Origin: Nitrospinota bacterium
GTDB lineage: Bacteria > Nitrospinota > Nitrospinia > Nitrospinales > VA-1
Assembly (NCBI GenBank): GCA_038108555.1
Contig: JAYNIA010000004.1
Location: forward strand, 640 to 64,639
Length of the DNA stretch: 64,000 nucleotides
Direction of reading: 5' to 3'
Shown here: positions 1-64,000 of the stretch, one piece after another
Layout of the letters: every line of letters begins with the position of its first letter
Position numbering within the stretch: the first letter of the stretch is position 1
Made by a program: the position numbers and the translations under genes
The notes under the pieces: generated by a model
Seen by the model: the letters and a program-made list of their open reading frames with translations, nothing else
What the model was told of the DNA's origin: nothing
Database searches by the model: none

Positions 1-1
1 G

Positions 2-1357
2 ATGGTTTACTCCATCAGCCGCAAAATAATGCCTTCCGGTTTTGCATTATTGGCAGCCCTTTTCATGGTTTCCGCCCCATCCATGTACTACAACCGTTTC
101 TATCCCTTTTTTGTCGTTCTCAATCTATATTTCCTTACAAAAACTGTAGAAAAAAGAAATATTCTTTCTTTTACCGGACTGGTAACAAGTATTTTTCTAA
201 GCTCCTTTATTAAATTTGAGGTCACACTGTTTTCCATTTTGATCAGTATTTTTGTCCTGGGAATACCGACTTTCCTTCGGCCTCAGGATTTCGGGTTTCA
301 ATGGAAGGACCTCATCCACCTATCTGCAAAACAAAAGAAATATTTTTTTGCAGGTGGGTTTACTCTGGTGGGACTGTTTCTCATTTACCTGGGAAGAGAT
401 GGATATTTTATAAAAGTTTTCAAACTTGTGGTGGATACCCACAAAGCCTGGGGTAATCCTTTTCCGGAGATATTTCCTTTCTTCAAGCTCTTTGAGGAGT
501 TGGGTCCCCATAAGATGTTTGAACATATCCTGTTTTATCTTCCTATAGGGGTTTACGCCCTGGCAGGAGTTTTAGTTCTGTCACGTTTTCTTATAAACAA
601 GTGGGAACTGACCCAAGAAGATTTGCAACTTATCGCAATCGTATGTTTTGGAATTTGCTCCTTTGGCCTGGTACTCTGGAGGGCCGGATTCGATAACCTT
701 TTAAGAACCCTTCCTCCTTTTTATATTCTGTTTTGCTACCTGCTTTTTCTGTTCTGGGAAAAGGTACTTTCCTTTCAGAACGCTTCAGAAAACAGTTTTG
801 CCACAAGATTGACTCGAGTTCCCTTAAGCCTCTTAATTGTTTTTCTGCCCTTTCTTTTTTATTTTGAAATGAATACCTATCACGGGTTTTACGCAGGAAG
901 CATTGGCGCAAAAAGCTGGACCATCAATGAAGATGTTAAAGCCCTGAACCCGGCAACCACCCGGGTTGAACTGGAAAAAATGGATGTGTATACAAGTCCT
1001 GCCGAAGCAAAGTGGATACAGGAGGTGGTTAACAGAATCAATTTGTACTCAGAAAAAGGAGATCCTATACTTGCCCTTCCCCTCAACCCAATCTTTTATT
1101 TTTTAACCGACCGCATAAACCCCACAGCCTACGAATGGGTGTTACCAGGAATGATGGTCGAAGAAGAAGAATTAAAAATGGTTGAATCTCTCAAAGAAAA
1201 ACCCCCCAAGGTCGTCGTGTATGTTGACATCGCTATCGATGGCAAAGAAGAAAGACGACTAAAAAACTACTCTCCGCATCTTTATAAGTTTCTTGTAAAC
1301 AATTACGGGTTTCAGGAAATGATCGGCTTGTTCCAAATACTCCTTCCAAAGCACTAA
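2..1357 (+). CDS. polytopic integral membrane protein with hydrophilic C-terminal domain; function unknown (topology loosely ArnT/PMT-glycosyltransferase-like); 5' end may lie outside window
   Basis: ORF runs from window edge; many hydrophobic segments in the first ~290 aa, then a ~150-aa soluble tail; no catalytic motif recognised. Confidence 0.55.
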   Translation: MVYSISRKIMPSGFALLAALFMVSAPSMYYNRFYPFFVVLNLYFLTKTVEKRNILSFTGLVTSIFLSSFIKFEVTLFSILISIFVLGIPTFLRPQDFGFQWKDLIHLSAKQKKYFFAGGFTLVGLFLIYLGRDGYFIKVFKLVVDTHKAWGNPFPEIFPFFKLFEELGPHKMFEHILFYLPIGVYALAGVLVLSRFLINKWELTQEDLQLIAIVCFGICSFGLVLWRAGFDNLLRTLPPFYILFCYLLFLFWEKVLSFQNASENSFATRLTRVPLSLLIVFLPFLFYFEMNTYHGFYAGSIGAKSWTINEDVKALNPATTRVELEKMDVYTSPAEAKWIQEVVNRINLYSEKGDPILALPLNPIFYFLTDRINPTAYEWVLPGMMVEEEELKMVESLKEKPPKVVVYVDIAIDGKEERRLKNYSPHLYKFLVNNYGFQEMIGLFQILLPKH

Positions 1358-1680
1358 CAGATAATTTTATCTGCTATCCCATATTTTTTTACTTTAGGAT
1401 TGACGATTGACTTTTTTTCGTTAATTATAAATTTTATCAGCTTAGCTATATTTGAATCGAAAACCATACAAGCAACCTAACTCAATACTAGCTAATCTCC
1501 CTTTAAATAGGGCTGAAACGAGGTATCGATTATTTTAAGAGTCCATAGTTGGACACAGGAAGTTTCTAAATTTGCTAATTCTTTTTTTTCCTTAGTGAGG
1601 AAAACGCTTTCTGGCAAATTTTTTGGAGCTTGTTTTCCTTAATCGTCGGTTTTACTAATTTTTGTTTGGAAATAAAAGAA

Positions 1681-2091
1681 ATGCCAGAAATAAAATCAGG
1701 AACTGTAAAATATTTGGGTGTCCGACTTCGACAATGGAGAAAATCTCTCCCTCTGAAATCCTACCAACTTGCTAAACTTATTAAGATTTCACAGGGTTCT
1801 TTATCAGATGTTGAAAATTGCAAATCTCTTCCGTCTGCCGATACTCTCGCCAAACTGCATCAATACACAAACCTAAATATTATCTGGTTACTAACGAGTA
1901 AGGGGCCAATTCGGAAAACTCAAAATGCTCCGGGAGAAGAGCCTGAGGTCAATGAAGATTTAGGGGAATATGGTGAAGATGCCAATTTGAATGAATTAAT
2001 TCAAAGGTTAATTCGGACTTATTATCGGGGAGACCCAGAAAAAAAAGCGCATTTGATAGGTTTTCTGATTGGAGCCGATCCGGGAGAATAA
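1681..2091 (+). CDS. HTH transcriptional regulator, XRE / phage CI-repressor-type HTH, no peptidase domain
   Basis: Motif SYQLAKLIKISQGSLSDVENCKSLPSADTLAKLHQYTNLNIIWLLTSKG (CI-type HTH ending in WLLtG-like). ATG at 1681 is in frame with the tracked ORF; the upstream TTG start is less likely. Confidence 0.7.
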   Translation: MPEIKSGTVKYLGVRLRQWRKSLPLKSYQLAKLIKISQGSLSDVENCKSLPSADTLAKLHQYTNLNIIWLLTSKGPIRKTQNAPGEEPEVNEDLGEYGEDANLNELIQRLIRTYYRGDPEKKAHLIGFLIGADPGE

Positions 2092-2098
2092 GAGTTGG

Positions 2099-3838
2099 CT
2101 ATTCACCGAGAGCAACCGGGTCCTGCATTTTTAATTTATACAAATTGTAATAAAGATTTCGGTTACTCATTAGTTCATCGTGTTGCCCTGTTTCAACGAT
2201 CCTACCTTTTTCCAGCACAATAATCTGATCTGCATTGTGAATAGTACTCAGACGATGAGCCACAATAAAAGTGGTTCTGTTTTTCATCAACTTTTCCAGT
2301 GCTTCCTGAATTAAAGCTTCTGACCTGTTATCCAGAGAAGATGTCGCTTCATCGAGGACAAGAATTTTCGGGTCTTTTAAAATCGCCCTGGCTATGGCAA
2401 TCCGCTGCCTTTCACCGCCTGAAAGTTTAGTTCCCTTTTCGCCAACAATAGTTTCGTAACCTTTTTCAAGGGCCATTATAAAATCGTGCGCATTCGCTTT
2501 TTTCGCAGCCTCTTCCAGCTCTTTATCCGTTGCATCCAGTTTTCCATAAAGGATATTTTCTCTAACCGTTCCACCAAATAACAATGTCTCTTGAGGTACC
2601 AATGCGATCTGACTCAAAAAACTTTCCCGGTCCAGTTTTCGAATGTCATGTCCGTCCAGTTGGATACTTCCCTGACGCGTATCAAAAAATCGATGCAGCA
2701 GTTTTATGACCGTCGATTTTCCAGCACCACTGGGCCCTACCAAAGCGACAGTTTGACCGGGGTGAACTTTGAAACTAATATCATGTAAAATTTCCGTTTC
2801 CTCCCGATAACCAAAAGAAACATTTTCAAACTGGATATCTCCAGAAATGTTTTCCAAATATATCGGGTTTTCAGGATTATCAATAGCAGGGACCGTATCT
2901 AAAATTTCATAAACCCTTCTTATGGCACCTGAAGCCTCCTGAATCTGCGTATAAAGTCGAACAAATGTACCAATGGGACCTGCCACAATCAGTGCGTAAA
3001 GGAAAAAGGCCGCCAATTCTCCGGGTGTCGTGGCTCCCGACATGACCTGGTAACCTCCATACCAGATCAATACCGCAGAAACCAGAAAGGTCAGGCCGAG
3101 AATGAAAGGGCCAAAAAACGATGAAATCTTTAGCTTGTCCACCGCCCTATCAAATGCGGTTTCAATTTCTTTTGTAAACCGTTCCCTCTCATAAGCCTCG
3201 CGAGTAAAGGATTTTACAATTTTTATTGAAGAGGCCACTTCCTCAAGAACCACTACCGCCTGAGCAACCTGGTCCTGTAATTTTTCCGCAAAATTTCTTA
3301 AACGTTTCCCAAAAACACGGGCAAATATCATCAACGGGGGAAGAATCAACAAGATAAGACCGGTCAGTTTCCAGTTCAAATAGAGAATAATGGCCATCGC
3401 CCCAATCAGGGTGATACTTTGTCTTAATAATGCAACGGGAATGGAAACCAATGCGTTTTGAATGACTGAGATATCGTTGTTCATCCGCGAAAGAATTTCC
3501 CCAACCCGGCGTTCCTGAAAAAACCGCAAGGACAATGATTGAATGTGGGAAAAAAATTCAATCCGAAAATCGGTGGTCATTCTGTGGCCGACAAACCCAA
3601 AAATATAATTATGGGTCACAGCAAAAACCGCTTGAAGAAAGATTATGAAAATCAAATCCCATGCAAGACCATCGAGAACCTGGCTATCCTTCAAAACCAC
3701 AACCGCATTGATCATATTTCGAACAATCAAAGGCAAAACCAGATTGACCAGAGACGTCAAAGTCAGACAAATAAATGCAAAAACCAGACTTTTGGTATAG
3801 GGCCTGGCATATTTCAATATTTTTCTAAATTCTTTCAT
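2099..3838 (-). CDS. ABC transporter, fused permease/ATP-binding protein (MsbA/lipid-exporter-like, type I exporter)
   Basis: N-terminal 6-TM domain. Walker A GPSGAGKST, signature LSGGERQR, Walker B ILVLDEATS, H-loop AHRLST. Confidence 0.9.
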   Translation of the reverse strand: MKEFRKILKYARPYTKSLVFAFICLTLTSLVNLVLPLIVRNMINAVVVLKDSQVLDGLAWDLIFIIFLQAVFAVTHNYIFGFVGHRMTTDFRIEFFSHIQSLSLRFFQERRVGEILSRMNNDISVIQNALVSIPVALLRQSITLIGAMAIILYLNWKLTGLILLILPPLMIFARVFGKRLRNFAEKLQDQVAQAVVVLEEVASSIKIVKSFTREAYERERFTKEIETAFDRAVDKLKISSFFGPFILGLTFLVSAVLIWYGGYQVMSGATTPGELAAFFLYALIVAGPIGTFVRLYTQIQEASGAIRRVYEILDTVPAIDNPENPIYLENISGDIQFENVSFGYREETEILHDISFKVHPGQTVALVGPSGAGKSTVIKLLHRFFDTRQGSIQLDGHDIRKLDRESFLSQIALVPQETLLFGGTVRENILYGKLDATDKELEEAAKKANAHDFIMALEKGYETIVGEKGTKLSGGERQRIAIARAILKDPKILVLDEATSSLDNRSEALIQEALEKLMKNRTTFIVAHRLSTIHNADQIIVLEKGRIVETGQHDELMSNRNLYYNLYKLKMQDPVALGE

Positions 3839-4029
3839 TAAAACTAATTCTTCCTTAAGAAAACCATTGAAGCCGAAAAGGGAACTGGGGAAACTCCCTA
3901 AACAACAATAAATTCAATATTTTTGAGGGAACATCATAACCCCTTTAAGGGCTCAATTCAAACCTTATCGCGGGGTTTTTCCCACCCCATTCCGGGGAAA
4001 AAAATTTTTTCAAAAAAATAAAAAAAACC

Positions 4030-4056
4030 TAAAGTTTCCCCTAAAGTCACCGTTAA
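4030..4056 (+). promoter_or_regulatory. sigma-28 (FliA)-like promoter upstream of the FlaG-like gene
   Basis: TAAAGTTT (4030-4037), 11-nt spacer, ACCGTTAA (4049-4056). Versus E. coli-type consensus TAAAGTTT-N11-GCCGATAA: 8/8 and 6/8 matches. Lies ~90 nt upstream of the ATG at 4146. Confidence 0.35.
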
Positions 4057-4145
4057 GAAGAATGCGAGTACTGGCTAAAAAAAGAATAAGGCCACGGACT
4101 CTGAAAATTTAACGCTTTACTTTCAACAATTTAGAGGTAAAAACA

Positions 4146-4475
4146 ATGGATACCCAGGCTGTAAATAATGTGGGCAATCCGACAGCACCAAAACCGAGGC
4201 CGGCTGCAACCAGTTCGGGTTCGAAATCAAGTTCTGCCGCTACTCCAACGGAAGATACAGTTAGCTTGTCAAGAGAAGGCCAGAGTTTGGCACAAACTAA
4301 TGCGGCCACCAATGCGCCTTCTGGCAGCGAACAAAGAAAATTCTCCGTGACAGAAAATAACGATGTCGTGCTTAAGGTAATTGACCCACAAACGCAAGAA
4401 GTCGTTAGGTCTGTTCCTTCTGAGGAACAGCTCCAACTAAGAGATGCAATAAGAAACGAATTGGATAATTCTTAA
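4146..4475 (+). CDS. flaG: FlaG-family flagellar protein-like
   Basis: C-terminal RKFSVTENNDVVLKVIDPQTQEVVRSVPSEEQLQLRDAI resembles the FlaG core (F-x-vd-...-vvkviD-x-tgEviRqiPsEe-l). N-terminus is low-complexity. RBS-like AGAGGTAAAAACA precedes the ATG. Confidence 0.6.
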   Translation: MDTQAVNNVGNPTAPKPRPAATSSGSKSSSAATPTEDTVSLSREGQSLAQTNAATNAPSGSEQRKFSVTENNDVVLKVIDPQTQEVVRSVPSEEQLQLRDAIRNELDNS

Positions 4476-4518
4476 GATTTTATAAATTTTTTTTTAATAA
4501 AAAAAGGGGCACAAAATC

Positions 4519-4782
4519 ATGGAAGTTCCAAGCATAGGAAGTATTACCTCCGCACCAAGAACAACTGCAGATACATTAGAAGCACCGCAAACTAGCTCGA
4601 ATGAAGCTCAGGGTCAGGTAACTCAGGAAGCTCAAACCAGTTCCATTCCTCCAGTTCAAGCCCCCAGTGATTTGGGTGGAGAGGAAGGTAGCGTGGTAAC
4701 TCAGGATAATTCCAGTTCTGCCAACGCCCAGGGTTCTTCTACAGAATCTGAAACCGGTGGCCAGGTAGACGTATTAGCCTAA
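4519..4782 (+). CDS. small Ser/Thr/Gln-rich acidic protein, unknown function
   Basis: 87-aa ORF 44 nt after the flaG-like gene; GGGG-containing RBS-like sequence 8 nt upstream; followed by two hairpins; low-complexity composition. Confidence 0.4.
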   Translation: MEVPSIGSITSAPRTTADTLEAPQTSSNEAQGQVTQEAQTSSIPPVQAPSDLGGEEGSVVTQDNSSSANAQGSSTESETGGQVDVLA

Positions 4783-4832
4783 CCCTCTTGCGAGGGAGAA
4801 AATAAATCAAAAAGATACTTATTATTCTTTCA

Positions 4833-4867
4833 AACCGTTGTCCTTTTTAAGGGCAACGGTTTTTTTG
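4833..4867. terminator. rho-independent terminator between convergent genes
   Basis: AACCGTTGTCC-tttttaa-GGGCAACGGTT followed by TTTTTT. A smaller hairpin CCCTC-ttgc-GAGGG lies at 4783-4797. Confidence 0.6.
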
Positions 4868-4871
4868 TGCT

Positions 4872-5432
4872 TTAGCCAACAGCCTGCATAAACCGTTGGG
4901 TAATCTCTTCAGGGGTGTGGGTCACTCGACCGGTGGAGGGGTCAAAACCAGGTTCAACTTTAATCAGCAAAAAGTTGGGACCTGGGGATTCTTTCATTTT
5001 TAAAAATGCGTCTTTAATTTCTTCCTTCTTTTCAACTCTCATTGCATTTTTGTATCCAGAGCTTTTTGCAACTTCTTCCAACTTCACTTGTCCAGAGAGG
5101 GATCTCTGACTTCCGGTGGATTCATAAACCTCATTATCGATAACCACATGGGTAAGATTTTCCGGTGCTTCTGCTGCAATCATCGCCAATGTTCCCATTG
5201 ACATAAGCACATTTCCATCACCGTCAATTATGATGACACTTTTTTCAGGTTTGCACATGGCAACACCCAAACCAATGGAGGAAGCCAGGCCCATTGATCC
5301 GATCATATAGAAATTGGCTTCGCGATCTTTTAAGGCAAACGATTCGCGGCATATAAATCCGTTCGCATGAACCACCGGCTCATCATCTTTGATGAGGGGA
5401 AGCAGTTCCTGAAATGCTTCAGTGCCTTTCAT
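4872..5432 (-). CDS. TPP-dependent decarboxylase, beta subunit (sulfopyruvate decarboxylase ComE / phosphonopyruvate decarboxylase C-terminal-half type)
   Basis: TPP-binding motif IIDGDGNVLMSMGTLAMIA...NE. ATG at 5432 (MKGTEAF) overlaps the alpha-subunit stop by 14 nt; an upstream TTG at 5453 is an alternative start. Confidence 0.8.
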   Translation of the reverse strand: MKGTEAFQELLPLIKDDEPVVHANGFICRESFALKDREANFYMIGSMGLASSIGLGVAMCKPEKSVIIIDGDGNVLMSMGTLAMIAAEAPENLTHVVIDNEVYESTGSQRSLSGQVKLEEVAKSSGYKNAMRVEKKEEIKDAFLKMKESPGPNFLLIKVEPGFDPSTGRVTHTPEEITQRFMQAVG

Positions 5433-5925
5433 CAAATAAACCTTTCTCGACAATTAAAGTGTAGGGCAATTTCTCTTCGAGAATTTTCTTATTTGCCTTT
5501 TGAATAACTTCGTCACAGTTTGTTTCACTAAGAAGGGAATATTCCATTCCAGCGGTTTCCAAAAGCCGCTTATCAATGTCACCCATAATGATATGTTCCG
5601 GAGCATCTTTTCCATCTTTACCCCGCCAACTCATGATCACCAACATGGGAATATGATAAATCAGATTAAGTGAAGTGAATGCATTGAGGCTGTAACCCAA
5701 ACCGGAATTCTGCATAAGTAGAACGGGCTGTGCTCCTGCGAGATAGGCACCTGTGCATAACCCCACTGCTGCATCTTCCCGAACGGCAGGAACATATCGA
5801 GCATCCTGTTGCCCCTCCAACTCATAAATTAATCCGGATAACAAAGAACAGGGAATGCCCGTGAAGAATTTATAATTTTCCTGGATCAAACGATTTATAA
5901 AAGATTGGGATGTGAGGGAGGACAT
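5419..5925 (-). CDS. TPP-dependent decarboxylase, alpha subunit (ComD / phosphonopyruvate decarboxylase N-terminal-half type)
   Basis: FFTGIPCSLLSGL...AVREDAAVGLCTGAYLAG...LMQNSGLG is typical of the pyrimidine-binding half of Ppd/ComD enzymes. Translationally overlapped with the beta subunit. Confidence 0.8.
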   Translation of the reverse strand: MSSLTSQSFINRLIQENYKFFTGIPCSLLSGLIYELEGQQDARYVPAVREDAAVGLCTGAYLAGAQPVLLMQNSGLGYSLNAFTSLNLIYHIPMLVIMSWRGKDGKDAPEHIIMGDIDKRLLETAGMEYSLLSETNCDEVIQKANKKILEEKLPYTLIVEKGLFDERH

Positions 5926-5935
5926 TTTTTAATTC

Positions 5936-6886
5936 TTACCAATTCTGGATATTTCGTTCGCCACCATATTGGCCCTGCAACTTGTGGATAAGCTTGATAT
6001 ATTCCTTGATGGCTTCCTCTCCTGGAAATTCTACTCCCAAATCTTTTGCAGCTTGATTGGACATGGGAACACCTTCATCACCCATCACTCCTTCGCACTC
6101 CCCAAAAGAGTCGATTGTGTCTGCAATCATTTTTCCCAGGTGCAGGTTGTGTATATGACCGTCTACCAGATGATAGATTTTCCCTGCAGCATCCGCATTT
6201 CCCAGAACACATTGGATGCCCTGAACGACTGAATCTACAGAAACATATTTGGTACTTCCTTTCAGATCCACATTGTAGTTCGTTGCTAAATAATCAATCG
6301 TCTGGAACCACTCAGATTTATCAATTTGCGGGCGCACTCCATAAATAGTAACCGGTCGCAAGATAGTGATATCAAAAGCGCGGCTTTTCTGGAATTGAAA
6401 ACAGAACCCCTCAATCGCGTTTTTAATCGACCCGTACAAACTGCCGGGTCTTACGGGATGATTTTCATCCATGGGGTTTTCCTTGTTCACCGTAGGCAGG
6501 ACTTCCCCAAAAATGGTGCAGGAGCTCATGAAGATCACTTGTTTTACTTTTGCTTTTCGAGCTTCTTCCAGCAAATCAAAACTGCCGTCTATATTTACCT
6601 TTGTCAATTCCTCAACAGCCTGGACAGGACCGGGGAAATGGGCCAGATGAATCAGAACCTCAGCATCCTCTACCAGCTTGGCAAGCGACTCCTTATCATC
6701 CAGCTTGCCAATAATGTAATCAATATCCTCAAAGGTTTTCAGATGCTCAACGACACTTGTTTCACGAATTAATGCCTTAACATTGTAATTGGCACTTTCA
6801 GAATTATCTTCTAGAAGTTTTTTTATAAAATGGGATCCCACCATTCCTGTAATGCCGGTGAGTGCAATATTCATTAGTTCCTCCAA
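5936..6886 (-). CDS. NAD-dependent epimerase/dehydratase family (extended SDR) protein
   Basis: N-terminal Rossmann motif LTGITGMVGSHF; YxxxK-type segment SLYGSIKNAIE; 10 nt upstream of the decarboxylase alpha subunit. Confidence 0.85.
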   Translation of the reverse strand: MEELMNIALTGITGMVGSHFIKKLLEDNSESANYNVKALIRETSVVEHLKTFEDIDYIIGKLDDKESLAKLVEDAEVLIHLAHFPGPVQAVEELTKVNIDGSFDLLEEARKAKVKQVIFMSSCTIFGEVLPTVNKENPMDENHPVRPGSLYGSIKNAIEGFCFQFQKSRAFDITILRPVTIYGVRPQIDKSEWFQTIDYLATNYNVDLKGSTKYVSVDSVVQGIQCVLGNADAAGKIYHLVDGHIHNLHLGKMIADTIDSFGECEGVMGDEGVPMSNQAAKDLGVEFPGEEAIKEYIKLIHKLQGQYGGERNIQNW

Positions 6887-6998
6887 ATCCTTACGGATTT
6901 ATTTTTATATTAAGTTGGTCACGCAGAATTTTTAATTATTATTACCCACTAAAATAATGTCAACCCTTTTTAAGGTTTTGGGCCATCCCTAAATATGT

Positions 6999-9629
6999 TC
7001 AGGAACCTTTCTTTAATACAGCTTGAGCTGCAGCAAGAATGGCAGTGGGTACCCGATAGGGAGAACAACTCACATAATCAAATTTCATTTGATTGAAGAA
7101 ATCAATGGATGCGGGGTCACCGCCATGTTCTCCGCAAACTCCCATGTGGATTTTGGGCTTTGTCTTACGTCCTTTGTCTACAGCAATTTTTACAAGTTGC
7201 CCGAGACCTTCCCTGTCAAATGTCACAAAGGGATCATGTTCAATCAATTCCTGCTCCATATATTGGCGGAGAAACCCACCGGAATCATCGCGGCTCAAGC
7301 CAAGCGCAGTCTGCGTCAGGTCGTTTGTACCAAATGAAAAGAAATCCGCCTCCTTAGCAATTTCATCTGCAGTCAGGGCGGCTCGGGGAAGTTCGATCAT
7401 CGTACCCACTTTAAAATCCAATTTAACCCCTTCTTTCTTTAGAACTTCCGAGGCAACTTCCATAATAAATTCACGCACAATCTTAAATTCATTTACGTTT
7501 CCTACCAGAGGAACCATGATTTCGGGATATACCTTGACTCCTTCTTTCGTCAATTTGCATCCAGCTTCTAAAATTGCACGCACCTGCATTTTATAAATTT
7601 CCGGAAAAGTGATCCCAAGCCGACATCCTCGATGGCCCAACATGGGATTCATTTCACTCATGCTTTCGATTTTCTTGTTCAGTGCACGCCGGGTCATCTT
7701 CATATCTTTGGCCAAACTATTAACTTCGCTAACTTCATGCGGCAAAAATTCATGGAGAGGTGGATCGAGCAATCGCACCGTAACCGGGAGGTCCTCCATC
7801 GCTTTGAAAATTCCAATAAAATCATTTCTTTGGATGGGAAGGAGTTTTTTCAAGGCTTCGCTTCTAACCTTATCATTCTCGGCAAGAATCATTTTGCGAA
7901 CCTGGAAAATGCGTTCTTCATCGAAAAACATGTGCTCAGTTCTGCAAAGCCCAATTCCCTGTGCGCCAAATTCCCTGGCCAATAAAGCGTCATTGGGTGT
8001 ATCGGCATTGGCCCTGATTTGCAAGGTTCGAATGTCTCCTGCCCAGGCAACCATTCTGGAAAATGAACCGGTCACCTTGGATTGGGTCAAGGGAACCATC
8101 CCTTCAATAACCTCACCATTGGTTCCATCCAGAGAAAGTGGAGTCATTTCTTTAAGTTTCACATCTCCCAGGGTGCAGTATTTTCTTTTGCTATTCACCA
8201 CCAACCCTTCCACACCTGACACACAAGGTTTTCCCATAGCCCGGGCCACAACCGCTGCATGGGAAGTCATTCCGCCTTTGGCGGTAATAATTCCCTGGGC
8301 AACATTCATTCCCCGGATATCTTCGGGAGAAGTCTCCATTCGTACGAGAATGGCTTTTTCTTTATTAGCCACCATTTCTTCTGCTGCGGCTGAGGTAAAA
8401 ACAATTTTTCCTGTTGCGGCCCCAGGGGAAGCCCCCAGTCCTTTTCCCAAACGTTTAACTTTGACGGTAGGATCAATCATGGGATGAAAGATCTGACTGA
8501 GCTGATCGGCGGGAATTCTCATTAATGCTTCTTTTTCGTCTATCAAACCTTCATCCACCATATCGACAGCGACTTTGATTGCCGATTCCGCCGTCCTTTT
8601 TCCCGCCCGGGTTTGCAGCAGGTACAATTTATTATTTTCAATGGTGAACTCCATGTCCTGCATATCCCTGTAATGCTTTTCAAGTTTCTGGTAAACACTA
8701 ACCAGGGATTGATAAATTTCCGGCATATCAATTTCAAGTTGTTCAATGGACTCCGGGGTACGAATCCCCGCCACCACATCTTCACCCTGAGCATTGATCA
8801 TGTATTCGCCAAAAAACTTCTTTTCACCGGTCGCCGGGTTGCGGGTAAAAGCAACACCCGTGGCAGAAGTATCTCCCATATTCCCAAAAACCATGGACTG
8901 TACCGTAACGGCAGTTCCCCAATCGTGTGAATACCCGTGCATCTTTCGATAAATAACCGCCCGCTCTGTGTTCCAGGAGTTAAACACCCCTTCAACGGCC
9001 ATTCGCAACTGTTTCATAGGATCATCGGGAAAGTCCTTGTTGGTTTCCCGGGCAACAAGAGCCTTATATTTTTTTATGATCGATTTTAAATCTTTAACCG
9101 AAAACTCTGTATCAACTTTAATGCCTAGCTTTTTCTTCTCTTTATCGAGAATTTCTTCGAATCGTGCGCCGTCAATATGCAAGACCACATTACTGAACAT
9201 GGAAATAAAACGACGGTAAGTATCCATGGCAAACCATTCGTTATCCGTTCTTTCTGCAAGACCTTTCAAACTTTCCTCATTCAAACCCAGGTTCAATACC
9301 GTATCCATCATGCCCGGCATTGAAACCCGAGCACCGGATCGAACCGAGACGAGCAAAGGATTGTCTGAACCACCAAATTTTTTCCCGACGGACTTTTCAA
9401 GGGCTTTTAACTGAGACAAAACCTCATCCCATAACTTGGGAGGCAATTTCTTTTTATTCTTAAAGTAATAAACACAAGCTTCGGTAGAGATCGTGAAGCC
9501 CGGTGGAACATCAATGCCCAGCAAAGCCATTTCAGCAAGGTTGGCACCCTTGCCTCCCAGAATATTTCTCATTTCTGCTTTGCCATGCGTTTTCTTGCCG
9601 GCAAATGCATATACATATTTCTTGGTCAT
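6999..9629 (-). CDS. ppdK: pyruvate, phosphate dikinase
   Basis: 876 aa; N-terminal GGKGANLAEM; phospho-histidine motif GGMTSHAAVVARAMGKPCV; C-terminal PEP-utilising TIM-barrel motifs (GLCRTEHMF, FFSFGTNDLTQ). Confidence 0.95.
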   Translation of the reverse strand: MTKKYVYAFAGKKTHGKAEMRNILGGKGANLAEMALLGIDVPPGFTISTEACVYYFKNKKKLPPKLWDEVLSQLKALEKSVGKKFGGSDNPLLVSVRSGARVSMPGMMDTVLNLGLNEESLKGLAERTDNEWFAMDTYRRFISMFSNVVLHIDGARFEEILDKEKKKLGIKVDTEFSVKDLKSIIKKYKALVARETNKDFPDDPMKQLRMAVEGVFNSWNTERAVIYRKMHGYSHDWGTAVTVQSMVFGNMGDTSATGVAFTRNPATGEKKFFGEYMINAQGEDVVAGIRTPESIEQLEIDMPEIYQSLVSVYQKLEKHYRDMQDMEFTIENNKLYLLQTRAGKRTAESAIKVAVDMVDEGLIDEKEALMRIPADQLSQIFHPMIDPTVKVKRLGKGLGASPGAATGKIVFTSAAAEEMVANKEKAILVRMETSPEDIRGMNVAQGIITAKGGMTSHAAVVARAMGKPCVSGVEGLVVNSKRKYCTLGDVKLKEMTPLSLDGTNGEVIEGMVPLTQSKVTGSFSRMVAWAGDIRTLQIRANADTPNDALLAREFGAQGIGLCRTEHMFFDEERIFQVRKMILAENDKVRSEALKKLLPIQRNDFIGIFKAMEDLPVTVRLLDPPLHEFLPHEVSEVNSLAKDMKMTRRALNKKIESMSEMNPMLGHRGCRLGITFPEIYKMQVRAILEAGCKLTKEGVKVYPEIMVPLVGNVNEFKIVREFIMEVASEVLKKEGVKLDFKVGTMIELPRAALTADEIAKEADFFSFGTNDLTQTALGLSRDDSGGFLRQYMEQELIEHDPFVTFDREGLGQLVKIAVDKGRKTKPKIHMGVCGEHGGDPASIDFFNQMKFDYVSCSPYRVPTAILAAAQAVLKKGS

Positions 9630-9722
9630 AAAATAATTAGCAGTTATTGCTTAAATAAAAGGGTTAATTAATAGGGAGAAAAACTATTATAAAATTTTTT
9701 CAAGCTCCTCCAAATTTCAAAC

Positions 9723-11789
9723 TTATTTCACAACTATTTTTGAAAAATCTGCCAGGCCCGAAAACAGTTCGGAAATATCCCGCAGTAGGCATAATCTGTT
9801 TGTGCAAAGTGCTTGATCATCAACCATGACCATCACATTATCAAAGAAATTATCCACTGCCGGTTTGATTTCCCCCATTTTCTCAAGTGCCTTTGAAAAC
9901 TCTTTCTTCTGGATATGATCTAAAACCGGATTTCGAACTTTTAAGAATGCTTCATACAATTGCTTTTCTGCAGGTTCGTTCAACAAACCTGGATCGATAT
10001 CTCCATCCACTTTCTTATTTAAAATACTGACCACCCGCCGGAAAGCAATGGATAGGGGCTCAAAATAAGGTTGCTTTTTCAAATCAGAAAATGCAACCAC
10101 CTTTGCTTTTACATCAACGATGGAATCCATCCCCGTTGATAAAACACAATCAATGGCATCATAGGGGAAATCTTCTCCACTCAACAGGGATTTGTACCTT
10201 TGGGAAAATAAATCATCCACATGTTTTCTTATTTCCTCCTTTTCCAGCTTGGCCTTATCGCCAATTAGATTGAGGCTGTCCTCAATAAGATTCTGAAAAG
10301 GAAACTGCCATCCGCGATCGAGTATGATTTGTAAAATACCCAGGGCATGTCTCCTTAATCCATAAGGATCTTCCGAACCCGTGGGTATCAGCTTGACAGC
10401 GATGCATCCGACTATGGTATCCAGCTTATCGGCAACAGCAACAACAGCCCCCACATCACTTGAAGGTAATTCGTCTCCCGCAAATGTAGGCCGATAATGC
10501 TCTTTCACTGCCTGTGCCACCTGCGGGTCCTCCCCGGAATGCTCCGCATAATAGCCTCCCATGATCCCCTGCAATTCCGGGAACTCAAACACCATCTGGC
10601 TGACTAAATCCGCCTTACATAAATGGGCCGCACTTCTTACCTGTGGCTCCATAGCGGGACAAACCTGGCTCGCCAGAATTCCGGCAAGATCAGTGACCCG
10701 TGTCGTTTTTTCGTAAATGGTTCCCAGTTTTTTCTGAAAAACGACCCCTTTTAAAAGCTCCACAAAATCTTCCAGGTTTTTCTTTCGGTCTTCATCGTAA
10801 AAAAAGCGGGCGTCTTCCAACCGTGCTCGCAGAACACGTTCATTTCCTTTTTGGATTTCCTTCCCTTCACTGGCCGGCATGTTGCTGATGGTAATAAAAC
10901 AGGGGAGAAGCTTGTTTTCCTTATCCCAAACCGGAAAATATTTCTGATGGTATTTCATCGTAATCACCAGAAGCTCCTCCGGCAATTCCAGAAACCGCGA
11001 ATCAAAATCTCCCTTTATCGCTACGGGAAATTCCACCAGGTAATTAACAAGGTTGAGTAATTCTTCATCTTGCTTTATATGGCCCCCTACCTGTCCTGCC
11101 AGTTCCTGGACTTGCTGTAGAATGGATTTTTTCCTCTCACTAGGATCAACCATTAATGAATGCTTTTCACATTCATTTAAATATGATTCAAGACTCTGGA
11201 AATTAAACTTTTCAGGGTTTAAGAAACGATGCCCTCTTGAGTCCATTGCGTTCGCAATTCCGTCAAATTCAAACTCCAACGCTTTCCCATCAAACAGGGC
11301 CGCCACCCAATGCAAGGGTCGCGCAAAGGGACGCGATTTATTCTCCCAACGCATTTTTTTCTGGAAGGGGATTTCATTTATGAATTGCGGCAAGTACTCA
11401 TTTAATAATGAAGACGTGGACCGGCCTTTATTTTCAACCCGGGCACAAACCACTTCACCTTTGGGGGTATCTTTTCGAATAAGATCAGCTACATCAATCC
11501 CCTTTCCTCGGGCAAAACCGATTGCAGCTTTTGTAGGTTGACCCTGATCATCGTAGGCCCTGGAAACGCCCGGCCCCAGGAACTCATCCACTGAATCTTC
11601 CTGCATTTCCATCACCCCTTTGACGGAAGCAACCAACCTCCTTGGAGTCCCCATTATTCTGGGCTCTTCTGCATCAATCCGGTTCTTTGAAAAAAAAGAG
11701 GACAACTCTTTTTTCATGTATTTCAAAGCCGGTTCAACATACCCGGAAGGAATTTCTTCAGATCCTATTTCTAAAAAAAATTCAGGCAT
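9723..11789 (-). CDS. glyS: glycine--tRNA ligase beta subunit
   Basis: MPEFFLEIGSEEIPSGY start typical of GlyS; ~690 aa. The tracked ORF extends 19 codons further upstream, which I consider unlikely to be translated. Confidence 0.9.
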   Translation of the reverse strand: MPEFFLEIGSEEIPSGYVEPALKYMKKELSSFFSKNRIDAEEPRIMGTPRRLVASVKGVMEMQEDSVDEFLGPGVSRAYDDQGQPTKAAIGFARGKGIDVADLIRKDTPKGEVVCARVENKGRSTSSLLNEYLPQFINEIPFQKKMRWENKSRPFARPLHWVAALFDGKALEFEFDGIANAMDSRGHRFLNPEKFNFQSLESYLNECEKHSLMVDPSERKKSILQQVQELAGQVGGHIKQDEELLNLVNYLVEFPVAIKGDFDSRFLELPEELLVITMKYHQKYFPVWDKENKLLPCFITISNMPASEGKEIQKGNERVLRARLEDARFFYDEDRKKNLEDFVELLKGVVFQKKLGTIYEKTTRVTDLAGILASQVCPAMEPQVRSAAHLCKADLVSQMVFEFPELQGIMGGYYAEHSGEDPQVAQAVKEHYRPTFAGDELPSSDVGAVVAVADKLDTIVGCIAVKLIPTGSEDPYGLRRHALGILQIILDRGWQFPFQNLIEDSLNLIGDKAKLEKEEIRKHVDDLFSQRYKSLLSGEDFPYDAIDCVLSTGMDSIVDVKAKVVAFSDLKKQPYFEPLSIAFRRVVSILNKKVDGDIDPGLLNEPAEKQLYEAFLKVRNPVLDHIQKKEFSKALEKMGEIKPAVDNFFDNVMVMVDDQALCTNRLCLLRDISELFSGLADFSKIVVK

Positions 11790-12000
11790 ATAGAACAAAT
11801 ATTTAGACTGTAAAAGTTTCCTGAAATCAAATGAGAAAAATGGCAAAAAGGGGTATTATCGAGCAAAAAATTTCAAAGTCAACCTTCAGAATTATGAAAC
11901 GAATCTTAATTTCCGGTTATTATATTATGATATATTCATAAACTTATGCGATGTTAATCTATCCAGTTTTTCTTTGATCGAAATGTAACGCGAATCACAA

Positions 12001-12207
12001 ATGACAACCATTATTTTAGTCATTATTGCCTTGGCCATTGCCGCCGGAGTCGTATCCAAAATGGTAAAAAAAGACTCCCCGGGGACAAAGGGCTCGAAAT
12101 CGTCTAATGATTCCCAAGAGAAACCCGGAAGACCTAAATTAAGGGATCCCAACCAAGCCAAAAAAGCCAAAGCCATGGTGGATAAAGCCATCCAAATGTC
12201 CCCGTAA
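12001..12207 (+). CDS. small single-pass membrane peptide with Lys-rich tail (68 aa), unknown function
   Basis: N-terminal hydrophobic helix TIILVIIALAIAAGVV, then a K/S/P-rich tail. Stop TAA (12205-12207) directly abuts the ATG of the next gene. No clear SD. A competing antisense ORF at 11925-12224 cannot be excluded. Confidence 0.45.
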   Translation: MTTIILVIIALAIAAGVVSKMVKKDSPGTKGSKSSNDSQEKPGRPKLRDPNQAKKAKAMVDKAIQMSP

Positions 12208-14409
12208 ATGGGCGTGGGAGACATTAAGCTTTATGCACCCCCAAATGAACCGGAACTGTTTATTGGCAGAAAAGAAATATTTAAGGATGTCGTTGCTCGA
12301 ACGGGAAAACCTCCTGTAATGATAAGCTTTAGCGGGCCTCAGGGAATCGGCAAAACCACAATGGCCGTTATGATGATCAAACGGTTCTCTTCACAATTTC
12401 CTGGGGACCAGGTTTTTATGGATATGCGCGGAAGTGACCCGAAAGCCCCTTCCCCGTTCGAAATCATGAGCCGGATAATTACCCGGTTTAAGCCCAATCA
12501 ACCTTTACCGGCAGATACCAAAGCCCTGACGAAACTTTATCGATCTATCCTAAAAAGGCAAAAAGGAATACTCATTCTCGACAACGTTTCAGGCCCCAAA
12601 CAGATAAAACCCCTGATTCCACCTCCCTCCTGGCTTTTTATCATCACCTCCGTAAAAACCCTGAACCTTCCGGGGTTTGTATCCATTAAGCTGGATACTC
12701 TGGACTTTCTGGATTCACACAATATGCTCACCCGGTTGTGCCCCAAGCTAAGTCATGCCATTAAGGATATTTCAAAAATCTGTAAAGATGTTCCCATTGC
12801 CCTTGATTTGACTGGAAAACTGTTTGCAATCAATTCCACAATGGACCCTGAATATTTTGCCAACAAATTTCGAGATGTAAAAAAAAGCCTGGGCCATGGC
12901 GACAACGAAACTGCCGCAACGGGAATCGAATCTTCCCTGAAATTCAGTTATTCCTTACTCCCGGATAAGGCCGCAAGCGTACTTCGAAAATTAACCGTAT
13001 TTCCCGGATCATTTAGCGCCAAAGCAGAATCTTTTGTTTGCGAAGATAATGACAATCTGTCTCTCGTGGGGCTCGTCCAATATGGACTGGTTGAAGTCAA
13101 TGAAAATACAGAGCGTTTTCATCTGCATGATTTGGTAAGAAAATATGTAAAACCCCTGGTTTCAGCCGGGGAACAAGGTATGGCTGAAAGACGATTGGCA
13201 ACGGAGTTTATGAATGCACTTGAAACCGTCAACAAGCTCATGGAAAAAGGAGGAAAACCGGAAACGAAAGGCTTGATGTTCTTCGACCAGGAACTGGACA
13301 ATATCAAAGCGGGCCAGGAATGGAGCCAGAAGAACTGCTCCAAAGATCAAGATGCTGCCAAAGTCTGTAGCGCCTATACAAAAAATGGAGCGGAAATCAT
13401 CGTAAAAAGATTACAACCTGCAGAAACCATTCGCTGGTTTGAAGCCGCCTTATCTGCCGCCAAACAATTGGGAGATAGTGAGGCCGAGCGTATGCACCTT
13501 CTGAGCCTGGGACCGGAATATAACCGGATGAAACAACCTCAAAAAGCCATGGAATTTATGGAACGGGCTCTCAGTCTTTGCAAAAAAGAGGGTGATCACC
13601 AGGGTGAAAAAGTGGCCATCAAACAATTGGGTTTAGCTGCCTTTGCTTTAAAAAATTATAAACGTGCGGTGGAGTTTCTGGAGCAAGATCTCAAATTCAC
13701 AGAAGCTGCCGGTGATAAAGTCGAAGAGTTGAATATTCTTGAAAAACTGGGCACTTCTCACAATCACATCGGGGAATTTCAAAAAGCCGTTGAATATGGA
13801 GAACAGGCTTTTGAACGGGCACAACAAAGCGGCGACAAAATCAAACAGGTTCATCTACTTAATATGTTGGGAGAAACCTGTTTGGGGTTGGAAGAAATGG
13901 ATAAAGCCATCGACTATTTTGAAAACGGCCTGGATTTATCACAAAGAACAAAAGAACGGCCTTTGGAAAATGAGATCACACAAAAATTGAGTGAGATTGC
14001 TGTTAACTCCGGGGATGTGTCAAAAGCCCTGGCCTACCTGGAAAACGGGCTGGCCTCTGCCCGAAAAAACAAGGATGTTCAAGGTGAAGGTGAAATTTTA
14101 ATGCAATTAGGGGATACCCATTTTGAAAATAAAAATAACGACCAGGCCGCAATTTATTTTGAAGATGCTTTAGAACTATCTAAAAAGTCTGGCAACAAAG
14201 AATTGGAAGCAAACGCACTCTGGAAAATCAGTATTGGGTTGGGAAATGAGGATAGATTTGTTGAAGCCAGTGAGAAAGCCAATGAGGCTTTAATGATTTA
14301 TGAAGAAATTCAGCACCCGGATGTTATGACGGTGCGAACTCAAATCAGGAAGTGGTCTAGTGGCGGTGGAGGCTCCCCCGTACCTGATAATACAAACTCA
14401 CCCGGTTAG
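12208..14409 (+). CDS. STAND NTPase: NB-ARC-type P-loop domain plus C-terminal TPR array; no N-terminal effector domain
   Basis: Walker [10 protein letters not shown], Walker [15 protein letters not shown] (TTR-like), [26 protein letters not shown] (winged-helix segment), HLHDLV (MHD-like). Then ~8-9 TPR-like units (repeating G-D/E-x-x-K/E-A-x-x-x-x-E-x-A/G-L). Confidence 0.85.
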
Positions 14410-15281
14410 GATGTTTTTTTCAATAGTGGAAATTGCATCGCCTCTCTCTGCTGCACATACCCCTCCGCACATAATCGTGCCAGGTTTCGAACCCTCCCAA
14501 TAAAACCGGTTCTTTCTGTAACGCTAATGGCACCCCGGGCATCCAGCAGATTAAAGACGTGGGAACATTTCAAGGTGTAATCGTAAGCAGGAAGAACCAG
14601 TTCTTTTTCCAGTAACTCTTTCGCCTCCGATTCATTCATGTCAAACCATTGAAATAATCTTTTTTTACTCGAAGCCTCAAAGTTATAGCGTGAAAACTGT
14701 TTCTCCGTTTCGAGATGGACATCGCCATATAGTAGGTTTTCATTCCACTTCAGGTCGTAAACGTTTTCCACATTCTGGAGGTACATTGCGATCCGTTCTA
14801 ATCCATAAGTCAGTTCCGCAGTTACGGGTTTTAAATCGATACCCCCTACTTGTTGGAAATACGTGAATTGTGTGATTTCCATTCCATCGAGCCAGACTTC
14901 CCAACCGAGACCCCAGGCACCCAACGTAGGTGACTCCCAATCATCTTCCACAAAACGGATATCATGTTTCATCGGGTCTACACCCAAAGCCGTGAGGCTG
15001 TTTAGGTATTGGTCCTGCACATCCTGAGGAGAGGGTTTAAGGATGGTCTGAAACTGGTAATAATGTTGCAACCGGTTGGGGTTTTCCCCGTATCTGCCAT
15101 CGGTGGGTCGTCGGGAAGGCTCGACATAGGCGGCATTATAGGGTTCGGGACCCAAAACCCTGAAAAAAGTAACGGGATTAAATGTACCGGCACCGACCTC
15201 AATATCATAAGGTTGGTGAATGGCACATTCACGAGAGGCCCAATAGTTTTGCAGATTTAATATGATGTCCTGAAAATACAT
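14406..15281 (-). CDS. glyQ: glycine--tRNA ligase alpha subunit
   Basis: [36 protein letters not shown] is a near-canonical GlyQ N-terminus; 291 aa. Confidence 0.95.
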
Positions 15282-15319
15282 AGCGGATAGGGTTTATCAA
15301 AGAAAAACAAACAAAGCAA

Positions 15320-15342
15320 CCCCCACGGCGAGCCGCCGCAGG
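15320..15342 (+). repeat. partial copy of GC-hairpin repeat module R
   Basis: CCCCCACGGCGAGCCGCCGCAGG resembles GGCGGCG-M-ACCGCCGCAGG of the copies at 21879 and 39359. Confidence 0.35.
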
Positions 15343-15399
15343 CAATAGGTCGGAACCTAAGGCTAAAAGCCTTTATTCAAATAACCCGATGGCAAGGTT

Positions 15400-15753
15400 T
15401 CAAAGAGGAAACTTTAGGTCCTCCCCTGGGCAGGCCTGTTCGATCAAGATATCGACCACTTGTTTGATCGCCTGCACATGTTCTTTTGCAGATGGCATGG
15501 CATCGTAATCCGTTTCCTCCTGATCCAGAGAAATAATTCCTTCTCCAAGGTAATTGCAATAGAAAGCTCCCAGCGGATTGAATTTTTCCAGCGGTTCGTT
15601 TTCCCGACGGGAGTTCACTATGACCATGGCCTGAGAATCTTCCTCTCCGGGGTAAATCTCAAAAGGACCGTTATTCTTCAAACTGTTCTGTTTGCAATAG
15701 GTAAGGATACGATCCATATCCTCAGGTGAAATCGCTTTATAAACGGTATGCAA
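15400..15753 (-). CDS. hypothetical protein (117 aa)
   Basis: ORF co-directional with, and between, the GspB-like gene and glyQ; no motif recognised. Confidence 0.45.
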   Translation of the reverse strand: MHTVYKAISPEDMDRILTYCKQNSLKNNGPFEIYPGEEDSQAMVIVNSRRENEPLEKFNPLGAFYCNYLGEGIISLDQEETDYDAMPSAKEHVQAIKQVVDILIEQACPGEDLKFPL

Positions 15754-15800
15754 GGTTTTCTTCCGAAATTTTAGTGCGAATCTTTTTAAAAGAGCTGACC

Positions 15801-16580
15801 TCAGCCACCGGACTGACCGATTGCCATAAAAACAGATTCCCCTTTATATGCAAAGACAGCTCCTGTTGATTCTATTTTCATAAGAGTGGCGGAATGAATG
15901 GAGTCCCCAATCTTCATTTTTTGATTGTTGGTTCGTGGTGTTGAAACAAAAATGTGATTGGAGGAACTTTCAGGCGAGAAAAATATAATCCCTTTTACTT
16001 TTAACCCGGGAATGGAGCCATGGCTCCTTAGCTTGGAAACTTGAATTTCATCCGGTTCATCCGCTAAGGATTTTGCGGATGCGATCAGCGATTGAATTTC
16101 ATAGATATCCTGTTCCTCAAGTGCAGGGCGCGAAACCTGGGGAACCGGCTTCTTTATTCGCTCAACCACTTTCTCTGGTACTTGAGGCTTTTCTTTTTCT
16201 AAAGCGTAATATTCCTCTTCTGAAACCGCCTCAGGATAAAGTTCCTGTTTTTTTTGTTCTGGAATGTTTGAAAGCGGAATTCCCGGGACCGAATTGGAGT
16301 CTTGCTTCTTTACAGGGGGGGTCTCTTGCAAAAAAACGGGTTGAGGTCGTGGAGCTTGGACGATTTGCCTGTCTTCAGGCTTGCCTTTCCAAAGCCAGGC
16401 AATTGCAATCCCTACCCCGGCAAAAACCAGGGCACCTTTCAAAATATTTTTTCTGGAAAAGAAAGAATCGATATCAAAACTTTCTTCGTCCTGAAGAACC
16501 AGTTCTTTTAAATCGACCTTTTTTTCTAAAACGCTTTTTTCTTCTTCAAGTTTTTTTAGCGTTTTTAAAATCGTGCTCAT
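15801..16580 (-). CDS. GspB/ExeB-like protein (N-terminal membrane anchor, Pro-rich linker, C-terminal T2SSB-like domain)
   Basis: TM segment ALVFAGVGIAIAWLW. C-terminus LKVKGIIFFSPESSSNHIFVSTPRTNNQKMKIGDSIHSATLMKIESTGAVFAYKGESVFMAIG resembles the GspB C-terminal domain. Lies 26 nt downstream of the ExeA-like gene. Confidence 0.5.
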   Translation of the reverse strand: MSTILKTLKKLEEEKSVLEKKVDLKELVLQDEESFDIDSFFSRKNILKGALVFAGVGIAIAWLWKGKPEDRQIVQAPRPQPVFLQETPPVKKQDSNSVPGIPLSNIPEQKKQELYPEAVSEEEYYALEKEKPQVPEKVVERIKKPVPQVSRPALEEQDIYEIQSLIASAKSLADEPDEIQVSKLRSHGSIPGLKVKGIIFFSPESSSNHIFVSTPRTNNQKMKIGDSIHSATLMKIESTGAVFAYKGESVFMAIGQSGG

Positions 16581-16606
16581 TTTCTACGCTCTTAAATGAA
16601 GAAGAA

Positions 16607-18691
16607 TTACCGGGTTACCAGCTCAGGAGTTGAATAAATTTGAAGCAGGTTATATACCAGCATCTTACTATCTGTTTGAAACACTCCATCATCTTTAATG
16701 TTGTTGTTACGCTGGAAGTTTCTTACAGCACGAATTGTTTTCGGCCCATATAAAGGAGCCTCTCTTCCCTGGAAGTAACCTAAAAGGCGAAGGTTTTTTT
16801 GTAACCAGATCGCTTCCTTCCCTTCAAAACCCAGGCCAAGGGAATCGGGAAGATTTTCAAAATCTTTCCAATAAACGATGGCCTTTCGTGTCCACAACGA
16901 ATTGATTATTGAAAGCGGCATTTCAATTTTATCTACAGATCCGAAAACTCCATTGTCTCCTTTTATAGAAGACAAAGACAGATACTTGGTTCCCTGAGCA
17001 TTCGGAAGCGCCATTTCCAACAGGGCAGGATAATTCAGACTCTGCAAACGTTTTATGGTTCCATTCAATTCATATTGAAGTAACTGATTATCATTTGCGA
17101 AGGTTTCCAGATCTTCCTGTGTGTTAAGGTTTTCAGGTTTTATACCCCAGGCTTCAAAAATCCATTTAACCGCTTCAAGCTTACTCTCCATTAAAGTCAG
17201 GCTGGACAAATACGTAACCAGTTTTTCTGAATCGGTAATAATTAATGGACCTTGAACAGCCACTTTTTGTGGAGCAGGTTCAACCACTACCGTTGGTTGT
17301 GGAACGGACTCAGGAACATGGAGTGGGAAACTGGGTGTGACCGTTGCAGAGGAAGCGGAATAATTGATCAACTCACCCGGTGATGACAAGTCGATAGGGT
17401 CTTCCTTGATTAAAGCGGCAATGTCTTTTCCCTGCGGTTTGTTTTCAAAACTGGGTAACGCAAAATAGTTCAAAGCAAAAAATCCGACACCTGCTGCAAT
17501 TGTGGAAGGGATCACCAGTTTCCAGAATTTATTGGACCAGGACTCCAATGGAACGAGGGTTCCAATATCTTTCACAGCTGTTTTTACAATTTCCGGGTCG
17601 ATCTTTTTGGTACTCTCTGTATAAGCGATGAGCAAGGTCCGATCACAAATAACATTGATCATCCGAGGAATGCCGCGTGAAAAACGATAGACCGTTTCAA
17701 CTGCGGGACGGGAGAAGCGCACCTTTCCCTTACCCAAAGCAACGTTTAGTCTGTGCTGAATATAACCCCGGGTTTCTTCCAGATTCAGAGGCAACAACTC
17801 CCATTGAATGGTAATCCGTTGCCGTAACTGGCGAAGCTCCTCCTTGGCCAGCACGTTGTCCAATTCCGGCTGTCCAATGAGAACGATCTGAATTAGTTTT
17901 TCCGTGTCAGTCTCAAGATTGGAAAGTAATCTCAATTGCTCCATTACATTAGGTTGCAGGTCTTGAGCTTCATCAATGATAACCACCACACGATGGCCTT
18001 TGGCCCTTTCTTCAAGTAGAAAGGCATTGAGAACATCGATCAGTTTCTTTTTACTTTTGCTTTTTCCAGGCAAACCCAATTCACTATTGATCGTCTGCAA
18101 CAATTCCAGTTCATTGATAGCGGGATTGAATATGTAAGCTATATTGAAATCCGTTCTTAGCTCCCTAAGAAAGCTTCTGCAGATCATGGTCTTCCCAGTT
18201 CCCACTTCACCAACAATTTTCAGGAAACCATTATTCTCCTGCAAACCATAAACCAGATGCGCCAAAACCTCTTTATGCTTTGGACTTAAATACAAATATT
18301 TTGGATCAGGTGTGAGGTCGAAAGGCTTTTCAGAAAAACCGAAGAAGTCCTGATACACGTTTTGGTGTTTTGGACTTTTTTCGCGTTCCTTGCTGCCAAT
18401 AAATTGAAGAGGACCGGGCTTTACAGGGGCCACCGGCTCGGGACCCTTTTTTACCTTTGCTACAGCATCATAGGCTTCACGCTTATCTTTATTGGAAAGG
18501 GTGTCATAAGCCTCTTGTGCTGCCTCAATTTGCTCTTTCAAGGTTGGCTTGTCTGGCGACTCAGTTTTGCCTTCGGAAGAATCAAACTTGCTTATCAATT
18601 TCTGATAGGCGCGGTCGATCTCCTTTTGATTTGCGTCGCGTTCTACTCCCAATAATTCGTAAAAATCCGGTGATTGAACTTCAGATATCAT
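16607..18691 (-). CDS. ExeA/GspA-type AAA ATPase with N-terminal J-like domain (no HPD), a TM segment and a C-terminal peptidoglycan-binding domain
   Basis: DFYELLGVERDANQKEIDRAYQKLISKFDSS...AYDTLSNKDKREAYD (J-like). FFGFSEKPFDLTPDPKYLYLSPKHKE...GEVGTGKTM (ExeA-type P-loop). VVIIDEAQ (Walker B). TM PSTIAAGVGFFALNYFAL. C-terminus LQKNLRLLGYFQG...TIRAVRNFQRNNNIKDDGVF (PG_binding_1-like). Confidence 0.8.
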   Translation of the reverse strand: MISEVQSPDFYELLGVERDANQKEIDRAYQKLISKFDSSEGKTESPDKPTLKEQIEAAQEAYDTLSNKDKREAYDAVAKVKKGPEPVAPVKPGPLQFIGSKEREKSPKHQNVYQDFFGFSEKPFDLTPDPKYLYLSPKHKEVLAHLVYGLQENNGFLKIVGEVGTGKTMICRSFLRELRTDFNIAYIFNPAINELELLQTINSELGLPGKSKSKKKLIDVLNAFLLEERAKGHRVVVIIDEAQDLQPNVMEQLRLLSNLETDTEKLIQIVLIGQPELDNVLAKEELRQLRQRITIQWELLPLNLEETRGYIQHRLNVALGKGKVRFSRPAVETVYRFSRGIPRMINVICDRTLLIAYTESTKKIDPEIVKTAVKDIGTLVPLESWSNKFWKLVIPSTIAAGVGFFALNYFALPSFENKPQGKDIAALIKEDPIDLSSPGELINYSASSATVTPSFPLHVPESVPQPTVVVEPAPQKVAVQGPLIITDSEKLVTYLSSLTLMESKLEAVKWIFEAWGIKPENLNTQEDLETFANDNQLLQYELNGTIKRLQSLNYPALLEMALPNAQGTKYLSLSSIKGDNGVFGSVDKIEMPLSIINSLWTRKAIVYWKDFENLPDSLGLGFEGKEAIWLQKNLRLLGYFQGREAPLYGPKTIRAVRNFQRNNNIKDDGVFQTDSKMLVYNLLQIYSTPELVTR

Positions 18692-18979
18692 GCGCTTTCT
18701 TCCATCTGGTTAGTAAAAAATTCTCTCATTTCGAGAAAACAAAATTAAACACACAACTATTTGATAAATAGATGGTTAATTTAATTTCGCCCAATAGGGT
18801 TATTGTAGACCTATTTTCTCAAAAAATCAATAAAGTCTTTATAAACAAATAGTTATTAAATATCCTGAAATAGGCAGGAAAAATAGCTTCAAAAATGAAT
18901 TTTGGAAAACGGGCAAAGGTTGCTTTGCCCTCAGGAAAAAATTGGATGGTAAAATTGGAGAAAATATTTTGGTTTGAAA

Positions 18980-19159
18980 ATGAAAAAAAAGAAAGTATTA
19001 AATTGTCCTATTTGCAAGGAGCCCGCAGTTTTAGATAAGGATAAAAACCCCTACCTCCCGTTTTGTTCGGAACGCTGCCGCACCATTGACCTGGGTGCCT
19101 GGCTGGATGAGAAATATGTCATCGAAAGCGATGAATCTTTTTTTGATTCGGAGCAATAG
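18980..19159 (+). CDS. yacG: DNA gyrase inhibitor YacG (zinc-finger protein)
   Basis: CPICKEP...PFCSERCRTIDLGAWLDEKY matches the YacG zinc-ribbon signature. Confidence 0.8.
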   Translation: MKKKKVLNCPICKEPAVLDKDKNPYLPFCSERCRTIDLGAWLDEKYVIESDESFFDSEQ

Positions 19160-19170
19160 AGGAAGGGATA

Positions 19171-20304
19171 TTAAATATCCATCGGGGTAGCACTGGCCTT
19201 CCTTAAAAAGACTTCCAGAATTTTTTTCTGATAAAGGACAACGGCAATATCCATCATGCCATCACGATTGAAATCCGCTCCGGCAATAGACCTGGGTTGA
19301 GAGCCTACCGCGTAATTGTAATGAGGATATACAAAACTCCCATCACCGTTTCCCGGAATAACTGAAATGGAGGCACCTCGCCGGTTACAAACTACGATAT
19401 CTGGAATTTTGTCGCCTGTGAAATCTCCAGCAACAATATTATGAGGACCTTTCTCTCCCGCAAAATCCTGCAGTTTGGTAAAAACTCCCCTTCCATCTCC
19501 CATAAAAATACTGAGACTGTCTTTCATGGGACTCGATGACAACAGGTCGAGCTTTCCATCCAGATTCATATCATGATGGATGAGAAATGAAGATTGGCTG
19601 CCACCTTCAATTAGTTTGGGCGGAGCAAAGGTTCCATCGCCATTACCATAAAACATTTTCAGGTAACGCACCTTTACGGCATTGAGCACCATGGCGATAT
19701 CTTTGTTTCCATCCCCGTTAAAATCACTGACAGTCATATGGGCAGGGGTGGGTGACGCCTGATAAGCCTCAGCGACCTTGAAGGTACCATCACCGACTCC
19801 CAAAAGAATAATCAATTTATTGAAACGGAGAGTCACAGCGAGATCGTTTATCTCATCATTATTAAAATCTCCCGAGGCGATAGCAATGGGCAAGCGTCCT
19901 ACTTTAATGTTAGTCTTCAATTTAAAGAGGCCATCTTTTTGTCCGAGAATAATTGAAACCTCTCCATCTCCGTAATTGCACAACGCAATATCTGCAATGC
20001 GATCACCATTGAAATCGGCCAGTTCTATAGCAAACGGTTCGCGACCGGTTTCTATGGTCTGAGCCCCTTTAAAGGTTCCATCTCCCATTCCTTCAAAATA
20101 GCTCAAAGAGTTTCCCGCAGAATTTACAACGATTAAATCAGGAAACTCATCGTTGTTCATATCATGCGCTTTAACGACTTCCGGTTTCTTTCCAACGGGA
20201 TACGAAACAGGCAGGGCAAAAATATCCGGCGAAGGCTGGTTTTGACCACAACCTAATAACATCAACGTGGTAATCAATAATGGAATGGTTTTATTGAATT
20301 TCAT
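19171..20304 (-). CDS. FG-GAP/VCBS-repeat lipoprotein
   Basis: Lipobox LLGCGQ. At least six repeats of the DFNGDGxxD type (DFNGDRIADI, DFNNDEINDL, DFNGDGNKDI, DMNLDGKLDL, DFTGDKIPDI, DFNRDGMMDI). Confidence 0.8.
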   Translation of the reverse strand: MKFNKTIPLLITTLMLLGCGQNQPSPDIFALPVSYPVGKKPEVVKAHDMNNDEFPDLIVVNSAGNSLSYFEGMGDGTFKGAQTIETGREPFAIELADFNGDRIADIALCNYGDGEVSIILGQKDGLFKLKTNIKVGRLPIAIASGDFNNDEINDLAVTLRFNKLIILLGVGDGTFKVAEAYQASPTPAHMTVSDFNGDGNKDIAMVLNAVKVRYLKMFYGNGDGTFAPPKLIEGGSQSSFLIHHDMNLDGKLDLLSSSPMKDSLSIFMGDGRGVFTKLQDFAGEKGPHNIVAGDFTGDKIPDIVVCNRRGASISVIPGNGDGSFVYPHYNYAVGSQPRSIAGADFNRDGMMDIAVVLYQKKILEVFLRKASATPMDI

Positions 20305-20423
20305 TATGAACGTCTCAGTTTAAAATGGATTTTTCGTTTATACAGGATGCCCGCTAACTTGTAAACGAATTTGAAAAAATGATATAATTTTCAATTAGTT
20401 ATATCTCACTGCGCCTCGAAATA

Positions 20424-21161
20424 ATGCCCTTCCACAAGCACTCCAGAATATTAGTTCTATTCGTCTTTTTATTTTTAACAGCCTGTCAGGGTTTTAAGTT
20501 TGATCCATGGCCAGACACTCCCTATGGAGTTCACCATACAGTTCAAAAAGGCCAGACTCTTTTTCTCATTGCCCAGGCTTATGAAATTGATATGGAAGTA
20601 TTGCGCAAGGTCAACCACATTCGGGATCCCTCAAAAATCCAAGCGGGAATGCAGTTATGGATTCCAGGTGCCAGTCGTGTACGACAAGTTCCCAAAACTT
20701 CTTCCAAATCTTCGAAACCTTCGCCTCCTTCTCGGCCCATCTTTTCGAAAAAGAAAAACCCTCCCACTGAAAAACCAAAGAAAGGTATTTTGATATGGCC
20801 TGCTAAAGGCAAATTGACCTCGGGCTTCGAAATTAAAAACGGAAAAAAACATGAGGGTATTGATATAGCTGCACCGAAGGGAACCCCTATCCATGCTGCT
20901 GCTGAAGGGGAAGTGGTATTTAGTGGCTGGGGTCCCACCGGGTATGGGAAATTGGTAATAATAAAACACAAACACCGCCTGACTACGGTCTATGCAAACA
21001 ATTCCAAATTGCTTGTAAAAAAAGGAGACGGAGTTAAACAAGGCCAAAAAATTGCGCTGATGGGCAGTACCGGCCGTTCCACTGAATCCCATCTTCATTT
21101 CGAAGTGAGAAATAATACGGAACCAAAAAATCCTATCAAATACCTCCCGGTGCGAAGATAA
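20424..21161 (+). CDS. LysM-domain M23 family metallopeptidase lipoprotein (NlpD-like)
   Basis: Lipobox LTACQG; LysM HTVQKGQTLFLIAQAYEIDMEVLRKVNHI; M23 motifs HEGIDIAAPKGTPI and SHLHFEVR. Confidence 0.9.
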   Translation: MPFHKHSRILVLFVFLFLTACQGFKFDPWPDTPYGVHHTVQKGQTLFLIAQAYEIDMEVLRKVNHIRDPSKIQAGMQLWIPGASRVRQVPKTSSKSSKPSPPSRPIFSKKKNPPTEKPKKGILIWPAKGKLTSGFEIKNGKKHEGIDIAAPKGTPIHAAAEGEVVFSGWGPTGYGKLVIIKHKHRLTTVYANNSKLLVKKGDGVKQGQKIALMGSTGRSTESHLHFEVRNNTEPKNPIKYLPVRR

Positions 21162-21232
21162 AGTTTCCAACACCAAAAATATTTGATAAAAACTAGTTGC
21201 AACAAACCAGTTAATTTTAGAAAGGTGCATCC

Positions 21233-21754
21233 ATGGAATCTGTAAAACAAATCATTCGCGATATTCCCGATTTTCCCAAAGAAGGAATAATTTTTAAAGA
21301 TATCACTCCCCTTCTGGCAGATGCATCTGCTTTTGGAAAAACCATCAATACCCTGAAAGAACGATACGCAGGAAAGGAAATTGATAAGGTGGTCGGGGTG
21401 GAAGCACGTGGATTCATCTTTGCATCCGCTCTTGCCTATGCCCTGGAGGCAGGCACTGCTATGGTCCGCAAACCCGGTAAACTTCCCTATAAAACGTTCC
21501 AGGAAACTTATTCTCTTGAATACGGAACGGACACCATCGAAATTCATCAGGATGCTTTTCAACCGGGAGAGCGAATCGTCCTAATCGATGATGTCCTTGC
21601 CACAGGGGGAACCCTGGCGGCAACGCTCAATCTCATCCGAAACAACTTTCCTAGCGTGGAAATCGAAGAAGCCGCATTTCTTATAGAACTGGATTTCTTA
21701 AAAGGCCGGGAAAAACTCAAGGACATACCGATCCACTCCCTCATCCACTTCTAA
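21233..21754 (+). CDS. apt: adenine phosphoribosyltransferase
   Basis: 173 aa; IRDIPDFPKEGIIFKDITPLL and PRPP motif VLIDDVLATGGT. Confidence 0.9.
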   Translation: MESVKQIIRDIPDFPKEGIIFKDITPLLADASAFGKTINTLKERYAGKEIDKVVGVEARGFIFASALAYALEAGTAMVRKPGKLPYKTFQETYSLEYGTDTIEIHQDAFQPGERIVLIDDVLATGGTLAATLNLIRNNFPSVEIEEAAFLIELDFLKGREKLKDIPIHSLIHF

Positions 21755-21811
21755 CCACTAGGCGTGTGTTAAATTCCTTCCATAGCTCTCATGCCCCGCA
21801 GGGGTAGGGCC
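21755..21811 (+). repeat. 57-nt intergenic repeat module H, copy 1
   Basis: CCACTAGGCGTGTGTTAAATTCCTTCCATAGCTCTCATGCCCCGCAGGGGTAGGGCC; 55/57 identical to 31101-31157 in the same orientation; contains a CCCC-N3-GGGG hairpin. Confidence 0.85.
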
Positions 21812-21878
21812 GAAAAGTTGAATCCTCTGGATAAAACTAAATTGACTTAGGTTATACATTATTTCTTCAATAGTAAAT

Positions 21879-21909
21879 CCCTCGGTAGAGGGCGGCGAAC
21901 CGCCGCAAG
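21879..21909 (+). repeat. repeat module R (tandem GC hairpins), copy 1
   Basis: CCCTCGGTAGAGGGCGGCGAACCGCCGCAAG; 28/31 identical to the reverse complement of 39359-39392. Two hairpins: CCCTC-ggta-GAGGG and GCGGCG-aac-CGCCGC. Confidence 0.75.
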
Positions 21910-21981
21910 AAATTTGTCGAACTCGTAAGGCCAATTAAAATTATTGAGGCTTTGACCAATAGGTAAATTGGAATTTTTTCC

Positions 21982-22431
21982 ATGTTACAAATATTTATTT
22001 TAGTAACAGTCTTCTCCCTTTCAAGTGTGGCTGAATCCAATGCGAAAAACAAATCCGAATACTGGAAGCGGATCACGGGTATTCCAAAGTTCGACCCGGC
22101 AAAACATTCCGATGGTTGCAGTGGGGGGATGTCGGCAGGCTATGCCATTTTACCTAAAAAGGTTCATGACAAACTGGGGAAAACTTTACCCTGGAGGCAA
22201 TGCTGTATCGTTCATGACCATGCCTATTACTATGGTGGCACTCGAAAAGAAAAAACTACCGCCGACCATGCTTTGAAACAATGTGTTAAGAAAACGATAA
22301 AGGGAAAAATTTCCGGGGAAATTATGGGTGAAATTATGCGACTTGCGGTCACACCAGGAGGTTCGCCCTACTGGAAAACGCCCTGGCGCTGGGGTTACGG
22401 CGAAGACTATCGCCTACCGGCGAAGGATTAA
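21982..22431 (+). CDS. secreted small protein with phospholipase A2-like CC-x2-HD-x2-Y motif
   Basis: Signal-like N-terminus MLQIFILVTVFSLSSVAES. DGCSGG followed by CCIVHDHAYYYGG, reminiscent of the PLA2 His-Asp catalytic segment (CCxxHDxCY). Assignment is by motif only. Confidence 0.5.
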   Translation: MLQIFILVTVFSLSSVAESNAKNKSEYWKRITGIPKFDPAKHSDGCSGGMSAGYAILPKKVHDKLGKTLPWRQCCIVHDHAYYYGGTRKEKTTADHALKQCVKKTIKGKISGEIMGEIMRLAVTPGGSPYWKTPWRWGYGEDYRLPAKD

Positions 22432-22446
22432 GGGGTGAATTACCTT

Positions 22447-23064
22447 TTAGTTGTAATAATGAGTCCCAGTGGCGTCCTGATAGAAAAACCTTAAAGACCC
22501 AAAAATTTTTAAAGCTAAATCTTTGCCTGCAGGCGGATCGTCATGATCATCGACGGATAAGATGATTAGACGCCGATTTCTGACGGTTCCTAAAAAATAG
22601 ATTTGCTGTGCGGCATTTCCGATTTTCCAAAATAGGTTGGGTTGGCTTAAACCTTCAATGTTCATATCAATAATCTCTCTTGTTACCCCCTGAACATCTG
22701 AGATCTGGTATTTTGAATCCCATTCATAAAAATCCAGTAACACCTGCTCTTCAGGATTGCCCGGACCAAAAAAATTCGTGGCATTGGGATGCTCCTGAAA
22801 CTCATAGAGCAGGATGGTTTTACAAGGACACTCTTTAGTCTTGAACTGGGTTTGCATGGGTTCCACTTCGCGAGTCTCCCATTTCACTCCGGGAATGGTG
22901 ATTCGAAATGGATACTGGCTCATGGAATGATAGTTTAAGGTTTTTTCCGGCTTATCTCCCTCCAATGATTTTCTACTCTCTGATGATGTCCCACACGAAT
23001 TCAGAAAAATCAAAATGACAAATATCTTTAAAAAATTATTTGCAAAAACATGAACTGAAGACAT
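22447..23064 (-). CDS. hypothetical lipoprotein
   Basis: Start chosen at MSSVHVFANNFLKIFVILIFLNSCG (signal peptide plus lipobox LNSC). The tracked ORF has 26 extra upstream codons. Confidence 0.55.
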   Translation of the reverse strand: MSSVHVFANNFLKIFVILIFLNSCGTSSESRKSLEGDKPEKTLNYHSMSQYPFRITIPGVKWETREVEPMQTQFKTKECPCKTILLYEFQEHPNATNFFGPGNPEEQVLLDFYEWDSKYQISDVQGVTREIIDMNIEGLSQPNLFWKIGNAAQQIYFLGTVRNRRLIILSVDDHDDPPAGKDLALKIFGSLRFFYQDATGTHYYN

Positions 23065-23095
23065 GAAATTTTTCGGCAGGAAATAATAGTCTCTA

Positions 23096-23350
23096 CTACT
23101 CCCCCCGGGCGGTAACCCGGCGGAAGGAAATTTCTTTGGCAAGTGCCTGGGCGAGTTTTTCTGTGTCTTCCAGAAAGTCGGGAGAGATCATCAACTCAAT
23201 GAGACCGCGGGAAGGATCAATCGTACGAACCACCGCAAGATGGTCGTACCCTTCAAAGATACTGACGATGTAGGCAATGTCTTTCTTGTCGACTTCGACC
23301 TGCCATTGGATTGAATCACTGTGCGGAGAAACGCACTCAGGAATATTCAC
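23096..23350 (-). CDS. DUF4911-like small protein
   Basis: [50 protein letters not shown] resembles DUF4911. There is no in-frame ATG downstream of the mnmG stop, so a GTG at 23348-23350 (overlapping the mnmG 3' end) is proposed; start is uncertain. Confidence 0.45.
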
Positions 23351-25199
23351 GGTTCTTCTCGAGTAACAACATGATGAGGCTGATCGCCGAAGGTGTGATA
23401 CCGGAAATGCGCGACGCCTGCCCGAGTGTGACGGGACGAATGGCTTCCAGTTTCTGTGCCACTTCATGGGAAAGGCCGGGCACCCCTTCGTATTTGAAGT
23501 CTTCAGGAATGCGGTAATGCTCCAGCTTCTTCTGTTTTTCAACAAGCTGATTCTGGCGCGCGATGAACCCTTCGTACTTCACACGAATCTCCACCTGCTC
23601 GCCAACGAGCTGGGGAACCTCTTCTCCCTCAAATGCTCGAAGCAGTTCTTCATGCCTGACTTCCGGTCGGCGCAGCAAAACATTCAGGGTCGTTGCGTTC
23701 CGCAGTTCATGGATTCCCAGTTTCGACAGTCGATTGAGAGTTTCCGGATTCGGCACCACAGTAGTGGCTTCGAGTCTTTGAATCTCCCTATCCACCGCGT
23801 TGTATTTTTCCATGCACTGGTTATAAAGCTCTTCATTGACCAGACCCAGTTCATGGCCTTTTCCCATCAACCTTTGGTCAGCATTGTCCTGCCTGAGGAT
23901 CAACCGATATTCGGCACGCGAAGTGAACATGCGATAAGGTTCCTGCGTTCCCTTGGTGACAAGATCATCAATGAGCACACCGATATAACTGTCCATTCGT
24001 GTCAGCAAAAACGGTTTGCGTTTTTGCGATTTGAGTGCGGCGTTGATACCCGCCATCAAACCCTGGCAGGCAGCTTCCTCGTAACCAGAGGTTCCGTTGA
24101 TTTGCCCGGCATGAAACAATCCACTCACTCGTTTTGTTTCAAGGGAAGGCAACAACTGGGTTGGCGGAACGAAATCATATTCCACCGCGTAACCGGGAAG
24201 AACTATCTCGGCATTTTCCAGTCCCGGAATCGTGCGCACCAGTTGATGCTGCACTTCTTCATCCATGCTAGTGGAAATTCCATTCGGGTAAATCCAGTCG
24301 GTATCGAGACCTTCGGGCTCGAGAAAAATGTTGTGCGATTTCTTATCGGGAAACTTCACCACTTTATCTTCGATGGAGGGACAATAGCGCGGACCCACCC
24401 CCTCAATGATGCCGCTGTATAAAGGCGACCGGTCCATATTGTTGCGGATCACCTCTGCGGTTTTCTCATTCGTCGCGGTGATATGACAGGGCACCTGATT
24501 GCGGTCAATATGCGATGTGGAAAACGAAAAAGGACGGGGGATGCTATCTCCATCCTGCACAACACATTGTGAAAAATCGATGCTTTCCCGTTTCAATCGC
24601 GGCGGTGTTCCTGTCTTTAATCGACCAAGTTCGAATCCCGCCGCAAGAAACGATTGTGATAATTTCGTGGAAGGTTTTTCACCCACGCGGCCTGCAGGAC
24701 GACTGTTCATCCCAACATGAATAATTCCGTTCAAAAAAGTTCCCGTCGTAATAACAATGGCATCGCACTGCAATTCCAATCCACCCGACGTGCGCAGTCC
24801 TCTCACTTGTTTGTTTTCGAAAATAAGTTCATCGACTTCATCGTAGACGAGTTCCAGATTGTCGGTGTTTTCCAGAACCCGGCGCATGGCATTTTTGTAT
24901 TGGTGCTTGTCGGCCTGCGCGCGGTAACCGTGAACGGCGGGACCTTTGGAGGAATTCAACAATCGGAACTGGATACCGGTTTCATCAATCACCCGGGCCA
25001 TTTCCCCGCCGAGGGCATCGATCTCGCGCACAATATGCCCCTTTCCCACACCCCCGATGGCGGGATTGCAGGGCATCAATGCAATTTTATCCGCTTCCAG
25101 GGTGACCATCGCCGTGGCACAACCCATTCGCGCAGAAGCCAATGCCGCCTCACAACCGGCATGGCCCCCTCCTATGACTATGACATCGAATCGTTTCAT
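23337..25199 (-). CDS. mnmG: tRNA uridine 5-carboxymethylaminomethyl modification enzyme MnmG (GidA)
   Basis: 620 aa; [19 protein letters not shown] motif; conserved GTTCNPAIGG-like [22 protein letters not shown]. Confidence 0.95.
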
Positions 25200-25351
25200 G
25201 TTATCTTGCTACGGGTTACCACAGAATTTTCCCCTGTGGTGGAATTCAGACTTAAAAATTTTCTTTTCGGATACCCCATCCCTAATTGTGGAGCCTTCCA
25301 TTGGGAACCGTTATTTTACAATAAAACTTCAATAATTTTGAACGAATAAAC

Positions 25352-26155
25352 ATGGATCTTCAGGCTGTTAATAAGGAAGTTAAGCGTGAGTTCGAAGAGG
25401 AATGGGCGGCCACTTCAGTTGAAGCCCTGCTGGAAACCAATAAATACCCTCGAACCAAAGAAGAGTTTGCCGCCCTCGAGAGATTCCTCCCAAAAGATGA
25501 TCTGATTCTCGAGGCAGGATGCGGTCTAGGACCCAAACTCATCCATTTCAACATTAAAAACTATAAAATCTGGGGAATTGACTACATCTACTCCGCACTG
25601 GAACAGGTAAAAAATTATGACGGAGACCTGATTCTCGCGCAGTCCGATGTTCATGCATTGCCTTTTCCGGAAGCGACTTTTGGTGCCTACCTTTCTTATG
25701 GTGTCGTGGAACATTTTCCGCAAGGACCGCAGGAAGCGATCATCGAAGCTTACCGCGTTTTAAAACCCGGTGGACTTATTTTCATGATGGTCCCTGCCGC
25801 CAATCCGGTCACGCATTTTGTTTATGACGAAGACAACTTCCTCCACAAATTACGGCGGAACGGTCTGGTCAGGAAACTCATGGGCAAACCGCCGCTGCCT
25901 CCTAAAGAAGACCATCTCACCTATTTTAAATTGCACGGAAGAGATGAAATGCGGGTCATCCTGGAAACATCAAAGTTTGAAATTATTCATGAACAACCGA
26001 TGAGCCACAGTTTCAATTTGTATCTGGGATGCGAATGTTTCCATAAAGACACCAATGGGAGAACCAACAGCCTGGCGGAAGGTGTGGCTGCCCTGATGCG
26101 AAAATTTTTCCCCTGGTCTTCCTGCAATTATCTTCTATTTGTCGGCAGGAAATAA
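25352..26155 (+). CDS. class I SAM-dependent methyltransferase
   Basis: Motif I ILEAGCGLGP; motif post-II/III VLKPGGLIFM. Confidence 0.8.
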   Translation: MDLQAVNKEVKREFEEEWAATSVEALLETNKYPRTKEEFAALERFLPKDDLILEAGCGLGPKLIHFNIKNYKIWGIDYIYSALEQVKNYDGDLILAQSDVHALPFPEATFGAYLSYGVVEHFPQGPQEAIIEAYRVLKPGGLIFMMVPAANPVTHFVYDEDNFLHKLRRNGLVRKLMGKPPLPPKEDHLTYFKLHGRDEMRVILETSKFEIIHEQPMSHSFNLYLGCECFHKDTNGRTNSLAEGVAALMRKFFPWSSCNYLLFVGRK

Positions 26156-26245
26156 TTGCTGAATCAAGTCACAAGTAAATTAAGGTATAATAATTCCCGC
26201 CAGTCATAACAAGCAGTAGCCACAAGCCCACCAGAGGTTCTCGCC

Positions 26246-27745
26246 TTGTCACCCTTTCAAAAATTTATAGCAAACGTTGGTTGGACTGTCCTGGGAAAAG
26301 CCGGGGTACAGATCATCATGTTTGCGGTCTCGGTCCTGCTCACGCGTTATCTTGGCAAGGAACATCTTGGCGACTACGCGACCCTTCTGGTTATTCCTGT
26401 ATTCATCCGTCTGCTGAATTCGTTTGGTCTGGAAACCCTCATCAATAAAATACTTCCGGAGCTAAATGTTAAGGACCCCACCGGTGCGCAGGGACATTTC
26501 CTCGTCAGCCGGATCATGGTCATTCGGTTTTTGACCACTCTTGCATTCTGCATTCTTATATATCTTTTTCTGCCGAGTTATCTTGACTTCATCCACAACC
26601 CGCAACTCATTGAGTTTCGCTGGACGTTGATTTTTTATTTCGCCGTCATCACCATCGATTCCATTTTGAGTGTCTTATACATGGCGCTGCTTCGCTTCAA
26701 AACTCTGGCAATCACCGAAGTGTTCGGAGCGTTGACCAACCTGATTCTTTTGGTTGTGTTTATTAAGCTGGACTATGGAATCTACGCCGTCCTTTACGCC
26801 TACATCATTGCCGCAACTTTAACCAGCATCGCTTATCTTTCCATGGCAAAAATAAAATATCCCGATGCCTCGGCTAAACCCGAATGGAACAATATGGGCC
26901 ATCTGGCCTGGGTGGCTTATGGAATCGGATTGTTCGGATTCGGCGTAATGACACAAAGCGATGTTTTGCTGATGAATTATTTTAAAGTCAGCCGGGGGGA
27001 TGTAGGGCTATACCACCTGGCAACGGGACTGGGAGCCACCTTGTCATTCCTTCTCGCGGGAATTGCACCGATGGCGTTATCGCTGTTTTCAGAAACCCAT
27101 GCAAAGGATGGTGTGGAGGGACTCAGCAACCTGTATTGCCAGATTGTCGGATTCGCTTCTTACCTCACCATTCCCGTTTACGTTTTTTGCGCGATCAATG
27201 CCAGCTACGTCATCGGATTCATCTATGGAACCGAATTTTTAGAAGGAAAAAACGCACTCGCTACCTACGCGACTTTGGCGGGAATTCAAACGGCTTTGGG
27301 AGTCAACTTTTCCGTTTCGGCATTGTTCGTGGTAAACCAGCGCGACATCGCTTTACGCTCTACCGTGGAGGGAAGCATTCTCAACATTGCATTGAACCTG
27401 TTTATGATTCCTGCGTTCGGGATGATGGGTGCAATAACAGCAACAGGGATGACGATGCTCTATATGGTATTACGACAACTCAATGTTCTGAGAAAAGAAA
27501 TTGAAATCAATCCCGCCTTTCCCACCATTGGGCAATGTTTTTTGTTCTGCCTAATGGCTTCGGTTCCTCCGCTGATCCTTGCAGGGATGGGAATGGGGCA
27601 GCTAATAACAAATTTAATTCTCTACCTGGTCACTCTCTTATTGCTGCTCGTTATAATAAAACCGTTCAACAATGAACAGCGACAACTGCTGACCAACGTC
27701 TATCCTGAGCTTGGGGAAAAGTTAGGTTTGTTTTTCCGCTCCTAA
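26246..27745 (+). CDS. polysaccharide/oligosaccharide flippase (MOP/Wzx family)
   Basis: 499 aa with ~12-14 TM segments; N-terminus VGWTVLGKAGVQIIMFAVSVLLTRYLG typical of Wzx-like proteins; TTG start. Confidence 0.75.
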   Translation: MSPFQKFIANVGWTVLGKAGVQIIMFAVSVLLTRYLGKEHLGDYATLLVIPVFIRLLNSFGLETLINKILPELNVKDPTGAQGHFLVSRIMVIRFLTTLAFCILIYLFLPSYLDFIHNPQLIEFRWTLIFYFAVITIDSILSVLYMALLRFKTLAITEVFGALTNLILLVVFIKLDYGIYAVLYAYIIAATLTSIAYLSMAKIKYPDASAKPEWNNMGHLAWVAYGIGLFGFGVMTQSDVLLMNYFKVSRGDVGLYHLATGLGATLSFLLAGIAPMALSLFSETHAKDGVEGLSNLYCQIVGFASYLTIPVYVFCAINASYVIGFIYGTEFLEGKNALATYATLAGIQTALGVNFSVSALFVVNQRDIALRSTVEGSILNIALNLFMIPAFGMMGAITATGMTMLYMVLRQLNVLRKEIEINPAFPTIGQCFLFCLMASVPPLILAGMGMGQLITNLILYLVTLLLLLVIIKPFNNEQRQLLTNVYPELGEKLGLFFRS

Positions 27746-28722
27746 CCCGGAATGCCAGCAGTTAGTTTCCTTCGCGGCATCAACAATAGTTTTACTTTTA
27801 AGGACAATGAGTCATCGGGGGTGGCCTTGCCCTGCAAATGCCTCAAGGTAGATGTGAGCAGTCCCGCAAGGAAAGTCATTTTATATAGAAACCTTAAAAC
27901 TAAATTCCATCCCAATGAGTAGTATTTGGAATAAAAATACAAATTGCTCTGGTAGGTTTCGATGATCACCTTTTTCCGGTGTCGATCCTGATGCGTGCTC
28001 TGACCGAGTAAATGTTGCACCGATGTTTCGGGATAGAAACAGATTTTCTTCCCCTTCTTTCGTGCACGTCGGCAAAGGTCATCTTCTTCGTTGTATAAAA
28101 AATAATTTTCGTCCATTAAACCAATGCACTCGATCAAATCGCGGGTCATCACAAAACAGCAACCGGATATCACCTTCGCCTCCCGCGCCAACATCGGACC
28201 CATTCTTTTCAGTTCATTGGATGGATCATATTTCCCCAATATCTTCAACGCTGCATCCTGGGGCCGATCCTCCCACAACCGAATCGGGCAGGGCTGGTTA
28301 TTCTCATCAACGATTCCCGCACCTAGAATTGAGTAGTCGGGATGCCTCTCCATAAAATCCACAATCTTTTTAAAACTGTTTTCGGTTAAAAGCGTGTCGG
28401 GATTCAACAACGCAATCTTCCGTCCCCGGGAGGCTTCGATGCCCTGATTATTGGCAGCAGAAAATCCACGGTTTTCTTTATTAGCAATCACCTGCACATC
28501 CGGGAAAAGTTCCACAATCGCATCCACCGTTCCATCTTCGGATGCGTTATCAACCACAATCACTTCATAAGAAACTTCCTGAGTATGTTTTTTGATCGTC
28601 CCCAGACAACGCAACAAAATCTCGCGGGTATTAAAACTGACGATGACAATCGTCATGTCCAGTTCAGCCGGTTTGGGAAATTGAAAAACAGGTGAGGTCA
28701 TTGGGATTTTAATTTTATTCAA
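27742..28722 (-). CDS. glycosyltransferase family 2
   Basis: IVIVSFNTRE...VIVVDNASEDGT, FSAANNQG, acidic YNEEDDL motif. Confidence 0.85.
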   Translation of the reverse strand: MNKIKIPMTSPVFQFPKPAELDMTIVIVSFNTREILLRCLGTIKKHTQEVSYEVIVVDNASEDGTVDAIVELFPDVQVIANKENRGFSAANNQGIEASRGRKIALLNPDTLLTENSFKKIVDFMERHPDYSILGAGIVDENNQPCPIRLWEDRPQDAALKILGKYDPSNELKRMGPMLAREAKVISGCCFVMTRDLIECIGLMDENYFLYNEEDDLCRRARKKGKKICFYPETSVQHLLGQSTHQDRHRKKVIIETYQSNLYFYSKYYSLGWNLVLRFLYKMTFLAGLLTSTLRHLQGKATPDDSLSLKVKLLLMPRRKLTAGIPG

Positions 28723-28803
28723 TGGAGAGAGCCTTGTCTAGAAGCTGATTGGTTTAGTTTGCCAAAAAGGGATTGACTCATTGGCCCCACGCCTAGTGGC
28801 CGG

Positions 28804-36397: not shown

Positions 36398-36423
36398 TCC
36401 TTCGATTTCACTCAGGGTGACAG
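36398..36423 (+). repeat. repeat module D, copy 2
   Basis: TCCTTCGATTTCACTCAGGGTGACAG. Confidence 0.6.
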
Positions 36424-36486
36424 TTTAAAACCATTAAAAAATATTGATGCCCTGCAGGGACATTGGCAATTTTATTACTCCAGCCG

Positions 36487-36510
36487 ATGCTCCCTGTGGG
36501 GCATTTTTTT
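36487..36510 (+). terminator. hairpin plus T-run (terminator-like)
   Basis: ATGCTCCC-tgt-GGGGCAT followed by TTTTTTT; overlaps the stop codon of the convergent MMPL gene. Confidence 0.45.
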
Positions 36511-39238
36511 ACACTTTCCAGTTTCTTTCTGCGCTCAACTTCAGCAATGCCGGTAGGAAGGTAATGCTCGCGACCAGGCAGCAGAGAACTCCTAGAGAAA
36601 GCACCAGCCCCAGACTAAACACACCGTAATGGTCGGCGACCATCATACTGCCGAATCCGATGATGGTTGTGAGCGAACTGAGCACCACCGCCTGTCCGGT
36701 ACTTTTACCGAGCACAACTTTGGTTTTGTCTTCCTCTTCTCGGTAACGGTGGGTGATGTGGATTCCGTTCACCACGCCGATTCCCAGGATCAACGGCAGG
36801 ATAACGAGGTTGGCCATATTCAGTTTCAGGTCGAAGATATCCATGATCCCCAGCGTCCAGATGGAACCAACAAAAACCGGCAGCAGAATAAACAGAACCG
36901 TTCGCAAGTTTCTAAAGACAACGAAAACATAAATGATGATAGCGGTCATGGCGTAAAGGCCGCCGTTGATATAGCCCTCGGTCATCAGGCGGGTGGAGTT
37001 GAACATATGCACCGCACTTCCGGTGACGTTCGGGTCGACAGACTGCAGGTCTTTAAGATAGAGCTGGCGTTTTTCCAGGTTCCAGATATCGACACTGGGG
37101 TAAACGGTGATGAGGTATTTTCCCTGCTCGGAGATATAACGCTCACGCAAACTTTTGGGCAGTCCGGAGATTTCAACGAATTGCGGATCGGCGTTTTGTT
37201 TGAGTTCCTGCATCAGTTCGCGGTAATCGGCAAACAATTGCTGGGAAAACAATTCCAGTCGGGCTTCAGCTATATTCGGTTGGATCGATTCGTTCTCTTT
37301 GAAAAACCGGTCTACCAGTTTTGCGGCCTGCGCGACCTTATCTTCTTTTCCTTCTCTTCCCTGCAGTTTGAAACGGATACGTTTCAAGGTTTTGTTCAAC
37401 CGTTTGAGTGAGAAGGGATCGTCTTCTTCCTCCACATAAATTTCACTGAGCATCGGCGCGAGATTTTCTTTCACATACTCTGCATTTTCTTTCTGGTTTT
37501 CAGGAATCATGGCTGCAATGCTTTCGACATTTTCCACTGTCGGCAGGGTTTCAAGTTTTGCCTCCTTGGCCCGTACTTCTTCTAACGAGTCGGCAAGGAA
37601 GGCTGCGGACCATGCCGAGCGTCCCGCGTTTTCGAGAATGCGCATTTCATAACGCACCGCTTCGGTTCCCTTGGCCTGCAGGTTCAGCAGGTTGTAGTCG
37701 AAAAAGTTTTTCCTGAGCGAAAAAGAAGCCAGCAAAACCAGCGCCGTGCAAACCACAATGATGAGTTTGTAATGATTGAAAAATTTATCGAGCGTGCTGA
37801 TTCTGGCTACAACCGGTGTTTCTTTGGATTTGGGGTAATCGGGTTTTCTTATTTTTTCTTCCAGCGTCACCAGGGCCGGTAGCAACAGGATCATCGCGAT
37901 CATGCAAAAGAGGATTCCCCATCCCGCGATCCATCCCAATTCAACGATACCAATGAAGTCGGTGAGCACCATGGCACCAAACGCCATCGCGGTTGTTATG
38001 GCACCCGAAAAATTTCCCTTTCCGGTTCCATGCAGAGTTTTGTTCAGAGCCTCTAGAATATCGCTTCCCGATTGCCGCTCTTCTTTGAAACGTTCAAGGA
38101 TGTGAATACCGAAATCAATACCCAGACCGATGAGGATGGTGGTGAACACCACTGACAGGATATTCAAATGCCCAACGGTAACCGAAGTGAAACCCAGCGA
38201 CCAGGCCAGCGCCACAAGCAGGCTGAACACGGCAAGCAGCGGTTTGACAATGCCTTTGAACGCGATGATGAATAGCAGGGCGACTCCGATGAGCGCGATC
38301 TTTGAAGCCAGTTCCACATCTTTTTGGGTGGTGACCATTTCGTCGGTGGAGATGACGTCTTCTCCTGTCAGGCCGACTTCGATATCGGAGAAATCTTTTT
38401 TCACTTCGGCGATCAGGTCGCGTGCCGAATAGACAGAGTCCTTATAACCTGTGAAACTGGTTTCATCTTCATTGGGAACGGCAAGAATGAACAACAGTTT
38501 TTCGTTTTTGGAAGCCAGGTAGCCTTTCTCCCTCAGCGATTCTTCATCGTCATTGAAGAGGGATTGCCATGGCGAATTGTAATGATAATTTTTTTGAAGA
38601 GAGGCATTCATCTCTTCGAGAATGCGGATCAGCAGATTTAAATCATTCTCATCGTTTTTCTTTTCCTCTTCTTCATCATCTTCACCTAGAAACCCGGTCA
38701 TCAACGAATCGACCATACCCGAACTGATTTCTGTATTGATCTGGTGGAGCAGGGGATTGAGTCCCGGCGACTCGTTGATGGATTCGATGAAATCCTGATG
38801 TTCTTCCAGTTTTTCCTGCAGACTTTTTAAATCTTCGGGGTCGAGATAGAGCAGGAACCGCGAGCGGAAGTAACTGGTATCGAATTTATAGATGACCTGC
38901 GAGAAAAGATCGGGATGGCCTTTCAGTTTAGCTGCGAGTGTTTCAACAAATTGAATTCTTCGCTGGGGTGTTCCCCCTTCGGCAACAATGACCATACCGT
39001 CGAGGTCTTTAAAATGTTTGCGGTATTCCTTGTAACGTTTAACGTAGGGGAGGCCTTTGGCCACCAGATCTCCGCGTCCGGTTTTGAAAGTGAGTTTTTC
39101 ACCCGTGACCCAGACCGAGATAGCGGCAAGGGCCAGCGAAAGTACAACGACTAAGAGGGAATTCCGGAACGCAAGACGTTCCACAAAATGGAAAATTTTC
39201 CCCAAAAAAGAGGGGCTATCTAATTCGGTATTTGACAT
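36509..39238 (-). CDS. RND-superfamily MMPL-type transporter (HpnN-like hopanoid/lipid exporter family)
   Basis: ~909 aa with two 6-TM bundles, each preceded by a large periplasmic loop. GxxxD-type TM motifs (LIGLGIDFGIHILERF and ILGIGVVNGIHITHRY). Start taken at MSNTELDS. Confidence 0.8.
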   Translation of the reverse strand: MSNTELDSPSFLGKIFHFVERLAFRNSLLVVVLSLALAAISVWVTGEKLTFKTGRGDLVAKGLPYVKRYKEYRKHFKDLDGMVIVAEGGTPQRRIQFVETLAAKLKGHPDLFSQVIYKFDTSYFRSRFLLYLDPEDLKSLQEKLEEHQDFIESINESPGLNPLLHQINTEISSGMVDSLMTGFLGEDDEEEEKKNDENDLNLLIRILEEMNASLQKNYHYNSPWQSLFNDDEESLREKGYLASKNEKLLFILAVPNEDETSFTGYKDSVYSARDLIAEVKKDFSDIEVGLTGEDVISTDEMVTTQKDVELASKIALIGVALLFIIAFKGIVKPLLAVFSLLVALAWSLGFTSVTVGHLNILSVVFTTILIGLGIDFGIHILERFKEERQSGSDILEALNKTLHGTGKGNFSGAITTAMAFGAMVLTDFIGIVELGWIAGWGILFCMIAMILLLPALVTLEEKIRKPDYPKSKETPVVARISTLDKFFNHYKLIIVVCTALVLLASFSLRKNFFDYNLLNLQAKGTEAVRYEMRILENAGRSAWSAAFLADSLEEVRAKEAKLETLPTVENVESIAAMIPENQKENAEYVKENLAPMLSEIYVEEEDDPFSLKRLNKTLKRIRFKLQGREGKEDKVAQAAKLVDRFFKENESIQPNIAEARLELFSQQLFADYRELMQELKQNADPQFVEISGLPKSLRERYISEQGKYLITVYPSVDIWNLEKRQLYLKDLQSVDPNVTGSAVHMFNSTRLMTEGYINGGLYAMTAIIIYVFVVFRNLRTVLFILLPVFVGSIWTLGIMDIFDLKLNMANLVILPLILGIGVVNGIHITHRYREEEDKTKVVLGKSTGQAVVLSSLTTIIGFGSMMVADHYGVFSLGLVLSLGVLCCLVASITFLPALLKLSAERNWKV

Positions 39239-39316
39239 GAAAGGAAGAAACGATGGATCTACCCTCACAGGGCACGAACATTAAGGATTGGTAATACGGC
39301 CACGCTCCTGTTAATC

Positions 39317-39332
39317 GCTCGCGATGACCGGC
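39317..39332 (-). repeat. module A, inverted copy
   Basis: GCTCGCGATGACCGGC is the reverse complement of GCCGGTCATCGCGAGC. Confidence 0.6.
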
Positions 39333-39358
39333 AAGAGAATTTATTGATGGGTTTTAAT

Positions 39359-39392
39359 CCCCCTGCGGCGGTGCGCCGCCCTCTAACGAGGG
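39359..39392 (-). repeat. module R, inverted copy
   Basis: Reverse complement reads CCCTCGTTAGAGGGCGGCGCACCGCCGCAGGGGG; 28/31 identical to 21879-21909. Confidence 0.75.
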
Positions 39393-39478
39393 TCGTAAAT
39401 AGCCAACTTATAGTAAAAAGCCAACAGGTTCCGGTTACTTGACAGGTATTGCCCTATTCCCACCGGGCGTGGCCCGGA

Positions 39479-40084
39479 TTAGAAGCGCATGCCCAGACTG
39501 AAGATATGAGCGTTGAGGCCAATATTGGGGAATTCAATTCCTGCATTGGATACATGCCACAGGCGGTAGTTTAAAGACCAGGCAGTGGTTTGATTATAAA
39601 ACTCAACACCCGCGCCAATATGGAGCAAAAACTCAAAGGCCGTGGCAATTTCGCGTGTGGCCAGATCATTCCAGTCCCCGTATGAGAAACCGGCACCGGC
39701 GAGAATATTCGGAGCCCATTTTCTTTTAGGACTGAGGAATTTGTACTGGGCCATGAGGGGGGAGAATCCCCACAAGGTGTTTCCACCACGATCGGCAGCA
39801 ATTGCCACTCCAGCTTCAGCGTGGTAGAAAAGCGCCCCGCGATACCAGGATTCGCCAATCAAACCGGTTATATTGTGTTGCCAGTTTGGAAAAATGAATG
39901 CCGTTCCAATATTTATCCGGTCCCTTCCCGGTGGCAGATCGAAGGTATAACCCCATCCGACCTGGGCACCAAAATCGTGGGAACCCTTTTCAAACCGTTC
40001 GGAAAAAGTATCCGCACCAGCGATATTGGTTTGGGTAGCAAATGTCAGGAAAAAAGCGGCAATGGCGGCAAGCAAAAATCTCAT
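39479..40084 (-). CDS. outer-membrane beta-barrel, lipid A deacylase (PagL)/acyloxyacyl hydrolase-like
   Basis: Signal peptide MRFLLAAIAAFFLTFATQTNIAGA; alternating beta-strand pattern; HVSNAG (H-x-S-N catalytic-type motif of the PagL family); C-terminal F. Confidence 0.65.
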   Translation of the reverse strand: MRFLLAAIAAFFLTFATQTNIAGADTFSERFEKGSHDFGAQVGWGYTFDLPPGRDRINIGTAFIFPNWQHNITGLIGESWYRGALFYHAEAGVAIAADRGGNTLWGFSPLMAQYKFLSPKRKWAPNILAGAGFSYGDWNDLATREIATAFEFLLHIGAGVEFYNQTTAWSLNYRLWHVSNAGIEFPNIGLNAHIFSLGMRF

Positions 40085-40244
40085 AAATGTTTGTATCCTA
40101 AAGTCTAATTTAACGGAAACTCCCAATTTAAAAGCGAAATTGTATCATAATTTGGCAATTTTTCCATGCAATTATTGGGGTTTGCATGGAACATGTTTAG
40201 TGTTATAATCGGCGTTTTCTCAAATAAATAAAGGGATTTTCGCT

Positions 40245-40523
40245 ATGATGGGAATTGGTTTTCCAGAATTAATGATCATTTTGGTCATTATTATGATTAT
40301 CTTCGGGGCTGGCAAGCTTCCTGAAATTGGGAGTGCCTTTGGTAACAGCATCCGAAACTTTAAAAAATCGATGAAGGAAGCAGAACAGGAAGAAGAATTG
40401 CCCGAAGGCTCCACCGCAGAAAATGCAATTACAGAAGGTGATTCCGCTGAAGGACAACCTGCTGAGGGTGCCGATCCTGCCGAAAATCCTGTAGCCTCAA
40501 CAACAGAAACGGAACAAAAATAA
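40245..40523 (+). CDS. tatA: twin-arginine translocase subunit TatA/E
   Basis: [40 protein letters not shown]; acidic C-terminal tail. Confidence 0.9.
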
Positions 40524-40582
40524 TCCGATTCATTTAATTTGCCTGTAACCTGGTTTTTTTTCCGAATCCCAGGACCCTTATG

Positions 40583-40639
40583 AATCGCTTTGCTTTCCAT
40601 CGCATCTTATAAATGAATGGACACAACAGCAAAGCGATT
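40583..40639. promoter_or_regulatory. 12-bp perfect inverted repeat (long stem-loop) between tatA and the ECF sigma gene
   Basis: AATCGCTTTGCT (40583-40594) and AGCAAAGCGATT (40628-40639), 33-nt loop. Confidence 0.3.
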
Positions 40640-40694
40640 ACTAATATATGGAAGCAGGCATCCTTCCAAGAAATAAGAACAGAATTGCTGTTTT

Positions 40695-41324
40695 ATGTCT
40701 TTTTCTCAACCCAAAGAAGATAAAGAAATTGAAGAATCTCTGGTTCGCGAGTTTCAGGGTGGCAACCTGGATGCTTTCGATAAAATAGCAGAGATTTACC
40801 AGAAAAAAGTTTATGGGCTGAGTTTTAATCTGACCCGGAACCAGATGGATGCGCAGGATGTGACGCAGGAAGTACTCCTGACTCTCTTCCGCAAGATCCA
40901 TATGTTCCAGGGGAAGTCTGCGTTTTCAAGTTGGGTTTACCGGATCACACTCAACGCCAGCTACATGAAGCTGCGCAGTAAAAAGAAGGAGCCAAATGTT
41001 TCCATTTACGAGTTGATGCCTTCGTTTAACGGAGCCGGGTTCCAACAGGAAAAAATTCAGGACTGGTCTGAAAATACCGAATCGTTAATGTTCACTAACG
41101 AAACCCGTGAGGTGATTAACAAGGCGGTCGACTTGCTTCCTGAAAAGGAAAAAGTGGTTTTTCTGCTACGGGATGTTGAAGGCCTCTCCACCGAAGAAAC
41201 TGGAGACGTATTGGACCTAACAGTTCCGGCAGTTAAATCGAGATTACACCGTGCGAGATTGTTTTTAAGAAAAAAACTTTCTAATTATTTTGAAGAATTT
41301 TCATCTCGGAAGGCGGAAAAATGA
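40695..41324 (+). CDS. ECF-type RNA polymerase sigma-70 family factor
   Basis: Region 2 DAQDVTQEVLLTLFRK...FSSWVYRITLNA; region 4 LSTEETGDVLDLTVPAVKSRLHRAR. Confidence 0.9.
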   Translation: MSFSQPKEDKEIEESLVREFQGGNLDAFDKIAEIYQKKVYGLSFNLTRNQMDAQDVTQEVLLTLFRKIHMFQGKSAFSSWVYRITLNASYMKLRSKKKEPNVSIYELMPSFNGAGFQQEKIQDWSENTESLMFTNETREVINKAVDLLPEKEKVVFLLRDVEGLSTEETGDVLDLTVPAVKSRLHRARLFLRKKLSNYFEEFSSRKAEK

Positions 41325-41572
41325 TTTGCTGTAAAGAATGCCTTGACCTACTTTACGATTATATTGATGGAAACCTGGATCAAGAAACCACAAAAACCCT
41401 CGAAGAACACTTTGAGGAATGTCCACCCTGCCTTGCATTTTTGAACACATATAAATCAACAACCAATGTGTGCCGGGAAAATTTGAGTGAAGCAGGAATC
41501 CCTGATGTGGTGCGAGACACCCTGCTCAAAGTCATTAATAAACAAAAAGCGGAACAACAAAACAAAAAATAG
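41321..41572 (+). CDS. zinc-binding anti-sigma factor (ZAS, soluble RsrA-like; no TM segment)
   Basis: 4-nt overlap with the sigma gene. C-x2-C near the N-terminus (CCKEC) plus HFEECPPC (H-x3-C-x2-C). Confidence 0.75.
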   Translation: MICCKECLDLLYDYIDGNLDQETTKTLEEHFEECPPCLAFLNTYKSTTNVCRENLSEAGIPDVVRDTLLKVINKQKAEQQNKK

Positions 41573-41755
41573 CCTCTAGTGGGAAGAAAAACAAAGCTCA
41601 GGATTTAAAACTATTTTTTTCCCATCCACAATTAGACAATTTTTAAGGGTTCCGTTATAATTTTTTTAGGGCTTTTTATTCTGTTTGCCTTAGTAAAATC
41701 TGTTACGATATAAATATTCTATCAATAAATATACATTTACCTGAGGCCAAGGGAC

Positions 41756-42244
41756 ATGGTTGAAATGAAAGTTGAGGGGCTGACCTTAGATCCGCTCACC
41801 AACATGCCCATCATCATTTTGAAAGATTCAACAGGCGCAAAAGCGTTGCCCATCTGGGTGGGTTATTTTGAGGCAAATGCCATCGCATTGGAAATAGAAA
41901 ATATTTCCACACCTCGACCCATGACCCATGATCTTTTGAAAAACCTGATCCTGAATATGAAAGCCGAAGTGAACCACATTCTGGTAAATGAATTAAAAGA
42001 TAATACCTTTTATGCGGTCATCTCAGTCGTTTGTGGAGACAGCACATTATCTATTGATTCGCGCCCTTCCGATGCAATTGCCCTGGCATTGAGGACCAAG
42101 TCCCCTATTTTCGTTGAGGAAAAAGTCATCGAAGCTGCCAAGAGTCTGGATCTCCCGGATCCTGAAAAAACCAACACGGACGATGAGAAACAATGGCAGG
42201 ATTGGCTCAACAAGATAAAACCGGAAGATTTTGGCAAACTGTAA
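41756..42244 (+). CDS. bifunctional nuclease (BFN/DUF151) family protein
   Basis: VEGLTLDPLTNMPIIILKD...KALPIWVGYFEANAIALEIENISTPRPMTHDLL. Confidence 0.8.
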   Translation: MVEMKVEGLTLDPLTNMPIIILKDSTGAKALPIWVGYFEANAIALEIENISTPRPMTHDLLKNLILNMKAEVNHILVNELKDNTFYAVISVVCGDSTLSIDSRPSDAIALALRTKSPIFVEEKVIEAAKSLDLPDPEKTNTDDEKQWQDWLNKIKPEDFGKL

Positions 42245-42359
42245 GATCCACCAAAACCGTCATACCAAATTCCCCCCTTATCATTTTTAAATAGCATCGC
42301 AGGTGTTTTTCCCCTATTGTTAGTTTCGTCAGGACAGATTCAAATATCAGGGTGAACTT

Positions 42360-43235
42360 GTGAAAAAAATCGGAATATTCTGCAAACAAAAACCAACGGT
42401 AGACCCCACCATTATCAGCCAGCTTTCCCAATGGCTGGAATCTAAAAATTGTACGGTCTTTCTGGAACCGGACACCGCGGAACTCATCGGCAAAAACAGT
42501 TCTACATCAAAAGAAGATGTCGCCTCGAACTCCGACCTCATTATTTGTTTGGGAGGAGATGGCACCTTACTAAATGTCGCTAATATCGCTCATCCTCATG
42601 AAGTCCCCATATTAGGGGTCAATCTGGGAAGCCTTGGGTTCCTGACCGAAACGACCATGGAAGATTTTTACCCCACCCTCGAACAGGTATTGGAAGGAAA
42701 ATGTGAAATTGAAAACCGCATGCTGTTAAATGCCGGGGTGCGGAGGGATGGAAAAAAAATTGAAGACTTCAATGTGCTCAACGATATCGTAATTAACAAA
42801 GGCGCTTTGGCAAGAATCGTCAACCTTGAAGTTTTCGTAGACAACCAATACATGACTTCGTACCGGGCGGATGGACTCATCATTTCCTCCCCTACCGGTT
42901 CCACGGCCTATTCCCTTTCCGCAGGTGGGCCTATCATTCACCCGAGCATGGGAGCTTTGGTGTTGAGTCCCATTTGTCCTTTTGCTCTGACAAACCGTCC
43001 CGTTGTGATTCCCGACTCATCCACCATCACCGTTCAACTCACAACAAGATACGATGACGAAGATGTAAGAATCACCCTGGACGGCCAAACCGGATGTTCC
43101 CTGAAATCAGGAGATATTCTGGAAGCAAAAAAAGCTGAGATCCCTGTGAAACTGGTTCAAGCACCCGGAAAAGATTATTACGAGCTACTAAGGAAAAAAC
43201 TGCACTGGGGTGCCACGACAGAAAATAATCCCTGA
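42360..43235 (+). CDS. nadK: NAD+ kinase
   Basis: GGDGTLL; SYRADGLIISSPTGSTAYSLSAGGPI; GTG start. Confidence 0.9.
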   Translation: MKKIGIFCKQKPTVDPTIISQLSQWLESKNCTVFLEPDTAELIGKNSSTSKEDVASNSDLIICLGGDGTLLNVANIAHPHEVPILGVNLGSLGFLTETTMEDFYPTLEQVLEGKCEIENRMLLNAGVRRDGKKIEDFNVLNDIVINKGALARIVNLEVFVDNQYMTSYRADGLIISSPTGSTAYSLSAGGPIIHPSMGALVLSPICPFALTNRPVVIPDSSTITVQLTTRYDDEDVRITLDGQTGCSLKSGDILEAKKAEIPVKLVQAPGKDYYELLRKKLHWGATTENNP

Positions 43236-43253
43236 TTTCTTTACACATTGACC

Positions 43254-44153
43254 ATGAATCAAAATATCATTGCCTGCGAACGGAAGGTAGATATAGGCAC
43301 TCGTGTTGTTTTGTGGTCCGAGAAAGATGGATTCAAATGCCCCAACCCTCGGGGGCGTCAGAAATGCAGCCAGCACAACCCTTCGCTGAACGATGCCCCC
43401 AGCCTGGACTTCAAAAACTACAAAATAAAAAATACTGAGACCGCTTACCAGGAATTGACACAATGCGTTTACCAACTGGTATTGCATTACGATGTCTGTT
43501 ACACCTCTTTGCACTGCCACCAACTAATGCAAGACAGTTCTTTTAAAGGCAGTCATTTTTATCTCGACCTCGATGGCACCCTTTTCCAAACCTGCGATTT
43601 ATATTGGAAAACAAATACCGCGCCCGCAGATGATAAAAAAGGAAATGAAAGAGCGGTACATGTTGAAATTTCAAATTTATCCTGGGAGGCCCTTGCAAGG
43701 GAATCTGAATACTATCCCTCCAAAAATGACAAATATAAGAAAACCAGAAAAGGTTGGAGGCTGGATGTTCCCCGGAAATTAAAAACCAAAACACTTAAAA
43801 AAAACTTTTCCGCTAATCCAGCGCGTGCATTTGGTAACCGTGGTTTTTTCAGCAAGAAAGTAAATGGGAAAATGGTAAGAATGTGGGACTTCACAGAGGA
43901 GCAATATGTGGCACTGGAAAAATTGTGTGCCGGACTCAACAAATTGCTACCGGCTATTAAATTGAAGGTTCCATTTGAAAAAGAAACGGGCCGGCATCCC
44001 CTGGATCGATTAAAAAATTTTTCTCGCTTTAAAGGAGTGTTGGGTCACTGCCACGTGCAAAATGGCTCCACCGGACTTGAATGCAAATACGACCCGGGTT
44101 CTGCATTTAACTGGGGCCGCCTTCATCGATTCTTTAAAAATTTAAACGGTTAA
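43254..44153 (+). CDS. N-acetylmuramoyl-L-alanine amidase family 2 (AmpD/PGRP-like) protein
   Basis: LVLHYDV..., HFYLDLDGTLFQTCDL, AVHVEISN, VLGHCHV...KYDPGSAFNW match the Amidase_2 pattern. Confidence 0.7.
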   Translation: MNQNIIACERKVDIGTRVVLWSEKDGFKCPNPRGRQKCSQHNPSLNDAPSLDFKNYKIKNTETAYQELTQCVYQLVLHYDVCYTSLHCHQLMQDSSFKGSHFYLDLDGTLFQTCDLYWKTNTAPADDKKGNERAVHVEISNLSWEALARESEYYPSKNDKYKKTRKGWRLDVPRKLKTKTLKKNFSANPARAFGNRGFFSKKVNGKMVRMWDFTEEQYVALEKLCAGLNKLLPAIKLKVPFEKETGRHPLDRLKNFSRFKGVLGHCHVQNGSTGLECKYDPGSAFNWGRLHRFFKNLNG

Positions 44154-44260
44154 AAAAACCCGGGTTTTTATCCGTGCATTTTTATAAGAATTTTGGGTTG
44201 ACCTTTTTGCCCGTTTGGGGGAAGCTGGGACAAACCAAAATAAATTTTGCCGATTTTAAA

Positions 44261-44764
44261 ATGCGTCGAATAATTTACAGCTTAGTTTTTTTATTTGTTG
44301 GATTTGGTCTTGCTTCCCAGGTTGCAGCTGAAACCTGGTATGTGAAAAAAAATTCCACCAAACTTCAATCAGAAGCCAAGGCACGCTCAAAAGTTCTGGC
44401 TAAACTGAATAAGGGTACCCCCGTTGATGTATTGGGAAAATCCGGAAAATTTTTCCAAGTCTCAGCCGGTGGTGAAAAAGGCTGGATTTTCCGATTTAAA
44501 TTAACAAAAAAGGCACCTGCGGGAGGAGGAGGCGATGGCGATGTCCTGGGGGCATTGGGAGGACAACAACAAATAGCTGCCCGCGAATCTGCCTATGGGT
44601 CCAGCATTCGCGGTCTCAGTCCGATTTCAGAGGAGCACGCCATTAAGAAAGGTGCATCCCCTGCAAGCATTGAATCTGTCAAAGAAATGGAAAGATATAA
44701 AATTGATGACGAGGCTTTGGATAAATTCCTTGAAGAGGGCCGGTTGGGAGCCTACGCGGATTGA
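44261..44764 (+). CDS. secreted bacterial SH3-domain protein
   Basis: Signal peptide MRRIIYSLVFLFVGFGLASQVAA; SH3b-like WYVKKNSTKLQSEAKARSKVLAKLNKGTPVDVLGKSGKFFQVSAGGEKGWIF. Confidence 0.65.
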   Translation: MRRIIYSLVFLFVGFGLASQVAAETWYVKKNSTKLQSEAKARSKVLAKLNKGTPVDVLGKSGKFFQVSAGGEKGWIFRFKLTKKAPAGGGGDGDVLGALGGQQQIAARESAYGSSIRGLSPISEEHAIKKGASPASIESVKEMERYKIDDEALDKFLEEGRLGAYAD

Positions 44765-44766
44765 AT

Positions 44767-45795
44767 ATGAAAACTAAAACTTTTTTAAAAATTTTATGCC
44801 TTATTTGCGCACTTGTTTGGGCGATGCCATCTTATTCTTTTGATTTTGGAAAAATTTTAAAGGATGTTGAAAAGTCGACCCGGCCCCCGGAAAAATCACA
44901 ACCTCAACCGGAACCCGAGCCTCAACCGGAACCCAAAGCTGAACCGGAAAAGAACCAGGCTCAACCCACCCAAAATAACTCTCAACAAAGTGGGGGCGGA
45001 GGGTTAATTGGTCTTGGAAATTCACTGGGACTTTTTGACAAAAAAACATCAAAAATTTTACAGCAGGGCGTCACCACACTGAAAGCCTTGCAACCCATCG
45101 GTTATGAAGAAGAAGTAGCAATAGGAGGTCGGTTAGCGGTTGAGGTTTTCAATCGGTATGGCGGCGCTTATGACGACCCTGAATTATTAAAATATGTCAA
45201 CCTGGTGGGACATGCGGTGGCCGATGTTTCCACTCGACCGGATATCGAATACCATTTTGCAATTTTAAATACAGAATATCCCAATGCGTTTGCGACTCCG
45301 GGCGGGTATGTGTTTGTTAGCATCGGCCTGTTGAAAATGCTTGATAACGAGGCTCAACTTGCCGGGGTGTTGGCCCATGAAGTGGCACATATTGCCCGCA
45401 AACATGCGCTTCAAACCCTTGAAAGGAGCCGCAGCCTACAAGGTATCAGCTCACTCACCCTAACCGTGATGGATAAAGACCCCGGCTTGCTTGATAAGCT
45501 GATTGATGAAGTATCCAATACTTTATTCACCAAAGGCCTTGATAAAAATCTGGAGTTTGAGGCAGATAAATATGGTCGGGAATTTGCCTATCGTACCGGG
45601 TATTATCCGGGAGCCCTTGGAAAGTTTATTAAAAAACTGGGAGCCAGCAAAGAAAATGACAGTTCTATTTTCAACAGCACCCATCCGACCTCTCAAGAGC
45701 GGTACCATCTACTGCAAAAATCTTCGTCGCGTTATAAAAAAGCCTCCCTCTACCCGACATTAAGAAATAGATTTAAAGTAGCGACCAAAAGGTAA
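44767..45795 (+). CDS. M48 family zinc metallopeptidase (secreted/periplasmic)
   Basis: HEVAHIARKH (HExxH), downstream EFEADKYG; signal peptide; Pro/Glu-rich linker. Confidence 0.85.
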   Translation: MKTKTFLKILCLICALVWAMPSYSFDFGKILKDVEKSTRPPEKSQPQPEPEPQPEPKAEPEKNQAQPTQNNSQQSGGGGLIGLGNSLGLFDKKTSKILQQGVTTLKALQPIGYEEEVAIGGRLAVEVFNRYGGAYDDPELLKYVNLVGHAVADVSTRPDIEYHFAILNTEYPNAFATPGGYVFVSIGLLKMLDNEAQLAGVLAHEVAHIARKHALQTLERSRSLQGISSLTLTVMDKDPGLLDKLIDEVSNTLFTKGLDKNLEFEADKYGREFAYRTGYYPGALGKFIKKLGASKENDSSIFNSTHPTSQERYHLLQKSSSRYKKASLYPTLRNRFKVATKR

Positions 45796-45802
45796 AACCG
45801 AT

Positions 45803-46270
45803 ATGGCAAGAAATTCCATCTTCAGGGATGAACTCCCAGGAGAAAAGAAAAGTATCATCAACCTCCTGATGACAGGTTATATCGTTGTTATTTCCTGCCT
45901 GGGCTACGCGGCTTTTTTTCTTTATGTGCAATTGGGGCAAGTGGAAAGAATTGTCTCAACCATGAATACTGAAACCATGCAACCGGACCAATTAGAGTTA
46001 TTAAAAGATCGGTTGCAGCGCAGTGCCGTTCAGTTGAAAAACGAAATGATTGGAATGGCCATCCTGGGAACGCTTGTCTGCGTGATTGGCGGCCTGTACA
46101 CCATAAGCATGGTGATCCGACCTTTGAAAAAACTGGTGAAATTTGCCGAGGAAAATGGAAAAACGGAATTGCCTGAATTTAAATCCAACACGGAGATAAA
46201 ACAACTGGCTACCGCCCTGACGGTGTTGACGGAAAAGTTAAACCAGGAAGAGAAGAAAAACGCCCCCTGA
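45803..46270 (+). CDS. two-TM membrane protein with HAMP domain and no output domain
   Basis: TM1 LLMTGYIVVISCLGYAAFFLYV; TM2 MAILGTLVCVIGGLYTISMV, then RPLKKLVKFAE...EIKQLATALTVLTEKL. Confidence 0.6.
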   Translation: MARNSIFRDELPGEKKSIINLLMTGYIVVISCLGYAAFFLYVQLGQVERIVSTMNTETMQPDQLELLKDRLQRSAVQLKNEMIGMAILGTLVCVIGGLYTISMVIRPLKKLVKFAEENGKTELPEFKSNTEIKQLATALTVLTEKLNQEEKKNAP

Positions 46271-46280
46271 AGTTCCCCCT

Positions 46281-47057
46281 CTAGGAACCATTATAATCCC
46301 GAGTCCATCCTTTCATTTCATCTTTGAACGGGAAGACCATTTCTCTGGGAATCCCCGTTTCATTTAACAGTTGCGCGAAATAAAAGAAATTCATCGATTC
46401 CTTTAAACGAAAAATGGCATTTTGAATTCCCTCGGGAGTGGAACCTTCTGACAACATATCTTCGCACAGGTTCTCAACTTCCAAAGGATCTTTTCCCACC
46501 TGCGAAACCAGGGTCGTTACCTTGGAAACGCTTAACCTCTTTTGCTGTAACCGCCGGTCTTCAATTTCCTTTTTAAAATATTTGATGCACTTTTCACGCA
46601 ATATCAGCCTTTGCTGCCAGGGCTTAATCTTTTCCCATTTACCAAATCTTACTTTTACCGGTTTTCTCTGGCGGAGTTTTTCCAACTCCTCAATTTTGGT
46701 TCGATCATTTTCAAGTTTTACTTTTCTTTCATTTTCTCTTGTTATAAGTTCCTCATCGTAGGATTTTTCCTTGAACTTTTTATCGGCCTTTCTTTTTTCA
46801 AGAAATTTCTCATAGCGCAGGTATATGACTTCCGTCAGGGTCATTTCATCGAGTTCACGATACAACCTTCGGGTTTCATTTATATGGAAGGATTTGGCCT
46901 CTTCAACCATTTTGGCGTATTTTTCCGGATCTTTTTCTTCAAGCTTTTTCAAAATAGGTTTATATTCTTGCTCCCATTTTAAATTGGCCTGATATCCTCC
47001 AAAAACAATCGCTCCCAGAATGGAATACCTTATTAATTTTTTAAAGAAGTTTTTCAT
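46281..47057 (-). CDS. hypothetical membrane-anchored Lys/Glu-rich (coiled-coil-like) protein
   Basis: N-terminal TM YSILGAIVFGGY; no motif recognised. Confidence 0.5.
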   Translation of the reverse strand: MKNFFKKLIRYSILGAIVFGGYQANLKWEQEYKPILKKLEEKDPEKYAKMVEEAKSFHINETRRLYRELDEMTLTEVIYLRYEKFLEKRKADKKFKEKSYDEELITRENERKVKLENDRTKIEELEKLRQRKPVKVRFGKWEKIKPWQQRLILREKCIKYFKKEIEDRRLQQKRLSVSKVTTLVSQVGKDPLEVENLCEDMLSEGSTPEGIQNAIFRLKESMNFFYFAQLLNETGIPREMVFPFKDEMKGWTRDYNGS

Positions 47058-47208
47058 TCAGGAATTTTTTCCATTGAAAATTCAATATTTACAGATATTT
47101 CTCTATCGGAATGCTTAGATAGGGTCTTTAATTTATTAGATTTTGTCAAGAAAGGAGCCAGGCGGAAATAGGCTGCAGGTTGAAAATGAGAAGGTGAAAC
47201 GAAGAGGG

Positions 47209-48759
47209 TTAGTGCTTGAAGTGTCGGGTTCCAGTGAAAACCATGGCTATATTATGCTCTTTTGCCGCTTGTAAAACTTCTTCATCGCGGATGGATCCAC
47301 CCGGTGAAATGATAGCTGTAATTCCATTTTTCGCGGCTTCATCGACTGAATCCCTGAAAGGGAAAAATGCATCAGAGGCCATCACCGCTCCCGATAAAGA
47401 CTTACGGGCCTTTTCTACTGCCACACGCGCTGAATCAACACGGCTCATTTGACCGGCCCCAATACCCAGGATTTCCTGGTCTTTAGCATAAATTATTGCA
47501 TTGGACTTCACATGTTTCGCAACCAGCCAGGCAAATTTCATATCTTCCATTTCGCGGGCATCAGGTCCCCGTTCACTGGCAACCTTTAACTGCCCTTCAA
47601 CATAATTTAACGTATCCGGACTCTGGACCAAAAGTCCTCCGGTAATTCTTTTCAAGTCATAACGTGAATCACCGGAATCAAATTCCGCGCTTTGCATTTG
47701 CATGAGGCGGATATTTTTCTTCGCAGAAAAGAGTTTCAACGCATCTTCATCAAAACCCGGTGCCACTACCGCCTCTACAAAATTCTTAAGAATCTCTTCT
47801 GCTACCGGACCCGTGACCGGCTGGTTGAATCCCAAAATACCGCCGAACGCTGAAACAGGATCTACCTCTCTCGCTATGATGAAAGTTTTTAACTGGTCAT
47901 CACCCACCGCCACGCCACAAGGGTTGGTGTGCTTAATAATAACAACGGCCCCTGGCCCCAGTTCACGTGTCAACTCCCAGGCGGCATTCAAATCTATGTA
48001 ATTATTAAACGATAATTCTTTTCCCTGAAGCTGCTCCGCCGAAACAATATCGGCCGGTCGTGGGCGACTCTCTTTATACAAAGCGGCAGACTGATGAGGG
48101 TTTTCCCCATAGCGCAGGTCTTGTACCTTTTGGTAAGGTTGATTTAAAAATGGAGGAAAGCCGGGTTCATCTTCCCATTGGCTGGATAAAAAATTTGAGA
48201 TCAATGAATCGTATCGTGCGGTGTGGGCAAACGCATCTCGACTCAACTTCCTACGAGTTTCAAGGGAAACTGCACCGTTTTTCATTTCCTCTAAGACCAT
48301 CCCATAGTTTTTTGGGTCAACAATTATGGTAACGTCATTACAGTTTTTTGCTGATGACCGCACCATGACCGGTCCGCCGATATCAATATTTTCTATGGCA
48401 TCCTCCAGGGTACAACCCTCTTTCGCCACGGTTTGTTCAAAGGGATAAAGGTTAATCACCACAAGATCAATAGGCCGAATGCCATGCTCTTCCATGGCCT
48501 GCACATGTTCGGGGACATCGCGCCGGGCAAGAATTCCTCCATGCACTCGCGGGTGCAAAGTTTTGATACGACCATCCATCATTTCCGGGAAACCGGTATA
48601 GTCAGAAACCTGGATCACAGGCACCCCACCTTTTCGCAACAGCTCGGCAGTTCCTCCAGTGGAAAGGATTTCTACACCAAAGTCGTGAAGTTCCTTAGCG
48701 AATTCAAGGACACCTGTCTTGTCCGACACACTGATTAATGCCCTTTGAATGGGTTTCAT
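47209..48759 (-). CDS. purH: bifunctional AICAR transformylase / IMP cyclohydrolase
   Basis: 516 aa; RALISVSDKTG MGS-like N-terminus; C-terminal formyltransferase region ending TGTRHFKH. Confidence 0.95.
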   Translation of the reverse strand: MKPIQRALISVSDKTGVLEFAKELHDFGVEILSTGGTAELLRKGGVPVIQVSDYTGFPEMMDGRIKTLHPRVHGGILARRDVPEHVQAMEEHGIRPIDLVVINLYPFEQTVAKEGCTLEDAIENIDIGGPVMVRSSAKNCNDVTIIVDPKNYGMVLEEMKNGAVSLETRRKLSRDAFAHTARYDSLISNFLSSQWEDEPGFPPFLNQPYQKVQDLRYGENPHQSAALYKESRPRPADIVSAEQLQGKELSFNNYIDLNAAWELTRELGPGAVVIIKHTNPCGVAVGDDQLKTFIIAREVDPVSAFGGILGFNQPVTGPVAEEILKNFVEAVVAPGFDEDALKLFSAKKNIRLMQMQSAEFDSGDSRYDLKRITGGLLVQSPDTLNYVEGQLKVASERGPDAREMEDMKFAWLVAKHVKSNAIIYAKDQEILGIGAGQMSRVDSARVAVEKARKSLSGAVMASDAFFPFRDSVDEAAKNGITAIISPGGSIRDEEVLQAAKEHNIAMVFTGTRHFKH

Positions 48760-48780
48760 GGTTTTTGGAATTGGAAAATG

Positions 48781-48957
48781 TTACTGAGGAAGTTTTTTCT
48801 TCTCAACGGGTTCCTTTGAGATCAGAAAATCCGGAGTAATTGCATCGATCAATTTAAGGGACCATACAGGAAAAGACCCATACGACTCCAGCAGCCCGGG
48901 CTCTTCTTTTTCCTCTGGGATATCAGGCGATTTTATTTCTTTATCAGCATCACTCAT
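48781..48957 (-). CDS. possible small acidic protein (58 aa) upstream of purH
   Basis: Untracked ORF read by eye: MSDADKEIKSPDIPEEKEEPGLLESYGSFPVWSLKLIDAITPDFLISKEPVEKKKLPQ. Ends 21 nt before the purH start. No homology recognised. Confidence 0.25.
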   Translation of the reverse strand: MSDADKEIKSPDIPEEKEEPGLLESYGSFPVWSLKLIDAITPDFLISKEPVEKKKLPQ

Positions 48958-49118
48958 AACGCACCTTACATTTAATATACAAATTCGGAAACGGGGAACG
49001 ATTGAAGGTCGAAGTCTACACTTTTTCCACCTAATTTAAAATAAAAATTCTACCTCTACAGGTGGGTCTGAATGTAGATTACTCCAAATCTGAAAGAGTT
49101 TTGCTATTGCCCGGGTGT

Positions 49119-49706
49119 TCATAATTTCGCCTTTCCCGCCAGGGGATATCTAAAACAATCAGTTGTGTGGTCATTCACCATTCCCGTGGCCTGCATGAAA
49201 GCATAGCAAATGGTGGACCCGACAAATTTGAACCCTCTTTTTTTCAAATCTTTACTCATTGCATCCGACTCCGGGGTGGTTGCCGGAATTTGCTTAAGGG
49301 ATTTCCATTTGTTTTTTTTGGGTTTCCCTCCGACAAATTGCCAGATGTATTTATCAAAGCTGCCAAATTCCTTTTGGACTTTTAAAAACGCCAGGGCATT
49401 GGTAACCGATGCGGCTACTTTCAAACGATTTCGCACAATCCCTTTATCATTTAACAATTGCTGTTGTTTTTCTTTGTTAAATCTTGCAACTTTTTTAGGG
49501 TCAAACTTTTTATATACCTTTCGATAGTTTTCCGGCTTGTTGAGAATGGTCGTCCAACTAAGCCCTGCCTGCGCTCCTTCTAAAATTAAAAATTCAAACA
49601 GGGTAATATCATCGTGTACCGGAACGCCCCATTCCTCATCATGGTATTTAATTTCCAACTCCGTGGGTTTTGAAGAATGCCCGACCCACGCGCATCGCTT
49701 GATCAT
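49119..49706 (-). CDS. tag: DNA-3-methyladenine glycosylase I
   Basis: MIKRCAWVG...YHDEEWGVPVHDD..LFEFLILEGAQAGLSWTTIL. The tracked N-terminal extension overlaps the upstream gene and is discarded. Confidence 0.85.
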   Translation of the reverse strand: MIKRCAWVGHSSKPTELEIKYHDEEWGVPVHDDITLFEFLILEGAQAGLSWTTILNKPENYRKVYKKFDPKKVARFNKEKQQQLLNDKGIVRNRLKVAASVTNALAFLKVQKEFGSFDKYIWQFVGGKPKKNKWKSLKQIPATTPESDAMSKDLKKRGFKFVGSTICYAFMQATGMVNDHTTDCFRYPLAGKAKL

Positions 49707-49728
49707 TAAAAAATTATTTCCTGATATA

Positions 49729-50079
49729 TTATTCTGACCAGACTGCCAACTCGTTTCCATTGGGATCTCGAAAATGAAACCTCTTTCCTCCGGGAAATTC
49801 ATAGATAGGTTTTGTTATTCCCCCTCCCGCTTTTTTTACCTCTTTAAATTTCTTATCGCGTTCGTTTGTATAAAGAACGACCAGCACTCCGGGAGGGGAA
49901 ATTTGAGCTTCACCCAATCCGTTAAATCCGCCATCAATATTTGCGCCTGAAAAACTGATGTAGTCCGGTCCCCAATCGGTAAACTCCCACTCGAAAACTT
50001 TTGAGTAGAAATTTTTCGTTTCCGCATTTTTAATCATGGGCAGTTCAATATAATTGATACTGTTATTTATGTTTTCCAT
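49729..50079 (-). CDS. VOC (glyoxalase/bleomycin-resistance fold) family protein
   Basis: INYIELPM...FYSKVFEWEF...GGKRFHFRDPNGNELAVWS. Confidence 0.7.
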   Translation of the reverse strand: MENINNSINYIELPMIKNAETKNFYSKVFEWEFTDWGPDYISFSGANIDGGFNGLGEAQISPPGVLVVLYTNERDKKFKEVKKAGGGITKPIYEFPGGKRFHFRDPNGNELAVWSE

Positions 50080-50131
50080 TTTTCCAAACCTGTTAAAGGG
50101 GAACGGAAAATCCGCCCCCATAAAAATTTAT

Positions 50132-50587
50132 CTAAACAAACATGGTTTTCATAGCTTCCTGCATCTCTTCTGGCGATACATCCCGCATATGTTGAGCAAT
50201 CGTCCATTCAACATTGAATGGGTCGTGGAGCGTACCCATTCGGTCACCCCAGAACATTTCTTCGATGCCCTTGATTTCCTTCATACCTCCCTTTTTTGCC
50301 TTATTAAATGCTTCTTCCAAATCATTAACATAAACATAAAAGGAAATTCGGGAACTTCCGTTTTTAGACCCTACAGGCTTTTCACTCGCCATGGGGCAAG
50401 GGGAGCCTACCATCAAAACAGCAGTTCCAACCTGGACTTCTGCATACTTCAACTCCCCATCGGGAGTGAACAGGGTTAATCGTTCCTCAGCCCCAAGAGT
50501 ATTTTTGTAAAACTCAAGGGCTTTGGAAGGATCATCAAATTCTATAAAGGGCGTTATGGAAGTTAAACCTTCAGGGATAGTAGTCAT
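50132..50587 (-). CDS. VOC family protein, PhnB-like
   Basis: ITPFIEFDD..KALEFYKNTLGAEE...FWGDRMGTLHDPFNVEWTIAQH. Confidence 0.8.
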   Translation of the reverse strand: MTTIPEGLTSITPFIEFDDPSKALEFYKNTLGAEERLTLFTPDGELKYAEVQVGTAVLMVGSPCPMASEKPVGSKNGSSRISFYVYVNDLEEAFNKAKKGGMKEIKGIEEMFWGDRMGTLHDPFNVEWTIAQHMRDVSPEEMQEAMKTMFV

Positions 50588-50654
50588 AAATTTCTCCTTT
50601 TGTAAAGTTACGCCCGCTACGGGGCGAGCTTACCCAACATTTTCCTCAACCCTC

Positions 50655-50672
50655 CTGACAGCATATTGTCAG
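50655..50672. promoter_or_regulatory. inverted repeat CTGACA-N6-TGTCAG in the divergent promoter region (candidate operator)
   Basis: Perfect 6+6 palindrome 45 nt upstream of the WYL-regulator ATG and 68 nt upstream of the VOC gene start. Confidence 0.25.
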
Positions 50673-50716
50673 TAGAGTGGCAGCAGGGTAGAATTAAATT
50701 AAAAAAGGAGATTAGA

Positions 50717-51394
50717 ATGCGCCGGGCAGACCGATTATTCCGTATCGTAGAGCACTTGAAAGCCAGAAGAGGGCCGGTGATCGCACAATCGCTTGCGGAA
50801 AAATTCGAAGTGAGTGTTCGTACCATTTACCGGGACATAGCAGATTTAGGTGCATCGGGAGTTCCGATCATCGGAGAAGCAGGCATAGGCTATATGCTGG
50901 ACAGAAACTATATTGTCCGTCCCCTGATGTTCGACATAGAAGAGTTGGACGCCCTGGTGCTTGGGGCTCAAATGGTGGAAAGCTGGGGGGACAAAGGATT
51001 GATTCAAGCTGCCCAGCATGCCATTGACAAAATAACATCGGTTCTTCCTGAAAGCCTGCAACGGGAAATTTCAGAAACTTTTCTTTTCTCATTACCATCG
51101 CAGGCCAGTCCTGTTATTTCCATCGACTTTACGAGCCTTCGCCGGGCCATCCGCAGCAAAAACTTTGTCGAATTTAACTACCAAAGAGAAGATGGTCAGA
51201 GATCCAAACGCAAAATCCGCCCCCTATGCCTCGCTTTTTTTGGTCCCGTTTGGCTTTTATGCGGGTGGTGCGAAATGCGCCATGATTTTAGAAATTTTCG
51301 CCTGGATAGAATGAAAAATATGAAAATCGCCAAAGAACAGTTTGCTGAAGAAAAAGGAAAACGGTTGAAGGATTACAAAGAAATGATGTGTTGA
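50717..51394 (+). CDS. YafY-family transcriptional regulator (HTH plus WYL domain)
   Basis: MRRADRLFRIVEHLKARRGPVIAQSLAEKFEVSVRTIYRDIADLGASGVPI; C-terminal WYL-like segment (FGPVWLLCGWCEMRHDFRNFRLDRM); AAGGAG RBS. Confidence 0.85.
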   Translation: MRRADRLFRIVEHLKARRGPVIAQSLAEKFEVSVRTIYRDIADLGASGVPIIGEAGIGYMLDRNYIVRPLMFDIEELDALVLGAQMVESWGDKGLIQAAQHAIDKITSVLPESLQREISETFLFSLPSQASPVISIDFTSLRRAIRSKNFVEFNYQREDGQRSKRKIRPLCLAFFGPVWLLCGWCEMRHDFRNFRLDRMKNMKIAKEQFAEEKGKRLKDYKEMMC

Positions 51395-51525
51395 ATTTCT
51401 TCCTTCTCGGGAAACCCAATATTTAGCCACCAAAGCAAGCTCCGCTTGCTATTGAGGTCTGGAATTTGGTATATTTTTTAATTACAGAAAGAATTTAATG
51501 ACCCTCATTGTCAGGAGATACAATA

Positions 51526-51894
51526 ATGTCCAATTCTGCCGCAGCATTGAAAGAAGCTGTTGAATTTGAAAAGAAAGCCTTGGAAAAATACCAGGAGGCT
51601 GCTTCTTTGGTGAAGCACGAAGAAACAAAAGAAACCATTCAAAAAATTACTACGGATAAGCAGCAGACGATTGAATCCATGCATTGGATCATCATGGCAG
51701 AAGCCGGTAAAATTGAGACCGAAAAGCCTGCAGAACAGGCGGAAGGCGAAGCCCCCAAAAGTGGTGCCAGCAAATGCCCATTTAGTGGCGCTCTGGCAGA
51801 AATGGGAATTGATATCACCAAAATGTCAAAAGAAGAAGCCATGGCGAAAATGGGTGATATGTCCAAAATTTTTCCGGAAAGCTCAGACTCCTAA
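51526..51894 (+). CDS. hypothetical small helical protein
   Basis: AGGAG RBS 9 nt upstream of the ATG; helical N-terminal half, Lys/Glu/Met-rich C-terminus; no motif recognised. Confidence 0.5.
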   Translation: MSNSAAALKEAVEFEKKALEKYQEAASLVKHEETKETIQKITTDKQQTIESMHWIIMAEAGKIETEKPAEQAEGEAPKSGASKCPFSGALAEMGIDITKMSKEEAMAKMGDMSKIFPESSDS

Positions 51895-51900
51895 ACTCCG

Positions 51901-52317
51901 ATGTCGGCTGAAATTACATTCTTGATTGAATGTCCGGCCTGTGGCATTGAGAACCTGCTTGCAGACTTTACCCCGGGAAGTTCTGCAATTTGCAACCAAT
52001 GCCGAGAATCCCTATTGTGCTCAAATCTTGTCGAATCTCATAAGGGCCATACCTGCGATGACTGCGGTATGGTTTATATTATGAAAAGTGAAACCGATTT
52101 TGTGTCGGGAGAATCGGAGTGCCAATGCGGCTCGACGGAATTCAGCCCATTTGATATCGGACCTTTTGTGGAAAATCTTTTAGCAGCGGAAGCAGCCTGT
52201 CTGGCCGAAGAAGATGAAGAAAATGGAGATTTTGACTGGTGCCGATCTGACCCGGATGACCCCCTGGAAGGGGATTACAACAATATTTTTGATGATGACC
52301 CGGGGTTCGGCAGATAG
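51901..52317 (+). CDS. double zinc-ribbon protein with acidic C-terminal tail
   Basis: CPACG...CNQC and CDDCG...CQCG Cys pairs; D/E-rich C-terminus; 6 nt after the preceding gene. Confidence 0.5.
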   Translation: MSAEITFLIECPACGIENLLADFTPGSSAICNQCRESLLCSNLVESHKGHTCDDCGMVYIMKSETDFVSGESECQCGSTEFSPFDIGPFVENLLAAEAACLAEEDEENGDFDWCRSDPDDPLEGDYNNIFDDDPGFGR

Positions 52318-52460
52318 ATTTCCCCTACTTTTAGAATCTTTTCCCCCTTCTTGAGAATATCCCCTTTCCCATTGAAATTATTAATTTTATTTGTTAAATC
52401 CCCGATATTAGATATAATAAAAGTTTAATTTTCCCAAAATAATGTAAATCTTTAAATTCT

Positions 52461-53681
52461 ATGAATGAGAAAAAGCCTCTCGATGGAAACGTCTGGAGAG
52501 ACAACCTTAAGGATGCGCTGGATTTAATCAATAGCAGTGAAAGTTTTCTGTTCAGTGGAGACATTGACCCGGATTCAGTAGGATCCATGCTTTCTCTTTC
52601 ACTCTACCTGCATCAGTTGGATAAAAAAGTATATTTGATACTTCCAGAATATCTGGGAGAGAATCTGGATTTCTTTGAGAAAATTATCGAATATAACGCA
52701 ATCACCATCTTGCGGAACAAGGATCAAATTGAATCCGTTAAAAATGATATCGAAACCATCATTTTTTGTGACACCGCAAATACAAAACTGGTACCCCACT
52801 ACTCTTTTATTGCTGAAAAAATTCTTACCCGAAAACCCAAGGTGATTGAGATTGATCACCATTTTGGGGCGGACAGTGAAGAGCTTACAGACTATGGAAT
52901 TAAATTATTTCGTAAAGCCAATGCAAACACGGAAATAATTGGGAAAATTCTTTTAACGTATCATGAGAAATACCATGAAGGCCCCAACCCCTTCGACCAA
53001 CGCAATATTATTCTCGGTCTAATCACTGGCATGCTGGGGGACACAGTGGGCGGAAAAGTGATTCCCTACAAAGAAGATTACGATGACTGGATGGATCTGC
53101 TCCAGGACCGACTCAAAAGTATCACCCGTTGGAGAGAATCTGATCCCGACCGGGGTCCTGACGATAAGGAATCGAAGTTTGGAGATCCCAAACAGATCCT
53201 GGCTTACCTGAATCGACTGACTGAAGAACAGGAGGCCTGCTTCAACCTGCTCAATAGCCGGGTCGAATTAAAAGGAAAAATCGGCTTTTTAAACTTATTC
53301 CCATCCACACAGGAAGAGGTCAAAAACACGTGCAAGCCTTTTGACTCCGACTGGTTTGCAGATATTCAAAATTTTCTTTTGAACTCCGTGCCTGAAAAAT
53401 CAGGTTGCGCCGGAATGGTCGTTTTTGAAGGACAAAATGCAGACGGCGAAGATTGTTTCTTCATAAAAATCCGGCGGGCGGTTAAGTTCCAGGGAATCGA
53501 CCTGCGAACGGCAGAAGAAAAATTGAAAGGTTTATTTGGAGACCTTTATATGGGTGGAGGCGGACATGCAGGAGCCGTTTCTTTTAGAATCCATACCATG
53601 GATGAAAAAGAGTTCCTGGAAAAAATCGAAACCATCTTCGAATTTTTCAACCAAAGCCTGATGGCCGCCAGCGATAAATAA
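52461..53681 (+). CDS. DHH/DHHA1 family phosphoesterase (NrnA-like)
   Basis: GDIDPDSVGS (DxD), EIDHHFG (DHH), GGGHAGA (DHHA1 GGGH). Confidence 0.85.
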   Translation: MNEKKPLDGNVWRDNLKDALDLINSSESFLFSGDIDPDSVGSMLSLSLYLHQLDKKVYLILPEYLGENLDFFEKIIEYNAITILRNKDQIESVKNDIETIIFCDTANTKLVPHYSFIAEKILTRKPKVIEIDHHFGADSEELTDYGIKLFRKANANTEIIGKILLTYHEKYHEGPNPFDQRNIILGLITGMLGDTVGGKVIPYKEDYDDWMDLLQDRLKSITRWRESDPDRGPDDKESKFGDPKQILAYLNRLTEEQEACFNLLNSRVELKGKIGFLNLFPSTQEEVKNTCKPFDSDWFADIQNFLLNSVPEKSGCAGMVVFEGQNADGEDCFFIKIRRAVKFQGIDLRTAEEKLKGLFGDLYMGGGGHAGAVSFRIHTMDEKEFLEKIETIFEFFNQSLMAASDK

Positions 53682-53692
53682 TCGGCTCCCAA

Positions 53693-64000: not shown

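What the first reader, a model, noticed from the sequence alone, without database searches (positions are those of the whole stretch)
11790..14409. glyQ-glyS pair split by a 2.6-kb opposite-strand insert carrying an effector-less NB-ARC/TPR STAND NTPase
glyQ (14406-15281) and glyS (9723-11789) are both on the minus strand in the usual alpha-then-beta order. In bacteria with the two-subunit GlyRS these genes normally abut or overlap. Here they are separated by 2.6 kb holding two plus-strand ORFs: a 68-aa membrane peptide and a 733-aa STAND NTPase. The NTPase shows [22 protein letters not shown], an FPGSF winged-helix segment, an HLHDLV MHD-like motif and ~8-9 TPR units. Its stop overlaps the glyQ stop by 4 nt, so the insert fills the junction exactly. 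Read-through from glyQ would be antisense to the insert. NB-ARC/TPR STAND proteins are the chassis of bacterial NLR-like (Avs-type) immune sensors and of signalling ATPases. This one has no N-terminal effector domain; the P-loop starts near residue 43. This is my best candidate in the window for an undescribed sensor module.
Basis: partly seen in the sequence, partly recalled or inferred. Interest (0 to 1): 0.7.

Follow-up and report, generated by a model that had tools for sequence, protein, structure and literature searches.

The report
Broken membrane-anchored STAND ATPase between glyQ/glyS
The 2.6-kb "insert" between the two glycyl-tRNA synthetase genes is one old, vertically inherited Nitrospinota gene for a membrane-anchored NB-ARC/TPR switch ATPase, cut in two in this genome by a single stop codon; it is often lost in relatives and nothing here shows it to be a new immune module.

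Summary
The sequence description holds: glyS (9723-11789, -), glyQ (14406-15281, -), two plus-strand ORFs between them, all quoted motifs, about 8.5 TPRs and a 4-nt overlap of the convergent stops. The interpretation needs three corrections.

1. The 68-aa "peptide" and the 733-aa NTPase are in one frame, separated only by TAA (12205-12207). All 24 intact orthologues are single 730-870-aa proteins with an N-terminal transmembrane helix. The six closest relatives have GAA-ATG where the window has TAA-ATG. So the protein is ancestrally membrane-anchored, not "effector-less" plus a partner peptide.

2. It is not a recent insert. The gene sits divergent from glyS in every major Nitrospinota branch sampled. 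It co-diverges with glyS (Spearman 0.91) and is under purifying selection (ω about 0.04-0.11). It has been deleted about six times, leaving remnants. Outgroup phyla have glyQ abutting glyS.

3. Nothing ties it to defence: no specific PADLOC match, no defence neighbours, no viral or mobile relatives.

Its fold matches the TPR-sensor STAND PH0952 and Apaf-1; its NOD is closest to AfsR. The most likely function is a ligand-gated, nucleotide-dependent oligomerising switch at the inner membrane, disabled or untethered here. Interest is modest.

The parts
9723..11789 (-). glyS, glycine--tRNA ligase beta subunit (688 aa, ATG at 11789)
   Evidence: TIGR00211 817 bits against a cutoff of 300; Pfam tRNA_synt_2f 677 bits.
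11790..12000 (.). Divergent intergenic region between glyS and the STAND gene, with conserved promoter-like blocks
   Evidence: The 'TTGACTTT..GCTCGATAATAC' block and the 'GAATATATCATAATATAAT' block are conserved in the window, L010, L020, L017 and L016. No Rfam element was found.
11855..11882 (-). Candidate glyS promoter: TTGACT, 16 nt, GATAAT
   Evidence: Matches 10 of 12 consensus positions and is conserved in five close relatives. The region-wide count of such sites is not above chance, so this rests on position and conservation. Inferred, not shown.
12001..12204 (+). N-terminal fragment of the STAND gene (68 aa): TM helix (about 12004-12060), basic Ser/Lys-rich linker, juxtamembrane helix '...KAKAMVDKAIQMSP'
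   Evidence: Kyte-Doolittle maximum 2.68 over 19 residues. Collinear with residues 1-68 of the 795-806-aa orthologues.
12205..12207 (+). In-frame TAA that splits the gene; the ancestral codon is GAA (Glu)
   Evidence: All six closest relatives have GAA ATG here. The Logan assembly is identical. TAA is the commonest stop codon in the window, 18 of 32 long ORFs.
12208..14409 (+). C-terminal fragment (733 aa): pre-NOD segment, NB-ARC NOD, arm and TPR sensor
12310..12702 (+). Nucleotide-binding domain (residues about 35-165): P-loop G43-T51 (12334-12360), Walker B I120-N126 (12565-12585), strand 'FIITS' 142-148
   Evidence: G46, G48, K49 and D125 are invariant across 42 homologues. Strand and helix order comes from the model. 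Matches the AfsR NOD at E = 3e-22.
12703..13161 (+). Helical domain plus winged-helix domain (residues about 166-318), with an MHD-like L306-H307-D308 (13123-13131)
   Evidence: R303 and H307 are invariant. The wing hairpin is E296-298 and E303-305 in the model. This is among the most conserved segments.
13165..14358 (+). Arm (two long helices, residues 320-376) and about 8.5 TPRs (residues 381-717), the presumed sensor
   Evidence: Model. TPR_12 121 bits. Foldseek matches PH0952 over the full length and the LGN TPR array. The C-terminal TPRs diverge fastest.
14406..14409 (.). Four-nucleotide overlap of the convergent STAND and glyQ ORF ends
   Evidence: Sequence. The same overlap occurs in L001 and L002. 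L003 and L005 have gaps of 5-12 nt.
14406..15281 (-). glyQ, glycine--tRNA ligase alpha subunit (291 aa)
   Evidence: TIGR00388 493.9 bits against a cutoff of 361; Pfam tRNA-synt_2e 500 bits.

Best explanation
Shown: positions 12001-14409 are a single ancestral gene. It encodes a roughly 800-aa protein with an N-terminal transmembrane anchor, a disordered basic linker, an NB-ARC nucleotide-binding oligomerisation domain and a TPR sensor. It was fixed early in Nitrospinota at a site divergent from glyS, which split the ancestral glyQS pair. It has since been inherited vertically under purifying selection and deleted repeatedly. In this genome a single G-to-T change (GAA to TAA) separates the 68-aa anchor from the 733-aa NTPase-sensor. 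Inferred: the intact protein is a STAND switch tethered to the cytoplasmic face of the inner membrane, with the N-terminus out and the lysine-rich segment inside. At rest it would be a closed, ADP-bound monomer, autoinhibited by arm and TPR contacts as in PH0952 and MalT. A ligand bound by the TPR superhelix would release this, allow nucleotide exchange and drive oligomerisation, clustering the anchors and juxtamembrane segments at the membrane as the output. Its role is more likely lineage-specific signalling or scaffolding than phage defence. The window's copy is either freshly inactivated or, through reinitiation at the ATG right after the TAA, makes an untethered NTPase. glyS is transcribed from its own promoter in the 211-nt divergent intergenic region.
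For: One gene: the two ORFs share a frame with a single TAA between them. All 24 intact orthologues in GTDB genomes are single ORFs that start with a hydrophobic helix. The closest relatives have GAA ATG at the stop position. Ancient and vertical: the same glyS/STAND/glyQ order and wider synteny occur at 45-84% identity. The gene is present in all major Nitrospinota branches on the glyS tree. STAND and glyS distances correlate at Spearman 0.91. Outgroups have glyQ abutting glyS. Loss: remnants survive in L015, L034, L056 and L028/L050, and L011-13 carry a clean deletion down to a 12-nt glyS leader. Constraint: omega 0.04-0.11, similar to glyS, with no rate acceleration in the window's copy. 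STAND switch: P-loop, Walker B Asp and MHD His are invariant. The model has pLDDT 91. The best structural match is PH0952 (6mfv, E = 3e-15, full length), then Apaf-1 and CED-4, and the AfsR NOD matches at E = 3e-22. The autoinhibition and oligomerisation model comes from PMC6468293. Not defence by current criteria: with the criteria. glyS promoter.
Against: No ligand, partner or output is identified, so the mechanism rests on analogy with characterised STANDs. About six independent losses show the gene is dispensable, which also fits an accessory or defence gene. The Walker B is D-N rather than D-D/E, and the usual sensor-1 Arg ('TTR') is replaced by 'TSxK', so ATP hydrolysis may be atypical. 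The topology is predicted only from the positive-inside rule. The NJ tree is not bootstrapped. dS is saturated for most pairs, so omega values are rough. Whether the TAA is fixed in the population was not tested.
Confidence: 0.6

Rival explanations
1. It is an anti-phage, abortive-infection-type NLR-like sensor whose effector is the N-terminal transmembrane helix. The TPR domain binds a phage protein, the protein oligomerises, and the clustered helices damage the membrane, like a minimal resistosome. The window's stop codon would then disarm it.
For: More distant homologues of the same NOD-TPR chassis carry conflict-type N-termini: DUF4062, TIR/SEFIR, Death-like and trypsin-like. TM modules are listed among the domains of bacterial STAND/NACHT proteins in the defence literature. 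Repeated loss and faster divergence of the C-terminal TPRs are typical of immune genes. L007 shows a tandem duplication.
Against: The only PADLOC match is a generic TPR model. There are no defence neighbours. The gene has a fixed chromosomal site and co-diverges with glyS rather than moving horizontally. Purifying selection is strong, comparable to a housekeeping gene. The helix is uniformly hydrophobic (TTIILVIIALAIAAGVV) with no polar face for a pore. No viral or plasmid relatives of the clade were found.
Confidence: 0.2
2. The split in this genome is functional. The TAA-ATG junction supports termination-reinitiation, giving a 68-aa membrane peptide and a soluble 733-aa NTPase that still work together or separately. 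This is essentially the first reader's two-component picture, arrived at secondarily.
For: The ATG directly follows the stop, and that Met is ancestral. There is only one lesion and no excess substitutions. An independent assembly shows the same sequence.
Against: This is the only split copy among 25 loci. The full-length orthologue model does not dock the juxtamembrane helix confidently onto the body (pLDDT about 58-65, linker 26-39). Frequent decay and deletion of this gene elsewhere makes early pseudogenisation the simpler reading. Lack of acceleration cannot distinguish a recent lesion from retained function.
Confidence: 0.3
3. The gene is functionally coupled to GlyRS. The conserved divergent pairing with glyS would reflect co-regulation or a role in sensing glycyl-tRNA or translation status.
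For: glyS is the only neighbour conserved with the STAND gene across all Nitrospinota branches, while the other side varies between glyQ, MnmG, an SBP and unknown ORFs. The intergenic blocks are conserved. STAND relatives such as AfsR and MalT are transcription activators.
Against: The protein has no DNA-binding domain. About six lineages lost it while keeping glyS, and three of them re-formed a tight glyQS pair. No T-box or other RNA element was found. The linkage can be a frozen accident of the original insertion.
Confidence: 0.07
4. It is a recently acquired mobile or island-borne insert, as the finding's title implies.
For: Outgroups and some close relatives have glyQ next to glyS.
Against: The STAND-less relatives carry remnants of the gene. 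STAND divergence tracks glyS divergence. GC content is similar to the flanks. There are no flanking repeats. No viral relatives were found and plasmid hits are only distant.
Confidence: 0.03

Closest known systems
PH0952 of Pyrococcus horikoshii and MalT (STAND ATPases with a TPR sensor; PDB 6mfv; Lisa et al. 2019, PMC6468293)
   Same: NOD, arm and TPR-sensor order. This is the best full-length structural match (Foldseek E = 3e-15, 697 aligned columns). It gives the likely working model: an ADP-bound closed monomer autoinhibited by arm and sensor contacts, with inducer-triggered multimerisation.
   Different: Only 16% identity. MalT has a C-terminal LuxR-type DNA-binding domain, and neither protein has an N-terminal transmembrane anchor. 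The output here is unknown.
AfsR / SARP-family NB-ARC-TPR regulators of Streptomyces (PDB 8k60, 8jke)
   Same: Closest solved NOD by sequence (E = 3e-22 over residues 32-322). Same D-N type Walker B. NCBIfam AfsR partial hit of 136.7 bits.
   Different: AfsR has an N-terminal SARP DNA-binding module (Trans_reg_C plus BTAD), which is absent here. The score is far below the 1430-bit family cutoff. This protein has a membrane anchor instead.
Apaf-1 / CED-4 / plant NLR NB-ARC proteins (AP-ATPase clade)
   Same: NBD-HD1-WHD fold with P-loop, Walker B and an MHD-like His. Foldseek matches Apaf-1 at E = 1e-8, TMq 0.44. Pfam NB-ARC is just above threshold.
   Different: The sensor is TPR rather than WD40 or LRR. 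There is no CARD, CC or TIR effector domain. The protein is bacterial and membrane-tethered.
Avs / bNACHT antiviral STANDs (Gao 2022; Kibby 2023; Lee et al. 2026, PMC13581612)
   Same: Single-gene STAND with a repeat sensor. Some members of those families list TM modules.
   Different: No match to any Avs model in PADLOC. No enzymatic effector and no defence-island context. Inheritance is vertical at a housekeeping locus.

Membership tests
STAND NTPase, AP-ATPase / NB-ARC clade | Walker A P-loop GxxxxGK[ST] | tested here: met
   GPQGIGKTT at residues 43-51; G46, G48 and K49 are invariant in 42 homologues.
STAND NTPase, AP-ATPase / NB-ARC clade | Walker B hhhhD[D/E] | tested here: inconclusive
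   ILILDN: D125 is invariant but the second acidic residue is Asn, as in AfsR-like proteins. The catalytic consequence is unknown.
STAND NTPase, AP-ATPase / NB-ARC clade | NBD-HD1-WHD fold with an MHD-type His | tested here: met
   Model pLDDT 91. Foldseek matches to Apaf-1, CED-4 and PH0952. H307 in 'LHD' is invariant.
STAND NTPase, AP-ATPase / NB-ARC clade | Pfam NB-ARC (PF00931) above the gathering score | tested here: met
   23.7 bits against 23.5, only marginal. Supported by the AfsR NOD match at E = 3e-22.
STAND NTPase, AP-ATPase / NB-ARC clade | Sensor-1 Arg in the 'TTR' motif after strand 4 | tested here: not met
   The sequence is 'IITSVK' or 'VTSTK'. T147 is invariant and S148 nearly so, but Arg is replaced and a Lys follows one position later.
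Avs-type antiviral STAND | Match to an Avs or other defence STAND profile | tested here: not met
   PADLOC gives only a generic TPR model (73.9 bits) and weak P-loop hits.
Avs-type antiviral STAND | N-terminal defence effector domain (nuclease, protease, Sir2, TIR and others) | tested here: not met
   Pfam and NCBIfam find none. The ancestral N-terminus is a TM helix plus linker.
Avs-type antiviral STAND | Defence-island genomic context | tested here: not met
   The neighbours are glyQ, glyS, ppdK, an epimerase, an ExeA-like AAA protein and an FG-GAP protein. PADLOC gives only generic ATPase cross-hits. The same neighbours occur in relatives.
Avs-type antiviral STAND | Activation by a phage protein; protection against phage | not testable with these tools
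   Needs expression and phage challenge or co-expression screens.
AfsR / SARP regulator | N-terminal SARP DNA-binding module (Trans_reg_C plus BTAD) | tested here: not met
   No such Pfam hit. NF053617 scores 136.7 bits against a 1430 cutoff and covers only the NOD.
MalT / PH0952-type TPR STAND | NOD, arm and TPR sensor in a closed arrangement | tested here: met
   Foldseek to 6mfv at E = 3e-15 over 697 columns. TPR_MalT scores 38.9 bits, below its 45-bit cutoff.
MalT / PH0952-type TPR STAND | C-terminal LuxR-type HTH (MalT) | tested here: not met
   The protein ends after the TPR array with a short disordered tail.
Two-subunit GlyRS (glyQ and glyS) | Equivalog-level matches for both subunits | tested here: met
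   glyQ 493.9 bits (cutoff 361) and glyS 817 bits (cutoff 300).
Mobile genetic element or genomic island | Flanking repeats, integrase or transposase, composition shift, or relatives on phages or plasmids | tested here: not met
   Only short chance repeats. GC content is like the flanks. No viral relatives. Plasmid hits are below 27% identity.

The most novel reading that the evidence does not exclude
The intact protein is a minimal, phylum-wide 'resistosome-like' device. It would be an NLR-type switch whose only output module is its own N-terminal transmembrane helix, so that ligand-triggered oligomerisation acts directly on the membrane (permeabilisation or signalling). It would have been kept at one chromosomal site for the whole history of Nitrospinota and repeatedly discarded in streamlined lineages.
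Probability: 0.12. Interest if true: 0.7.

Novelty: new variant of a known kind. Interest (0 to 1): 0.3.

Why it matters
If the reading is right, the scientific value is modest but real in three ways.

First, it defines a phylum-restricted clade of NB-ARC/TPR STAND proteins whose N-terminal module is just a membrane anchor. None of the characterised relatives I compared (AfsR, MalT/PH0952, Apaf-1, Avs) has that architecture.

Second, it is a clean natural series for studying how a non-essential STAND gene decays. The series runs from a nonsense mutation (this window), to an internally deleted pseudogene (L015), to 3' remnants (L034, L056, L028/L050), to a clean deletion that re-forms a glyQS operon (L011-13).

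Third, it shows that a gene can split an essential two-subunit enzyme operon for a very long time once the downstream gene acquires its own promoter.

It also carries a practical warning. Annotation pipelines call the anchor-less 733-aa ORF here and choose an internal start in some orthologues, for example P0025 (723 aa) against a 781-aa ORF in L024. That hides the membrane anchor and makes the protein look "effector-less".

Tried and rejected
- **RNA elements.** An Rfam scan of 9000-17000 at E <= 1 found no T-box or other element upstream of glyS or glyQ, only a chance lncRNA hit at 19 bits.
- **Defence profiles.** PADLOC on both ORFs and ten neighbours gave nothing specific.
- **Mobile origin.** The viral-contig scan found no relatives. 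The plasmid search found only remote Streptomyces-type homologues. The repeat search found only short chance matches.
- **Antisense ORF.** The 99-aa ORF at 11925-12224 (an 88-aa version was called in the Logan contig) is rejected as spurious. It lies opposite the conserved N-terminal coding region of the STAND gene and has no Pfam hit.
- **Upstream glyS start.** The TTG start at 11846 (707 aa) is rejected. Homologues and TIGR00211 align from the ATG at 11789.
- **Docking of the juxtamembrane helix.** The full-length orthologue model was meant to test whether this helix docks on the body, which would allow the split halves to re-associate. It was inconclusive, with pLDDT about 60.
- **Dating the stop codon.** dN/dS cannot date it because dS is saturated (above 1) for most pairs. 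The singleton-substitution count for glyS in the same call looked inconsistent with the pairwise distances, so I did not use it.
- **Paralogue.** P0047 (DUF4062 N-terminus, 35% identity) lies in an unrelated context and is treated as a paralogue.
- **Literature.** Searches found nothing on this Nitrospinota protein or on a split glyQ/glyS pair.
- **Not run.** The search of protein representatives was not used, because it returns neither taxonomy nor genomic context.
Full report
OBSERVATION. glyS lies at 9723-11789 and glyQ at 14406-15281, both on the minus strand. Both score far above their NCBIfam equivalog cutoffs: 817 bits against 300 and 493.9 against 361. Two plus-strand ORFs lie between them, 12001-12207 (68 aa) and 12208-14409 (733 aa). 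The long ORF matches Pfam NB-ARC only marginally (23.7 bits against a 23.5 cutoff) and TPR_12 strongly (121 bits). Every quoted motif is present. The convergent STAND and glyQ ORFs overlap by 4 nt. GC content does not differ from the flanks.

ONE GENE, NOT TWO. The two plus-strand ORFs share a reading frame and are separated only by TAA at 12205-12207, which is followed directly by ATG. A search of 5.8 billion proteins found an identical Nitrospinota MAG protein and about 45 orthologues at 45-84% identity. Those called at full length are 776-806 aa and begin 'MTTIILVI...'. They read '...AIQMSPEMGVGD...' where the window reads '...AIQMSP*MGVGD...'.

In 80 glyS-anchored loci from GTDB species genomes, all 24 intact orthologues are single ORFs of 730-870 aa. 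Each starts with a strongly hydrophobic helix, with a Kyte-Doolittle maximum of 1.8-3.2. The window is the only locus with an internal stop.

At the DNA level, all six closest relatives have GAA ATG where the window has TAA ATG, a single G-to-T change. TAA ends 18 of the 32 long ORFs in the window, including glyQ, so recoding is not an issue. An independent Logan assembly of run SRR26337569 is 100% identical across the junction, so the stop is not an artefact of one assembler. The "membrane peptide" is therefore the detached N-terminal anchor of the NTPase. The protein is ancestrally membrane-anchored, not "effector-less".

NOT A RECENT INSERT. Contigs carrying orthologues at 83%, 48% and 45% identity show the same local order of glyS(-), STAND(+), glyQ(-). 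They also share the wider synteny: epimerase, ppdK, glyS, STAND, glyQ, small ORFs, a DnaJ-AAA-PG_binding protein, yacG and an FG-GAP protein.

I probed GTDB genomes with glyS and classified the loci by tblastn:
- Outgroup phyla (Dadabacteria, Thermodesulfobacteriota, Spirochaetia, Caloranaerobacter) have glyQ abutting glyS.
- Within Nitrospinota the STAND gene lies divergent from glyS in every major branch of a glyS NJ tree.
- STAND-less loci are nested inside STAND-bearing clades, which implies about six independent losses. The tree is unbootstrapped, so that number is approximate.

The losses are real deletions, because remnants survive:
- L015 retains residues of about 205-299 and 586-798, with frameshifts.
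- L056 and L034 retain the last 75-105 codons.
- L028 and L050 retain the last 13 codons next to glyQ.
- L011-13 carry a clean deletion that leaves only a 12-nt glyS leader, re-forming a glyQS operon.

STAND and glyS pairwise distances correlate at Spearman 0.91 and Pearson 0.96, and the two tree topologies broadly agree. That indicates vertical descent, with the STAND gene evolving faster. There are no flanking repeats, no viral relatives and only remote plasmid homologues. In deep-branching lineages the gene beyond the STAND gene varies (MnmG, a solute-binding protein, unknown ORFs). The only constant neighbour is the divergent glyS.

SELECTION. Within the closest clade, pairwise omega is about 0.04-0.11 for the STAND gene and 0.04-0.12 for glyS. 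dS is saturated for most pairs, so these values are rough. The window's copy has one lesion only. It shows no rate excess against L010 (Tajima p = 0.47-0.85), and its excess against L020 is mirrored in glyS. The nonsense mutation is therefore either recent or tolerated, and these data cannot tell which.

WHAT THE PROTEIN IS. The AlphaFold2 model of the 733-aa part is confident, with pLDDT 91 and pTM 0.79. In order, it shows:
- an NBD, with the P-loop after strand 1 and Walker B on strand 3;
- a helical domain;
- a winged helix bearing the invariant His307 of an MHD-like 'LHD';
- a two-helix arm;
- about 8.5 TPRs.

Foldseek's best match is PH0952, the archaeal STAND with a TPR sensor (6mfv, E = 3e-15 over 697 columns). 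Next come LGN/Pins for the TPR array and Apaf-1 and CED-4 for the NOD. By sequence, the NOD is closest to Streptomyces AfsR (E = 3e-22). NCBIfam gives only partial, far sub-threshold hits to HaaT, AfsR and FxSxx-TPR.

G46, G48, K49, D125, R303 and H307 are invariant across 42 homologues. Two things are atypical: the Walker B is D-N, and the usual sensor-1 'TTR' is 'TSxK'. The WHD and the arm/first-TPR region are the most conserved parts. The C-terminal TPRs, the linker and the TM helix are the least conserved in sequence, although the anchor's hydrophobic character is always kept.

A full-length orthologue model shows a TM helix, a disordered linker (pLDDT 26-39) and a juxtamembrane helix of uncertain placement (pLDDT about 58-65). 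More distant homologues of the same chassis carry other N-terminal modules: DUF4062, SARP, XRE-HTH, TIR/SEFIR, Death-like and trypsin-like. The TM anchor is specific to the syntenic Nitrospinota clade.

HOW IT MOST LIKELY WORKS (inferred). The lysine-rich segment after the helix predicts an N-out, C-in topology, which puts the NOD and TPR in the cytoplasm. By analogy with PH0952 and MalT (PMC6468293), the resting protein would be a closed, ADP-bound monomer autoinhibited by arm and sensor contacts. Ligand binding in the TPR superhelix would release the NOD for nucleotide exchange and multimerisation. Here that would happen on the inner face of the membrane and cluster the anchors. The output is unknown.

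I favour a lineage-specific signalling or scaffolding role over defence, for four reasons:
- The gene has a fixed site and is inherited vertically under strong constraint.
- It has no defence-type effector domain, no defence neighbours and no PADLOC match.
- By the two criteria used in the 2026 survey of 589 prokaryotic STAND clades, only 198 of which were defence-associated (PMC13581612), it would not qualify.
- The helix is uniformly hydrophobic, which is a poor basis for a pore.

Defence is not excluded. Repeated loss, a faster-evolving sensor, conflict-type relatives and a tandem duplicate in L007 all fit it.

THE glyQ/glyS CONSEQUENCE. With the STAND gene in place, glyS needs its own promoter. 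A TTGACT-16-GATAAT site at 11882 to 11855 on the minus strand matches 10 of 12 consensus positions. It lies in a block conserved across five close relatives, and a second conserved AT-rich block faces the STAND gene. The convergent ends leave no room for a terminator, so glyQ transcription probably runs antisense into the STAND 3' end. That is inference only.

STATE OF THE WINDOW'S COPY. Three readings remain open:
- an early pseudogene, which I favour because decay and deletion of this gene are common elsewhere;
- a tolerated split that makes an untethered NTPase by reinitiation at the adjacent ancestral ATG;
- a population variant.

VERDICT. This is a previously uncharacterised, phylum-restricted variant of a well-known protein kind, a membrane-anchored NB-ARC/TPR STAND ATPase. 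It is caught here at the first step of a decay path that relatives have completed several times. Interest is modest.

Noticed in passing
window 16607-18691 (-), 15801-16580 (-), 15400-15753 (-): A 694-aa DnaJ + AAA_22/AAA_16 + PG_binding_1 (ExeA-like) protein and two small ORFs with no Pfam match are syntenic with the locus in the close and middle clades. Two independent STAND-less clades (L011-13, and L028/L032/L050, which are complete 2.4-2.9 Mb chromosomes) have also lost the 259-aa and 694-aa genes. Five other STAND-less lineages keep them. This could be genome streamlining or a functional link.
   Followed up: partly
window 6999-9629 (-) with glyS; loci L059-L089: The glyS-ppdK (pyruvate phosphate dikinase) adjacency is conserved well beyond Nitrospinota, in Dadabacteria, Spirochaetia, Thermodesulfobacteriota and Deferribacterales. 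That is an unexpectedly wide linkage for these two genes.
   Followed up: no
L007:6750-7976 (+): In the contig carrying P0045 (35% identity, still divergent from glyS), a second STAND gene follows in tandem. It is 37% identical over the NOD and is cut by the contig end. This is a lineage-specific duplication.
   Followed up: partly
L015:4757-6000; L034:5333-6000; L056:166-571; L028 and L050 gaps: These loci show graded decay of the same gene: an internally deleted and frameshifted pseudogene, 3'-terminal remnants of 75-105 codons, and 13-codon remnants abutting glyQ. The 3' end next to glyQ is what tends to survive.
   Followed up: yes
L024 (JAJDBI010000288.1), protein P0025: The deposited annotation starts this orthologue at an internal Met (723 aa, 'MSSDIGVK...'), while the ORF extends to 781 aa with the TM helix. 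P0009 and P0038 may be the same kind of short call. Annotation often hides the anchor.
   Followed up: partly
window 11925-12224 (-): A 99-aa antisense ORF overlaps the anchor-coding region. The gene caller on the Logan contig called an 88-aa version of it instead of the 68-aa plus-strand ORF. It has no Pfam hit and is probably spurious.
   Followed up: partly
window 4872-5453 (-) and 5419-5925 (-): Separate, overlapping ORFs carry TPP_enzyme_C (193 aa) and TPP_enzyme_N (168 aa). This is the two-subunit layout seen in sulfopyruvate or phosphonopyruvate decarboxylase-type enzymes, next to an NAD-dependent epimerase.
   Followed up: no
window 2099-3838 (-): A 579-aa ABC exporter (ABC_membrane + ABC_tran) gives a 122-bit PADLOC hit to 'mad3'. 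This is most likely generic ABC ATPase similarity rather than a defence gene.
   Followed up: no
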